A stretch of 64,000 nt of DNA, taken from an uncultured bacterium. GTDB taxonomy: Bacteria; Babelota; Babeliae; Babelales; Babelaceae. Below are positions 1 to 64,000 of the stretch, piece after piece. The notes below the pieces were generated by a model. That model was not told the DNA's origin. It ran no database searches and saw only the letters and a program-made list of their open reading frames with translations. The position numbers and the translations under genes were made by a program. How positions within the stretch are numbered: the first letter of the stretch is position 1; each line of letters starts with the position of its first letter. The stretch lies in NCBI GenBank assembly GCA_903831405.1, contig CAIKXM010000023.1, forward strand, positions 1,381 through 65,380. The letters run 5' to 3'.

Positions 1-10304: not shown

Positions 10305-10381
10305 TGGTGCGCCCGACAGGAATCGAACCTGTGGCCTACAGATTAGGAATCTGTCGCTCTATCCTACTGAGCTACGGGCGC
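10305..10381 (-). tRNA. tRNA-Arg (anticodon CCT), CCA encoded
   Basis: Reverse complement is GCGCCCGTAGCTCAGTAGGATAGAGCGACAGATTCCTAATCTGTAGGCCACAGGTTCGATTCCTGTCGGGCGCACCA. It folds as a cloverleaf with a 7-bp acceptor, a 5-bp anticodon stem ACAGA/TCTGT and loop TTCCTAA. Confidence 0.9.
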
Positions 10382-10809
10382 ATACATATTTAAACTACAA
10401 TCATTTTCTTCCGTTGCGTCTTGTCCGACGAAGCTCATTTTTATGAGCGAAGTCTGGAAGCTACGGGCGCAATTGTACTGCTATTTTCTTATTAAAAATC
10501 TTTTCCCTACTTCGCGACTTACAAGCTACGAAGGGCTGGTTTGTGGCGACTTAGGATATCGTCTCGTCCGTCGTCGCTCTAACGAGCTATGCCGGAGACG
10601 TCTTCTTATCATTCTTTTTAATACTATCAATTCATTTAAGAAAACTGGCGTGCCAGTCGAAGTTCAACGCTTCGACTGAATAAAAAATTTTTATTAGTCC
10701 GCCTTCGCATAAAGCTACGGAACGGACAGCTTTCGCCATTATAACACTAAAATAGAATGTCAATTCCCTTAAAAAGTCTGGCCTGCCAGCTGAAGCCTTT
10801 GGCGAAAGC

Positions 10810-10886
<77 letters not shown>

Positions 10887-11062
10887 AGGCATATTTCAAC
10901 TACAATTATTTCCTACCGTTGCGCCTTGTCCGACGGAAGCTCATTTGGTAAACAAACCTGGCTGCGTCAGTCGAAGCTTTATGCGTAGGCTGAAAGCTAC
11001 GGGCACATTATAAAATCAGTATACAGGTGCGCAAAAAGATTCGTCAAACATATATACAACTT

Positions 11063-11794
11063 TTATGTACGCACAAAATATCCCAAAAATTCTTTGTTAC
11101 CATCAGCACCAAAAATAGGTGATTCTATAACACCTATGCAAGCAAATCCAGCCTTATTAAAATCTACTGTTACCCGATCAACAACATCACGATGCACAGA
11201 AGGATCACGAACAATGCCACCAGAACCAATATGCTCTCTACCAGCTTCAAACTGCGGCTTAATAAGCACTATGACAAACCCATCAGGAGCAAGCAGCGAG
11301 CAAACACTTGGAATAACTTTGGCGACAGAAATAAAAGAGAGATCAAGCGTAATGCCATTCACTAGCTCTCCAACGCTTGATAACTCTCGTAAATTAGTTC
11401 GCTCCAAAATCACTACTCGCGTATCAGTGCGAATCTTTTCATGTACCTGGCCATATCCAACATCGACACCATATATTTTTGCAACGCCATTCTGCAATAA
11501 ACAATCGGTAAAGCCACCAGTCGAAAGACCCGCATCAAGCATTACCAAATCTTGTAGCGCGATATTGAAGTGCTTAATTGCAGCCTCAAGCTTGTTGCCA
11601 GCCCTGCTCACATACTTAGGTTGTGTTGCATGCATAGTAATAACATCGCTATCACGTACTCCATGGCCACTTTTCACTTGCTTGCAATCATTAACAAAGA
11701 CCTCTCCTCGCATTATCCATGCAGATAACTGCATACGCGAATATTGCGGATATAGCTCCATCAATCGTACATCAAGGCGTTTCTTTTCACTCAT
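11063..11794 (-). CDS. tlyA: TlyA-family rRNA 2'-O-methyltransferase (S4 domain plus FtsJ-like)
   Basis: RLDVRLMEL..SRMQLSAWIMRGEVFVN (S4), VSRAGNKLEAAIKHF and LDAGLSTGGFTDCLLQNGVAKIYGVDVGYGQ (SAM site). An ATGA overlap links it to the htrA stop. Confidence 0.85.
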   Translation of the reverse strand: MSEKKRLDVRLMELYPQYSRMQLSAWIMRGEVFVNDCKQVKSGHGVRDSDVITMHATQPKYVSRAGNKLEAAIKHFNIALQDLVMLDAGLSTGGFTDCLLQNGVAKIYGVDVGYGQVHEKIRTDTRVVILERTNLRELSSVGELVNGITLDLSFISVAKVIPSVCSLLAPDGFVIVLIKPQFEAGREHIGSGGIVRDPSVHRDVVDRVTVDFNKAGFACIGVIESPIFGADGNKEFLGYFVRT

Positions 11795-13458
11795 TTGCTA
11801 GGTCCTGTAGTTTTTTCCGGGCCAGAGCCCAATGTTTGCATAAGCGTCGATGGTGGATAAAAGTATGTACTTTGCAATGCTGCTTCTTGCTTTAATACTT
11901 CACTGAGTGGCAATACTACAAAAACATTTTCTGTTGTTTTGATAGTAATAAAACCCGTTTTTTTGCTCAGCTCAAGAGCATCACGATAATCATATACTGT
12001 TTTGACTTTTTTACCATTAACTTCGCTCACTATCGCACCTACACCAAAGGTACGCGTCTGAGCTAATATTGACTCAGGAAATACATGTGTAATTACCAAT
12101 GCAGCTTCGAGCTGATTTTTGAATTCAGCATATCGTGCAAGCTCAGGAGAATATTGGATAAAGAGAGCCAAATGATTGAGCGTAAGAGGCATAACAACCA
12201 TACCCGCAAATACTTCATAATCAATTTTTTCATACGCTGGATACATAGCGCGTACCGGTGCAAGCTCAGAAGCATCAAAGGTAAGTGATATCTCTTTGCG
12301 CTTGCCAGAACGATATATCACGAGTTTAATTTTATCACCGATATGCAATCGTCCAACATATGCCGATATCGAAATTTTATCCTCGCACCAACTAACACTA
12401 ATTTCGCCATATTCATCAATACGGTACCCATCAATTTCGTATATCATATCACCGGGCAATATTCCTGCACGAGCAAGTGGACTGCCTTTGTAGGTTTCGA
12501 CAATATATAACCCACCTGGTTTTGGATTATGTAAAAATTCGGTTAAATAATCGCTGGCATTAGTAAATAAAATTCCCAAGAATGGTTTGCGTAATAAAAT
12601 AATGTTTGCGTTATCAGTCTTTTTCTTTTGTTCATCGCGCAACTGTTTTAAAAATAATTTCGCTTCATTAACAGGCGTAATATACCCTATGCCCTCAGTA
12701 CCAACAGTCTTTACCGTATTGATACCAAGAACTTCGCCACACATGTTAACTAATGGTCCACCAGAATTGCCCGGATTAATTGGCGCACTAATTTGAATCA
12801 TATAATGACCATCAATAACTTCTCTGCCACTGACCACGCCCGTGGTACTTTTAAGAAATTGTTGACCCAGTGGGTATCCGAGAGCCATAACATTATCAGC
12901 ACGATACACGCTATCAGAGTCACCAAGATTAATGGTACGAATGCCTCCACTTGCCTTTAAAATATCAAAGGACTCTTTAGTTAATTTAAGTAATGCAAGG
13001 TCACGCTCAATGCTGACGCCAATAATATCTACATCATAGCGTCGCTTGCCTCGAGAGGGGATCTGAATAGTAACTTTTTTTGCCTGATCGACCACGTGCG
13101 CATTGGTAAATAATTCACCTTCGCTCGATATAAAAAATGCAGTACCTGTTGCCTGAAAAGTTTGTGGTGTTTTGTACGGCTCAGCCCAATTAAACTGTGC
13201 AATAGAAGAAAAAATCTGCACCACCGTGTCTTTGGCTATATCTTGCACATCACGCCAACACACAGGTTTCTGCTGCAAGCCCACTGATTCATGCGCTTTT
13301 TGACACTGTGCCTGCTCACAGGATTGCTGCCCAATAGATTGACTCCCAAGTAAACATCTCATAGCACTACATTCACGATATATATACCAGAAGCCAATAC
13401 CGCTCGCAGCCACAAAAAATAACAACAATAGCGTCAAGAAACGAGTCGTAATACGCAT
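11791..13458 (-). CDS. htrA: HtrA/DegP-family serine protease with PDZ domains
   Basis: Catalytic triad contexts are FTNAHVV, DLALLKL and GNSGGPLVN. A PDZ-like segment GILPGDMIYEIDGYRI and an N-terminal TM/signal are present. Confidence 0.9.
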   Translation of the reverse strand: MRITTRFLTLLLLFFVAASGIGFWYIYRECSAMRCLLGSQSIGQQSCEQAQCQKAHESVGLQQKPVCWRDVQDIAKDTVVQIFSSIAQFNWAEPYKTPQTFQATGTAFFISSEGELFTNAHVVDQAKKVTIQIPSRGKRRYDVDIIGVSIERDLALLKLTKESFDILKASGGIRTINLGDSDSVYRADNVMALGYPLGQQFLKSTTGVVSGREVIDGHYMIQISAPINPGNSGGPLVNMCGEVLGINTVKTVGTEGIGYITPVNEAKLFLKQLRDEQKKKTDNANIILLRKPFLGILFTNASDYLTEFLHNPKPGGLYIVETYKGSPLARAGILPGDMIYEIDGYRIDEYGEISVSWCEDKISISAYVGRLHIGDKIKLVIYRSGKRKEISLTFDASELAPVRAMYPAYEKIDYEVFAGMVVMPLTLNHLALFIQYSPELARYAEFKNQLEAALVITHVFPESILAQTRTFGVGAIVSEVNGKKVKTVYDYRDALELSKKTGFITIKTTENVFVVLPLSEVLKQEAALQSTYFYPPSTLMQTLGSGPEKTTGPSK

Positions 13459-13569
13459 AACACTTCCTCATTTTTTTAGAATACAATATACAAAAGCAGT
13501 TCAATTGCATTTTTAGTATAAATACCCGTCAAAAATTAACAATCAAATGTGTTAAGCAGAAAGGTCAAC

Positions 13570-13675
13570 CTCCCGTAACGCTACAAAATACACTGCTTTT
13601 AAAATTGCTCGTGAATAGCACCAATAAAACTCTCTAATACATGAAAGACTAGAGCAATCTGGTTATAGATATATA
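13570..13675 (+). repeat. intergenic element family 1, copy A (5' part diverged)
   Basis: gctacaaaatacactgcttttaaaattgctcg...atgaaagactagagcaatctggttatagatatat aligns with copies C, D and E. It lies upstream of glyQS. Confidence 0.6.
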
Positions 13676-13809
13676 AGTGAACACGTTTATAAGCAATTGA
13701 GAAAAAATAAAAAAAATGCATACTAAACTATATCTTAAAAAGCTGCACATACTTGCATGCTTTTATATACTACTGAACATACTAAATTAAAAAAAATGGG
13801 GTTTTAATA

Positions 13810-15147
13810 ATGGCGCCTTCATCAAAAGCAAATTTGGACACAATCGTTGCTCTGTGCAAACGTCGTGGATTTATCTTCCAATCAAGTGAAATATATGGCG
13901 GATTGAATGGCGTGTATGATAGCGGCCCTCTTGGATTGCAACTCAAAGAAAATCTAAAAAATGTATGGAAAAAATATAACAATAATCAATGTGAAGACAT
14001 TGTATATATTGATGGCGCATTGCTTGGACCAAAAGCAATGTGGGAAGCTTCAGGACACTTATCAAACTTTAGTGATCCTATGGTTGACTGCCTTACTTGC
14101 AAGCACCGCTTTCGCTCTGATGATATTAATATGCAAGCAGGCTGTCCTCACTGTGGTGCAAAGAACAGCTGGACCGATGTTCGTCAATTTAACATGATGT
14201 TCTCAACGCAACTCGGTGCAGCCGCTGATGGTTCATCAGTAGCATATCTGCGCCCCGAAACTGCTCAAACTATTTATGTAAACTTTAAAAACGTTCTCTC
14301 TGCCTATCGCATGAAGATACCTTTTGGTATTGGTCAAATTGGTAAAGCCTTTCGTAATGAAATTACTCCAAAACAATTTCTGTTTCGTATGCGCGAATTT
14401 GAACAAATGGAACTTGAGTGGTTTTGCTTGCCAAACCAAACTGCCCACTACTTTGATCTCTGGCGTGCAAAGCGCTTTGCCTTTTATCAAACTATTGGCA
14501 TTAATATGACCAACCTGCGCATTCGCGATCATGACAAAGACGAACTCTCTCATTACTCATCAGCAACCTCTGACATTGAATACCAGTATCCTTTTGGATG
14601 GAAAGAGCTCGAAGGCATTGCCTATCGAGGCAACTTTGACCTCACCCAACATGCACTACACTCAAAAAAAGACCTCGCATACTTTGATGAACAAGAAAAA
14701 CAATCAGTAGCGCCCCATGTCGTAGAATGTTCAGTTGGCGTCGATCGCCTATTTTTGACCGTGCTTTTTGATGCATATGACGAAGAAACAATAACCGGTG
14801 ATAATGGTGAAACGGATACGCGCGTTGTTCTCAGATTGCATCCTGCTCTAGCACCAATAACAGCAGCAATATTGCCGCTATCAAAAAAGCAATCAGAAGC
14901 ATGTAAGAAAATATATGCCGAGCTCAAAAAAGAGATATCCACGCTCACCTGGGACGAGTCAGGATCAATTGGCAAACGCTATCGTCGTTATGACGAAGTC
15001 GGCGCACCATACTGCATTACCTATGACTTTGATTCAGAAAATGATAATGCTGTTACGATTCGCGAGCGCGATAGTATGAAACAAGAACGAGTACCCATCG
15101 ATACACTTGCTACATTTTTAAAAGAAAAAATGACCTATCGCCCATAA
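13810..15147 (+). CDS. glyQS: glycine--tRNA ligase (alpha2 GlyQS type)
   Basis: N-terminus IVALCKRRGFIFQSSEIYGG, class II motif FRNEITPKQFLFRMREFEQMELEWF, and GVDRL. The C-terminal part is an anticodon-binding domain. Confidence 0.93.
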   Translation: MAPSSKANLDTIVALCKRRGFIFQSSEIYGGLNGVYDSGPLGLQLKENLKNVWKKYNNNQCEDIVYIDGALLGPKAMWEASGHLSNFSDPMVDCLTCKHRFRSDDINMQAGCPHCGAKNSWTDVRQFNMMFSTQLGAAADGSSVAYLRPETAQTIYVNFKNVLSAYRMKIPFGIGQIGKAFRNEITPKQFLFRMREFEQMELEWFCLPNQTAHYFDLWRAKRFAFYQTIGINMTNLRIRDHDKDELSHYSSATSDIEYQYPFGWKELEGIAYRGNFDLTQHALHSKKDLAYFDEQEKQSVAPHVVECSVGVDRLFLTVLFDAYDEETITGDNGETDTRVVLRLHPALAPITAAILPLSKKQSEACKKIYAELKKEISTLTWDESGSIGKRYRRYDEVGAPYCITYDFDSENDNAVTIRERDSMKQERVPIDTLATFLKEKMTYRP

Positions 15148-15342
15148 TAGTACACATAAAAAAAGAGCAAAAAACTACTCTGCTAAAAAAAAAAGACAGC
15201 AAAGAAAAGCCTATTCAAGTGGACAATATGCTAAAAAATTATTGATTCTATGAAAAAATAAAAAAAAAGTAGCATAGTATATCTATATCTTACACAAGCT
15301 TTTTTTAAAAATTATTTTTTTTAGCTATACCAAGGAGTTCTT

Positions 15343-15855
15343 ATGAATACTATGACGAAAATCATTGCAATGTATGTATTACTCATTGTACCGACAGTAC
15401 ATGCTGGCCTTCCGCTCATGCTTACCGCATCTACCATTGCAGGCATCACTGGATACGCGATTACAAAAAATATCAAAAGAGCTGCCATCGTAGCTACTAT
15501 TCCTGCGGTTCTTATCGCAGCCTATTTTTTGCACAAAAATGTTACCATAGCATGCAAAAATATTGCGTCTTTATTTGGCAACCAACGAGCAGAAGAAGGC
15601 GAGGATCAAGCACTGTCAAAAGCTGTTGAAAAAAAAGTAAAAGAAATAAAGCTAGAAGAATCAATAGCGGCCATTAATAAACATATAGAAGAACAAGCAA
15701 GGCGCGATGCTTTTTTCGAAGGGGAAATAGAAATATTATCCCACTATTTTAGAGATCAAGCACAGCACGACTCTCCAGCAGCAATACAGGCAACATTGCA
15801 TTATTTAAAAGAAAGAGCAGAAACAAAAACACCCGGCGCTATTATTAATCAATAA
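15343..15855 (+). CDS. hypothetical membrane protein (paralogue of 16017..16562)
   Basis: Signal peptide, internal TM helix and charged helical tail. It is alignable with the next ORF, for example ITKNIKRAA/LTKNNNYMA and LFGNQRAEEGEDQALSKAVEKKVKE/LCGKKTAEQIELDKAIDQQVKE. Confidence 0.6.
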   Translation: MNTMTKIIAMYVLLIVPTVHAGLPLMLTASTIAGITGYAITKNIKRAAIVATIPAVLIAAYFLHKNVTIACKNIASLFGNQRAEEGEDQALSKAVEKKVKEIKLEESIAAINKHIEEQARRDAFFEGEIEILSHYFRDQAQHDSPAAIQATLHYLKERAETKTPGAIINQ

Positions 15856-16016
15856 AAAAGTAACGTGTTGAAACTTTATAAAAAGCATTACGCAATTACC
15901 TGCAAAGCAGAGCTTTTGACAACAAAAAAAGTAACAGTCAAACTGAACACTCTATTAAACATACAAAAATAAAAAAATCTTAAGAAACTCATTTTTAATA
16001 CTATAAAGGAAATCGA

Positions 16017-16562
16017 ATGAAAAATATTTTCAAAGCCATCGCAATCTGTGGATTACTTATTGCGCCAGCAGCAACCGCTAGCTTCTCATCTAGAATGGCT
16101 ACAGTTACAAATACTATGAAACACTCTGCTACCAATAAAAATTTTAAAATTGGCACATCAATAGCCGCCCTATCAGCAGCCGCTGGTTTTGCTACCTATA
16201 TGCTTACAAAAAACAACAACTATATGGCATTAACAAAAGCTGCTCCAATAATTATTGCAACATCGATTTTTTTAGGTGTATTGGGCGTAGCGATACATAA
16301 AATATCTGCACACACATATAAGCAAATTACCTATTTATGCGGCAAAAAAACAGCCGAGCAAATAGAATTAGACAAAGCTATCGACCAACAAGTAAAAGAA
16401 GCAATGGCTCAAAGTGCTATTAACGCAGCCAATCAACTCTTAAAAGACCAAGAACGCCAAGATGTTTTAGACCAAATAATACAAGAAGTTGAAAATCAAA
16501 ACGGTATAAAAGCAGCGCTAGAATACTATCAAGAAATCAATACAACGCCTATAATAGACTAA
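16017..16562 (+). CDS. hypothetical membrane protein (paralogue of 15343..15855)
   Basis: Same architecture as the preceding ORF. A strong terminator follows it. Confidence 0.6.
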   Translation: MKNIFKAIAICGLLIAPAATASFSSRMATVTNTMKHSATNKNFKIGTSIAALSAAAGFATYMLTKNNNYMALTKAAPIIIATSIFLGVLGVAIHKISAHTYKQITYLCGKKTAEQIELDKAIDQQVKEAMAQSAINAANQLLKDQERQDVLDQIIQEVENQNGIKAALEYYQEINTTPIID

Positions 16563-16592
16563 TAAATTTTTCCAACGTTATATACACAGCTC

Positions 16593-16636
16593 AAAGGGCT
16601 TTGAAAAAATAATTTCAAAGCCCTTTGCTTTTTTTA
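16593..16636 (+). terminator. rho-independent terminator
   Basis: caaagggctttgaaa / tttcaaagccctttg forms a 15-bp stem followed by cttttttt. Confidence 0.85.
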
Positions 16637-16858
16637 ATGCACACTATCCAAATCAAACAACCAGGCAATGCTCTCTCCTATAAATTCTCATATACAATAA
16701 TACGCAACAGGCATAGCAAGATTCGCTAAGACCTGCACATATATAAAAAAATAGCATTAAAATCTTTTAGCAAAATGTTTACGCTTTAGCATTGTATATA
16801 ACTAAGCAAATCTTGTTATACCGCTAAAACTATTACCTGCAAAAAAAATTACGCTACA

Positions 16859-16887
16859 TTGACAAAGCACTCTGCCACACCTATACT
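16859..16887 (+). promoter_or_regulatory. sigma70-type promoter candidate for ssrA
   Basis: TTGACA (16859-16864), an exact 17-nt spacer, then TATACT (16882-16887). It sits about 33 nt upstream of the mature tmRNA 5' end. Confidence 0.55.
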
Positions 16888-16919
16888 AATATATGTAAAT
16901 TACTCTTTGACAAATTTCT

Positions 16920-17311
16920 GGGGGCGTATCAGGCTTCGACGGGGTATGGATACTGCTGCTAGGGCATGCCGAGCTTTGATTTGAGTGCTCGTTAAAAAAA
17001 TGAATCAAACTATAAGTGCAAACGCACAATCTGGGTCAGTAATGACCCAACTTGCTTTAGCCTAAAAGCGCTTAGCAACTTGATATATCGCTTTACTATC
17101 AAATGGTATATCACGTATTACAAAACGATAGTCGCGCAGGGCAAGATTTCAAACTTCTTGTAGTAGCCTATGCATGTATACAACAAGAATAGTCGAGTGT
17201 GGCAATCATGTGTCAGTGCATGGTCGCAAACGTAACAATTGCTGACTGAGCATGGAGTACTAGCCGGTTGATGTATTTCGGACATGGGTTCGATTCCCAT
17301 CGCCTCCACCA
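16920..17311 (+). ncRNA. ssrA: tmRNA (one-piece)
   Basis: The 5' end GGGGGCGTATCAGGCTTCGACGGGG pairs with the 3' end GGGTTCGATTCCCATCGCCTCCACCA (7-bp acceptor with a G3:U pair). The tag reading frame 17018..17065 encodes ANAQSGSVMTQLALA followed by a stop. Confidence 0.95.
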
Positions 17312-17423
17312 ATTTTCCCTTTTTTTATTTACCACAATCACGTCTATTCTAAGCTGTACATTTTTATGCAATCAATAAGCAGTATGTGCATCTTTCTTTC
17401 TTCGTCTATTCTTCTATTTTTTC

Positions 17424-17465
17424 ATAGCTAGCCCCTTTTAAGCTTGCAAAGCTTTTTCAAGTTCT
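17424..17465 (+). repeat. intergenic element family 1, partial copy (5' core only)
   Basis: atagctagccccttttaagcttgcaaagc matches the atagccRgcttcttttagctttgcaaaa core of copies C and E. It lies upstream of the skp-like gene. Confidence 0.4.
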
Positions 17466-17516
17466 CTCTCTTTTTTTCACACCATACCAAATTCCAATCA
17501 ACTATACGTAAACCAT

Positions 17517-17562
17517 ATGAGCATCTTTTAGCACATGCTCATCATTCTTTTTTTATTTTTTT
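17517..17562 (+). terminator. hairpin plus T-run about 200 nt after tmRNA
   Basis: atgagcat / atgctcat forms an 8-bp stem with a 10-nt loop, followed by cattctttttttattttttt. Confidence 0.4.
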
Positions 17563-17698
17563 CACCCACTATATATTGCCTACAAAGCACTTGCAAAAAT
17601 TACGCGTATAAGTAGTCTTGTTCTACAAATGTTTATCGTAAAGAACATTTGCTTGTGGAATACTATATTTCAATACGTAAAAGAAGGGCCTCACAGTA

Positions 17699-18295
17699 AT
17701 GAAAAAAATACTTTTAACACTATCTGCACTTATGCTTGCAACAAACATGTTTGCAACAACAGAAAAAGCATATGCAACAAAAACTGCGTCATTTGACCTT
17801 GCAATGATCATGCCTAATCCTGAACAAGAAAATGAGTTCAAAAAATCTCCTCAAGAATACCAAGACGGTATGGAAGCATTGATGAAAGAACTTGAAAAAC
17901 GTTCAATGCCATGGCAAGAAAAGAGCAATAAATACAATAAGATGGTCGATGAAGCAAAGAAAAAAGGTTCACTTGCAAGCAAAGAAGCCAAAGAAAAACA
18001 ACAAGAAGAACTATTAACGCTTCAATATGAACTGAGAATGGGCCAACAGCAACTACAACAATTTCAACAAGAACGCCTAGGTGCATTACAGGGAGCATTC
18101 TACGAAAAAGCTAAAAAAGCAGCTAAACAAATTCGCATTGCTCAAGGCTGGGATTTAATTGTGATAGCATTTGATGCTGACGCAAAATGCGACATCACCG
18201 AAAACGTTATTGCAGCTCTTAATAGTGAATATAATGCTAAGAAAGCAGCAGCTAAGAAGGACGCAGCTAAAAAAGAAGTTGCCAAAGCTAAGTAA
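17699..18295 (+). CDS. OmpH/Skp-like periplasmic chaperone
   Basis: Signal peptide, then a long K/E/Q-rich coiled region. The C-terminal part GWDLIVIAFDADAKCDITENVIAALNSEYN resembles the Skp core. Pattern only. Confidence 0.55.
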   Translation: MKKILLTLSALMLATNMFATTEKAYATKTASFDLAMIMPNPEQENEFKKSPQEYQDGMEALMKELEKRSMPWQEKSNKYNKMVDEAKKKGSLASKEAKEKQQEELLTLQYELRMGQQQLQQFQQERLGALQGAFYEKAKKAAKQIRIAQGWDLIVIAFDADAKCDITENVIAALNSEYNAKKAAAKKDAAKKEVAKAK

Positions 18296-18310
18296 TTAGC
18301 CTTTTGCAAC

Positions 18311-18377
18311 ATAACAAAGAAACGAACCAGAATTTGAGTATAAAAACAACTCAAATTCTGGTTCGTTTCTTTGTTAT
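18311..18377. terminator. 29-bp perfect hairpin between convergent skp-like and atpC
   Basis: ataacaaagaaacgaaccagaatttgagt pairs with actcaaattctggttcgtttctttgttat across a 9-nt loop. Confidence 0.8.
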
Positions 18378-18415
18378 TTATAGTAAAAACAGCCCATGCG
18401 CATATCAGCTATATA

Positions 18416-20145
<1,730 letters not shown>

Positions 20146-20393
20146 TTACTAACCTCTAAAAATAGTTAAAATGCTTCTTCGTGCTTTTAAAAATCAATAT
20201 ACTGCTGAATTACTTTTAGTTATAGCGATACTCTTTGCACAGTTCTATAAAAAGCATCACAAGTTTTTAATTTTATGCGTATACAACCATCTTAAACAAC
20301 TATTCTAAAAAAATATTTTCTATGTTGTTGCACCCGAAAATTTTTACGCGCAACAAGTACATAACAATATAATGCGATGTACTTATTACACTA

Positions 20394-20870
20394 TTAAAAC
20401 GTTATTTTCTCAGCCTCAAAACTACCGCAGGCAATCAACAATTCTTTTTCTTTGAGAACCATCAGCTCATGATCTAGCTTTGTGCTGTGATCATATCCAA
20501 TCAAATGACAAAATCCATGTACGAGTAATCGATCCATCCACACATCAAAATTGCATTGCTCTCTCTTGCAAAAACGATGAACATAGGGAACGGCTATGAT
20601 TAAATCGCCCAATACTTCTTCATCAACCGATTGTGCAACAATATGACTCCCTGCACTCACGCCATGATGGAAGGGAAACGAAAGAATGTCCGTCACTTTA
20701 TCAATATGACGATACACTCTATTGTATCGGCGTATTGTTTGATCTGTAGTGCACCATACACTTATATCAAAAGCTTTGTAGCCTGTGTATGTGCACAGGC
20801 ATTCAAGCAATCTTTCTACTCGCAGAATATCAATAGGATATTTCTTTTGATTATTTTTAATACTAATCAT
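20394..20870 (-). CDS. ybeY: rRNA maturation endoribonuclease YbeY
   Basis: Zinc motif HGFCHLIGYDH. ATG 20870 forms an ATGA overlap with the valS stop. The longer track ORF start at 20912 would lie inside valS. Confidence 0.88.
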   Translation of the reverse strand: MISIKNNQKKYPIDILRVERLLECLCTYTGYKAFDISVWCTTDQTIRRYNRVYRHIDKVTDILSFPFHHGVSAGSHIVAQSVDEEVLGDLIIAVPYVHRFCKREQCNFDVWMDRLLVHGFCHLIGYDHSTKLDHELMVLKEKELLIACGSFEAEKITF

Positions 20871-23350
20871 GAAATAATAATACCCATACGATATATCTCG
20901 CCCTCTTGGCATACATGATCAGTAAACGTTGCATTTGCCGATAGCACAACTTTTTGAGCACAACAAACACCAGCTATAATATGCGTAAGGTTCTCTACCA
21001 AGGCTATATCATCTGCCTGCTCAAAACCAATAAGCAGCTCAACCAGTGGTGTTTTGAGTGATAATTGTGATTGAGACTTCATGCGACGAACCGAAATCAC
21101 AATTTTCTGAACAATCTTCATTTGAGCACAAGAATGTTCATCAGAAAATGGTTTTTGAATAACGGCAAAATCAGTGGTATGAATAGAGGTTTTTTTATCA
21201 AAAACTCGATACACATTTTGATACAACTCTTCACACACATACGGCACAAAAGGCGCATACAACTGAATAATACGCAATCCAAGTAGATAGAGCGTATAAC
21301 GCGTCGCAGCAACTTCCTCTGCCTGATATAACTCAGGTTTGAACAGTTGGTCTTTTATAATTTCAAGATACGTATCACAGACGTCATGCCAGAAAAACGT
21401 ATCAATGTGTTCGAGCGCTATTGAAGGCTCACGCTTTTCAAAAGCCTTAACGTATTGATCATAACTCTGTGATGCACGATGGAGTATCCATGCATTTACC
21501 GGATAGGTGTTGTATACTGTTTCTTGAGGAGAAAAATGTTCTTCTATAAAGCGAAAAGCATTCCACAACTTTACTACAAGCCGATTGCCCGCTCTCAGTT
21601 GTGTGTCAGAGAATGCAGTATCTTGACCAAGGGCTCCTGTTGCCGTCCAATAACGAACCGCATCAGCAGAATACTGAGCAAGTAAATTTTCAGGTATCAG
21701 TGGACTATTGCCAACTGACTTAGAGATTTTTTGCTTATCAGTACTCAATACATGACCAGAGATAACAATCTCTTTCCATGGCAATGTTTTGCTATGCATC
21801 CATGCTTTAACTATGGTGTAGAATGCCCAGGTACGAATAATATCATGTGCTTGTGGACGCATACCCATAGGAAGAAAGTTGCTCTTGGTATCAAATACGT
21901 TATCAATTGAGTTTTCGTAAATACTTTTGCAGATATAAGGCGTCAATGACGATGTATTCCACGTGTCCATAATATCAGTATCAGCAACAATAGCATCGCT
22001 TCCACATGATGGGCACTTGCCAATATAGGGCGTTTCTTGCGGATCAATAGGCAACTGGTCACGTTGCGCTAGTATAACAGTCTCACACGCACTACAATGC
22101 CATGCAGGGAACGGTATCCCATATAAACGCTGACGCGATAAACACCAGTCCCAATTTATATTCTCAACCCAATTGCGATAGCGAGATTTCATAAACGCAG
22201 GAAACCACTCGATTTTGTCAGCACAGGCTAAAAAGTCTTGCTTGTATGGAGTGACCTGTAGAAACCATTGCATAAGAGAGATATATTCGATTGGGTTTTT
22301 GCAACGCTCATGGATATGTACGGTATGTGTTATTGCTTTTTGTGCGCGAATGAGCTGACAATCTTGTAATTTAGAAACAATGATTTCACGCGCCCCTTCT
22401 ACGTTTTTACCAGCCAAGAATGCAGTCTGTGCAACAAACTTTCCATCTCGACCAATTGATTGAATATAGGGCAAGTTGTACTTTGCTGCCCATTCAACGT
22501 CAGTAGAATCACCAAAGGTACAACACATTACCAAGCCGCTACCTTTTTCGATTACTACTTTTTCATCAGCAATAAGTGGCACGCTGCGTCCATATAGTGG
22601 AACCAAAAGCTGCGAGACAGCAAGCTTGTTGTAACGAGGATCTTGCGGGTTAAAAAGTACTGCAACACAAGAATATAATAGTTCAGGACGTGTTGTTGCA
22701 ATGATATACTCGTGTCCAGATTCATCAGTAAAAGCTATGTCATAAAAAATAGTTTGTTTTTCAGCATCATCAAGCTCAGCCTGTGCAACAGAGGTACGAC
22801 AACAGGTACAAAATGGTGCTGGCTTATTGCGACGATACGCATACCCTTTTTTATATAATTCAATAAAAGACTGCTGAGATATGGTACGTGAACGCGTATC
22901 AATTGTTGAATATTCGGCCTGCCAATCAACAGATAAACCTATACGTTGCCAAAGTTCTTTAAATTGTTTTTCTGCTGCAGCAGTTTCTTCCAGACAATTT
23001 TGTATAAAGTCGGCACGTGACATCATATGGGACCTTATAGAACGTTTCTTTTCAACAAACCGCTCTGTAGCAAGCCCATTGTCATCAAATCCAAAGGGGT
23101 AGAAAATCTCAAATCCATTCATACGATGGTAGCGTACAATAATATCTGTTTGAGTGTATGAGAATATATGTCCAATATGCAGCGCACCAGACACTGTTGG
23201 TGGCGGTGTATCAACACTATAGAGTGGGCGCGACTGATTTTCTAAATCTGCCTCAACTCCACTATGACATTTGTATATACCACTCTCATCCCAAAAGGTA
23301 CGTATTTTTTGTTCAACACACACTGACTCATAGGTTTTTTGCATACTCAT
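20867..23350 (-). CDS. valS: valine--tRNA ligase (looks archaeal/rickettsial-type)
   Basis: PPPTVSGALHIGH (HIGH) and KISKS (KMSKS). The editing-domain motif is CTFGDSTDVEW, and there is no C-terminal coiled coil. ATG 23350 follows GGTG; the track ORF opens at TTG 23362. Confidence 0.85.
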   Translation of the reverse strand: MSMQKTYESVCVEQKIRTFWDESGIYKCHSGVEADLENQSRPLYSVDTPPPTVSGALHIGHIFSYTQTDIIVRYHRMNGFEIFYPFGFDDNGLATERFVEKKRSIRSHMMSRADFIQNCLEETAAAEKQFKELWQRIGLSVDWQAEYSTIDTRSRTISQQSFIELYKKGYAYRRNKPAPFCTCCRTSVAQAELDDAEKQTIFYDIAFTDESGHEYIIATTRPELLYSCVAVLFNPQDPRYNKLAVSQLLVPLYGRSVPLIADEKVVIEKGSGLVMCCTFGDSTDVEWAAKYNLPYIQSIGRDGKFVAQTAFLAGKNVEGAREIIVSKLQDCQLIRAQKAITHTVHIHERCKNPIEYISLMQWFLQVTPYKQDFLACADKIEWFPAFMKSRYRNWVENINWDWCLSRQRLYGIPFPAWHCSACETVILAQRDQLPIDPQETPYIGKCPSCGSDAIVADTDIMDTWNTSSLTPYICKSIYENSIDNVFDTKSNFLPMGMRPQAHDIIRTWAFYTIVKAWMHSKTLPWKEIVISGHVLSTDKQKISKSVGNSPLIPENLLAQYSADAVRYWTATGALGQDTAFSDTQLRAGNRLVVKLWNAFRFIEEHFSPQETVYNTYPVNAWILHRASQSYDQYVKAFEKREPSIALEHIDTFFWHDVCDTYLEIIKDQLFKPELYQAEEVAATRYTLYLLGLRIIQLYAPFVPYVCEELYQNVYRVFDKKTSIHTTDFAVIQKPFSDEHSCAQMKIVQKIVISVRRMKSQSQLSLKTPLVELLIGFEQADDIALVENLTHIIAGVCCAQKVVLSANATFTDHVCQEGEIYRMGIIIS

Positions 23351-23509
23351 ACATTGCACCAATCTGACATAATGAAAAAAGAATCAAAATAGTCTCAAAA
23401 ATTTACTCATACCATCTAGTGTACACTAAAAATAATCTTAGTATCATAGAATTATTTTAGAATAATTGGTAAATATGATCTATAGATATTTTTATATATC
23501 TATTTTAAC

Positions 23510-23555
23510 AAAAAAAGAGGCTCGCTTTGTATGATTACATCACAAAGCAAGCCTC
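23510..23555 (-). terminator. rho-independent terminator of 23806..24342
   Basis: Minus strand reads gaggcttgctttgt..acaaagcgagcctc followed by ttttttt. Confidence 0.7.
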
Positions 23556-23805
23556 AATATATATGTATAAAATTTGCAATATAGAAGAAACATTAAAAAA
23601 TTTTTAACAAGTGAATATTACGCACAAGAAAACATTAATTATTTGAACGCAATCACCCATAGCCTATTTCATTAAAAGCTACACACCTGTTATAAAAAAT
23701 ATGTTTAAAACAATAATTTCTGCGCAGAGAGTGCATTGTATGGGTAAAACCAAAAGAATTTTACTATACAATCAACATATTATATTTTTTCAAAAATTAT
23801 TTTAT

Positions 23806-24342
23806 TCATACTCTAGCAGCAAGATACTCTCTACGCTCTTCTTCAGAATTAAACAAACTTGCTCCAGGAACATGCGCCTGTTGCAGAGGCTCGACTGGCA
23901 AAATTACTTCTCGACGCGGCAAATTACCTACAGCAGGAGGAAGATTTACCATTTCTGATAAATGTATTGGAGCTCTCGGAGACATTGGAGCTATTGGTTC
24001 CACTGGCACCTGATTTAAAGCCTCAGCTGCTCGTACTATTTCTCTATTAGTTCGCGCCCCACGCCATGCTGCATATATATACAAAGCCGCTATAAGAGTC
24101 ACCCACTTCATTTTGCCCGTAAGCATGTATGAGCAAACTGAATAAGTTGTTGAAAGACCTGTCTTTACTACATGACCGCCTATCTTTATACCATGCTTTA
24201 GAGGTATGCGCGAAAGACGATTTAGTGTAACAGAAGAAGCGTTTACAAGAGATTGTTTGAAACCAAAATGTACCGCTGCCTGCGTTGTGCATGAATTACA
24301 CACACAAAGAACAAGAGCTATATATGCGATTAATTTTTTCAT
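23806..24342 (-). CDS. hypothetical membrane/secreted protein, Pro-rich C-terminus
   Basis: Signal peptide MKKLIAYIALVLCVCNSC and an internal TM helix. I recognise no family. Confidence 0.5.
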   Translation of the reverse strand: MKKLIAYIALVLCVCNSCTTQAAVHFGFKQSLVNASSVTLNRLSRIPLKHGIKIGGHVVKTGLSTTYSVCSYMLTGKMKWVTLIAALYIYAAWRGARTNREIVRAAEALNQVPVEPIAPMSPRAPIHLSEMVNLPPAVGNLPRREVILPVEPLQQAHVPGASLFNSEEERREYLAARV

Positions 24343-24411
24343 TTTTTTAAATACCTTCTTCTTAATTTTGTTATTACTTTCTTCTTAATTTTGTTACCAT
24401 ACATCTTATAG

Positions 24412-24524
24412 CCTATAGCCTGTTTCGCTACGATCTATGCGTTCGTTATAAACTATGCTTACATAATACACTCTGCGCCGAGTACAGCTGTATAGTGCTA
24501 AAAGAATTGTGCTGTATATTACTG
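24412..24524 (+). repeat. intergenic element family 2, copy 1
   Basis: ctatagcctgtttcgctacgatctatgcgt...aaaagaattgtgctgtatattactg aligns with 49173..49290. Confidence 0.6.
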
Positions 24525-24619
24525 CTAAAAAAAATAAATACTATTTTGAAAATTAATTATAACACAACAATCTATTTTCGTCAAAAGACTTATACTTCAA
24601 TAAATTTACTGTTTTTAGC

Positions 24620-24730
24620 TAGCTTTATTTAGCTTTGCCCCCTCTTCACCACTTTTCAAAACACTTCCCCAGTAGCACTAAGCAGAACTGTGTAAAAAAA
24701 ATAAAAAACTAAGCACATCTCTCTATAACA
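24620..24730 (+). repeat. intergenic element family 1, copy B (most divergent)
   Basis: ttatttagctttgcc...acttttcaaaacacttcc...actgtgtaaaaaaaataaaaaactaagcacatctctctataaca is collinear with copies C, D and E. Confidence 0.5.
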
Positions 24731-24780
24731 AAGCTGCTGCTAATTTTTTATCCCGGCAAGAGCGTTGAGACGTTTTTTCT

Positions 24781-24850
24781 ATGCTCATTTTACCCCAAAA
24801 TCGGAACTTTTTATGTTGCGAAAAAGCGGAACTTATCACTTTGCTCTAAC
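24781..24850 (-). repeat. intergenic element family 4, left copy (inverted relative to 34966..35036)
   Basis: Reverse complement gttagagcaaagtgataagttcc...aaaaagttccgattttggggtaaaatgagcat aligns with 34966..35036. It contains CGGAACTT twice. Confidence 0.7.
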
Positions 24851-25001
24851 ACGATAAGCAGTTAACCTTTACAAAAAAATGCTTTTTCCTATACTTAATA
24901 ATCCAATACGTAATGGAATATTAGCTTTTAAAAATACTACCGCTGCACATCTGCTGGTAGTTTTTTTCTTTTTTTATATCTTTTTGGAAGGATTCGTTAT
25001 T

Positions 25002-26399
25002 ATGATTTTAAAGGTTTTACAAGCTATAACACGACCAATGTTTGGCTCGTTCGAGCGCGAGGAATTCAAAAAATTTCTTCGTCTTGGTTTGATTTTTGCA
25101 ACCATCATCGGAACCTACTGGACGCTTCGCGTTCTTAAAAAGGCTGTTTTTTATAAACTTGTTGGTGCAGCTTTTATCCCTTTTGCAAAAACGGCTTCAA
25201 TAATCGGCCTTATCCCTTTGTTGATTTTTTATAACAAGCTTCTTGATCGTTACCCACGCGAAAAAATGTTTAACATCTTAGCAATCGCTTACGGCTCACT
25301 CTTCTTACTGGTTGGCGGATTATTATTAATCACCCAAGCTGCACCTGAAGTTATTGCTGCACGTACCGGTTGGGCTATGATAGGAACACAAGCTGTTGGA
25401 TATGGCTGGTATGTTTTGACCGAAACATTTGGTTCACTTGTTGTTGCATTGTTCTGGGCAATATCATCAGATATCACCAGTCCTGATTCTGCAAAAAAAG
25501 GTTTCTACTTGGTAACCGCACTTGCACAAGCTGGTGGCATTGTTTTACCTAACTATCTCAGCAAAATTCCACAATATTTCAACCTCCAAACTGATGCTGC
25601 AGTACTTTTTGTTACCGCACTACTTACCTTCTCATTATATTTCTCAATGAATTGGTTCTTTAAAAACACCCCAAAGAAATTGCTTGAATCGTTCAGCCAC
25701 CATGCAGCAAACGAAAAAGAAGTCGAAAAAGAACAAGAACCTGGATTCTTTGAAGGGCTCAAAATTCTTTTCCGTCACAAATATCTCCTTGGTATTTTTG
25801 CCGCAATTAGCATCTACGAAATTATCGTTACTATTTTTGACTTTAATTTTGACTTGTTAGCTAACGCTGCCTACTCAGGCGCAGAACTTACCGCATACCT
25901 TGGTTCATATGCTTCGTACGTAAATATCGTAGCATGTATTTGTCTTCTTTTAGGTATCAGCAACATTACTCGTTGGCTTGGTGTGAGCGTAGCGCTTGTT
26001 CTTATGCCTGTTATTATTGGCGGCGCATTCATAGGCTTTATTTCAATTCATAATTTACAGTTCCTCTTCTGGCTCATGGTTAGCTCAAAAGCTATCAACT
26101 ATGCCCTCAACGGACCTGCTATGAAGCAATTGTATATTCCTACAAGCAAAGATGCTCGATTTAAAGCACAATCATGGATCGAATCATTCGGTTCACGTGG
26201 AGCAAAAGAAAGTGGCTCTATTATTAATATGACACTTAATCCACTGGTATCACGCTTTGGTCAAATTGCTGGTCGTATTAAATACATCAACTTAGTTAGC
26301 GGAATAGGCCTAGTGCTTGTTAGCTGCTGGTTCTTTGTTGCGCTCTTCCTTGGTCGCACATACAACAAAGCAATCGCAGAAAAGAAAATTATTTGCTAA
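25002..26399 (+). CDS. ATP/ADP translocase (NTT/Tlc family nucleotide transporter), copy 1
   Basis: 465 aa with about 12 TM helices. It has ILR-type N-terminal helix 1 (GTYWTLRVLKK), GAAFIPFAKT and the C-terminal YIPTSKDARFKAQSWIESFGSRGAKESGS typical of NTT proteins. ATG 25002 (RBS GGAAGGA) gives the same length as copy 2. Confidence 0.8.
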   Translation: MILKVLQAITRPMFGSFEREEFKKFLRLGLIFATIIGTYWTLRVLKKAVFYKLVGAAFIPFAKTASIIGLIPLLIFYNKLLDRYPREKMFNILAIAYGSLFLLVGGLLLITQAAPEVIAARTGWAMIGTQAVGYGWYVLTETFGSLVVALFWAISSDITSPDSAKKGFYLVTALAQAGGIVLPNYLSKIPQYFNLQTDAAVLFVTALLTFSLYFSMNWFFKNTPKKLLESFSHHAANEKEVEKEQEPGFFEGLKILFRHKYLLGIFAAISIYEIIVTIFDFNFDLLANAAYSGAELTAYLGSYASYVNIVACICLLLGISNITRWLGVSVALVLMPVIIGGAFIGFISIHNLQFLFWLMVSSKAINYALNGPAMKQLYIPTSKDARFKAQSWIESFGSRGAKESGSIINMTLNPLVSRFGQIAGRIKYINLVSGIGLVLVSCWFFVALFLGRTYNKAIAEKKIIC

Positions 26400-26429
26400 A
26401 ATTTGTAGCAACATAGTATTTCTCAACAC

Positions 26430-26465
26430 ACAAAGAAGGCCTGGATTTTTCCAGGCCTTCTTTGT
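26430..26465 (+). terminator. hairpin terminator between the two NTT genes
   Basis: acaaagaaggcctgga pairs with tccaggccttctttgt across a 4-nt loop. Confidence 0.75.
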
Positions 26466-26542
26466 TACAAGCAAAATAGTGTATAACAAGAGAAGGGGGA
26501 CAAAAATAAATATAATACAAAGATCAAAAAAGGGGGATTTGT

Positions 26543-27940
26543 ATGATTGTGTCATTTTTTCAAACTATAACACGGCCAATTTTTGGCTCATTTGAGCGCG
26601 AAGAGTATAAAAAGTTTCTTCGACTTGGTCTCATCTTTGCAACAATCCTGGGCACCTACTGGACCATTCGCGTACTCAAAAACGTAGTCTTTTTTAAACT
26701 TGTTGGTGCATCGTTCGTTCCTTTTGCAAAAACAGCTTCTCTGATTACCCTATTCCCGCTATTAATTTTCTACAACAAACTACTCGACCGCTACCCGCGA
26801 GAAAAGATGTTTAACATCTTAGCCATTGCCTATGGTTCACTCTTTCTCGTTGTCAGCTGCTTGCTCTTAATAACTCAGGCGGCTCCTGATGTTATTGCAG
26901 CACGCTCTGGATTGGCTCTTTTTGCTACACAATCTATTGGATATAGCTGGTATGTGGTAACCGAAACGTTTGGCTCACTCGTTGTTGCACTATTTTGGGC
27001 AATAGCATCAGATATTACCAAGCCCGAATCAGCAAAAAAAGGTTTCTACTTTGTCACCGCACTCGGACAAATTGGTAGTATCATTGCCCCCGGATTGCTC
27101 AGTAGATTGCCCGGATTACTCAATCTGCAAACAGATGCCATTGTACTCTTTATTGCAGCACTATTTACCTTTTCGCTCTACTTCTCTATGACCTGGTTCT
27201 TTGCACGTACACCAAAGAACTTACTCGAATCATTTAATGATGGAGCAGTAAACGAGCAGGAAATTGAAAAAGAAAATAAACCAAGTTTTTTTGAAGGCCT
27301 CAAAATTCTCTTTACGCACAAGTATTTACTCGGTATTTTTACCGTCATTAGCATATTTGAGATTATTGCTACCATATTCGATCTTAACTTTGATCTGCTG
27401 GCAAGCGCAACCCATTCTGGAGCAGCTTTGACTGCATATATTGGTGATTACGCCACCATGGTAAATGTTGTTGCATTTATATGCCTGATTGCCGGCATTG
27501 GCAACATTACCCGATTTCTTGGTGTTAGCGTTGCGCTTATCTTGATGCCTATTATTATTGGCTGCGCACTATTTGGCTTTGTGTCTCTTCATAGCCTGCA
27601 ATTTCTCTTCTGGCTTATGGTTGGATCAAAAGCTATTAACTACGCCCTTAACGGCCCTGCTATGAAGCAGCTCTATATTCCAACCAGCAAAGACGCTCGA
27701 TTTAAGGCACAGTCATGGATTGAGATGTTCGGATCACGATCTGCAAAAGGAAGCGGTTCTATTTTTAACATGAGTCTTCAACCGCTACAGTCACGATTTG
27801 GCGAAGTTGTCGGCCGTGCAAAATATATTACCTTTATTAGCTACATTGGCTTTGTTCTTGTTGCCTGCTGGTTCGTTGTCGCTATTTTCTTGGGTCGTAC
27901 ATACAACAAAGCAATCAAAGAAAAGAAAATTATTTGCTGA
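26543..27940 (+). CDS. ATP/ADP translocase (NTT/Tlc family), copy 2
   Basis: 465 aa, collinear with copy 1 and by eye about three quarters identical. RBS AGGGGGA. Confidence 0.8.
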   Translation: MIVSFFQTITRPIFGSFEREEYKKFLRLGLIFATILGTYWTIRVLKNVVFFKLVGASFVPFAKTASLITLFPLLIFYNKLLDRYPREKMFNILAIAYGSLFLVVSCLLLITQAAPDVIAARSGLALFATQSIGYSWYVVTETFGSLVVALFWAIASDITKPESAKKGFYFVTALGQIGSIIAPGLLSRLPGLLNLQTDAIVLFIAALFTFSLYFSMTWFFARTPKNLLESFNDGAVNEQEIEKENKPSFFEGLKILFTHKYLLGIFTVISIFEIIATIFDLNFDLLASATHSGAALTAYIGDYATMVNVVAFICLIAGIGNITRFLGVSVALILMPIIIGCALFGFVSLHSLQFLFWLMVGSKAINYALNGPAMKQLYIPTSKDARFKAQSWIEMFGSRSAKGSGSIFNMSLQPLQSRFGEVVGRAKYITFISYIGFVLVACWFVVAIFLGRTYNKAIKEKKIIC

Positions 27941-27948
27941 TCAACAGT

Positions 27949-27992
27949 AATAAGAATACCAGCATGTTTGCAAACATGCTGGTATTCTTATT
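27949..27992 (+). terminator. 44-nt perfect palindrome terminator
   Basis: aataagaataccagcatgtttg pairs with caaacatgctggtattcttatt. Confidence 0.8.
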
Positions 27993-28052
27993 GTTATGTA
28001 AATAAATGATTCTTTAAATTACAATAAAATCAATGCGCAATAAAAAAAATAA

Positions 28053-28904
28053 TTATCTACCTTTAGGCTCATTAGCAGCTGTACGAATGTGCCGCATGAA
28101 ATTTTCTAATTCTCTAATAAATCTATCAATTTTAACATATGAATCACTGGAGCCTATCTCAAAAGAAAATATTCTTTGAGCATTTTTAGAATGATCTATA
28201 AGTCTTTGAGCAAGATCTTTAACAGCCTTTCCTTTTGATTCATCAAGAAGATACTGGTGTGCATACTGAACTATAGCCTCTACTTTATTTTTAGCATTCT
28301 TATATTGAGTAATAGCTCCAGCAGACTGTCTTAATTCTGGAATCCAAGCGACATCAAGACCTTGCGTTACAGCTTCTATCTCTTTTGCTGAATACAGCTG
28401 ACCTATTTTTTGCAAAATATCGTTCGCTTTATCAATTGTTTTTTGAGCGGCTCTTTGCACCAACACATTTTCATCATGTATATATGCCTGCATACTATCT
28501 AAAATAGATTTCGCAGCGACCCTTGCTTGCTGAGCGACAAGATCAAAATTTCTTTTTTGAATTGTTGTTGGTTGAACAAAAATAACCGTTCTATCTCCCC
28601 CATCAAACCTACCAGCAAACTCCATAGCCTGATTTCTTGCTTCTTGCGCTTTCGCTAAAGCTTCTCTCATTCCATTAGTTCTTCTAGGAGCCATTGCCCA
28701 CATTTGCATATCATTATAACTTTGCACAGCTGATTGTGCTACCATTGCTGCTTCTTTTGCAGATTGACCTTTTGCACCTTCAAGTAAAGGTTCTACATCT
28801 CTCTCAATTTGTTGAATTTGTTTATAAGCTATATTATCCATACTTACGACTTGATAATTATATCCAAACAATACAACAATACTTAAAAATAATATTCTTT
28901 TCAT
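28053..28904 (-). CDS. hypothetical secreted helical protein
   Basis: ATG 28904 follows AAGGAGAG. The signal peptide is MKRILFLSIVVLFGYNYQVVSM. I recognise no family. Confidence 0.55.
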   Translation of the reverse strand: MKRILFLSIVVLFGYNYQVVSMDNIAYKQIQQIERDVEPLLEGAKGQSAKEAAMVAQSAVQSYNDMQMWAMAPRRTNGMREALAKAQEARNQAMEFAGRFDGGDRTVIFVQPTTIQKRNFDLVAQQARVAAKSILDSMQAYIHDENVLVQRAAQKTIDKANDILQKIGQLYSAKEIEAVTQGLDVAWIPELRQSAGAITQYKNAKNKVEAIVQYAHQYLLDESKGKAVKDLAQRLIDHSKNAQRIFSFEIGSSDSYVKIDRFIRELENFMRHIRTAANEPKGR

Positions 28905-28990
28905 ATCTCTCTCTCCTTTTTTTGTATAAACATTCTTACTAAACACACTCTTTAAAGACTACAAAGGCTTTAATAAAATAAATTTTCTAC

Positions 28991-29617
28991 TTATTTTATC
29001 TCATCCATGTCTTTCATTATCTTCTGCTCATCTTCTAGAGTTGTTGTCGTAACCGGGGTTGTAGCAATTGGTTCTGGGGTTGTAGCAACTGGGGTTGTAG
29101 CAACTGCAGGAATAGTTTGTTCCTGCGGCATCACTTGTGCCGGCAACTGAACAGTTTTCTGTTCTTCTGTAATGCCCTGATTTGCTTCTTTTGTATCAAG
29201 CGACAGCTCAAAATCTACTTGCTTGTCGCCCAATGACAGATGGCCAGTCATTTGTTTTGCTGCTTCGACTTGACCCTCAACTGGTTTAACTAGTTCTGGT
29301 TTTACCATTTCTGGTTGTGCAAGAGTTTGCTCTTCAATAGCTAGTCCTTCGGCAACTGGCTGCTCAGCAGGCACCATCTGAACTGGCACAACTTGTTCTT
29401 GATGAACAACAAGCACATCACCTGGCTGCTCACTGCCTACAATAGGTACACCCTGTGGCGTTGCAACCATTTCGCTTACTTCACCATATTCATACAGTTC
29501 ACCTTCTTGATCAGCGCTACGCTTTTCATACGAAGATCCCGTTTGCGCAATCTCTGCACGCACACAACCAAAAGCAATCACACATACAACCAATGCAAAA
29601 TAGTGGAACATTTTCAT
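28991..29617 (-). CDS. hypothetical secreted acidic P/V/Q/E-rich protein
   Basis: Signal peptide, low-complexity body, and ATTPVATTPEPIATTPVTTTT repeats near the C-terminus. Confidence 0.5.
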   Translation of the reverse strand: MKMFHYFALVVCVIAFGCVRAEIAQTGSSYEKRSADQEGELYEYGEVSEMVATPQGVPIVGSEQPGDVLVVHQEQVVPVQMVPAEQPVAEGLAIEEQTLAQPEMVKPELVKPVEGQVEAAKQMTGHLSLGDKQVDFELSLDTKEANQGITEEQKTVQLPAQVMPQEQTIPAVATTPVATTPEPIATTPVTTTTLEDEQKIMKDMDEIK

Positions 29618-29665
29618 AAAAATCCCTCCTTCTTAAAAAATTAAACAAACTAAACCACTCTTTTT

Positions 29666-30139
29666 TTATTTTTTACGTAAAAAGCACCAGCTGCCATCGC
29701 TTGCCTTTCCTATACGTAAGCACCTATTTTTTTGATCTTTTGCATGTTTCGCTGAACAATACTTCACACATTCAAAAACAGCTGTTGCATTGCTACCAAC
29801 CTGGCAATTAGCTGATCGACAAATAACTACAGAATGACCATCTTTAAACGTGCCGTAAAAACAGGCATAAGGCAGACAGCCTGACTCGTTTTTCTTTAAC
29901 AAACCAATATCGGTTTCACTAATATCAAGAGGTATCGATACACAACGCTCAAAATCCTGCGCTGCGAATGGATTTTGTTGCATAGTCAAAGATTGCTCAC
30001 TAGCTCCCGTAGATCGACCCATAAAAGGCGCTCCTGGAACGAGAAAATAATTACATGATTGGGTTGATTGCAAAAGCAATACATTGCCCAATAAAACACT
30101 CATGCATACCAGCCACATTTTCTTAATTAAAATTTTCAT
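29666..30139 (-). CDS. hypothetical secreted Cys-rich protein
   Basis: Signal peptide and more than 10 Cys in the mature part. I recognise no family. Confidence 0.5.
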   Translation of the reverse strand: MKILIKKMWLVCMSVLLGNVLLLQSTQSCNYFLVPGAPFMGRSTGASEQSLTMQQNPFAAQDFERCVSIPLDISETDIGLLKKNESGCLPYACFYGTFKDGHSVVICRSANCQVGSNATAVFECVKYCSAKHAKDQKNRCLRIGKASDGSWCFLRKK

Positions 30140-30272
30140 GGCCCTCTCCTTTTGTTTTGATACATACCCTACCTATACTAAGCAACATCTCTTTTGAAAT
30201 GTTTCATTATTATCTACGATACTACTTTTTATTTTCAAATAGCAATAGTTTTATTTTTTATTCTAAAAAAGG

Positions 30273-31010
30273 ATGGTCACAATGGTACACAATACTCGTT
30301 TTATACAGCCGCTAAGCCTGCTTTTACTCTTTTTCTTCACCCCTCTGAATAGTTTTTCTTGGCTTCAAAAAACAGCTCTTTCTATCATTGAGGAAGAAAT
30401 TAATGAGGTGCGTGTAAATAATAAAAAATTACTGGGCGAAAAAGCAAAACTACTGCTCGAAAATGAAGCATTGTATAAAAAACTTGCAAGCAAGACATCT
30501 CTCTTGACCGACAATCGCATTGCTCTGGCAGCAAGTGTCATTGTTTCATATATGGGCTGTAATTATATTCTTATGAAATTAAACACAAAGCTTTTACATC
30601 CCCATTTGTGGTCTTTTTGGATGAATCAATTTTCGATTAAAGATATACAGCAATCTTCATATACATTAACACCAAGGTTTATCTCAGAAATTGTACTGCA
30701 TTACAGTGGAGTCGACACAGCAACGTTTAACACATATAGCGATGAACAAAAGTATGAGCTCTGCATAGAGTATATATCAACTTTTTTTATCGATATCGAT
30801 CGTGAAATAGCTCTGCTTACGCTCTATCAAAACATAACAACTATTCTTAACAAAATTCCAGCAAGCACCTATCTATTTTGCCTAGAACCAGTAATTATTG
30901 GTACGATACAAAGTCGAATAAACAGACTTGTTTTTTATAAACAACTATGCTTACAACTATTGCAAAAGCCGATTAATCAAGAAGTGCCAGAAACAATAAA
31001 GGGAGTCTAA
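30273..31010 (+). CDS. hypothetical membrane protein
   Basis: N-terminal hydrophobic leader, coiled segment and internal TM helix. It is tightly followed by the Nudix gene. Confidence 0.5.
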   Translation: MVTMVHNTRFIQPLSLLLLFFFTPLNSFSWLQKTALSIIEEEINEVRVNNKKLLGEKAKLLLENEALYKKLASKTSLLTDNRIALAASVIVSYMGCNYILMKLNTKLLHPHLWSFWMNQFSIKDIQQSSYTLTPRFISEIVLHYSGVDTATFNTYSDEQKYELCIEYISTFFIDIDREIALLTLYQNITTILNKIPASTYLFCLEPVIIGTIQSRINRLVFYKQLCLQLLQKPINQEVPETIKGV

Positions 31011-31014
31011 AAAT

Positions 31015-31473
31015 ATGTACACGCAACAATCATCATCACAACGTTCAGAGATTTCTGCTGGGGTCATTTGCTATACAGACTTTAAGAACATACGCTACTA
31101 CCTGCTCATTCTCAGTTCTAAAGGCAATTGGGATTTCCCGAAAGGTCACCAAGAAGAAGGTGAAACGCTTGGTCAAACAGCACTGAGAGAAACGCAAGAA
31201 GAAACAGGTCTTATTGTAAACATACAAGAACATTTACATACAACCATTACCTATACCTTTCGCGACAAAACAACGCTCATAAACAAGAAAGTTATTCTCT
31301 TTGCAGCAACACTTGAGTCATACGATTGCCTCTGCCCAGTAACTACCTCATATGAACATAGAGGATACGCCTGGTGTAGTGGTGCAGAAGCGCAAAGCCT
31401 GCTTACCTTTGAATCAGGTAGACAAGCTCTGCGCTTTATTATCAAACAAAATTCTAACGATCAAGATCTGTAA
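31015..31473 (+). CDS. Nudix hydrolase, Ap4A-hydrolase-like
   Basis: Complete Nudix box GHQEEGETLGQTALRETQEETGL. The context WDFPKGH resembles NUDT2/Ap4A hydrolases. Confidence 0.85.
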   Translation: MYTQQSSSQRSEISAGVICYTDFKNIRYYLLILSSKGNWDFPKGHQEEGETLGQTALRETQEETGLIVNIQEHLHTTITYTFRDKTTLINKKVILFAATLESYDCLCPVTTSYEHRGYAWCSGAEAQSLLTFESGRQALRFIIKQNSNDQDL

Positions 31474-31813
31474 GAACTTTTTCGCAACATCGTTCAAGAG
31501 AATCGATCGTTGTAGCATTACCACAACAAGAACGTAAAATTTCTATAATACGTTCCCGCTCTTCTGATGATTCATTCGCAAGTTGTACAATGTGTACAAC
31601 ACTCAATGCCATGGCCGAGAGATCTTGCAATTGAGCATCCTTATCGCCCGAATTTGCAGCGAACGAAAGTGAATGTGCTACAATATTAAAAAATTGTGCC
31701 AACACATCTTGTGGCTTAGGGCCACCGCTTCGATCATCATCAACAGAAGCACGCATCCCACAGTGAAAAAACATCCCAATAGAAAATATCAATACACAAT
31801 ATAATTGTTTCAT
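31454..31813 (-). CDS. hypothetical secreted protein
   Basis: Signal peptide MKQLYCVLIFSIGMFFHCGMRA. Its 3' end overlaps the convergent Nudix gene by 20 nt. Confidence 0.45.
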   Translation of the reverse strand: MKQLYCVLIFSIGMFFHCGMRASVDDDRSGGPKPQDVLAQFFNIVAHSLSFAANSGDKDAQLQDLSAMALSVVHIVQLANESSEERERIIEILRSCCGNATTIDSLERCCEKVLTDLDR

Positions 31814-31965
31814 AAAAAGATCGCCTTCTTTTTTAATACTATACAATTGTCATCGCCATGCTTCTCTCTGTGTTTAGGGCAATATTCAGAATTACCCTAA
31901 ACCCCGTATCAATATGTTGTATTACAAAATCGCTTACTCATTTCATATGCTCAATCAAAATAGTG

Positions 31966-33777
31966 TTATTTATACATGCAACAGGTAAGAATGTATTCTA
32001 ATTTTTCTTTATTTTGTACTACCTCTTTTTTCTGTATATTTTTTACTCGTTTAGTTTTTTTGGTTTTTACCGTAGAAACTTGTGCTGCAATATTTTTTTC
32101 AACCTTTCGAACAAAAAACTCTTGTTCTCCCTCTGCATATTTCACCGTAACCCATCCACCACGATCTACTGATTGAGCAGTACTTTTTAACATATCAAAA
32201 ACCGTTTTTCCCGTAGCATCTTTTTTATGCAATGAAGTCATCCATATATCATTTTTTGCAGGACCATTGGCAAGGCATATACCATCAAAAGTAAATACCG
32301 ATACAAAAGAATCGCCCGCTATGTATTCTGAATCCATTTGCGTCAATTGATCACAGGTTTCTTCTATCGAATGATCTTTTGCATACGCTTCAGCACGCCA
32401 TACAAGGGTTTGAATAGAATGTTTTTTTGATGCAGGCCAATATCCTGAACCAATAATAAAATTACCACCAGGAAAATCGACATGTTGTACATATAAATTT
32501 TCATATGCTTTTTTATTCATCATTCCAAGCCAACCAGAATCCTGACTCAGAGCAAAATCTATTATATTTTTTGTAACAAACTGACCAGATGAATCTTTAG
32601 ATTTAATAAGATTTTGTCCTACAAAAATTGGATTTGCTCCATCGGCAAGCATAACGCCCTCTTGATCATATGCAAAAATAGTCAATGGACCATTTACAAA
32701 ACCTTTAACCCGTGATGAAAAATCAGCAAAAGCACGCTCTTTCCCCACTTCTTTTACATGCGCTATGGCTTTATTAACAAAAGCACGTACAACATCGCTA
32801 TCTATTGCAGGATAATAACCTGCGCCTATTATATACTGCACCTTAGTATTTGGATCTTCAACACCAAGAACGAATGCTCTCTTAATCGTAGCGCCATCTC
32901 GATATTCCATCCAGCCAAAACCTTTTTCTCGAACCAACTTAATCATATCGCGATTACGATATTTTCCATCAGAATCTTTCCAATCAATTGCATCTTGTGA
33001 AACAAGCACAGCATTTGCTCCATGAGCCCTACAAGTGCCGTTAAAATCATATGCATATAAATACACATCGCCGTACACAAATATACCATTTGGATCAGAT
33101 ATAAGAGTAAACAGCTGTGCAGCACTCATAGTTTTCATCGCATCCGCAGCGGCGCGAACAAGCACCTCAACAGCAAACTCAGTACTTTCTGGATAAAAAC
33201 CTGCGCCAATAATATATTTCTGACCATTTTTATGAACGATACGAAGATATGCGTACTTCATTGTATTGTTCCATGTAAAATTGGTCCACCCACCCTGTTC
33301 GCCAACATTTATTATTTTTTCAAGCAATGGTACACCGGCAAAAACACCTTTCTCAAAAAATTTTTTCCATATTGCCCAGGATTCATCGCCACTAACGTAA
33401 CATGTTCCTTTTTCTGAAAAAACAAAGACACTGATTTCACCTTTGTGCCATTCTTTGCCAAAACGAAACGCTTTGCAAGATGCCGCAAGGCTTTCGCGCG
33501 CAAATAATTCTGTTGCTTTGTCTACCAATTCCTCAGTAATTTTTTTCTTTTTTTGTAGAGCAACGCCATCTGCTGAAAAACTGCTATCATCTTCGACAAG
33601 GGCACTCTCAGTTCGGTATACTTTTTGCTCCGTTTTTTCATTTTCCTGATCAGTATTATCCAAAAGCTCTGTCTCAGCTTCAGCTGCATCAGAAACATCT
33701 GACCCAGCAACTGTTTGTGCAGAAATAAAGCCAAAAACAAACAATAAAAACACGCTCGAAAATATTTTCCAATTCAT
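31966..33777 (-). CDS. secreted protein with four tandem Cache-like (sCache_2-like) domains, no output domain
   Basis: ATG 33777 follows GAGGAG. The signal peptide is MNWKIFSSVFLLFVFGFISAQT. A four-fold ~130-aa repeat ends in GGWTNFTW..KYIIGAGFYP, FGWMEYRD..QYIIGAGYYP, SGWLGMMN..NFIIGSGYWP and GGWVTVKY. Confidence 0.65.
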   Translation of the reverse strand: MNWKIFSSVFLLFVFGFISAQTVAGSDVSDAAEAETELLDNTDQENEKTEQKVYRTESALVEDDSSFSADGVALQKKKKITEELVDKATELFARESLAASCKAFRFGKEWHKGEISVFVFSEKGTCYVSGDESWAIWKKFFEKGVFAGVPLLEKIINVGEQGGWTNFTWNNTMKYAYLRIVHKNGQKYIIGAGFYPESTEFAVEVLVRAAADAMKTMSAAQLFTLISDPNGIFVYGDVYLYAYDFNGTCRAHGANAVLVSQDAIDWKDSDGKYRNRDMIKLVREKGFGWMEYRDGATIKRAFVLGVEDPNTKVQYIIGAGYYPAIDSDVVRAFVNKAIAHVKEVGKERAFADFSSRVKGFVNGPLTIFAYDQEGVMLADGANPIFVGQNLIKSKDSSGQFVTKNIIDFALSQDSGWLGMMNKKAYENLYVQHVDFPGGNFIIGSGYWPASKKHSIQTLVWRAEAYAKDHSIEETCDQLTQMDSEYIAGDSFVSVFTFDGICLANGPAKNDIWMTSLHKKDATGKTVFDMLKSTAQSVDRGGWVTVKYAEGEQEFFVRKVEKNIAAQVSTVKTKKTKRVKNIQKKEVVQNKEKLEYILTCCMYK

Positions 33778-34108
33778 AAAAACACTCCTCTTTAATGTTA
33801 AGAAACACCATATTCTTTTTTCTTTCAAAAAAACTATACCTGATTACTCATCAACTAAAACAGATTTTTTTAAAAACAATAGACACCAGTGAACCTGTTT
33901 TTTAAATAAGAATTATGGAGAAACCTGTTGTAAGTTAAAAAACCTATACGATAAACTTAATAAAAAAAGTAGAAACTTTTCTAACCAGCAGCTGCCATGT
34001 TGCAAAAAAAAATATTTATGTCATACTATTTATTAGATTGATTACAAGTTGAATATAAATGAAGTCGTATAGCATGCTAATATACTTAAAAAAGAAAGAC
34101 CTATAAAT

Positions 34109-34735
34109 ATGAATAACACAAAGCACAATAAAATTTTTATTCTTGTATTGGGCGCACTGCTCATCCTTGCTCCTTGCATAAACGCATCAAACTTTGGCGA
34201 TACCATTAGCATGGTTAGATACCATATGAAAGATATTGTTAGCAGCGATGGTGGTCCTGCCAACAAATATGCATCACTACTTTTTAACACACGCACCCTC
34301 GCATATCTTGCTATTGGAATTAAATATCTTGCGATCGCAGCTCCATTTTTAGCAGCTGGATATTGTGTGTACCAATACCGTACAAATAGCCCCGCAGCAA
34401 TCGCAAGATTTGCACTGCGTAATGCACAAGACACACAAAAAAACATAGCCAAAATTAACGCAGCAATAGCGCAAATCCGAAGAAACCCAGCTACACCTGG
34501 AAAAAACCTGACTATAGCTTTATTGGAAAAACAATTAGCAACGTTAAGAGCTCAAATGCCTGCTGTACTTGCAGAGGATGCAGAAGAAGTAGCAGTAGAC
34601 CATACAGGGTTACTTCAAAAAATAAAAAATTTATACATGCTCATTAGAAGAGTTCCAGCTGGCATCGCTCCTGTTCCTGCACCAATTAGACCAGTGTTTC
34701 ACGTAGATGATCTTTCTGATTATGAAGTGTATTAA
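34109..34735 (+). CDS. hypothetical secreted/membrane protein
   Basis: Signal peptide MNNTKHNKIFILVLGALLILAPCINA and an internal TM helix. A strong terminator follows. Confidence 0.55.
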   Translation: MNNTKHNKIFILVLGALLILAPCINASNFGDTISMVRYHMKDIVSSDGGPANKYASLLFNTRTLAYLAIGIKYLAIAAPFLAAGYCVYQYRTNSPAAIARFALRNAQDTQKNIAKINAAIAQIRRNPATPGKNLTIALLEKQLATLRAQMPAVLAEDAEEVAVDHTGLLQKIKNLYMLIRRVPAGIAPVPAPIRPVFHVDDLSDYEVY

Positions 34736-34760
34736 TTTTTTTTGATTTATCTTAAACAAT

Positions 34761-34810
34761 AAAGCAAGAAACCTCTTGGATACAAATATATCCAAGAGGT
34801 TTCTTGCTTT
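34761..34810 (+). terminator. 22-bp perfect hairpin
   Basis: aaagcaagaaacctcttggata pairs with tatccaagaggtttcttgcttt across a 6-nt loop. Confidence 0.8.
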
Positions 34811-34965
34811 GATAATCAATTCTTTTTCTTGCAAAAGAAATACCTATAGCAGACGTTACTAAGACATGCTCAGATATATAAAAGTAGCATAATTTATTAC
34901 CATGACAGCTCTTGTTATCACTTGCGTAAGTAGATTAGCATGTGCAAGATTGCCTTGGGTAAAAT

Positions 34966-35036
34966 GTTAGGGCAAAGTGATATGTTCGGGGCAGTTGAAC
35001 AAAGTAAAAAGTTCCGGTTTTGGGTAAAATAAGAGT
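34966..35036 (+). repeat. intergenic element family 4, right copy
   Basis: gttagggcaaagtgatatgttcgg...aaaaagttccggttttgggtaaaataagagt aligns with the reverse complement of 24781..24850. Confidence 0.7.
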
Positions 35037-35069
35037 AGATTTTTAATAAAAATAAATGGAGGTTCAAAA

Positions 35070-35474
35070 ATGAAGAATATCGTCAAAAAACAACTTCTCG
35101 CTACTATCATCATGCTACTGGCAGTACCATATTCGCAAGCTGGCACGCCAAATATTCACTCAATTAACATTCGCAACACATCTGATAACTTCAAAAGCAT
35201 TACATACACACACAAAATATTTAAAGGTAGTCCTTCACTACTAACAAACCCTCGGTTTATTGCCTGCATTGCCGCAGCAACATCCATCGCTATACTTTCG
35301 ATTGGCGCACTCATATGGTACAAAAAACATGCAACACAATCGGCAAGAGAACAATCTCTACAAAACTCTTCATACAATAAACCAACAATGCGAGAAAAAT
35401 TTTTAGGTTGTGCTTCTATTCATCGAAGAAGTGGCCGGGCAATTCTAAAAAATGGGCATATTATTCGTAGTTAG
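35070..35474 (+). CDS. hypothetical membrane protein
   Basis: RBS GGAGG, a signal peptide and one TM helix. I recognise no family. Confidence 0.5.
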   Translation: MKNIVKKQLLATIIMLLAVPYSQAGTPNIHSINIRNTSDNFKSITYTHKIFKGSPSLLTNPRFIACIAAATSIAILSIGALIWYKKHATQSAREQSLQNSSYNKPTMREKFLGCASIHRRSGRAILKNGHIIRS

Positions 35475-35511
35475 TTTTATTATTTAGAGTTACAACTATA
35501 GCAAGTTTGTC

Positions 35512-35595
35512 TTAGTTTTATACACATACCACAATGGTAAAATATACTACTCAACAGTTCCAATACTATTTTTATATGTGTACGACTTAGCGAAG
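35512..35595 (+). repeat. intergenic element family 3, copy 1
   Basis: ttagttttatacacataccacaatggtaaaatatactactcaacagttccaatactatttttatatgtgtacgacttagcgaag aligns with 44145..44230. Confidence 0.7.
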
Positions 35596-35608
35596 ATTGC
35601 GACTAACA

Positions 35609-35659
35609 TTAATTAAACAGGACTTGAGTGCAAAACACACTCAAGCCCTGTTTAATTAA
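35609..35659. terminator. 22-bp hairpin (one mismatch) between convergent genes
   Basis: ttaattaaacaggacttgagtg pairs with cactcaagccctgtttaattaa. Confidence 0.75.
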
Positions 35660-35681
35660 CAACTACTTTGCCAAAACAATT

Positions 35682-36395
35682 CTACTTATCGCGTCTATTG
35701 CCCAGTAAGTGCAAAAGAGCCAAGAACAAATTAACAAAGTCTAAGAAAAGCGTAAAAGCGCCACGTAATGCAATGCTCTTGGTTATTGTTGCATGATCAA
35801 CTACGTCACCCTCTTCAATATAGGCAACACCTTCGCCTATTTGCTTGAGCTTTTGCATATCATATGCAGTAAGCAGTGAAAAAATCACCACAGAGACTAT
35901 CGAGATTACATAATCAAAAGCGCTGCTGCGCAAAAACATATTGATCATCATGGCAATAATAACCCCAAAGAGTACCATCATAACAATAGCTCCCATGGAG
36001 GTTAAATCACGCTTTGTTATCATGCCATACATACCCATAGCTAAGAATAGCGCTGCAGAGGTACAAAATGCTGATGCTATTGATGCCATTGTGTACACAA
36101 AAAAGATAGATGCAAGCGTTATTCCCGTAAGCGAGGCATAGCAGAGAAAAAGAGCAAGAGCAGTAGAGTATGATAATCGCATAATCCAACCACCAAGAAC
36201 AACAGCTATGCCAATTTGAGCAATAAACAAAGCGATAATTATCCATGCGTTAGAGAAAAAGAAATGCGTTAGAAATGGTGAGGTTGCAACGCCATACGCA
36301 CAAAATCCCGAGAGCGCTAATGCGCCTCCCATCCAAAAAAATACTCGTTGCATAAAGCTTTGTGTTAAATCGGCTGAAACTTGTCGTGTATTCAT
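35682..36395 (-). CDS. Bax inhibitor-1/YccA family membrane protein
   Basis: N-terminus FMQRVFFWMGGALALSG, seven TM helices, and a C-terminal FTLFLDFVNLFLALLHLLGNRRD typical of BI-1/YccA. Confidence 0.85.
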   Translation of the reverse strand: MNTRQVSADLTQSFMQRVFFWMGGALALSGFCAYGVATSPFLTHFFFSNAWIIIALFIAQIGIAVVLGGWIMRLSYSTALALFLCYASLTGITLASIFFVYTMASIASAFCTSAALFLAMGMYGMITKRDLTSMGAIVMMVLFGVIIAMMINMFLRSSAFDYVISIVSVVIFSLLTAYDMQKLKQIGEGVAYIEEGDVVDHATITKSIALRGAFTLFLDFVNLFLALLHLLGNRRDK

Positions 36396-36714
36396 AATAA
36401 AAATAAAACCTTTCTTTATAAAAAATAATCGTATTGATCTTTTTTCCCATTCACCTCACGCGTCTTCTCCGCCTTTGCAGATGGGTACATATATCGAATA
36501 ATCACCCCACACTGTTACTCTCGTTTAATATCCTCTATATTGCAACAGTTAATACTATTCTTAACAAATTAAAAAGAGCCGTTAAAAAGTACTTGCACCC
36601 ACACTCTTCACTATGCTACGGTGCTTATGTATAACCCTCCTTTTGAGAGGGGTGATTTTTTAAACATATATCTTTTTTTGAAAAAAATATATTACACAAA
36701 GGAGCTTGCCGTAC

Positions 36715-37395
36715 ATGAATAATCGTATACATACCCTAGCAATCACTTTTGGCCTATGCGCATGCGCCGGCCTATGTCTCCATTTTAGCACAAAACAAAA
36801 TGATACTGCAGTAGAAAAGCCTGCCATTAATTTTATTGGTACCCTGGTCAGCGCTCAGGGAGAATCAATGCAAGTAGAAAACTGCACAATAAATGGTGTT
36901 TATAGGCAAGTGCCGGTATATGCCAAACCAAATGACCCAGAAATTGACCCTTCCATTGACACAACATTTATAGATTTTGATGAAATTGCAATAATCAAAA
37001 GTCCTTTTAAAGAAAATGAAAAAAAACAAAGTCTATACTTCAAAAAAAGGCCCTATAACGAGATTGTTATTATAGCAAATACAAAAAATCAAACCGAGCA
37101 ACACTATGTCATAGAGGCTTCACGAAAGCTGCTCTGCGATGTAATGGATGGTGGCAAACGATTTGAAAAAGAACTCTCTTTTCTTGCCATTAACAGTCTT
37201 ACCTTTACCTCATTTAAGAAAAAAGATGACGCATATACCGAAAAAATTACCCAAAAAGAAAAATCAGCAGCATATATGGCAGTATGCAATCAAACAAAAT
37301 TATCACTTGCGGCGCTTGAAAAAGAACCACTCAACAACACCGCTTCATTGCAACTGAAAACCATTAAAGAAGGTGTAGATAACCTTTGTAGATAG
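36715..37395 (+). CDS. hypothetical lipoprotein
   Basis: ATG 36715 follows AAGGAG. The leader MNNRIHTLAITFGLCAC is lipobox-like. Confidence 0.55.
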   Translation: MNNRIHTLAITFGLCACAGLCLHFSTKQNDTAVEKPAINFIGTLVSAQGESMQVENCTINGVYRQVPVYAKPNDPEIDPSIDTTFIDFDEIAIIKSPFKENEKKQSLYFKKRPYNEIVIIANTKNQTEQHYVIEASRKLLCDVMDGGKRFEKELSFLAINSLTFTSFKKKDDAYTEKITQKEKSAAYMAVCNQTKLSLAALEKEPLNNTASLQLKTIKEGVDNLCR

Positions 37396-37458
37396 ATAAA
37401 GACATGCCATTTTTTTCATAATAGACGAATAAAAAAACATAGTATATTCTTATTGTAT

Positions 37459-37517
37459 CAACTATTCCTATGGGCAATTGTTACATAGGAATAGTTGTGT
37501 ACTATTCCTATTTTTTT
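37459..37517 (+). promoter_or_regulatory. mutually exclusive hairpins: 14-bp stem versus 11-bp stem plus T7 intrinsic terminator
   Basis: actattcctat occurs at 37461 and 37501, and its complement ataggaatagt at 37485. The complement can pair with either copy. Pairing with the downstream copy gives a stem, a tgtgt loop and ttttttt. Confidence 0.6.
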
Positions 37518-37531
37518 ACGTCTATACAAAT

Positions 37532-38503
37532 ATGAACAATTTTTCAAAAAGCATGCCTTTTATAAAAGGAAATCGCTTTTATAACTATCCAGACGAACCG
37601 TCACATTTTTCATTTGGTGATTTATTTAAAACTGCCTCTTCGTCACTGCTGCGAAAAATTATGCAGCCAAAACAAATTGAAAAAAAGCTCAACAAGCACA
37701 TACTTACCTCGCAACAACCACTCATAACATGGCTTGGTCATGCAACATTTCTCATTCAAACACAATGTGCAACCGTAATAACCGATCCGGTGCTTGATTC
37801 ACCATCAATGCTGCTGCAACGACTTATTGATCCATACCATATCGAAGCACTGCCCCCTATAGATTTTATAATCATCTCTCACAACCACCGCGATCATCTT
37901 GATTTGAAGAGCATTGAGCTTCTCAAAAAACACAACCCCCATATCAAAATATTGCTACCTTTTGGCGATGCCCGCTACTTTGACAGCAGCACAACAAAAA
38001 CAGTTGAACATGCATGGTGGCAAACAACACAATACAACACTATTGGTTTTACTTTTCTCCCCGCACGTCATTGGTCGCAGAGAACCCCTTTTGACTATAA
38101 TAAATCATTATGGGGTAGCTGGATGATTCAGGACGACAATCATACTATTTATTTTGCCGGCGACAGTGCATATGATGACCATTTTGTAACCATTGCTCAT
38201 CATTATCCAACAATTGATTGTGCTCTTTTGCCAATAGGTCCCTGTGAACCACGAGCCCTTCTCAAAGACGTTCATATGAATGCCGAAGAAGCCGGTCAAG
38301 CTTTTATCGATCTGCGCGCCAATAGCTGCATTCCTATGCATTGGGGAACTTTTTTACTAGGTGATACACATATAGACGCACCTATAAAGCGTTTTATAAC
38401 CTGGTGGAATGAAACGTATACATCCGTTATTGATACCAAAAAATTATATTTACCATCAAGCGGCTCCTCTATAACACTGGTAGCAAGTATTGCTCAAAAA
38501 TAA
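37532..38503 (+). CDS. MBL-fold metallo-hydrolase, NAPE-PLD-like (COG2220-like)
   Basis: ITWLGHATFLIQ, HxHxDH motif ISHNHRDHLD, YFAGDSAY and IPMHWGTF. The start is uncertain (ATG 37532 versus TTG 37478 inside the hairpin). Confidence 0.78.
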   Translation: MNNFSKSMPFIKGNRFYNYPDEPSHFSFGDLFKTASSSLLRKIMQPKQIEKKLNKHILTSQQPLITWLGHATFLIQTQCATVITDPVLDSPSMLLQRLIDPYHIEALPPIDFIIISHNHRDHLDLKSIELLKKHNPHIKILLPFGDARYFDSSTTKTVEHAWWQTTQYNTIGFTFLPARHWSQRTPFDYNKSLWGSWMIQDDNHTIYFAGDSAYDDHFVTIAHHYPTIDCALLPIGPCEPRALLKDVHMNAEEAGQAFIDLRANSCIPMHWGTFLLGDTHIDAPIKRFITWWNETYTSVIDTKKLYLPSSGSSITLVASIAQK

Positions 38504-39882
38504 TACGCCACATAGAGCGAAGCTCGCACATTAGCCGTTGTACTTTGTGGATCTATGCCACACGATGTATAGGGTCCAAAGGTTGCTTCGTTTATCTCAA
38601 GTTCACCACAAACCTCTAGTTGATTTCGTCGCCAACAAATACGCGGCGAAGCACGAAAAGCAGCACAGGGGAAAAACTCTTTTATAGTGCCATTGATATC
38701 ATACACTTTCCGATGAAGTTCATAGACCGTTATATTGACATCACTATCTTTATCTTCATACAAACGAGTCCTTGGACGTAAATGTTTAAGAGCGCCAAAG
38801 AATATACCCAGAGTGTATTCTTTGCAAAAATGTACATCAGCATCAAGCCAGCCGCTCACTGTTGCAAGAGGTGTGTATTCTTCTCGATTATATGCATCAC
38901 GACTGGTCACCGCATAACCACCAAGCATTCCGTGTTCAACACAATTTTGACCATAGAGCAGCTTTGCACGCACTCCGCCATTCTCAGCGTTCCATGCAGC
39001 ATACACTTCGGCAACTATACCCATTACCCCTGCACGAGTTGGTACCTGATATATATGTTCACCTAATTGATCATCATGCAACGTAAATAATGTTTTTATA
39101 CGGGGAATCACTCGTTTAATTTCTCCTCCACACCCCAGTATAAAATTACCATTTTTATACTGGGTAAGCATCGTCAGAGCAGGCATCGAGCTCCATCGAA
39201 TAAACCAGGGTGCCCACGAAAAATTATCAACAATAACTCTTGGATCATCGCCGGGAGGACCCCAAAATTCAAACTCACGATGCGAAGACATCATACATGT
39301 AAATTGCCAATGCGGCATAACAAAAGAATAGCGGAGCTGGGGACAAACAGCTTCGCACTCAAACGGCAAGCCGTCGTCATAACACACTACCTGCGGAAAA
39401 CAATCTGGTATAAATAATGCATGCACATTTTGTCCAAATAAAATTTTGTGACAATCGTCAGTTAGGGTACAATATGCCATACGAAGACGAAATCCTTGCA
39501 CTAAATCAGCAAGCCCATCAGCAACGGACGGGCCAAAAAAATCACCATCAATGAGTGCAGCTGTCTCAAATCGACCAATGTCTTTCCCGCCAATTTTAAC
39601 GCCCAACTTTGATTCAACAAAAGAAATACCAAGCGAAGATTTTTTAGCTACATCAACCTGCCGGGCAGGATTACCTTCAATATCATATGGAGTTGAAAAA
39701 TTTTCGGGAGCAGGCAAATACGAAAAATAACCACGACGACCATACCAGTTGTCACGCGTGTCATAGAAGGCTGTCCCCCGTACCGCACCATACACCGTAA
39801 TATATGGTTCTGCAGGCAATAAAAAAGTCATATGAAAAACAATACATAACACCAAAAAAGCATTCAAACAAACTTTCATCAA
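38494..39882 (-). CDS. putative outer-membrane beta-barrel protein
   Basis: Signal peptide, an alternating aromatic/polar pattern, and a C-terminal ...LYVAYYF ending in Phe as in OMP sorting signals. Confidence 0.5.
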   Translation of the reverse strand: MMKVCLNAFLVLCIVFHMTFLLPAEPYITVYGAVRGTAFYDTRDNWYGRRGYFSYLPAPENFSTPYDIEGNPARQVDVAKKSSLGISFVESKLGVKIGGKDIGRFETAALIDGDFFGPSVADGLADLVQGFRLRMAYCTLTDDCHKILFGQNVHALFIPDCFPQVVCYDDGLPFECEAVCPQLRYSFVMPHWQFTCMMSSHREFEFWGPPGDDPRVIVDNFSWAPWFIRWSSMPALTMLTQYKNGNFILGCGGEIKRVIPRIKTLFTLHDDQLGEHIYQVPTRAGVMGIVAEVYAAWNAENGGVRAKLLYGQNCVEHGMLGGYAVTSRDAYNREEYTPLATVSGWLDADVHFCKEYTLGIFFGALKHLRPRTRLYEDKDSDVNITVYELHRKVYDINGTIKEFFPCAAFRASPRICWRRNQLEVCGELEINEATFGPYTSCGIDPQSTTANVRASLYVAYYF

Positions 39883-39915
39883 TGTTCTTCCTTTTTTTTC
39901 TTTTTTTTCTTTTTT

Positions 39916-40989
39916 TTAACTCAAAAGACATTCTATCCAATTAAAAAATGGTCGAGGATCACTATTCAATACATCTTGATCAAAGAGTATGTATCGATCA
40001 GGATAATGATTTGCATACCATGCACCATTATCTAATTGATGTGACGTATAACTTGTTTTAAGCGGAATAAGGGCTGCTGTTTTTTTGAAAAATTCAAGTT
40101 CTGAGAGAGCTCCAGCACCACAGCGGCTTATAACGGCATTAGAGGCTTGATACACGAGTGCAATTTGTTCAATATATGGCGAAACAATGGCAGCAACATT
40201 ATAATGCGCATACAACATTCTCATGCGCTCACAATCACGCTGTCCACTTTGATGAATAATAAAAATATTTTCTACATTCTTTATTTCTTGCTGCTCTAAC
40301 CATCGCTCAATTAAATCATTAAGACCCTGAGACCCTTGCGATCCACCAACAATAAAAAGAATGCGTTTATTTTGATCTAATTTCAGCAATGAGCGAGCCT
40401 TCTCGCTTGACATTATCTCATCATCTCGAAAACGAATAGGATATTGTGTGACAAAAACAAGTGCAGAGGCTGGCAAATACCGTTTTGTTTCTTCAAAGCA
40501 TGCATAGACAGGTACTCCTCTTTTCGCAAGAAAATTCACTGCTTTGCCCGGAATAATATTAAATTCATACACTTCATAAGATATTCGCAATAAGCGAGCA
40601 GCCAACCACACCGGTAGAGATAGTAATGCGCCCATACTTTTAATATGCGTCACTTTGTAGCGCCTAAGTGCAGAAAAACTTTCGAAAAAAGATTTTATAA
40701 AATAATAGATCCAAGGAATAAGCATAACGTGTAGACCAGGGAAAGCGCGTATACTCAAAGGTACATGATTTATCCATTTATAGGGTCGCACGAGCTGGCA
40801 GTCGAGCTCTTTCTTTGTAGTCATAAATATAATACGCGCACCAGTTACTTCAAAGAATTTTTGTGCGTACGTAAGTCCGGGGATTATATGGCCACCAGAA
40901 CCTCCCGCAACAAAGCATATAACCGTATTTTGTTTGTCATTTTTACAATAATTCATAAAACACATTTTATTAAGAAATTTTTTAAACAT
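39916..40989 (-). CDS. murG: undecaprenyldiphospho-muramoylpentapeptide beta-N-acetylglucosaminyltransferase
   Basis: G-loop AGGSGGHIIPGL and C-terminal VISRCGAGALSELEF. The real start is probably an internal ATG (40965 or 40956), since 40989 overlaps the upstream gene. Confidence 0.85.
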   Translation of the reverse strand: MFKKFLNKMCFMNYCKNDKQNTVICFVAGGSGGHIIPGLTYAQKFFEVTGARIIFMTTKKELDCQLVRPYKWINHVPLSIRAFPGLHVMLIPWIYYFIKSFFESFSALRRYKVTHIKSMGALLSLPVWLAARLLRISYEVYEFNIIPGKAVNFLAKRGVPVYACFEETKRYLPASALVFVTQYPIRFRDDEIMSSEKARSLLKLDQNKRILFIVGGSQGSQGLNDLIERWLEQQEIKNVENIFIIHQSGQRDCERMRMLYAHYNVAAIVSPYIEQIALVYQASNAVISRCGAGALSELEFFKKTAALIPLKTSYTSHQLDNGAWYANHYPDRYILFDQDVLNSDPRPFFNWIECLLS

Positions 40990-41390
40990 TCTTGTAATTC
41001 ACGATCTTCTACGCAATCAAGAGCCTCTTTTTCTTTTGCCCGTATTGTACGTTGCTCTTTATTTGATGAACCAATTGCAGGAATAATACTACTACCAATA
41101 GGATCTTTTTTTATTCCTATAAAATTAAATCTCATATCATATCCACTCACCTGCGGGTAATGGCGAGCTATTGATGCAACAATCTCTGAGCGCATATAAA
41201 AAAGCTCTTGCATCAAATGATAGTCATATACACGAGCGTAAATAAACTTGTTATCAATGCGCTCACAACTCATATATTCACTTAATCGACCTACTACCTT
41301 GACCCAATCAATCATAATATTCTGCTTCCATCCAGCCGTTTTTGCAAAATAATCAACAAGCAATGTTCCAAGTGTTTGATATGAATTCAT
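40953..41390 (-). CDS. DUF721/DciA-like protein
   Basis: WVKVVGRLSEYMSCERIDNKFIYARVYDYHLMQELFYMRSEIVASI fits the DciA pattern WxxxVG...L.V.V.s..w..EL. ATG 41390 avoids overlap with holB. Pattern only. Confidence 0.45.
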   Translation of the reverse strand: MNSYQTLGTLLVDYFAKTAGWKQNIMIDWVKVVGRLSEYMSCERIDNKFIYARVYDYHLMQELFYMRSEIVASIARHYPQVSGYDMRFNFIGIKKDPIGSSIIPAIGSSNKEQRTIRAKEKEALDCVEDRELQECLKNFLIKCVL

Positions 41391-41430
41391 AGAAATAGTA
41401 TCCCAGTTCGAAAAAACAAGTCGAAAAAAA

Positions 41431-42135
41431 TTATATAACCAAATAAACATATCGTAAAAAAGCTTCACTGCCACCAGGCATTGGCATCTTATCATACAAC
41501 AAAAAAAGTTTATTCAAAACTGCAGGAGAAGCACCATACATAGTCATTCTATCTATCAATGCATCAATAATATTCTTTATAGACGAGATATCAATCTTAT
41601 TTGTTGCAAGTAGTTGCTCAAACACCTCAACAGAAGTTATTCTCTTTTCTCTATCAATCATAAGCAATTGGGTAAATTCATCCACAAAAAGCTGGTAATT
41701 TTCATCGCAACAACCATCAACGCCACTATCAAACACCGTAGCACGCGATACAATGGTGGGTAAAAAAAGATGTTTATGTTCGCCAAGTAATAAAAAATAA
41801 TACTGTTGTGGCGGTTCTTCCAAAAGCGTTAAAAAAGCATGCGCACAGAGAGAAGGCATGCGATCAGCATGTTCTATAATGCAATAGGTTGCACAAGCCC
41901 CAACACAACTAATACGATGCAGGAAAGCATCAATATCAGCCATGCGATACGTTTCTGCCGATGGACGTATATACATAACTTGTTTATGTTGTTTATCAAA
42001 TAAGAGCTCTTTTTCTGCACACACATCTTGGGAGCAACCGCATATTGTTTCATGCAGAAGAGCAGCTATATGTTCATGAGTTCTTTGTGCACTGCCAATC
42101 CATATGCTTGATCGTGGCATAATTGTATTATTCAT
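41431..42135 (-). CDS. holB: DNA polymerase III delta-prime subunit
   Basis: AFLTLLEEPPQQYYFLLLGEHKHLFLPTIVSRATVF matches the clamp-loader sensor region. It lies directly downstream of tmk, as in many bacteria. Confidence 0.75.
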   Translation of the reverse strand: MNNTIMPRSSIWIGSAQRTHEHIAALLHETICGCSQDVCAEKELLFDKQHKQVMYIRPSAETYRMADIDAFLHRISCVGACATYCIIEHADRMPSLCAHAFLTLLEEPPQQYYFLLLGEHKHLFLPTIVSRATVFDSGVDGCCDENYQLFVDEFTQLLMIDREKRITSVEVFEQLLATNKIDISSIKNIIDALIDRMTMYGASPAVLNKLFLLYDKMPMPGGSEAFLRYVYLVI

Positions 42136-42764
42136 TTGCGCTCTATTTCATGAGTTATACAATCCACAACAATTCTTGCAAGCTCATCTAATGGCAATAG
42201 CGCATCAACAACACATGCATCATCACGATCAGCTGTATATAATCTTTGGTAACCTTTGCACACCGCATCAAAAAAAGAATCATCTGCTCTATCATATTGA
42301 TCATTATTATTTCGCTGTGCACGTCTCTTTGCCGCATCTTGCGAAGATATAGAACAAAAAATAGTAAGATTAGGTTTGTAGATACCAATACTATACTCAT
42401 GCACCTGCCCTATAAAGTTAGTATCAACTCCCTCTACATATCCCTGATACACAAGCGATGAGTCGCTCATGCGATCACAGAGAATAAGAGCACCGCTCTC
42501 TAGAGCAGGAATAATCACATCATGCATGTGTTGCGCTCTATCGGCAGCAAATAACAAAAATTTTGCCAATGGCGTTATTACTCCATCTGTTTGCATAATG
42601 GTACTATACAATGTTCGTCCCAGAGAACTTCCACCAGGTTGTTTGGTGATAACAATATTAGCATATTGCAAGCGTAATAGTTTTTCGCACGCTCTTATGA
42701 GCGTTGTCTTACCACAGCCATCAACGCCCTCAAATGCTACCAAATATCCTGTTCGATGCTTCAT
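42132..42764 (-). CDS. tmk: thymidylate kinase
   Basis: P-loop FEGVDGCGKTT, DRMSDSSLVYQG (DRY-like) and a lid region. Confidence 0.92.
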   Translation of the reverse strand: MKHRTGYLVAFEGVDGCGKTTLIRACEKLLRLQYANIVITKQPGGSSLGRTLYSTIMQTDGVITPLAKFLLFAADRAQHMHDVIIPALESGALILCDRMSDSSLVYQGYVEGVDTNFIGQVHEYSIGIYKPNLTIFCSISSQDAAKRRAQRNNNDQYDRADDSFFDAVCKGYQRLYTADRDDACVVDALLPLDELARIVVDCITHEIERK

Positions 42765-43280
42765 GTTATTTGTTTTATTCTTTCAAATCTATTTTTCATT
42801 CTTGTTATTTTGAAACATTAAATACACACGACCTGAAGGCCGTAAAATTCAGTTGCACAAACAAACTATCATTTTTTTTATTTCTATCTTTTGCATAAAA
42901 ACCACATTTTTACTCACCTACACTCTCTTATGCATGCATAGTAATAATTAAAAAATAAACATATCATGCATGCTCATCAGCAAGAGTTATACACACTTTT
43001 ATAGAAAATGTATTTGTGCAGAGATCTACTCTTCAAAAGATACCATGTTTACCAAGAGAGCGCCATGGGAATTCTATATAGAAAAAACCACACAAAAATA
43101 AAAACTCATAACAATATATTTCGGGACACTCTTATATGTTTTTATACATGCACAGTTTTTTTAATATTTGCCAACCTATAGGTACAAGCGTACTATACAA
43201 AGAAAGGTTTTAAAGAATTTTTCAGGCAATGTGGCCACTGTATTGGTATGGTATTTTTATATAGCAAAGGTGTGAAAAAC

Positions 43281-43760
43281 ATGAAAAAAAATATTTTGTT
43301 TGCTTTAGCAGCATTAGTAACTTTTTTTTCTATACAAACAATACATAGTATGCAAGAAGAAGAAAAACATGAAAAGCTTCCGGCATTAACTCGAAACAAA
43401 GATCTTATGCAAAAATTAGCTCATAATGACTTAATTGAGGCAATTCGTAATGATCAAATGACCGAAGTAGAATCGCTCATCGCTTCGGGCGTCGACATAC
43501 AATACAGGGATCATAATGGACATACGGCTCTCCATGAAGCAATAAAACAACTTAATACAAATATAATCATATTATTGTTACGGTATGGTGCCAATACAGA
43601 GATATCCAGCGGCACTGATGAGAGCATACTGTCATATGCAGATAGTATATCAGCAATAGAACGATTACAATCTTTGCAAAGCCCAAGCAGTCCCCAGCGC
43701 ACTATTATTGCACGTAATATTGTTGTACTTCTCTCAAAGTATGGTGCGCGTCGGGATTAG
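43281..43760 (+). CDS. secreted ankyrin-repeat protein
   Basis: ATG 43281 follows AAGGTG. The signal peptide ends ..IQTIHSM|QEEE. ANK repeats include GHTALHEAIKQLNTNIIILLLRYGAN. Confidence 0.8.
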   Translation: MKKNILFALAALVTFFSIQTIHSMQEEEKHEKLPALTRNKDLMQKLAHNDLIEAIRNDQMTEVESLIASGVDIQYRDHNGHTALHEAIKQLNTNIIILLLRYGANTEISSGTDESILSYADSISAIERLQSLQSPSSPQRTIIARNIVVLLSKYGARRD

Positions 43761-43766
43761 CAAACA

Positions 43767-43877
43767 TATAGCCGGCTTCTTTTAGTTTTGCAAAATTTAC
43801 TGTTCTAAAATTGTTTCTGATAAAACTTTTAGATTGTGTGAAAAATAAAAGACTAAGCTAATCTCTCTATAGTATAT
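43767..43877 (+). repeat. intergenic element family 1, copy C
   Basis: atatagccggcttcttttagttttgcaaaatttactgttctaaaattgtttctgataaaacttttagattgtgtgaaaaataaaagactaagctaatctctctatagtatat. Confidence 0.75.
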
Positions 43878-43912
43878 TTTTATAAAAACTACGTAGATAA
43901 AAGGTAAAAATC

Positions 43913-44128
43913 ATGCTTTCAAAAAAATGCATACGCTCAATTAGTATCAAGCCCGGCTGCATTGGATGCAGGGCATGCGCTTTTTATGCCCCTGAAATAT
44001 TTATCGTTGAGAAAAAATCAACCGTTAAACCAAACCTCAGCAGCGAAACGTTATGTATACAGCATGATGCTATTATACAAGCAGTACAGCATTGCCCAGT
44101 AAAAGTTATTGTCGTAGAAGAAGTGTAA
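43913..44128 (+). CDS. small single-cluster ferredoxin
   Basis: CIGCRAC ... CP cysteine pattern in 71 aa. Confidence 0.6.
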   Translation: MLSKKCIRSISIKPGCIGCRACAFYAPEIFIVEKKSTVKPNLSSETLCIQHDAIIQAVQHCPVKVIVVEEV

Positions 44129-44144
44129 TACAGTAAAAAACAGA

Positions 44145-44230
44145 TTAGTTTTATACAAATAGCATAACAGTAAAATACACTACTCAGAGCGCCAATGCTA
44201 TTTTTATATATGTGTACGACTCAATGAAGC
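44145..44230 (+). repeat. intergenic element family 3, copy 2
   Basis: ttagttttatacaaatagcataacagtaaaatacactactcagagcgccaatgctatttttatatatgtgtacgactcaatgaag. Confidence 0.7.
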
Positions 44231-44342
44231 CTACTGTATATGAGCTTGAAACTGTTCCAAACCATACAGCCACTGTTACTATATGTAGATTATCAGTACA
44301 ATATATGTACGTTATTTTGTAATAATAACTGCTTTTATTATT

Positions 44343-45050
44343 TTACGAAACATACAGCGTAAATGGCTTTGCTATATCAACAAAAGAACCCGCAAGAGGT
44401 CTTTGTTCATGTATGACAAATTCATTGTCTACGCGTTGTATTGTTTCCCTTTGACCATCCAATACCTTTATCTCTATATCATAGGCAGCAAGAGCATTAC
44501 GTGCCCCTGCGAGCGTACTTCCAATAAAGGAGGGTAAAATACGTAATGTTTGTTCACCTGCCGCAATATACGCATGCGCCTTTTGATCACGAACAAGAGC
44601 TCCACTGCGTGGAAATAGTGCAAGCACACTTCCTTTTGGCAACGAAGAGGGAAGAGCATATTGAATAAGTTGAATGTGATTTTTTTGCAATTCTGCAGCG
44701 GCTTCTTCAGCAAGCACCCTATCAAAAACAGGCATGCGTGGCAGTTCATCTTTTTTTGATAATACTAAATACATTGATTGATAGGCTTTAATCTTTTGTC
44801 CGGGAAGTGGTTTTTGATGTAAAATAGTACCACTCGGCAATTCATTATGCACTTGTTCTGAGACAATACGAATATTGAGCGGATAGGATGATATAGGCGC
44901 GGCAGCATCTTGAATACGCTCGCCAATAAAAGAAGGGCACGTAAACGTTTTTTGAGTAAAAATATACGATGGAATAAGATATCCAACCAAAAAACAACAA
45001 AAGGGCGCCAGACAAATAGCTATAAGAAAAAGAATTCGACGAGTAGTCAT
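44343..45050 (-). CDS. membrane-anchored protein with three PASTA-like domains
   Basis: N-terminal TM helix, then three ~65-aa units. They begin PSFIGERIQDAAA, MPVFDRVLAEEAAAEL and LPSFIGSTLAGARNAL, and end in ..G..v......LvlS-type strands. Confidence 0.6.
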   Translation of the reverse strand: MTTRRILFLIAICLAPFCCFLVGYLIPSYIFTQKTFTCPSFIGERIQDAAAPISSYPLNIRIVSEQVHNELPSGTILHQKPLPGQKIKAYQSMYLVLSKKDELPRMPVFDRVLAEEAAAELQKNHIQLIQYALPSSLPKGSVLALFPRSGALVRDQKAHAYIAAGEQTLRILPSFIGSTLAGARNALAAYDIEIKVLDGQRETIQRVDNEFVIHEQRPLAGSFVDIAKPFTLYVS

Positions 45051-45127
45051 ATGTTTTTATATACTTTGACAAAAAGGTAAAAAACTCTTTTTTTGATTCT
45101 TGCTGGTAGCGGTAATTAAAAAAAATA

Positions 45128-45535
45128 GGGGTGAGCTATAAGCCGGATTCTGTAAAAGCAGAATTTAAATTAAAAACTGTTTTTTGGCAACCATTTATCT
45201 AGTGCGATATACCCGTGCATTATGTGGAACTTAACAAAAACCAACGCACTGTTTTATCTTGCTCCTGGTAGGGTTTGCACATGCAAGTAATATTACTATT
45301 ATGCATTGGATGCTCTTACCATCCATTTTCACCCTTACCCTCATCCGCTATATACGAATATATAACAGAAAAAAGGCGGTTTTTTTCTGTTGCACTAGTC
45401 CATGAGCTTACGCTCTCCTTGATTGCCCAAGGTACCATTGTTAAGTTGTGGAGTCCGGACTTTCCTCATCATCATAATTATACCGCCCTTTTTACAGAGC
45501 TGTATGTTATTAATAACGCGATTGCCCACTCACCC
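45128..45535 (-). ncRNA. rnpB: RNase P RNA, bacterial type A
   Basis: The reverse strand carries GAGGAAAGTCCGGACTCCACA, AGTGCAACAGAAA, GGGTAAGGGTGAAAATGGATGGTAAGAGCATCC, CCAGGAGCAAGATAAAA, CTAGATAAATGG and ACAGAATCCGGCTTATAGCTCACCCC. P1 pairs GGGTGAG with CTCACCC. Confidence 0.93.
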
Positions 45536-45625
45536 ATATATTTGTTTGTTTTTTATTCATATAATTAGTATATCATAACTGCACTATATGATCAATAAAT
45601 GCTTTTTTATATATTGAATTATTAC

Positions 45626-46573
45626 TTATACAAATGTGATAATCAATGCAATTATAAAACCATAGATCGCATTCGTATCAACAAACACTTGCCCAAGCAA
45701 ACTTATTTTAGAGAGCATCGGATGCTTATCTGGATACAGGGTAATATTTGTACAAGCTGCCCCAGAAACATTTCCTGATGCTATTCCCGTACCAATAGTA
45801 CTCAGTCCCATAGCAAATGCACTCGCAAGTGCCTTATAGCCACTAATAGGAGAGAAAAATCCTGCCGCGGGAAGCGTAGCAAGAAGAAGTCCAATAAGAA
45901 ATGAAAATAAAATAGGTGTCTCGATCAAAGCCTGACTAATAAAGGTGAATGAAATAATTTTTGCATATGATCGCTTGTTAATTCCAATGCTTTTGCATGA
46001 AGCTTGGGCAAATGAGCTCAATCCAATGATCGGCCCAATCGCACCAATTCCCATCACTATACCACTTGCAAGAAGCGTTAGCGCGAGAGAGAGTTGCGCC
46101 TGCGCACTCTGCATGATAATAACCCAGCTAATAATAAAGCCAAAAATTACTGGCGTCTGAATAAGCGAGAGGGTTATCAGTACAAGATTCATCATTTTTG
46201 TATGCTCAAAAGGTTCACGTGCTATAGCTATAATCGCATTTTGAGCCGGTTGAGCAGAACAAATTCCAATAACAAATCCACAGATACCTATAGCAAATAT
46301 AATGCCGCAGTGAGCAATTGCTTGATATACGGTTCCCGGAACTTTTAAACTCAACATCATGCTAATAATCAACGCTATGATCATTGTTGCTTCGATAACA
46401 GCGCTGCTAATAAAGTAAATTTTTCTAATCGCATTTGTAGCCTGAGGCTGTGTTTGCAACATATTAAGAGTAGTTGAATTAATTCGCCCCTGAGCAATGC
46501 TAACGCCTATTGCAGGAAGCACAAGAGCTGCTACTGCTGCAGTATAATGCAGCGCTGAAATAATAAGATCCAT
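45626..46573 (-). CDS. atpE: ATP synthase Fo c subunit, four hairpins fused (8 TM helices)
   Basis: Four consecutive helix-loop-helix units. The loops are TQPQ, REPFE, NKRSY and YPDKH. The helix-2 ion sites are IEATMI, LIQTPVI, LIETPIL and FVDTNAIYG. It is immediately downstream of atpB. Confidence 0.75.
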   Translation of the reverse strand: MDLIISALHYTAAVAALVLPAIGVSIAQGRINSTTLNMLQTQPQATNAIRKIYFISSAVIEATMIIALIISMMLSLKVPGTVYQAIAHCGIIFAIGICGFVIGICSAQPAQNAIIAIAREPFEHTKMMNLVLITLSLIQTPVIFGFIISWVIIMQSAQAQLSLALTLLASGIVMGIGAIGPIIGLSSFAQASCKSIGINKRSYAKIISFTFISQALIETPILFSFLIGLLLATLPAAGFFSPISGYKALASAFAMGLSTIGTGIASGNVSGAACTNITLYPDKHPMLSKISLLGQVFVDTNAIYGFIIALIITFV

Positions 46574-46600
46574 ATGAGTGTGCGCCCTTCTACTTTTTTG

Positions 46601-47410
46601 TTAATGTTCTGAGCTAAGACCAATACCAAGATAGGTTATACTGAGTGTCGAAAAAACAAATGCTTGAATAAAACCTTCAAAAAGACCAAAGAAAAAAATT
46701 AAAACAAGATTAAGACCACTGGCGATACCTATGATCTGCCAAATATAATGACTGTTAAGCAAGATCTTCCACAAACCCACGATCACAGACCCACCAAAAA
46801 TGTTTCCATACAGACGAAATGAAAGCGATATAACCGAGGCTAACTTACTGAGAAGCTCCAGAGGAAATGATAGGATAGCAGTAATAGTATTTATAATTAC
46901 TTTAACAACAAGAAATAGTATAGAAAAAATGCTGTATGAATGCATAGTCGTTGGCAATGGTGTCATGATAAAACCATGCACATACTGCATAAACCCTTGT
47001 GCTTTATAAGCCTCTTTTTGCGTGTAAAAAAATGAAATTAATGCAAGAGCAATCGTTGTATTAATATCTTTGGTAGGCTCTTCGCATCCGGGAATAATCA
47101 TAATAATATTACAGAAAAAAATGTAGATAAAAATCGCTGCAATAAAAATACAATATCTCTCATCAAAGCGTTGTGTTGCCTGATGCACCATGTCCATAGC
47201 CATACCCACGCCTTTGAGCACAATAGTATTGCCAATTGACCCCGGCTTATACAGATAATAACGAGCAATAAGAGCCAGTATAGTGATAAGTACGATAGTT
47301 ATCCATGTAGATACTATTACATCTTTTTGGAGATAAAAAAAAGCATTTGTAATTCCAAGGGATTCAAAGGGCGTCCATTTTTGGGTATTAAAGAGATCAA
47401 AACCTTCCAT
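46601..47410 (-). CDS. atpB: ATP synthase Fo a subunit
   Basis: Essential Arg motif SLSFRLYGNIFGG and a multi-TM profile. ATG 47410 (MEGFDLF..) is preferred over the 40-codon upstream extension. Confidence 0.88.
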   Translation of the reverse strand: MEGFDLFNTQKWTPFESLGITNAFFYLQKDVIVSTWITIVLITILALIARYYLYKPGSIGNTIVLKGVGMAMDMVHQATQRFDERYCIFIAAIFIYIFFCNIIMIIPGCEEPTKDINTTIALALISFFYTQKEAYKAQGFMQYVHGFIMTPLPTTMHSYSIFSILFLVVKVIINTITAILSFPLELLSKLASVISLSFRLYGNIFGGSVIVGLWKILLNSHYIWQIIGIASGLNLVLIFFFGLFEGFIQAFVFSTLSITYLGIGLSSEH

Positions 47411-47655
47411 AATATGGTTGATCCTTACGGTAATAGGGTACAATGGCGAATGCAAATTTTTTATTAATACAGTAACGTATAGTATAGCCCTGACGTAGGG
47501 GTATGGAAAGAGCAATAACAACTCTTTCAAATAGAATTATTACAACATATTTATTGTTGTTTTTTTGTTTTTATCTTATTTGCCGAGTATATTGAATGAG
47601 TAAGATATAATAAAATTGAACTAAACTATATCTGTAGAGCCTACAATAAAACACT

Positions 47656-47766
47656 TACAGCAGATTCTTTTAGCTTTGCAAAACGTACTGCTTTTAAAAT
47701 CACTTCACGGCAAAACTAATAGAACAGTGTAAAAAAATGAAAGACTGTTATGAAGCTCGCTATACA
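47656..47766 (+). repeat. intergenic element family 1, copy D
   Basis: acagcagattcttttagctttgcaaaacgtactgcttttaaaatcacttcacggcaaaactaatagaacagtgtaaaaaaatgaaagactgttatgaagctcgctataca. Confidence 0.75.
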
Positions 47767-47795
47767 ATAAATTTTTAAAACTGAAAGCCATAGCT

Positions 47796-49013
47796 ATGAA
47801 AAATTGCAAACTATTTTCAACACTGTTGGTAAGCTTAGTATGTATACACACTATTGCTCACTCGTACCAGATGCCTGTAAAAATGTATACGATTGCACCG
47901 AATTTTCGAGTAAACATAACACCAAGACAAATGCTTATTGGCGGCTGCGTGATAGCGGGAACTTTTCTTACACTATGGCTCGCCAAAAAGACACATTCAA
48001 CATATAAAGCCTATGCTATTAAAAAGCAGGAAGAAAAACAACGATATGAAATGCGTCTGGATAACTGTTTGCCAACACCTCCACCGCTTCCTCTTGCTGC
48101 CATTGGCCAACAGGCTCAAACGTCTGCGCTCGAAGGTATAACACTCGAACATCTTGAAAAATTTTTCAACACAATTTGCTTCGACGACCAACAAAGTGAG
48201 CAAACTTCTTTTGAGACTATGTGTCAAAAAGCAAACGACCGCATTGTACTATTCGAAAAGCACTGCTTTTTGCATTATGCGCATAAAATATGCATAGATA
48301 ATGGCAACAGACTATCTCAACTACACAATATGTTATGTAAAGAATATCGTGGCACACTGCAAGCATTTGCCTTGCTCAAGGGTATAGAAGGAACAAAAAA
48401 AATTAAGCTCATCGTTACTCCTTTGTATATACCGGCAAATCTTCGAGTAACAACCACACCAGGAATAGACCTACCCCAAGAGTCTACTGCTGACTTTGTA
48501 GTACGACGATTATGTAATAATAAATATATTGCCGCTGCTGATTATGTATATTCTATTATAGAGCGTATTGATACCTTGCAAAAAAGTTATTCAAAAATAG
48601 ATCTACAGCCATCCACTAAGCCTACAGAACAAATAATGCTCGAAGAATTTTCTACTTCTATTTTTGAACAAATAGATATATATAAAAACACTTTACTTGA
48701 TGTACATGCAGCGCTTATACAAAATCCTCTTTACATAAGAGAAATTGAGTTGCGCAATCAGGAGCGTGAATTAGCTGCACGTATAGAAGCAGAGCGCCAA
48801 AGAACTCAAGCCATAGAAAAACAAGCAGAAGCAACCCGACAACATACATACGCTATGACAAAACAAGCAATAGAAAGCACAGCAGCCACTATGCGACATA
48901 CGGAAGCACTTCGACAGCATACTGCAGCACAAGAAGAACACAATCGACTTGAGAGAACACGATTGCACCACACACCACAACAAGGACAACGCCATTTTGT
49001 TCCACAATTCTAA
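47796..49013 (+). CDS. hypothetical membrane-anchored protein with Q/E/R-rich coiled C-terminus (paralogue of 49324..50496)
   Basis: MKNCKLFSTLLVSLVCIHT leader, a TM helix, a conserved Cys-containing core, and a tail RNQERELAARIEAERQRTQAIEKQAEATRQHT. Confidence 0.6.
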   Translation: MKNCKLFSTLLVSLVCIHTIAHSYQMPVKMYTIAPNFRVNITPRQMLIGGCVIAGTFLTLWLAKKTHSTYKAYAIKKQEEKQRYEMRLDNCLPTPPPLPLAAIGQQAQTSALEGITLEHLEKFFNTICFDDQQSEQTSFETMCQKANDRIVLFEKHCFLHYAHKICIDNGNRLSQLHNMLCKEYRGTLQAFALLKGIEGTKKIKLIVTPLYIPANLRVTTTPGIDLPQESTADFVVRRLCNNKYIAAADYVYSIIERIDTLQKSYSKIDLQPSTKPTEQIMLEEFSTSIFEQIDIYKNTLLDVHAALIQNPLYIREIELRNQERELAARIEAERQRTQAIEKQAEATRQHTYAMTKQAIESTAATMRHTEALRQHTAAQEEHNRLERTRLHHTPQQGQRHFVPQF

Positions 49014-49072
49014 GTAATCAAAACAAGATAATTGCATATAGCTGATCGTTAAAAGTATCAAGAAAAGTATCA

Positions 49073-49119
49073 AGCGGGGCATGAATAGTATGTTTACTAT
49101 TCATGCCCCGCTTTTTTTA
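49073..49119 (+). terminator. rho-independent terminator
   Basis: agcggggcatgaatagta pairs with tactattcatgccccgct across a 4-nt loop, followed by ttttttt. Confidence 0.9.
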
Positions 49120-49172
49120 TATTTTTTGTTATGTATATAAAATTTTTATACACTATATATGGTATAAAATGT

Positions 49173-49290
49173 CTATAGTCTGTTTCGCTATGATCTGCGT
49201 ACTAAGTTACAGGGGACATGTTTGAACAATAAGCTCTATGAGCAGATACATTGTACATAAAACCAAAAGAATCTTGCTATACGTACTATG
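49173..49290 (+). repeat. intergenic element family 2, copy 2
   Basis: ctatagtctgtttcgctatgatctgcgt...aaaagaatcttgctatacgtactatg aligns with 24412..24524. Confidence 0.6.
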
Positions 49291-49323
49291 GGTAGTTAAT
49301 TTTTAGACTGAAAGCATGCTAAA

Positions 49324-58014: not shown

Positions 58015-60414
58015 ATGAAAATACTACTCAGTTGGCTACTCCATCATCTGCAATATAATAAAAACATTACAGCAGAATTTGCATACAATATTCAACAACT
58101 ATTAAGTCTTCATACTGCTGAAATAGAGAGAGTTTCTCATATAAAAACACAGGCAGAATCATTGAGCGCTGGACACGTTGTACATATCTTTTCTGACACC
58201 ATAGAAGTGTATTCCAAAGAATGGCAAAAAAGCGTTATTCTTCCTATTCGCGAAAATGCTTTCACTGGTGATTGGTTCTTAATTCGATATGACTACATAA
58301 GCGATCAAGGCCATTGGGCTCAAATGAGCGACTTTGGCTCTACAAGTGATGGATTAATTCCTGCGCTTGGAGATGATCCTGATACATTACAATCAGGTCA
58401 ATGGAAAAAAAATATCGCATGGGAAGATTTTGTTTTCGAAATAGACAATGCAGCAGTAAGCCATCGACCGGACCTGTGGGGACATCAGGGATGGGCACGC
58501 GAAGTAGCAGCATTACTTTCCATACCTTTTTTGGACCATGAATATCAAAAAGCACTACCTACAAACATCACCGAGCAATACTTTTCTGACCTGCCATCGC
58601 ACAGCACAACTGCTGAACTTTGTGCTCAGAATATATGCATGCGAATCGAAAAAAACACTCCCTGTAATCGCTTGGTAAGTTCAACCATTACTACGAGCAA
58701 TGCGGGAGCAAGTCGTATTTTTTATACCATACAATTAGCGCGCATTGACGCACGATCAAAAAGTGCTCTTATTGATGCAACCAATTATGTGATGTATGAT
58801 ACCGGCCATCCTATGCATGGATTTGATCAAAGTGGTATTTCTGGCAACACTATAACGCTTCGCAATGCTGAGAATGCAGAGCAACTTGAACTACTTGATA
58901 CCGTTACTATTAAGCTTAACGATCATGATTGCATATTTGCAGATCAAAGTGGACCTCTTTCCCTTGCAGGTGTTATGGGTGGAGCTCGCGCATCTCTAAG
59001 CACCGCAACAACCACTATTATTGTAGAAGCCGCATCATACCAAGCAAGTACTATTCGACAAAGTTCGCTTCGTCATAAGCATAGAACGGAGGCTTCGACA
59101 CGATTCGAAAAGTCTACCGATCCACTCGGTTGTGATCGTGCTATTGGTTGTTTTTTTAGTACAATAAAAAATATGGGTATTGCCATTGATCCATCAACAG
59201 CAATCCTGATTCTTGGTAATGAAAAGCTCAAAATACGCACTATTTCACTCTCGCACCAAACAATAGAACAAAAAATTGGCAGCAGTATCGCCTCTATGCA
59301 AGTACAAACCATATTGAACAATCTTGGCTTTGAAGTAGTGCAAAAACAGGATGAATATATCGTAACAATCCCTTCATTTCGCGTTGCAAAAGATATAGCA
59401 ATTGCCGAAGATATTATTGAAGAAATTGCACGTATATATGGATATGACACTATTGTTCCTGCCCTGCCTATGATGAAGATGGCATCACATGACATCTCTC
59501 TACTACAAAACGTTCGCACTATCAAACAAGTTGCTGCACGAACATGTGGACTATATGAATTATATTCACACGCACTCTACGATGAATATTTTTTAAAACA
59601 AATAGACTATAACCCAATCAATACTATTGATGTTGCTAACCCAATCTCTGATAATGCAAAACGACTGGTGACCTCACTGGTTCCCCATCTACTCAAAGCC
59701 TGTCAATTAAACAGTGTTCAAAATAATTCCCTAGGATTTTTCGAAGTACAACGAATATGGGAACGCACAGGATCAGAGAGTATTGAACGTGAAGTGCTTG
59801 CTCTTACTTCTGCAACAGTTGGCGCAGAAGGTTCTTTTTATAATGGTAAAGATATTGTTACCCGTATTTTTGGCTCCATCGACGCATCTCTGCAATGGAT
59901 ACGCTATGATCAGTATGCAAACCAATCAACCATTCCTTTATGGATACAACACATCACACGCGAATTGTTAAGCACCAATCAAATAGCACTATTGCTGAGC
60001 AATGATGAAATCGTTGGATATGCAGGCATGATACGCTTTGACAAAATGCAGAAACTCTTCGAAGGCACTATATTTGTCTGTGAATGTGAATACAAAAAAA
60101 TAATAAAAAATATCAAAAAAATTTCATACACGCCGCTCTCAAAGTATCAACATGTCTTTCTTGATATTAGCATGCTCGCTCCCTATACATTAACCGTTGA
60201 TGCGATAGAACATATAATAAGCACTTCAGATAATCGTATTAAAGACATTCGAATGGTTGATTATTTTACAAAAGCAGAATGGGTTGATCAACGATCAGTC
60301 ACCCTGCGCGTTCGAGTGCAAGATGAAACAAAAGCCGTTGACAAAGAAACTATTGAAGAAGTAATGAATGCTATGAAAATATCTGTTGAATCAAAAGGAG
60401 CACTTGTTCGCTAA
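58015..60414 (+). CDS. pheT: phenylalanine--tRNA ligase beta subunit
   Basis: MKILLSWLLHHL N-terminus, B3/4 region NYVMYDTGHPMHGFD, LAGVMGG, B5 and the C-terminal FDX-ACB-like domain. No pheS is adjacent. Confidence 0.85.
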   Translation: MKILLSWLLHHLQYNKNITAEFAYNIQQLLSLHTAEIERVSHIKTQAESLSAGHVVHIFSDTIEVYSKEWQKSVILPIRENAFTGDWFLIRYDYISDQGHWAQMSDFGSTSDGLIPALGDDPDTLQSGQWKKNIAWEDFVFEIDNAAVSHRPDLWGHQGWAREVAALLSIPFLDHEYQKALPTNITEQYFSDLPSHSTTAELCAQNICMRIEKNTPCNRLVSSTITTSNAGASRIFYTIQLARIDARSKSALIDATNYVMYDTGHPMHGFDQSGISGNTITLRNAENAEQLELLDTVTIKLNDHDCIFADQSGPLSLAGVMGGARASLSTATTTIIVEAASYQASTIRQSSLRHKHRTEASTRFEKSTDPLGCDRAIGCFFSTIKNMGIAIDPSTAILILGNEKLKIRTISLSHQTIEQKIGSSIASMQVQTILNNLGFEVVQKQDEYIVTIPSFRVAKDIAIAEDIIEEIARIYGYDTIVPALPMMKMASHDISLLQNVRTIKQVAARTCGLYELYSHALYDEYFLKQIDYNPINTIDVANPISDNAKRLVTSLVPHLLKACQLNSVQNNSLGFFEVQRIWERTGSESIEREVLALTSATVGAEGSFYNGKDIVTRIFGSIDASLQWIRYDQYANQSTIPLWIQHITRELLSTNQIALLLSNDEIVGYAGMIRFDKMQKLFEGTIFVCECEYKKIIKNIKKISYTPLSKYQHVFLDISMLAPYTLTVDAIEHIISTSDNRIKDIRMVDYFTKAEWVDQRSVTLRVRVQDETKAVDKETIEEVMNAMKISVESKGALVR

Positions 60415-60851
60415 TGAAAACTATCACAAAAGTAATACTCGCCACAAGCTGTATCATACTACTAGACCAAGCAAGTAAATGGTTTATACGACACTATTAT
60501 CCAGCAGATTTTATTTGCAACAATGGCATGTGCTTTGGTATTGCTCAAACCTCTAGCATGCATGGCTACGTATTACAAACAGCTCTGATAAGTATAAGCA
60601 TAGCAATTGCTATATGGTACTCATATATTTCGTATCGCAACACTATGTCAATCATACCCTATGCATTATTAATAGGCGGAGGAATTTCTAACATCATCGA
60701 TCGATGTACGCTTGGCTTTGTTGTTGATTTTATTTCTTTTCGTATAAAATGTGGCCCATGGATATACTTTTGGCCATGGTTTAATATTGCTGATATTGCT
60801 ATTGTCAGCGGTATTTTGTTGATTTTGTACACATCTCGTACAAAAAAATAA
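60414..60851 (+). CDS. lspA: lipoprotein signal peptidase (SPase II)
   Basis: LDQASKW, NNGMCFG, GGGISNIIDR and FNIADIAI. A TAATG overlap links it to the pheT stop. Confidence 0.9.
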   Translation: MKTITKVILATSCIILLDQASKWFIRHYYPADFICNNGMCFGIAQTSSMHGYVLQTALISISIAIAIWYSYISYRNTMSIIPYALLIGGGISNIIDRCTLGFVVDFISFRIKCGPWIYFWPWFNIADIAIVSGILLILYTSRTKK

Positions 60852-60951
60852 GCCTGTCCACGATGGAGACGTTTGTACATCAATAAAAAAGAAAAACAAT
60901 CTTATCATCAAATGCAAGCTAAAAAAACTGCACCATAGCTAAGAGGGGAAT

Positions 60952-61677
60952 ATGTTTATGCATAGCTTTATAAATAAAAAAACATTTTTAACACAACTCA
61001 TTATGAGCCTTTTTTTGCTGCCAAACGTATTACACGGCATGCAAAACAGAGATCCTGATTTTTCACAGGTAATAAATACTCTTCACATGCTTGGAGCCCT
61101 TGTACAATACGAATCTCTTACAAGCAGAGAAACAATTGAGTCATTTAAAAAAAGAATCTACAAATCTATTCTGTCATTTAATTGCGAAGAAGCATTAGAG
61201 TATCTCGAGCAACTTTTCGCAAACAATATACCTATTGAACGCAGAGAAGCAATACAAGAAATAATAATACAAGTAGAACAGTTCACTATTATAGCTAAAT
61301 ACGCAAAAGATCATGCAATACAATACAATCGAAACTTTATGCCAGCAGCACATATGCCTATCTTTGAGCTTGTTATTAGAATGCAACAAGATGGCTTTGT
61401 TATGGCTAAAAATCTCATTGAAGGCTCAGATATTGCGCATTTATTAAATCAAGAAAATAACGGATGGTTATACTATGCAACTATGTGGCATAATAAACCT
61501 CTTGTTGAATGGTTGCTAGAACAAGCTAATCAGCAGCATATACCTATAATTAATATGCAAAACAACAATCAAGAAACAGCTCTTGATATAGCAGAAGATA
61601 CTGCTATAGGAAATCCTGTAATTGCCCAAACGTTGCGTAAAAATAGAGGCCTGCATGGCAGAACAATACACGATTAA
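60952..61677 (+). CDS. secreted protein, ANK-tail family (member 3)
   Basis: Leader ..NVLHGM|QNR. C-terminal part GWLYYATMWHNKPLVEWLLEQA...QETALDIAED...LRKNRGLHG. The start may be ATG 60958. Confidence 0.7.
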   Translation: MFMHSFINKKTFLTQLIMSLFLLPNVLHGMQNRDPDFSQVINTLHMLGALVQYESLTSRETIESFKKRIYKSILSFNCEEALEYLEQLFANNIPIERREAIQEIIIQVEQFTIIAKYAKDHAIQYNRNFMPAAHMPIFELVIRMQQDGFVMAKNLIEGSDIAHLLNQENNGWLYYATMWHNKPLVEWLLEQANQQHIPIINMQNNNQETALDIAEDTAIGNPVIAQTLRKNRGLHGRTIHD

Positions 61678-61758
61678 CAAAAATCTATCCCATTGGCACC
61701 TAGAAAACATTTTAGATTAATAAAATTAATAAAACATAACAACAAACCAAAGAATATA

Positions 61759-62499
61759 ATGATACACAAACTTTTTTTATCGATCAGTGTAACAATCTTC
61801 CTGCTTTGCAGCTCCAATGTGCTACACGCTATGGATCTTTTCACTACCCTAGAGCAATGTGCTACACTTCCACAACCTGAAGGATCTTCACACAGACAAC
61901 ACATAGACGATGCAACCGATCAAGAAATAAAAGCAATATACGAAAACCTTTTATATCTTAGCGTTGCCGAAGCTACAGAATATTTAGAATACGAACAAAG
62001 AAAGTGCTCTTCGATTCAAAAAAGCGAACTGCTGCAAAAAATGGTACAGCAGTTTCAGGATTTTAAAATAATCTACAGTAGATATCTAGAAACTCTTAAC
62101 ATGCATAATCGAGCAATAGCTGTTGATGCAAATATGTGTGAGCTTTTAATCAAAGACATGCAACAAGATGGACTCACATTCATAAAATATATTATTACTA
62201 CCGTAGGTATGCAATACCAATTTACTAATAATGCAAATCGTGGATGGCTGCATTTTGCAACCATATGGCGCAACGAAAAGCTTATACAATGGTTGCTCAG
62301 CGAGTCATATAAACAAACATTTTCAAACAACTCTCTTATTAATAAGCAAGACGATAATGGCCACACTGCTCTTGATGAAGCGGTATTACTAGGCGTAACA
62401 TATAATTCTATTGCAAAAATATTACGCAGTAATGGTGGTGTGCATGGGACTAGAAGGCCAAGCATGATGGAAATATTAGTACATCATTGGACTGAGTGA
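61759..62499 (+). CDS. secreted protein, ANK-tail family (member 4)
   Basis: ATG 61759 (the track ORF opens at TTG 61693). Leader ..NVLHAM|DLF. C-terminal part GWLHFATIWRNEKLIQWLLSES...GHTALDEAVLLG...LRSNGGVHG. Confidence 0.7.
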   Translation: MIHKLFLSISVTIFLLCSSNVLHAMDLFTTLEQCATLPQPEGSSHRQHIDDATDQEIKAIYENLLYLSVAEATEYLEYEQRKCSSIQKSELLQKMVQQFQDFKIIYSRYLETLNMHNRAIAVDANMCELLIKDMQQDGLTFIKYIITTVGMQYQFTNNANRGWLHFATIWRNEKLIQWLLSESYKQTFSNNSLINKQDDNGHTALDEAVLLGVTYNSIAKILRSNGGVHGTRRPSMMEILVHHWTE

Positions 62500-62542
62500 A
62501 CGATGAAGAAAAAATATATTATATATGGGGGAAAGGTAATTA

Positions 62543-62833
62543 ATGGATAAAAAAATAATATTAATGAGCATAGCAATCTATTTTTGTGTAACATATAATG
62601 CAATACATACTATGGAAGCAGTAGAAATAAAATATCTTAATTGTTTTCAAGATATATACCTGTTAAACACGCTCACTACAGGCACAAGTCAAGAGTCGCT
62701 TGCCATTAGAGCGGCAATAGAATCTTTCAAAAATTCAACAGAAGCTTTTAATAATTTACAAAGAGAGCAACTCAAACACATACAACGTTTAGCAGAACTA
62801 TCAGCAATTACTACCACCTGTTTACCAGATTAA
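62543..62833 (+). CDS. small hypothetical secreted protein
   Basis: RBS GGGGGAAAGG. Leader ..YNAIHTM|EAVE. 96 aa with no ANK tail. Confidence 0.45.
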   Translation: MDKKIILMSIAIYFCVTYNAIHTMEAVEIKYLNCFQDIYLLNTLTTGTSQESLAIRAAIESFKNSTEAFNNLQREQLKHIQRLAELSAITTTCLPD

Positions 62834-62897
62834 ATAACTACAATATATATTTAAAAAATCAAAATATCTCAAATATAATCGATAGATATAATAAAAT

Positions 62898-63842
62898 ATG
62901 ATCACGAACAAAAAAATAATAACATTGCTGCTTATTATCAACATTTGCTTTATCTCTCTATTACACCCAATGGAACAAACAACTCGCAGGGTAGATGTAG
63001 AAAATCACATCATCAAAACAGAAATAGAAATAAAAAAGCCAGGTGCTACTCGAAGCGAACAATTAAATGCCACTCAATATGCAGAATTAATTGCCATTCT
63101 AAAGAAACATCTAATTGCCATGCGCGCGGCAAACGATATATCCCGTGACTCCATGCGAATGGAAAACGATATATACCGTGAAAATTTGAAACCTACAATA
63201 AGAAATCGCACAACTACACAACCTGAATATACTGACAAGGAAGCAATAGAATGTACAAAAGAAATATATACACATATTGTATGCCTTAATCTTACGCAGG
63301 CATTGGAATATCTCAATAGTTTATACATAAGCGATATCTCTATACAGAAAATGAATATAGCCTGGAAAATATTGAAGCAAATGCAACAGTTTAAAATTAT
63401 GGTGGAATATTGCATAACTAATCATAAGCACGAGACTCTATACTATAACTCAAACAACTTTAGCTATTTTTTCGTCGGCACAAATCCTAATGCTCCTATT
63501 TTTGAACTTGCCATTAAAATGAAAGAAGATGGCCTTGTTATGGCGAAAGATATCATTGCAAGTACCGGCATTACCTATATGTTTAACCAAGAAAACAAAA
63601 GAGGCTGGCTATATTACGCAACCATTTGGGATAACGATGAACTGGTAAAATGGTTGCTCGAACAAGCCTGCGAAGAACACTTAACTGGTATTTGTTTCAT
63701 TAATACAGAAAACTCTTATCATCAAACAGCACTCGATGTCGCAGAAGATGGTTCTGTAGGAAATTCTGTTGTTGCAAAAATATTACGCGCACATGGCGGA
63801 TTACACAGCAGAGATATACCTAAACATCTAAAAATAGATTAA
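62898..63842 (+). CDS. secreted protein, ANK-tail family (member 5, longer N-terminal region)
   Basis: Leader ..SLLHPM|EQT. C-terminal part GWLYYATIWDNDELVKWLLEQA...HQTALDVAEDG...LRAHGGLHS. Confidence 0.7.
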   Translation: MITNKKIITLLLIINICFISLLHPMEQTTRRVDVENHIIKTEIEIKKPGATRSEQLNATQYAELIAILKKHLIAMRAANDISRDSMRMENDIYRENLKPTIRNRTTTQPEYTDKEAIECTKEIYTHIVCLNLTQALEYLNSLYISDISIQKMNIAWKILKQMQQFKIMVEYCITNHKHETLYYNSNNFSYFFVGTNPNAPIFELAIKMKEDGLVMAKDIIASTGITYMFNQENKRGWLYYATIWDNDELVKWLLEQACEEHLTGICFINTENSYHQTALDVAEDGSVGNSVVAKILRAHGGLHSRDIPKHLKID

Positions 63843-63903
63843 AGAAAATAGCATTGCCTAGTACATACATATCTACAAAACCAATAAACCACATATACAT
63901 ACC

Positions 63904-64000
63904 ATGCACAAATTCATTAATCTTATGCGCATCACAATAAAAAAAATAGCAAAAGCTATTTCACTGTTTTTGTTTCCCCCACTCTGCATTGGCTGCCGTC
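63904..64000 (+). CDS. possible ComF/GntX-family phosphoribosyltransferase, first 32 codons only
   Basis: My translation is MHKFINLMRITIKKIAKAISLFLFPPLCIGCR. LFPPxCxxC is the usual ComF-family N-terminal motif. It runs off the window end. Confidence 0.35.
   Translation, partial: MHKFINLMRITIKKIAKAISLFLFPPLCIGCR

Follow-up and report, generated by a model that had tools for sequence, protein, structure and literature searches.

Results

Copies of the element in the window

The window analysed here is a stretch of 64,000 nt (C23:1381-65380) from a 974-kb, 50-contig, 38%-GC genome (G000), which in NCBI taxonomy falls in the Babeliaceae, Babeliales, Candidatus Babelota. The feature under study lies between two co-oriented genes, starting 6 nt past the stop of ORF 43248-43760 and ending 42 nt ahead of the start of a ferredoxin-like ORF at 43914. 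It reads TA-TAGCCGGCTTC...AATCTCTCTA-TA, where the hyphens mark the limits of the element. A first-pass annotation of this DNA had described five collinear copies of one intergenic element in a single orientation, and a MAFFT alignment confirmed all five on the plus strand and at nearly the same positions (Table 1). The similarity spans the full ~105-113 nt, which rules out the concern raised at that time that only low-complexity A/T runs might be alike. The nhmmer E-values of the five copies range from 1e-22 to 1e-28, and the core of the element was independently picked up by a repeat finder as families D6 and D8.

Every one of the five copies lies 30-230 nt upstream of a plus-strand ORF, as had been claimed, and four occupy divergent gaps, the fifth being the copy under study. 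The copy at 13560 is upstream of a glycyl-tRNA synthetase ORF (13810), that at 24614 precedes the first nucleotide-transporter ORF (24879), and that at 53984 lies ~230 nt upstream of ORF 54320-54787. A sixth, partial copy had been placed at 17424; its sequence does resemble a solo 5′ terminus, but the match is statistically marginal. The window further contains three sibling elements whose termini are the same. Neither these nor the inverted-repeat ends and TA flanks described below had been noticed before.

Table 1. Repeat elements in the window, with positions counted from its first letter. Family A is the repeat to which the feature under study belongs; all entries are putative MITEs or parts of them.
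Position	Strand	Feature	Remarks
13560-13667	+	Family-A copy, degenerate 5′ terminus	E=1.7e-18; divergent gap
16712-16820	.	Sibling element, same termini (CATAGCAAGATTCGCTAAG ... rc TATAACAAGATTTGCTTAG)	Between ORF 16017-16562 and tmRNA gene
17424-17452	+	Possible solo 5′ terminus (CATAGCTAGCCCCTTTTAAGCTTGCAAAG)	Marginal, E=0.84 genome-wide
24614-24727	+	Family-A copy, GCCCCC variant subfamily	E=3.7e-23; divergent gap
35497-~35604	+	Family-C sibling element (TATAGCAAGTTTGTCTTAGTTTTATACAC...)	Far end decayed, end coordinate approximate
43767-43871	+	Family-A copy (feature studied)	E=2e-28
47656-47764	+	Family-A copy	E=1.3e-27; ends 31 nt before ATG at 47796
49174-49281	-	Family-C sibling element	Ends 42 nt upstream of ATG at 49324
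53984-54090	+	Family-A copy, closest to terminus consensus	E=1e-27

A genome-wide family with inverted-repeat ends

The model-based genome scan that the first-pass annotation had put forward as a check was carried out with an HMM built from the five window copies. This search returned 31 copies genome-wide at E<1e-4, and one iteration gave 30 strong copies at E<1e-12 and 5 weaker ones at E<1e-4 over the 50 contigs, with the best nhmmer E-values reaching 1e-33 over the full length. The element, hereafter family A, is multi-copy, dispersed and non-coding, and its copies are 104-119 nt long. Its consensus is TATAGCyAGCTTCTTTTAGCTTTGCAAAATTCACTGCTTTTAAAATTACTTCTGA....ACTTTTAGAACTGTGTAAAAAATGAAAGACTAAGTGAATCTCGCTATA, and six-frame translation of this consensus gave stops in every frame.

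When the 30 copies were aligned to the model, the boundaries were sharp and the flanks unrelated. The element is bounded by terminal inverted repeats (TATAGCyAGCTTC…GAATCTCGCTATA), and the repeats are imperfect (TAGCyAGCTTC... / ...GAATCTCGCTA): comparing TATAGCCAGCTTC with the reverse complement of the right end, TATAGCGAGATTC, gave matches at 11/13 positions. Directly outside the TAGC.../...GCTA ends stands the dinucleotide TA, on the left in 22/30 copies and on the right also in 22/30. For the target-site duplications whose search had been suggested earlier, these TA flanks are the candidate, and no direct repeat longer than TA was seen at the flanks of the 30 copies.

Family A is heterogeneous. 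Pairwise identity among 23 good copies averages 64% (range 47-92%), with one younger cluster at 83-92% identity, and conservation is lowest in the middle of the element. At least two subfamilies can be told apart, GCCCCC-type variants replacing GCAAAA in 7 copies, and an indel (TAG-ATT vs TAGAACT) also distinguishes copies.

In a 38%-GC genome with A/T-rich intergenic DNA, such copies might reflect chance similarity, or a repeat spread via segmental duplication or recombination and not by transposition, and the failure to recover an empty site (see below) would fit either idea. Against this stand full-length nhmmer matches down to 1e-33, sharp boundaries with the same inverted termini in unrelated flanks, and the finding, given below, that ISs with a transposase gene in related genomes are bounded by these termini too. 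The E-values, the sharp ends and the IS termini refute this explanation in practice, and we consider it the least credible of all those weighed here.

Sibling families in the same genome

At least three more families (B, C, D and variants) occur in the same genome and have the terminus TATAGCnAGmTT in common with family A. Family B elements, such as C5:20425-20672, are ~250 nt long; their 24-nt repeats are perfect, and the interior holds a GC-rich palindrome (CGTTCGCCCTGAGCGAAA...GTCGAACGGGTACGAACG). Since their 30-nt ends are identical in five copies, family B looks younger than family A. Family C elements are ~108 nt long, and two of them lie in the window.

The ORF at 49324, downstream of one family-C element, is a tandem paralogue of the 47796 ORF. 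The two ORFs have ~35 nt of upstream sequence in common, and each is preceded by a putative MITE inserted 31-42 nt from its ATG, of family A at 47796 and of family C at 49324. The end of the element that faces the ORF is of the same type in both cases (GAATCTyGCTATA).

Relationship to IS630-family insertion sequences

The closest IS end found for family A was in G150, a genome of another family of the order, where it is known from ~120-nt contig ends alone; the left 34 nt of family A were identical to this transposase-proximal end at 28/34 positions. The alignment scored 38, compared with a mean of 14.9 in shuffles (sd 2.1, max 22). In-register identity to the 14 ends of seven full-length ISs was 15-24/35, most being at least 18, while for random 35-mers the mean was 9.5, the 99.9th percentile 18 and the maximum 21, and 4/14 IS ends do not exceed 18. 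The right end of family A matches known IS ends over the terminal ~14-19 nt only. On the G150 alignment, TTTGCAAA overlies the last transposase codons within the subterminal inverted repeat, and in the same register the G150 protein reads ...GEMCVA followed by a stop and the element ...SEFCKA.

No full-length IS was detected in G000, either as paired termini 0.7-3 kb apart or as long repeats in a self-BLAST, and no DDE_3/IS630 gene was found there by Pfam model, protein search or tblastn, in an assembly that is 95% complete and fragmented. Given this state of the assembly, it is possible that a cognate IS copy was left unassembled. The sole transposase trace in G000 is a 23-codon C-terminal relic at C20:4512-4580 (tblastn, E=0.004), with 61% identity to the copy in G184, and it adjoins the terminus of a 527-bp sibling element (C20:4110-4636). 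The position of this relic beside a sibling terminus suggests that full elements once lived in the G000 lineage.

As a possible partner we also considered the IS630 copy of the congener G001 (C2:25299-26362), whose transposase is split into two overlapping ORFs of 180 and 187 aa. It has no TATAGC terminus nearby and belongs to a lineage other than the one from which the elements in G000 came, and it was rejected.

Distribution in related genomes

Family A was absent from the whole genome of the congener G001 and from 40 relatives, and a pattern scan with its core gave no match in genome and metagenome contig collections. The generic terminus pattern TATAGCNAGMTTYNYTWAG, on the other hand, matched in 11/261 genomes of the order, with a reversed-pattern control near zero. 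The matches in G020 and G255 are MITEs of those genomes' own (~103 nt and 170-237 nt). Those in G202 and G150 lie at contig ends, and inward of them the 3′ end of a transposase gene adjoins directly. This gene encodes a DDE transposase (...DETG...IIDNASFHKS...LPPYSPDLNPIEHFW...GNLCTP, then a stop), which was assigned to IS630 family NF033545 at 121-130 bits against a 100-bit cut-off and also to DDE_3 (PF13358).

By protein search, the same IS630 transposase clade is present in 22/261 genomes of the order. In closed genomes it occurs as multi-copy, near-identical elements of ~960-1010 bp, and the seven full-length ISs that could be delimited, one in each of seven genomes, all end in (TA)TAGC...GCTA(TA). 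The TA flanks of the full-length ISs in relatives are the same as those of family A.

Further relatives of the transposase, at 31-57% identity, were seen in records labelled Rickettsiales, Holosporales/Holosporaceae, Wolbachia, Spiroplasma ixodetis, Midichloriaceae and Paceibacterota. The clade may thus be one that host-associated bacteria have in common, a distribution that fits gene exchange in shared eukaryotic hosts.

One locus in a relative (L117, G254:C1 ~511216-512923) carries a full-length IS630 at a TATA junction beside the terminus of a ~280-nt palindromic repeat. This repeat has many copies in G254 and in other genomes of its genus, and the right flank of the locus opens with a 35-nt pair of back-to-back termini (TATAGCATAGACC...GGCCTATGCTATA).

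Insertion sites

No filled-versus-empty site pair was found for family A, and no clean nested insertion was present within G000. In the congener G001, coding DNA is 65-75% identical to that of G000, and intergenic DNA does not align. Four empty-site models were drawn from G254 and G255 and compared within their genus. The three with clean junctions gave no match across the junction; for the fourth, matches reached the junction, but the TATATA context there is uninformative. From the flanks of the copies we infer a 2-bp TA duplication, on the understanding that TA followed by TAGC is indistinguishable from a TATA duplication around GC...GC ends.

Gene context and promoter-like features

Genome-wide gene context was taken from a simple longest-ORF call with a cut-off of at least 100 aa, under which 87% of the genome is coding. 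None of the strong copies (0/30) lies within an ORF of at least 100 aa; divergent gaps hold 9 of them, tandem gaps 12 and convergent gaps 5, and the other 4 sit at contig edges. The copy at 43767 was counted as convergent solely because the short ferredoxin-like ORF is below the 100-aa cut-off, and a looser gene call gave the same picture of context. Intergenic DNA amounts to 30.3, 75.3 and 19.1 kb in divergent, tandem and convergent gaps, respectively, from which 6.3, 15.7 and 4.0 of the 26 placed copies would be expected; the observed gap types are thus proportional to intergenic length (chi-square ~2.3, df 2, not significant). The 12 copies in tandem gaps show no orientation bias, 6 being co-oriented with the genes and 6 anti-oriented, and the distance from the right end of the element to the next start codon varies from 0 to >500 nt.

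The element is therefore strictly intergenic, yet it is tied neither to gene starts nor to one orientation. The pattern in which all copies point the same way and lie upstream of plus-strand genes, on which the first-pass annotation laid weight, holds for 5/5 copies in the window and fails genome-wide; it is local to the window. The same annotation had named occurrence in both orientations and inside genes as evidence against an oriented upstream element. Both orientations were indeed found, together with copies in convergent gaps, and copies inside genes never were.

These data bear directly on the proposal that the element is a dispersed regulatory cassette, i.e., a promoter and/or a TTTGCAAA operator for a dimeric DNA-binding protein. 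What speaks for such a cassette is that all five window copies face a downstream plus-strand gene at 30-230 nt, that the motif aTGAAA-N17-TATAnn can be made out at the right end, and that the tandem paralogues 47796 and 49324 have the same type of element end 31-42 nt from the ATG. Correia elements, moreover, are said to supply promoters in Neisseria. In the genome-wide sample, however, 9 placements are divergent and 5 convergent, the tandem ones being split evenly (6 co-oriented and 6 anti-oriented), and distances to the next start codon are widely scattered; neither orientation nor gap type is biased.

The spacing between TTGCAA and TAAAAT is ~13 nt, as stated in the first-pass annotation, which saw in it no plain sigma70 promoter. 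A promoter scan of the region was uninformative, calling 53 sigma-70-like sites against 48.9 in shuffles, and the right end of the element was not called as a sigma-70 site by the consensus scan. The arrangement of a sigma-70 promoter/operator cassette, with 16-18-nt spacing and consistent placement and orientation, was not observed. As for the TTTGCAAA palindrome, once interpreted as the operator of a dimeric protein, it gives way to GCCCCC-type variants in 7 copies and aligns with the end of the IS630 transposase gene and the subterminal repeat; it is better explained as part of a subterminal inverted repeat. We therefore regard a regulatory cassette as improbable, and equally improbable its corollary that the cassette would be kept upstream of a host-interaction regulon comprising a nucleotide transporter, a pilin, a ferredoxin and secreted proteins.

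A weaker form of the idea deserves slightly more credit, though we still doubt it: some transposon-derived copies may have been co-opted, with the conserved right end (AAAAATGAAAGACTAAGTGAATCTCGCTATA) serving as a portable promoter or 5′-UTR. The candidate targets may be the nucleotide transporter, the pilin and the tandem secreted-protein paralogues 47796/49324. Genome-wide statistics give no support for use of the copies as promoters or UTRs. If co-option were true, the spread of MITEs would have reshaped transcription in an endosymbiont whose reduced genome encodes few regulators.

RNA structure

The element had also been suggested to be a 5′-UTR or small-RNA module, and a structured RNA read off the plus strand (a small RNA, a 5′-UTR element or a transcript-stabilising hairpin) would be compatible with the fold of the consensus, which can form one long imperfect hairpin of -22 kcal/mol. 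Transcripts of bacterial MITEs are, besides, often described as long stem-loops (PMC2229807). The stability of the hairpin was not significant (z=-1.8), however, and neither were the folds of three window copies (z-scores of -1.1, +1.4 and -0.1). RNAalifold on 23 copies returned zero consensus pairs. When the consensus hairpin was imposed on the alignment, 77.1% of cells were paired versus 78.0% in shuffles, and the covariation score was 0.124 versus 0.142, with 490/500 shuffles scoring at least as high. The check for compensatory base changes therefore came out negative, and the palindromy is inherited sequence, unmaintained by compensatory change, since covariation is no higher than in shuffles.

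The comparison with Rfam was equally negative: no copy was matched at gathering thresholds or at E<=1, and the only Rfam matches in the window were RNase P, tmRNA and two tRNAs. That copies stand either way round with respect to the adjacent genes also argues against an RNA module. With no consensus fold, covariation, significant z-score or Rfam match, we consider a 5′-UTR or small-RNA module very improbable, more so than a regulatory cassette.

Proposed origin and mechanism

Taken together, these results lead us to conclude, with a probability of roughly 0.88, that the element is a MITE that arose by deletion from an IS of the IS630/Tc1-mariner family and is ~105-113 nt long, non-coding and non-autonomous. 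Of the possibilities listed at the outset, only that of a miniature non-autonomous mobile element is borne out, given ends that are inverted repeats homologous to those of IS630 elements, TA at the flanks and the presence of sibling families. As such it is mobile DNA of a common type, in a host that has received little study, and no dedicated regulatory cassette or RNA gene.

IS630/Tc1-mariner transposases carry a double helix-turn-helix domain at the N-terminus, with which they bind the inverted repeats; they cut the element out through double-strand breaks and integrate it at a TA that becomes duplicated, as demonstrated in vitro for ISY100 (PMC2170065). In the parent IS of family A, the N-terminal helix-turn-helix domain of the transposase would likewise bind the inverted-repeat ends. 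By extension from the IS630 family, transposase supplied in trans would excise the short element, insert it at TA and duplicate the TA, which would yield the observed TA-TAGC...GCTA-TA. Family A may have been spread in this way by an IS of the Babeliales IS630 clade that is now missing or was not assembled. The left ~35 nt, including TTTGCAAA, probably derive from the transposase-proximal IS end, in which the last codons and the stop lie inside the inverted repeat.

The survivors would be confined to intergenic DNA because selection removes insertions in genes from a compact ~1-Mb genome. Since insertion, family A has presumably been decaying. The mean identity of 64% and the missing cognate transposase in the assembly indicate that the family is old and probably immobile, and the copies are most likely fossils.

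Comparison with known elements

The 107-bp RUP (repeat unit of pneumococcus) of Streptococcus pneumoniae is a MITE whose assignment to IS630-Spn1 rests on TA targets and on the similarity of the ends (Oggioni & Claverys 1999, reviewed in PMC2229807). Family A resembles it closely: both are ~107 nt, non-coding, intergenic and multi-copy, with IS630-like inverted-repeat ends and TA at the termini, and in both the transposase link was inferred from end similarity, not from experiment. The two have no sequence similarity, and their hosts are Firmicutes and Dependentiae, respectively. RUP has 108 copies, compared with ~30-35 for family A, and whereas the former show high conservation and are considered mobile to this day, those of family A are old and diverged. 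In contrast to RUP, family A has no cognate IS in its own genome assembly.

The ends of family A, (TA)TAGC...GCTA(TA), are those of IS630-family ISs (IS630, ISY100 and the ~960-1010-bp Babeliales clade), and TA flanks at both ends are as expected from the TA duplication of that family (PMC2170065). Unlike these ISs, family A carries no transposase gene and retains ~35-50 nt at either end. Its full-length relatives come from genomes of the order that belong to different genera and families, and none was found in G000.

The repeats of Correia elements are perfect and 24-26 bp long; some subtypes carry an IHF site, and no transposase is assigned to these elements. For family A, in contrast, the parent IS family is identified here. 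We saw no sequence relationship between the two, and the termini differ beyond TATAG; as the host, moreover, belongs to Babeliales and not Neisseria, membership in Correia/NEMIS was rejected. The likeness is one of general build, a ~107-155-nt inverted-repeat element with TA termini beside genes (PMC2229807).

In annotation, the ~35 intergenic repeats and the sibling families can be labelled IS630-derived MITEs and not candidates for regulatory sites or RNAs, and the TATAGC...GCTATA signature can be used for masking such MITEs in related genomes. An IS630 clade of ~1 kb, together with its MITEs, is documented here as circulating in Dependentiae, a phylum for which the literature searched contained no published description of MITEs; the understanding of how such elements work is unchanged. 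Within the window, an 84-aa ORF with a TTG start listed at 54022-54276 (+) begins inside the copy at 53984-54090 and is probably not a gene.

Follow-up and report, generated by a model that had tools for sequence, protein, structure and literature searches.

Introduction

What rotor does an F-type ATPase turn when the gene after atpB encodes four c-subunit hairpins in one chain, one of them without its ion-binding carboxylate? This question is raised by a locus in the 64-kb window, the whole stretch of DNA analysed here. Ordinary bacterial F-type c subunits are single hairpins of 70-90 aa with one site each, and how many ion sites the c-ring carries determines the gearing of ATP to membrane potential. 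The main evidence on how an ATP synthase became an ATP-driven pump (V-ATPase) comes from natural exceptions to the rule of one hairpin with one site. Multiplied hairpins with lost carboxylates are known from V/A-type proteolipids and from the c1 subunit of Acetobacterium woodii, and they lower the ion-per-ATP ratio. To our knowledge, this single c1 subunit has until now been the only F-type multi-hairpin example.

A four-hairpin c subunit encoded next to atpB

The atpB gene (46601..47410, minus strand) encodes an F-type a subunit of 269 aa (PF00119, E=1.4e-32) that carries the stator Arg motif SFRLYGNIFGG. Its start codon, ATG 47410, has an AAGGA Shine-Dalgarno-like site upstream, and the open frame reaches TTG 47530. 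The atpE-like gene, here called c4, starts 27 bp downstream of atpB and occupies 45626..46573 on the minus strand, encoding 315 aa plus the stop codon. The rnpB gene (45123-45537, minus strand) lies 88 nt beyond the c4 stop. An earlier note on this DNA had placed atpB directly upstream of c4 and had named rnpB, not atpF, as the next feature, and both statements hold. A scan for terminators and promoters around the atpB-c4 operon gives none above shuffled expectation.

The same note had read the ORF as four consecutive c-subunit units and had predicted four matches of the ATP-synt_C profile and eight helices. PF00137 (ATP-synt_C) indeed matches c4 in four separate stretches (E=2.7e-30; 104.8 bits against a cut-off of 24), and the F-type c models of NCBIfam also match in four stretches. 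Within NCBIfam, c4 matches F0F1 c models best, and all single-c equivalog models score under their whole-protein cut-offs on it. Each hairpin alone (residues 11-72, 80-154, 165-231 and 247-314) matches a different solved c subunit, and the four hairpin profiles are mutually homologous with an hhalign probability of 98-99%. The AlphaFold model (pLDDT 94.7, pTM 0.92) has eight long helices arranged as four hairpins. The best PDB match is the F-type c1 of A. woodii both by sequence (4bem chain J, E=2.5e-9) and by structure (Foldseek, E=7.7e-5, spanning just half of the query), and the next-best structural matches are V-type/A-type proteolipids. Among the hairpins, profile-profile closeness is highest between 3 and 4, followed by 1 and 4 and then by 2 and 3. 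A duplication order from c through c2 to c4, which would pair 1 with 3 and 2 with 4, was sought in the profile-profile scores and gives no clean pattern. Public collections contain a protein 100% identical to c4.

Each c4 hairpin resembles the ordinary F-type c subunits of E. coli, Bacillus PS3 and I. tartaricus in its two-helix fold, its Gly/Ala-rich helix 1 and the Asp/Glu of helix 2, and c4 shares with them the (R)QP loop in hairpins 1 and 2 and the gene position after atpB. However, F-type c subunits have one hairpin with one site in a polypeptide of about 70-90 aa, whereas c4 has four hairpins and three sites in 315 aa. Two other classes were considered and rejected. V/A-type proteolipids (E. 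hirae NtpK, eukaryotic c/c'', M. jannaschii and M. kandleri K) share the multiplication of hairpins, often with carboxylates lost, but they work with a different stator (subunit I/a), and the hairpin numbers known for them are 1, 2, 3 and 13 (3 in M. jannaschii K, 13 in M. kandleri K), with 4 not among them. The V-type K models of NCBIfam match c4 at E about 1e-7, far more weakly than the F-type c models (1e-27), and the partners of c4 are F-type a, beta and epsilon subunits. The c subunit of an N-ATPase is rejected on scores under the cut-offs (TIGR03322, 75.6 bits against 130.85; altF1_A, 60.6 against 302); the gene order also differs from that of the N-ATPase operon, atpD-C-Q-R-B-E-F-A-G, and neither AtpR nor AtpQ is seen. 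Judged by its profile, together with the adjoining F-type a subunit and the F-type beta and epsilon subunits, c4 is an F-type c subunit (PF00137; InterPro IPR000454).

Three ion sites kept and one replaced

Hairpin 1 (aa 1-78; 46340..46573, minus strand) carries Glu61 (codon 46391-46393), Gln28 in helix 1 and the loop TQP. Hairpin 2 (aa 79-157; 46103..46339, minus strand) has Gln139 (codon 46157-46159) instead of the carboxylate, and its loop is of the canonical form A-R-(Q/E)-P-F. Hairpin 3 (aa 158-237; 45863..46102, minus strand) has Glu218 (codon 45920-45922) in an I-E-T-P motif and a degenerate G-x-N-(R/K) loop, and hairpin 4 (aa 238-315; 45629..45862, minus strand) has Asp299 (codon 45677-45679), Tyr304 at +5 and an x-N/Y-P loop. 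The helix-2 ion-binding positions therefore read E61, Q139, E218 and D299 in order, the membrane-embedded Asp/Glu being present in hairpins 1, 3 and 4 and absent in hairpin 2. The motifs reported earlier, IEATMI (residue 60), LIQTPVI (137), LIETPIL (216) and FVDTNAIYG (297), and the loops TQPQ, REPFE, NKRSY and YPDKH are all found in c4, and the codon positions bear out the claim that one carboxylate is lost and three are kept.

This pattern is a property of the family. Among 127 non-redundant c4 sequences, the carboxylate position of hairpin 1 is Glu in 124 and Asp in 3; that of hairpin 2 is Gln in 120, Glu in 6 and Met in 1; that of hairpin 3 is Glu in 125 and Gln in 2; and that of hairpin 4 is Asp in 104 and Glu in 21. 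The full pattern E/Q/E/D(E) is found in 113/127. Hairpin 2 is a dead ion site: the family alignment contains no compensating conserved membrane-embedded acid in this hairpin. The most divergent members of the family read E/E/E/E. The existence of these forms indicates that the fusion predates the site loss, and therefore that gearing was not the original reason for the fusion.

The R-Q-P loop of a c subunit contacts gamma/epsilon. In the c4 family, the loop consensus of hairpin 1 is N-R-Q-P (Q 117/127, P 126/127), and hairpin 2 keeps R-Q-P (R 126/127, Q 122/127, P 124/127). Hairpins 3 and 4 have G-x-N-(R/K) and x-N-P, respectively, in its place. Hairpin 4 is the c4 hairpin closest to a canonical single c, and the single-hairpin c of L069, a locus of an uncultured bacterium outside the Dependentiae that is described below, scores best on its profile.

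Distribution of c4 in Dependentiae

An uninterrupted c4 ORF lies right after atpB in 59 of the 59 species-level Dependentiae/Babeliales genomes recovered, complete ones included, and at all 59 loci the ORFs of the a subunit and of c4 adjoin or overlap. A whole-library profile search with c4 yields 259 clusters (50% identity) at E<=1e-30, and most of the 150 clusters listed are about 315 aa long. The four-hairpin c is thus universal in sampled Dependentiae (TM6) and not particular to this bacterium. An artefact, whether four separate c genes wrongly joined in sequencing or assembly or a gene in decay, has nothing in its favour and is refuted by the comparison, as the frame is uninterrupted in these 59 independent genomes and in about 130 database sequences, the key residues are strongly conserved and the AlphaFold model is of very high confidence.

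The earlier note had suggested that the fusion be sought in relatives, had allowed that it might already be catalogued as common in its lineage and had known of no four-fold fused F-type c. Common it is, and databases hold it under generic names, but a search of the literature on Dependentiae/TM6/Babeliales and on hybrid rotors finds no description of a four-hairpin F-type c subunit. A four-hairpin c with one site replaced is a layout new for F-type enzymes in the searchable literature.

Scattered ATP synthase genes and a truncated epsilon subunit

The genes for beta and epsilon lie 25.5 kb from the c4 locus, close to the 26 kb given in the earlier note, which had spoken of a scattered ATP synthase. 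The atpD gene (18649..20136, minus strand; PF02874+PF00006+PF22919), which belongs to a separate transcription unit with ybeY before it, encodes an F1 beta subunit of 495 aa that is 69-74% identical to its best database matches, among which several carry the name Dependentiae, Babeliaceae or Babela. The atpC gene (18416..18652, minus strand) encodes an epsilon subunit of 78 aa that matches PF02823 only and consists of the N-terminal beta-sandwich. In alignments with solved epsilon chains, almost all of them 133-148 aa long, it covers their N-terminal region. The C-terminal helical domain is absent, and the gene after atpC is on the opposite strand. Consistently, epsilon is 79-80 aa long in four other Dependentiae, so that five genomes including that of the window encode an epsilon of 78-80 aa without the C-terminal domain.

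No family match to alpha, gamma, delta (OSCP) or b is found in the 64-kb window by a Pfam sweep of ORFs of at least 150 aa, leaving out those that overlap a longer ORF, and of non-overlapping ORFs of about 96-149 aa. Phmmer with beta as query detects no alpha paralog, in agreement with the earlier statement that the window lacks these four genes, and the +-10 kb around c4 (59 genomes) and around atpD (five genomes) lack them as well. Three consecutive ORFs at 28053-30139, sized like b, delta and gamma, are rejected as atp genes: they have no Pfam match, and their translations resemble signal-peptide or low-complexity proteins. In four relatives, atpD-atpC is followed by a HerA-like ATPase, a candidate for a diverged alpha subunit that is rejected because it matches PF01935 and the HAS-barrel and its PDB matches are HerA. 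According to published reconstructions, an ATP synthase is encoded in TM6 genomes (PMC4776705). No subunit lists are given in the supplementary tables published with the TM6 and Chromulinavorax papers. We assume a complete F1Fo on the basis of this literature and of the beta identity to its best matches.

The window also carries, as had been noted, two genes for TLC/NTT nucleotide (ATP/ADP) translocases at 24879-26399 (plus strand; PF03219, E=2.4e-25) and 26543-27940 (plus strand; PF03219, E=5.6e-20).

Composition of the rotor ring

[quoted passage not shown] Two, three or four c4 units (8, 12 or 16 hairpins) would close the ring, which would rotate past the a subunit beside it. The Glu/Glu/Asp of hairpins 1, 3 and 4 would load and unload the coupling ion at the a-subunit Arg, and hairpin 2 (Gln) would pass the a subunit carrying no ion. 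Each turn would then move three ions per c4 and make or consume three ATP per F1, and therefore the ion/ATP ratio would equal the number of c4 copies, 25% below that of a normal ring of equal size. Overall, a proton-coupled rotor of c4 units with three sites per unit, run as an ATP-driven pump, is probably the right description. A rotor made of c4 units only would most attractively be (c4)3. Such a ring would count 12 hairpins with 9 proton sites, would couple exactly 3 H+ to each ATP and would share the three-fold symmetry of F1; we regard this reading as appealing but unlikely.

The closest known precedent is a hybrid ring. In A. woodii, a single copy of c1, whose two hairpins share one site, is combined with nine single-hairpin c2/c3 subunits in an enzyme that is Na+-coupled and synthesises ATP (PMC9171764). 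Like c1, c4 belongs to an F-type enzyme and fuses multiple c hairpins in one chain, and it combines a multi-hairpin c with a carboxylate-to-Gln replacement (Q139) in an F-type operon. Unlike c1, it comprises four hairpins with three sites, has no single-hairpin c next to it, lacks part of the Na+ motif and comes from an organism that imports ATP. One or a few c4 copies could in the same way be inserted into a ring in which ordinary single-hairpin c subunits, with genes elsewhere in the genome, are the majority, since the atp genes of Dependentiae are scattered and a single c could accompany the unlocated b, delta, alpha and gamma genes.

Two loci of uncultured bacteria outside the Dependentiae illustrate such an arrangement. 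L069 encodes a 406-aa c with five hairpins (E/Q/Q/Q/Q) and L068 a 324-aa c with four (E/Q/Q/E), each preceding a normal single-hairpin c gene of 82-83 aa in a classical atp operon; that of L069 has the full b'-b-delta-alpha-gamma-beta-epsilon set with an epsilon of 138 aa. The existence of 4- and 5-hairpin c genes in the ordinary atp operons of other bacteria qualifies the uniqueness of a multi-hairpin F-type c. These proteins resemble c4 in their F-type context, in their four to five fused hairpins and in the Q-T-P-x-I-F motif of the internal hairpins, which c4 has in hairpin 2, and they are homologous to c4 at a detectable level (24% identity for P0076). A comparison hairpin by hairpin suggests no more than a resemblance of their last hairpin to hairpin 4 and of the internal ones to hairpins 2/3, and part of the sequences compared also belonged to the training set. 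Unlike c4, they have an adjacent single-hairpin c and have lost most carboxylates, and they look like an enlarged A. woodii c1 more than a sole ring subunit.

In Dependentiae, by comparison, no significant single-hairpin c gene is found within +-10 kb of c4 at the 59 loci or in the 64-kb window (best E=0.011), whereas the single-hairpin c genes of L068 and L069, used as positive controls, are detected by the hairpin HMMs at E 1e-10 to 1e-22 and by a single-hairpin c query at 1e-38 and 1e-48. Moreover, c4 keeps three of its four carboxylates, strongly conserved, whereas the hybrid-type proteins keep one of five or two of four, and c4 occupies the canonical place directly after atpB in every genome. 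We therefore consider a hybrid ring unlikely and a ring of c4 units the better reading.

The fusion may alternatively be mainly a device for assembly and stoichiometry. It would restrict the ring to hairpin numbers divisible by four and make assembly factors less necessary in a reduced genome, and the Gln of hairpin 2 would be near-neutral with no role in gearing. The E/E/E/E forms, which put the fusion first, are in line with this explanation, as is the fact that losing one site in four shifts the ion/ATP ratio by only 25%. An AtpI-like gene upstream of atpB is absent in the 64-kb window and recognisable in one of three relatives tested. However, the 127 c4 sequences are just 24-58% identical to the c4 of the window, yet Gln139 is found in 120 of them, which argues for selection on the residue and not for drift. 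In the alignment with A. woodii c1, a Gln of c1 falls at the carboxylate position of hairpin 4, which also speaks against this explanation. It is somewhat less unlikely than a hybrid ring, but we continue to prefer a c4 rotor in which the lost site matters.

Coupling ion and direction of operation

The coupling ion is most likely H+, as judged from the ligand positions. At the position equivalent to Gln32 of I. tartaricus, Gln or Glu is kept only in hairpin 1 (Q 76/127, E 29/127), and hairpins 3 and 4 have Leu and Ser, so that the complete A. woodii-type Na+ ligand set (equivalents of Gln32, Glu65 and Ser/Thr66) is lacking. A Na+-coupled rotor would be compatible with the Gln/Glu and E-T of hairpin 1, with the Thr/Ser that follows the carboxylate (+1) in all four hairpins at the family level and with the Tyr at +5 in hairpin 4, and several Na+ antiporters have been reported in Babela (PMC4378268). 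However, two of the three active sites, those of hairpins 3 and 4, are without the full Na+ ligand set as described (PMC2359735), and hairpin 1 of the window protein has Ala in place of Thr at +1. Na+ coupling is thus quite improbable, more so than a hybrid ring, and H+ remains the preferred ion.

TM6/Dependentiae are described as having no electron transport chain and as probably using their ATP synthase in reverse (PMC4776705, PMC6561590). Host ATP imported through TLC/NTT would be the supply that the enzyme consumes. If ATP is imported and there is no respiratory chain, then the enzyme would mainly run in reverse, hydrolysing ATP for a membrane potential that drives transporters. The adaptive value of the lower ratio would be that a given ATP/ADP ratio sustains a membrane potential about one third higher. 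An epsilon without its inhibitory C-terminal domain would mean that a brake on hydrolysis is removed. The idea of an ATP-driven pump thus fits the published views of TM6/Dependentiae, and the truncated epsilon reinforces it. In V/A-type proteolipids, multiplied hairpins, often short of carboxylates, have classically been associated with pumping and with fewer ions per ATP (PMC2359735, PMC9171764). However, enzymes with fewer sites per hairpin can synthesise ATP, as Litty and Muller showed (PMC9171764), and therefore the site loss is no proof of a pump-only function.

Implications for rotor evolution

That a pump arises from duplication together with site loss is an old idea, recently challenged (PMC9171764). 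Dependentiae offer a phylum of obligate energy parasites with a four-hairpin, three-site and apparently sole c gene and an epsilon without the inhibitory domain, and because relatives that keep all four sites survive, the idea can be put to a comparative test. If the ring does consist of c4 units only, it would be the first natural F-type rotor in which every subunit is multi-hairpin. Bacteria would then have replayed, in a lineage turning from making to spending ATP, the proposed F-to-V transition of hairpin fusion followed by site loss, and the E/E/E/E forms would be a surviving intermediate. Isolation from, or co-culture with, protist hosts has been reported for several Dependentiae, among them Babela (PMC4378268) and Chromulinavorax (PMC6561590). 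In principle, such organisms could supply purified enzyme for measurements of ring size, ion and direction.

A large c-ring survey dropped sequences of >250 aa (bioRxiv 10.1101/2024.02.27.582367), and this length filter is a blind spot for multi-hairpin c proteins. Metagenomes contain further c proteins with 4, 5, 7, 13 and 15 hairpins.

The c4 protein and its gene neighborhood

The c4 gene (45626–46573, minus strand) encodes a predicted F-type c subunit of 315 residues, in which the earlier note had read four c-subunit hairpins within one ORF. Consistently, Pfam ATP-synt_C matches c4 in four stretches (E=2.7e-30), the F0F1 subunit-c models of NCBIfam match four stretches as well, and a PDB search pairs each quarter of the protein (residues 11–72, 80–154, 165–231 and 247–314) with a different solved c subunit. 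For the whole protein, the top PDB match is c1 of Acetobacterium woodii, a subunit with two hairpins (4bem_J, E=2.5e-9). The AlphaFold model, based on a 33-sequence alignment (pLDDT 94.7, pTM 0.92), has the eight long helices expected of four hairpins. In Foldseek, A. woodii c1 is the top match, ahead of V-type c/K subunits. These matches all span just half of the model (query TM-score ≤0.44), so none of the solved chains has this four-hairpin architecture. The ion-binding positions of hairpins 1 to 4 are occupied by Glu61 (codon 46391–46393), Gln139 (46157–46159), Glu218 (45920–45922) and Asp299 (45677–45679), and all motifs quoted in the earlier note are found in c4.

The gene for the F-type a subunit, atpB (PF00119, E=1.4e-32; SFRLYGNIFGG), probably starts at ATG 47410, which is preceded by an AAGGA site, and stops 27 nt before c4 begins. 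Downstream, the next gene is not atpF but rnpB, the RNase P RNA gene (45123–45537, minus strand), 88 nt from c4 on the same strand. atpD and atpC lie 25.5 kb from c4 at 18416–20136, flanked by ybeY and an OmpH-like gene, and two TLC/NTT translocase genes occupy 24879–27940. Neither a Pfam sweep of the window for the alpha, gamma, delta and b families, covering ORFs of at least 150 aa taken as genes and non-overlapping ORFs of about 96–149 aa, nor a phmmer search for an alpha paralog with beta as query returned a match. The earlier observation on c4 and its surroundings, including the scattered atp genes and the two NTT genes, is thereby confirmed in full.

Occurrence across Dependentiae

A word-indexed search returned 76 c4 homologs, nearly all of 304–325 aa, one of them named "candidate division TM6". 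When 1.84 billion cluster representatives were searched exhaustively with a c4 profile, 259 clusters reached E≤1e-30; among the 150 clusters listed, most are about 315 aa long. Database annotations are generic ("subunit c/K", "F-type subunit c", "hypothetical protein"). With each species represented by one genome, a scan recovered 59 c4 loci, including those of the complete genomes AP025250.1 and CP074345.1. Where a title carries a lineage name, it is Dependentiae, Babeliales, Babeliaceae, Vermiphilus or TM6, and the others are generic ("uncultured bacterium", "uncultured Pseudomonadota"). The a-subunit ORF abuts or overlaps the upstream end of c4 in 59 of 59 loci. Every locus carries c4 as a single unbroken reading frame, which excludes an artefact.

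The atpB–c4 pair is a self-contained unit in relatives, with no atp-like gene downstream of c4. An ORF of 83–102 aa sometimes precedes it; this small ORF passes the Pfam AtpI threshold in one lineage with Glu at all four positions (E=2.1e-5), and it matches PF03899 in L067. Genes for alpha, gamma, delta and b were found neither near atpB–c4 nor near the atpD–atpC units of relatives.

Conservation of the ion-binding sites and age of the fusion

In 127 non-redundant sequences, the ion-binding position is Glu in 124 and Asp in 3 for hairpin 1; Gln in 120, Glu in 6 and Met in 1 for hairpin 2; Glu in 125 and Gln in 2 for hairpin 3; and Asp in 104 and Glu in 21 for hairpin 4. The combined patterns are E/Q/E/D (98), E/Q/E/E (15), E/E/E/E (4), D/Q/E/D (3), E/E/E/D (2) and E/Q/Q/E (2). 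No other position of hairpin 2 holds a conserved acidic residue in the membrane. These data show that c4 is an F-type c protein of several hairpins, that it conserves carboxylates at three positions and Gln at the remaining one, and that its gene lies next to that of the a subunit across the phylum.

Hairpin 1 retains N-R-Q-P in its loop and hairpin 2 the canonical A-R-Q-P-F, while the loops of hairpins 3 and 4 read G-x-N-(R/K) and x-N-P. Profiles of the four hairpins are homologous to one another yet just 13–25% identical, so the fusion is old. With 29–34% identity to the window protein, the four E/E/E/E sequences, one of which shares the AtpI–atpB–c4 layout, belong to the most divergent members of the c4 family, so the fusion preceded the Glu-to-Gln change of hairpin 2. 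These all-Glu forms also support an explanation in which the fusion serves as an assembly or stoichiometry device and the Gln is near-neutral. However, this explanation is weakened because Gln139 is very strongly conserved; it is conceivable but on the unlikely side.

Comparison with other multi-hairpin c proteins

According to reviews, archaeal c subunits have 1, 2, 3 or 13 hairpins, and the F-type enzyme of A. woodii contains one two-hairpin c1 subunit (PMC9171764, PMC2359735). The open-access full texts searched mention neither a four-hairpin c subunit nor a c peculiarity of Dependentiae, in agreement with the earlier note, which knew of no four-fold fused F-type c; an earlier account elsewhere is possible. 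A large survey of F-type c rings dropped sequences longer than 250 aa (bioRxiv 10.1101/2024.02.27.582367) and would have removed the c4 family. Multi-hairpin rotor subunits with lost sites are known already, and the apparently new element is a phylum-wide, four-hairpin F-type form.

The profile search also turned up comparable proteins that are encoded at two loci outside Dependentiae. P0270 (406 aa, E/Q/Q/Q/Q) has five hairpins and lies in L069 (8688–17324; GCA_942491525.1, 55% GC) in the classical operon order AtpZ-?-a-c5-c-b'-b-delta-alpha-gamma-beta-epsilon, with an epsilon of 138 aa. P0076 (324 aa, E/Q/Q/E) has four hairpins and lies in L068 (36–2602), where a normal c gene comes directly after it and two b genes follow. 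Both layouts look like enlarged versions of the A. woodii hybrid rotor, and no description of them was found in the searched literature. In contrast to these loci, no normal c gene adjoins c4 in Dependentiae. Hairpin HMMs detected no significant short single-hairpin c-like ORF in the window, nor within 10 kb on either side of c4 in any of the Dependentiae loci (best E=0.011), whereas they pick up the single-hairpin c genes of the two control loci at E values of 1e-10 to 1e-22; a single-hairpin c used as query finds the control-locus genes at E=1e-38 and 1e-48. A hybrid ring of c4 and an unlinked single-hairpin c encoded elsewhere is unlikely.

The same search uncovered further metagenomic c-like proteins that all carry Glu: P0247 (968 aa, 13 hairpins), P0263 (1139 aa, 15), P0277 (524 aa, 7) and P0261 (434 aa, 5). 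They are similar to the whole-ring subunit of Methanopyrus kandleri, which has 13 hairpins.

Rotor stoichiometry, coupling ion and direction of operation

For the c4 rotor, we infer the size and make-up of the ring, the ion it carries and the direction in which the enzyme runs. If n copies of c4 close into a ring, it would have 4n hairpins and 3n sites. Because F1 would turn over 3 ATP per turn, the ion/ATP ratio would be n. From dGp = -n F dp, as quoted in PMC9171764, our own arithmetic gives about 130 mV at 50 kJ/mol and 155 mV at 60 kJ/mol for n=4, about 173 and 207 mV for n=3, and about 259 and 311 mV for n=2. The attainable potential would be one third above that of an equally large all-Glu ring.

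The Na+ ligand set is taken as in I. tartaricus, Gln32 included (PMC2359735). Thr at +1 is general among the c4 hairpins. Gln or Glu is retained at the Gln32-equivalent position in hairpin 1 only, with Ser, Leu and Ser in hairpins 2, 3 and 4, and Tyr at +5 occurs in hairpin 4 only. Since the ligand set is missing from two of the three active sites, a Na+-coupled rotor is quite improbable, and H+ is the more likely coupling ion.

The C-terminal helices of epsilon inhibit ATP hydrolysis in the E. coli and Bacillus enzymes. Each of the five Dependentiae genomes examined encodes an epsilon of 78–80 aa that consists of the beta-sandwich domain and lacks these helices (window 18416–18652, minus strand; L065 11453–11695; L066 11422–11661; L070 11482–11724; L071 11431–11673). 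In Babela and in three further genomes, atpD–atpC likewise stands apart as a unit. Published genome reconstructions describe TM6/Dependentiae as lacking a respiratory chain and importing ATP, with an ATP synthase that probably runs in reverse (PMC4776705, PMC6561590). The NTT genes of the window and the brakeless epsilon fit such an ATP-importing, reverse-running enzyme. However, Litty and Muller demonstrated that ATP synthesis persists in enzymes whose c subunits are V-type (PMC9171764), and so the loss of a site is no proof of pump-only function.

A HerA-like ATPase gene (531–549 aa; DUF87 and HAS-barrel, PDB matches to HerA) follows atpD–atpC in four Dependentiae genomes (L065 11688–13337; L066 11665–13260; L070 11717–13315; L071 11666–13285). 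Its start overlaps the atpC end in three of them and lies 4 nt beyond atpC in L066. The gene is found neither after atpD–atpC in the window nor elsewhere in the 64 kb.

Other features of the window

At 47411–47795, the window lacks the small AtpI-like ORF that relatives carry ahead of atpB; all that precedes the likely atpB ATG there is an in-frame extension of 40 codons. Two tandem paralogs (47796–49013 and 49324–50496, both plus strand; 39% identical, E=8e-98), together with 50532–52004, separate atpB from a Mur-ligase-like gene; in the relatives L002 and L004, just an 83-aa ORF lies between these two genes. Both paralogs lack a Pfam match and have an N-terminal signal or TM segment and a Q/E/R-rich C-terminal repeat region. 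Three successive proteins of 157, 208 and 297 aa without Pfam matches are encoded at 28053–30139 (minus strand); judged from the translations, their N-termini resemble signal peptides, and repeats of P, Q, E, V and T abound in the middle protein.

Eukaryote-like repeats of the WD40, ankyrin and F-box kinds are typical of the effectors of intracellular bacteria. The window encodes a WD40 protein of 591 aa, several proteins with ankyrin repeats and one with a weak match to F-box, at 5517–7292 (minus), 43248–43760 (plus), 60952–63842 (plus) and 56332–56790 (minus). The window also carries a tmRNA gene (16920–17311, plus strand; tag ANAQSGSVMTQLALA) and two tRNA-Arg genes (10305–10886, minus strand). 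Because it contains dnaA (8517–9941, minus strand), the window is possibly near the replication origin.
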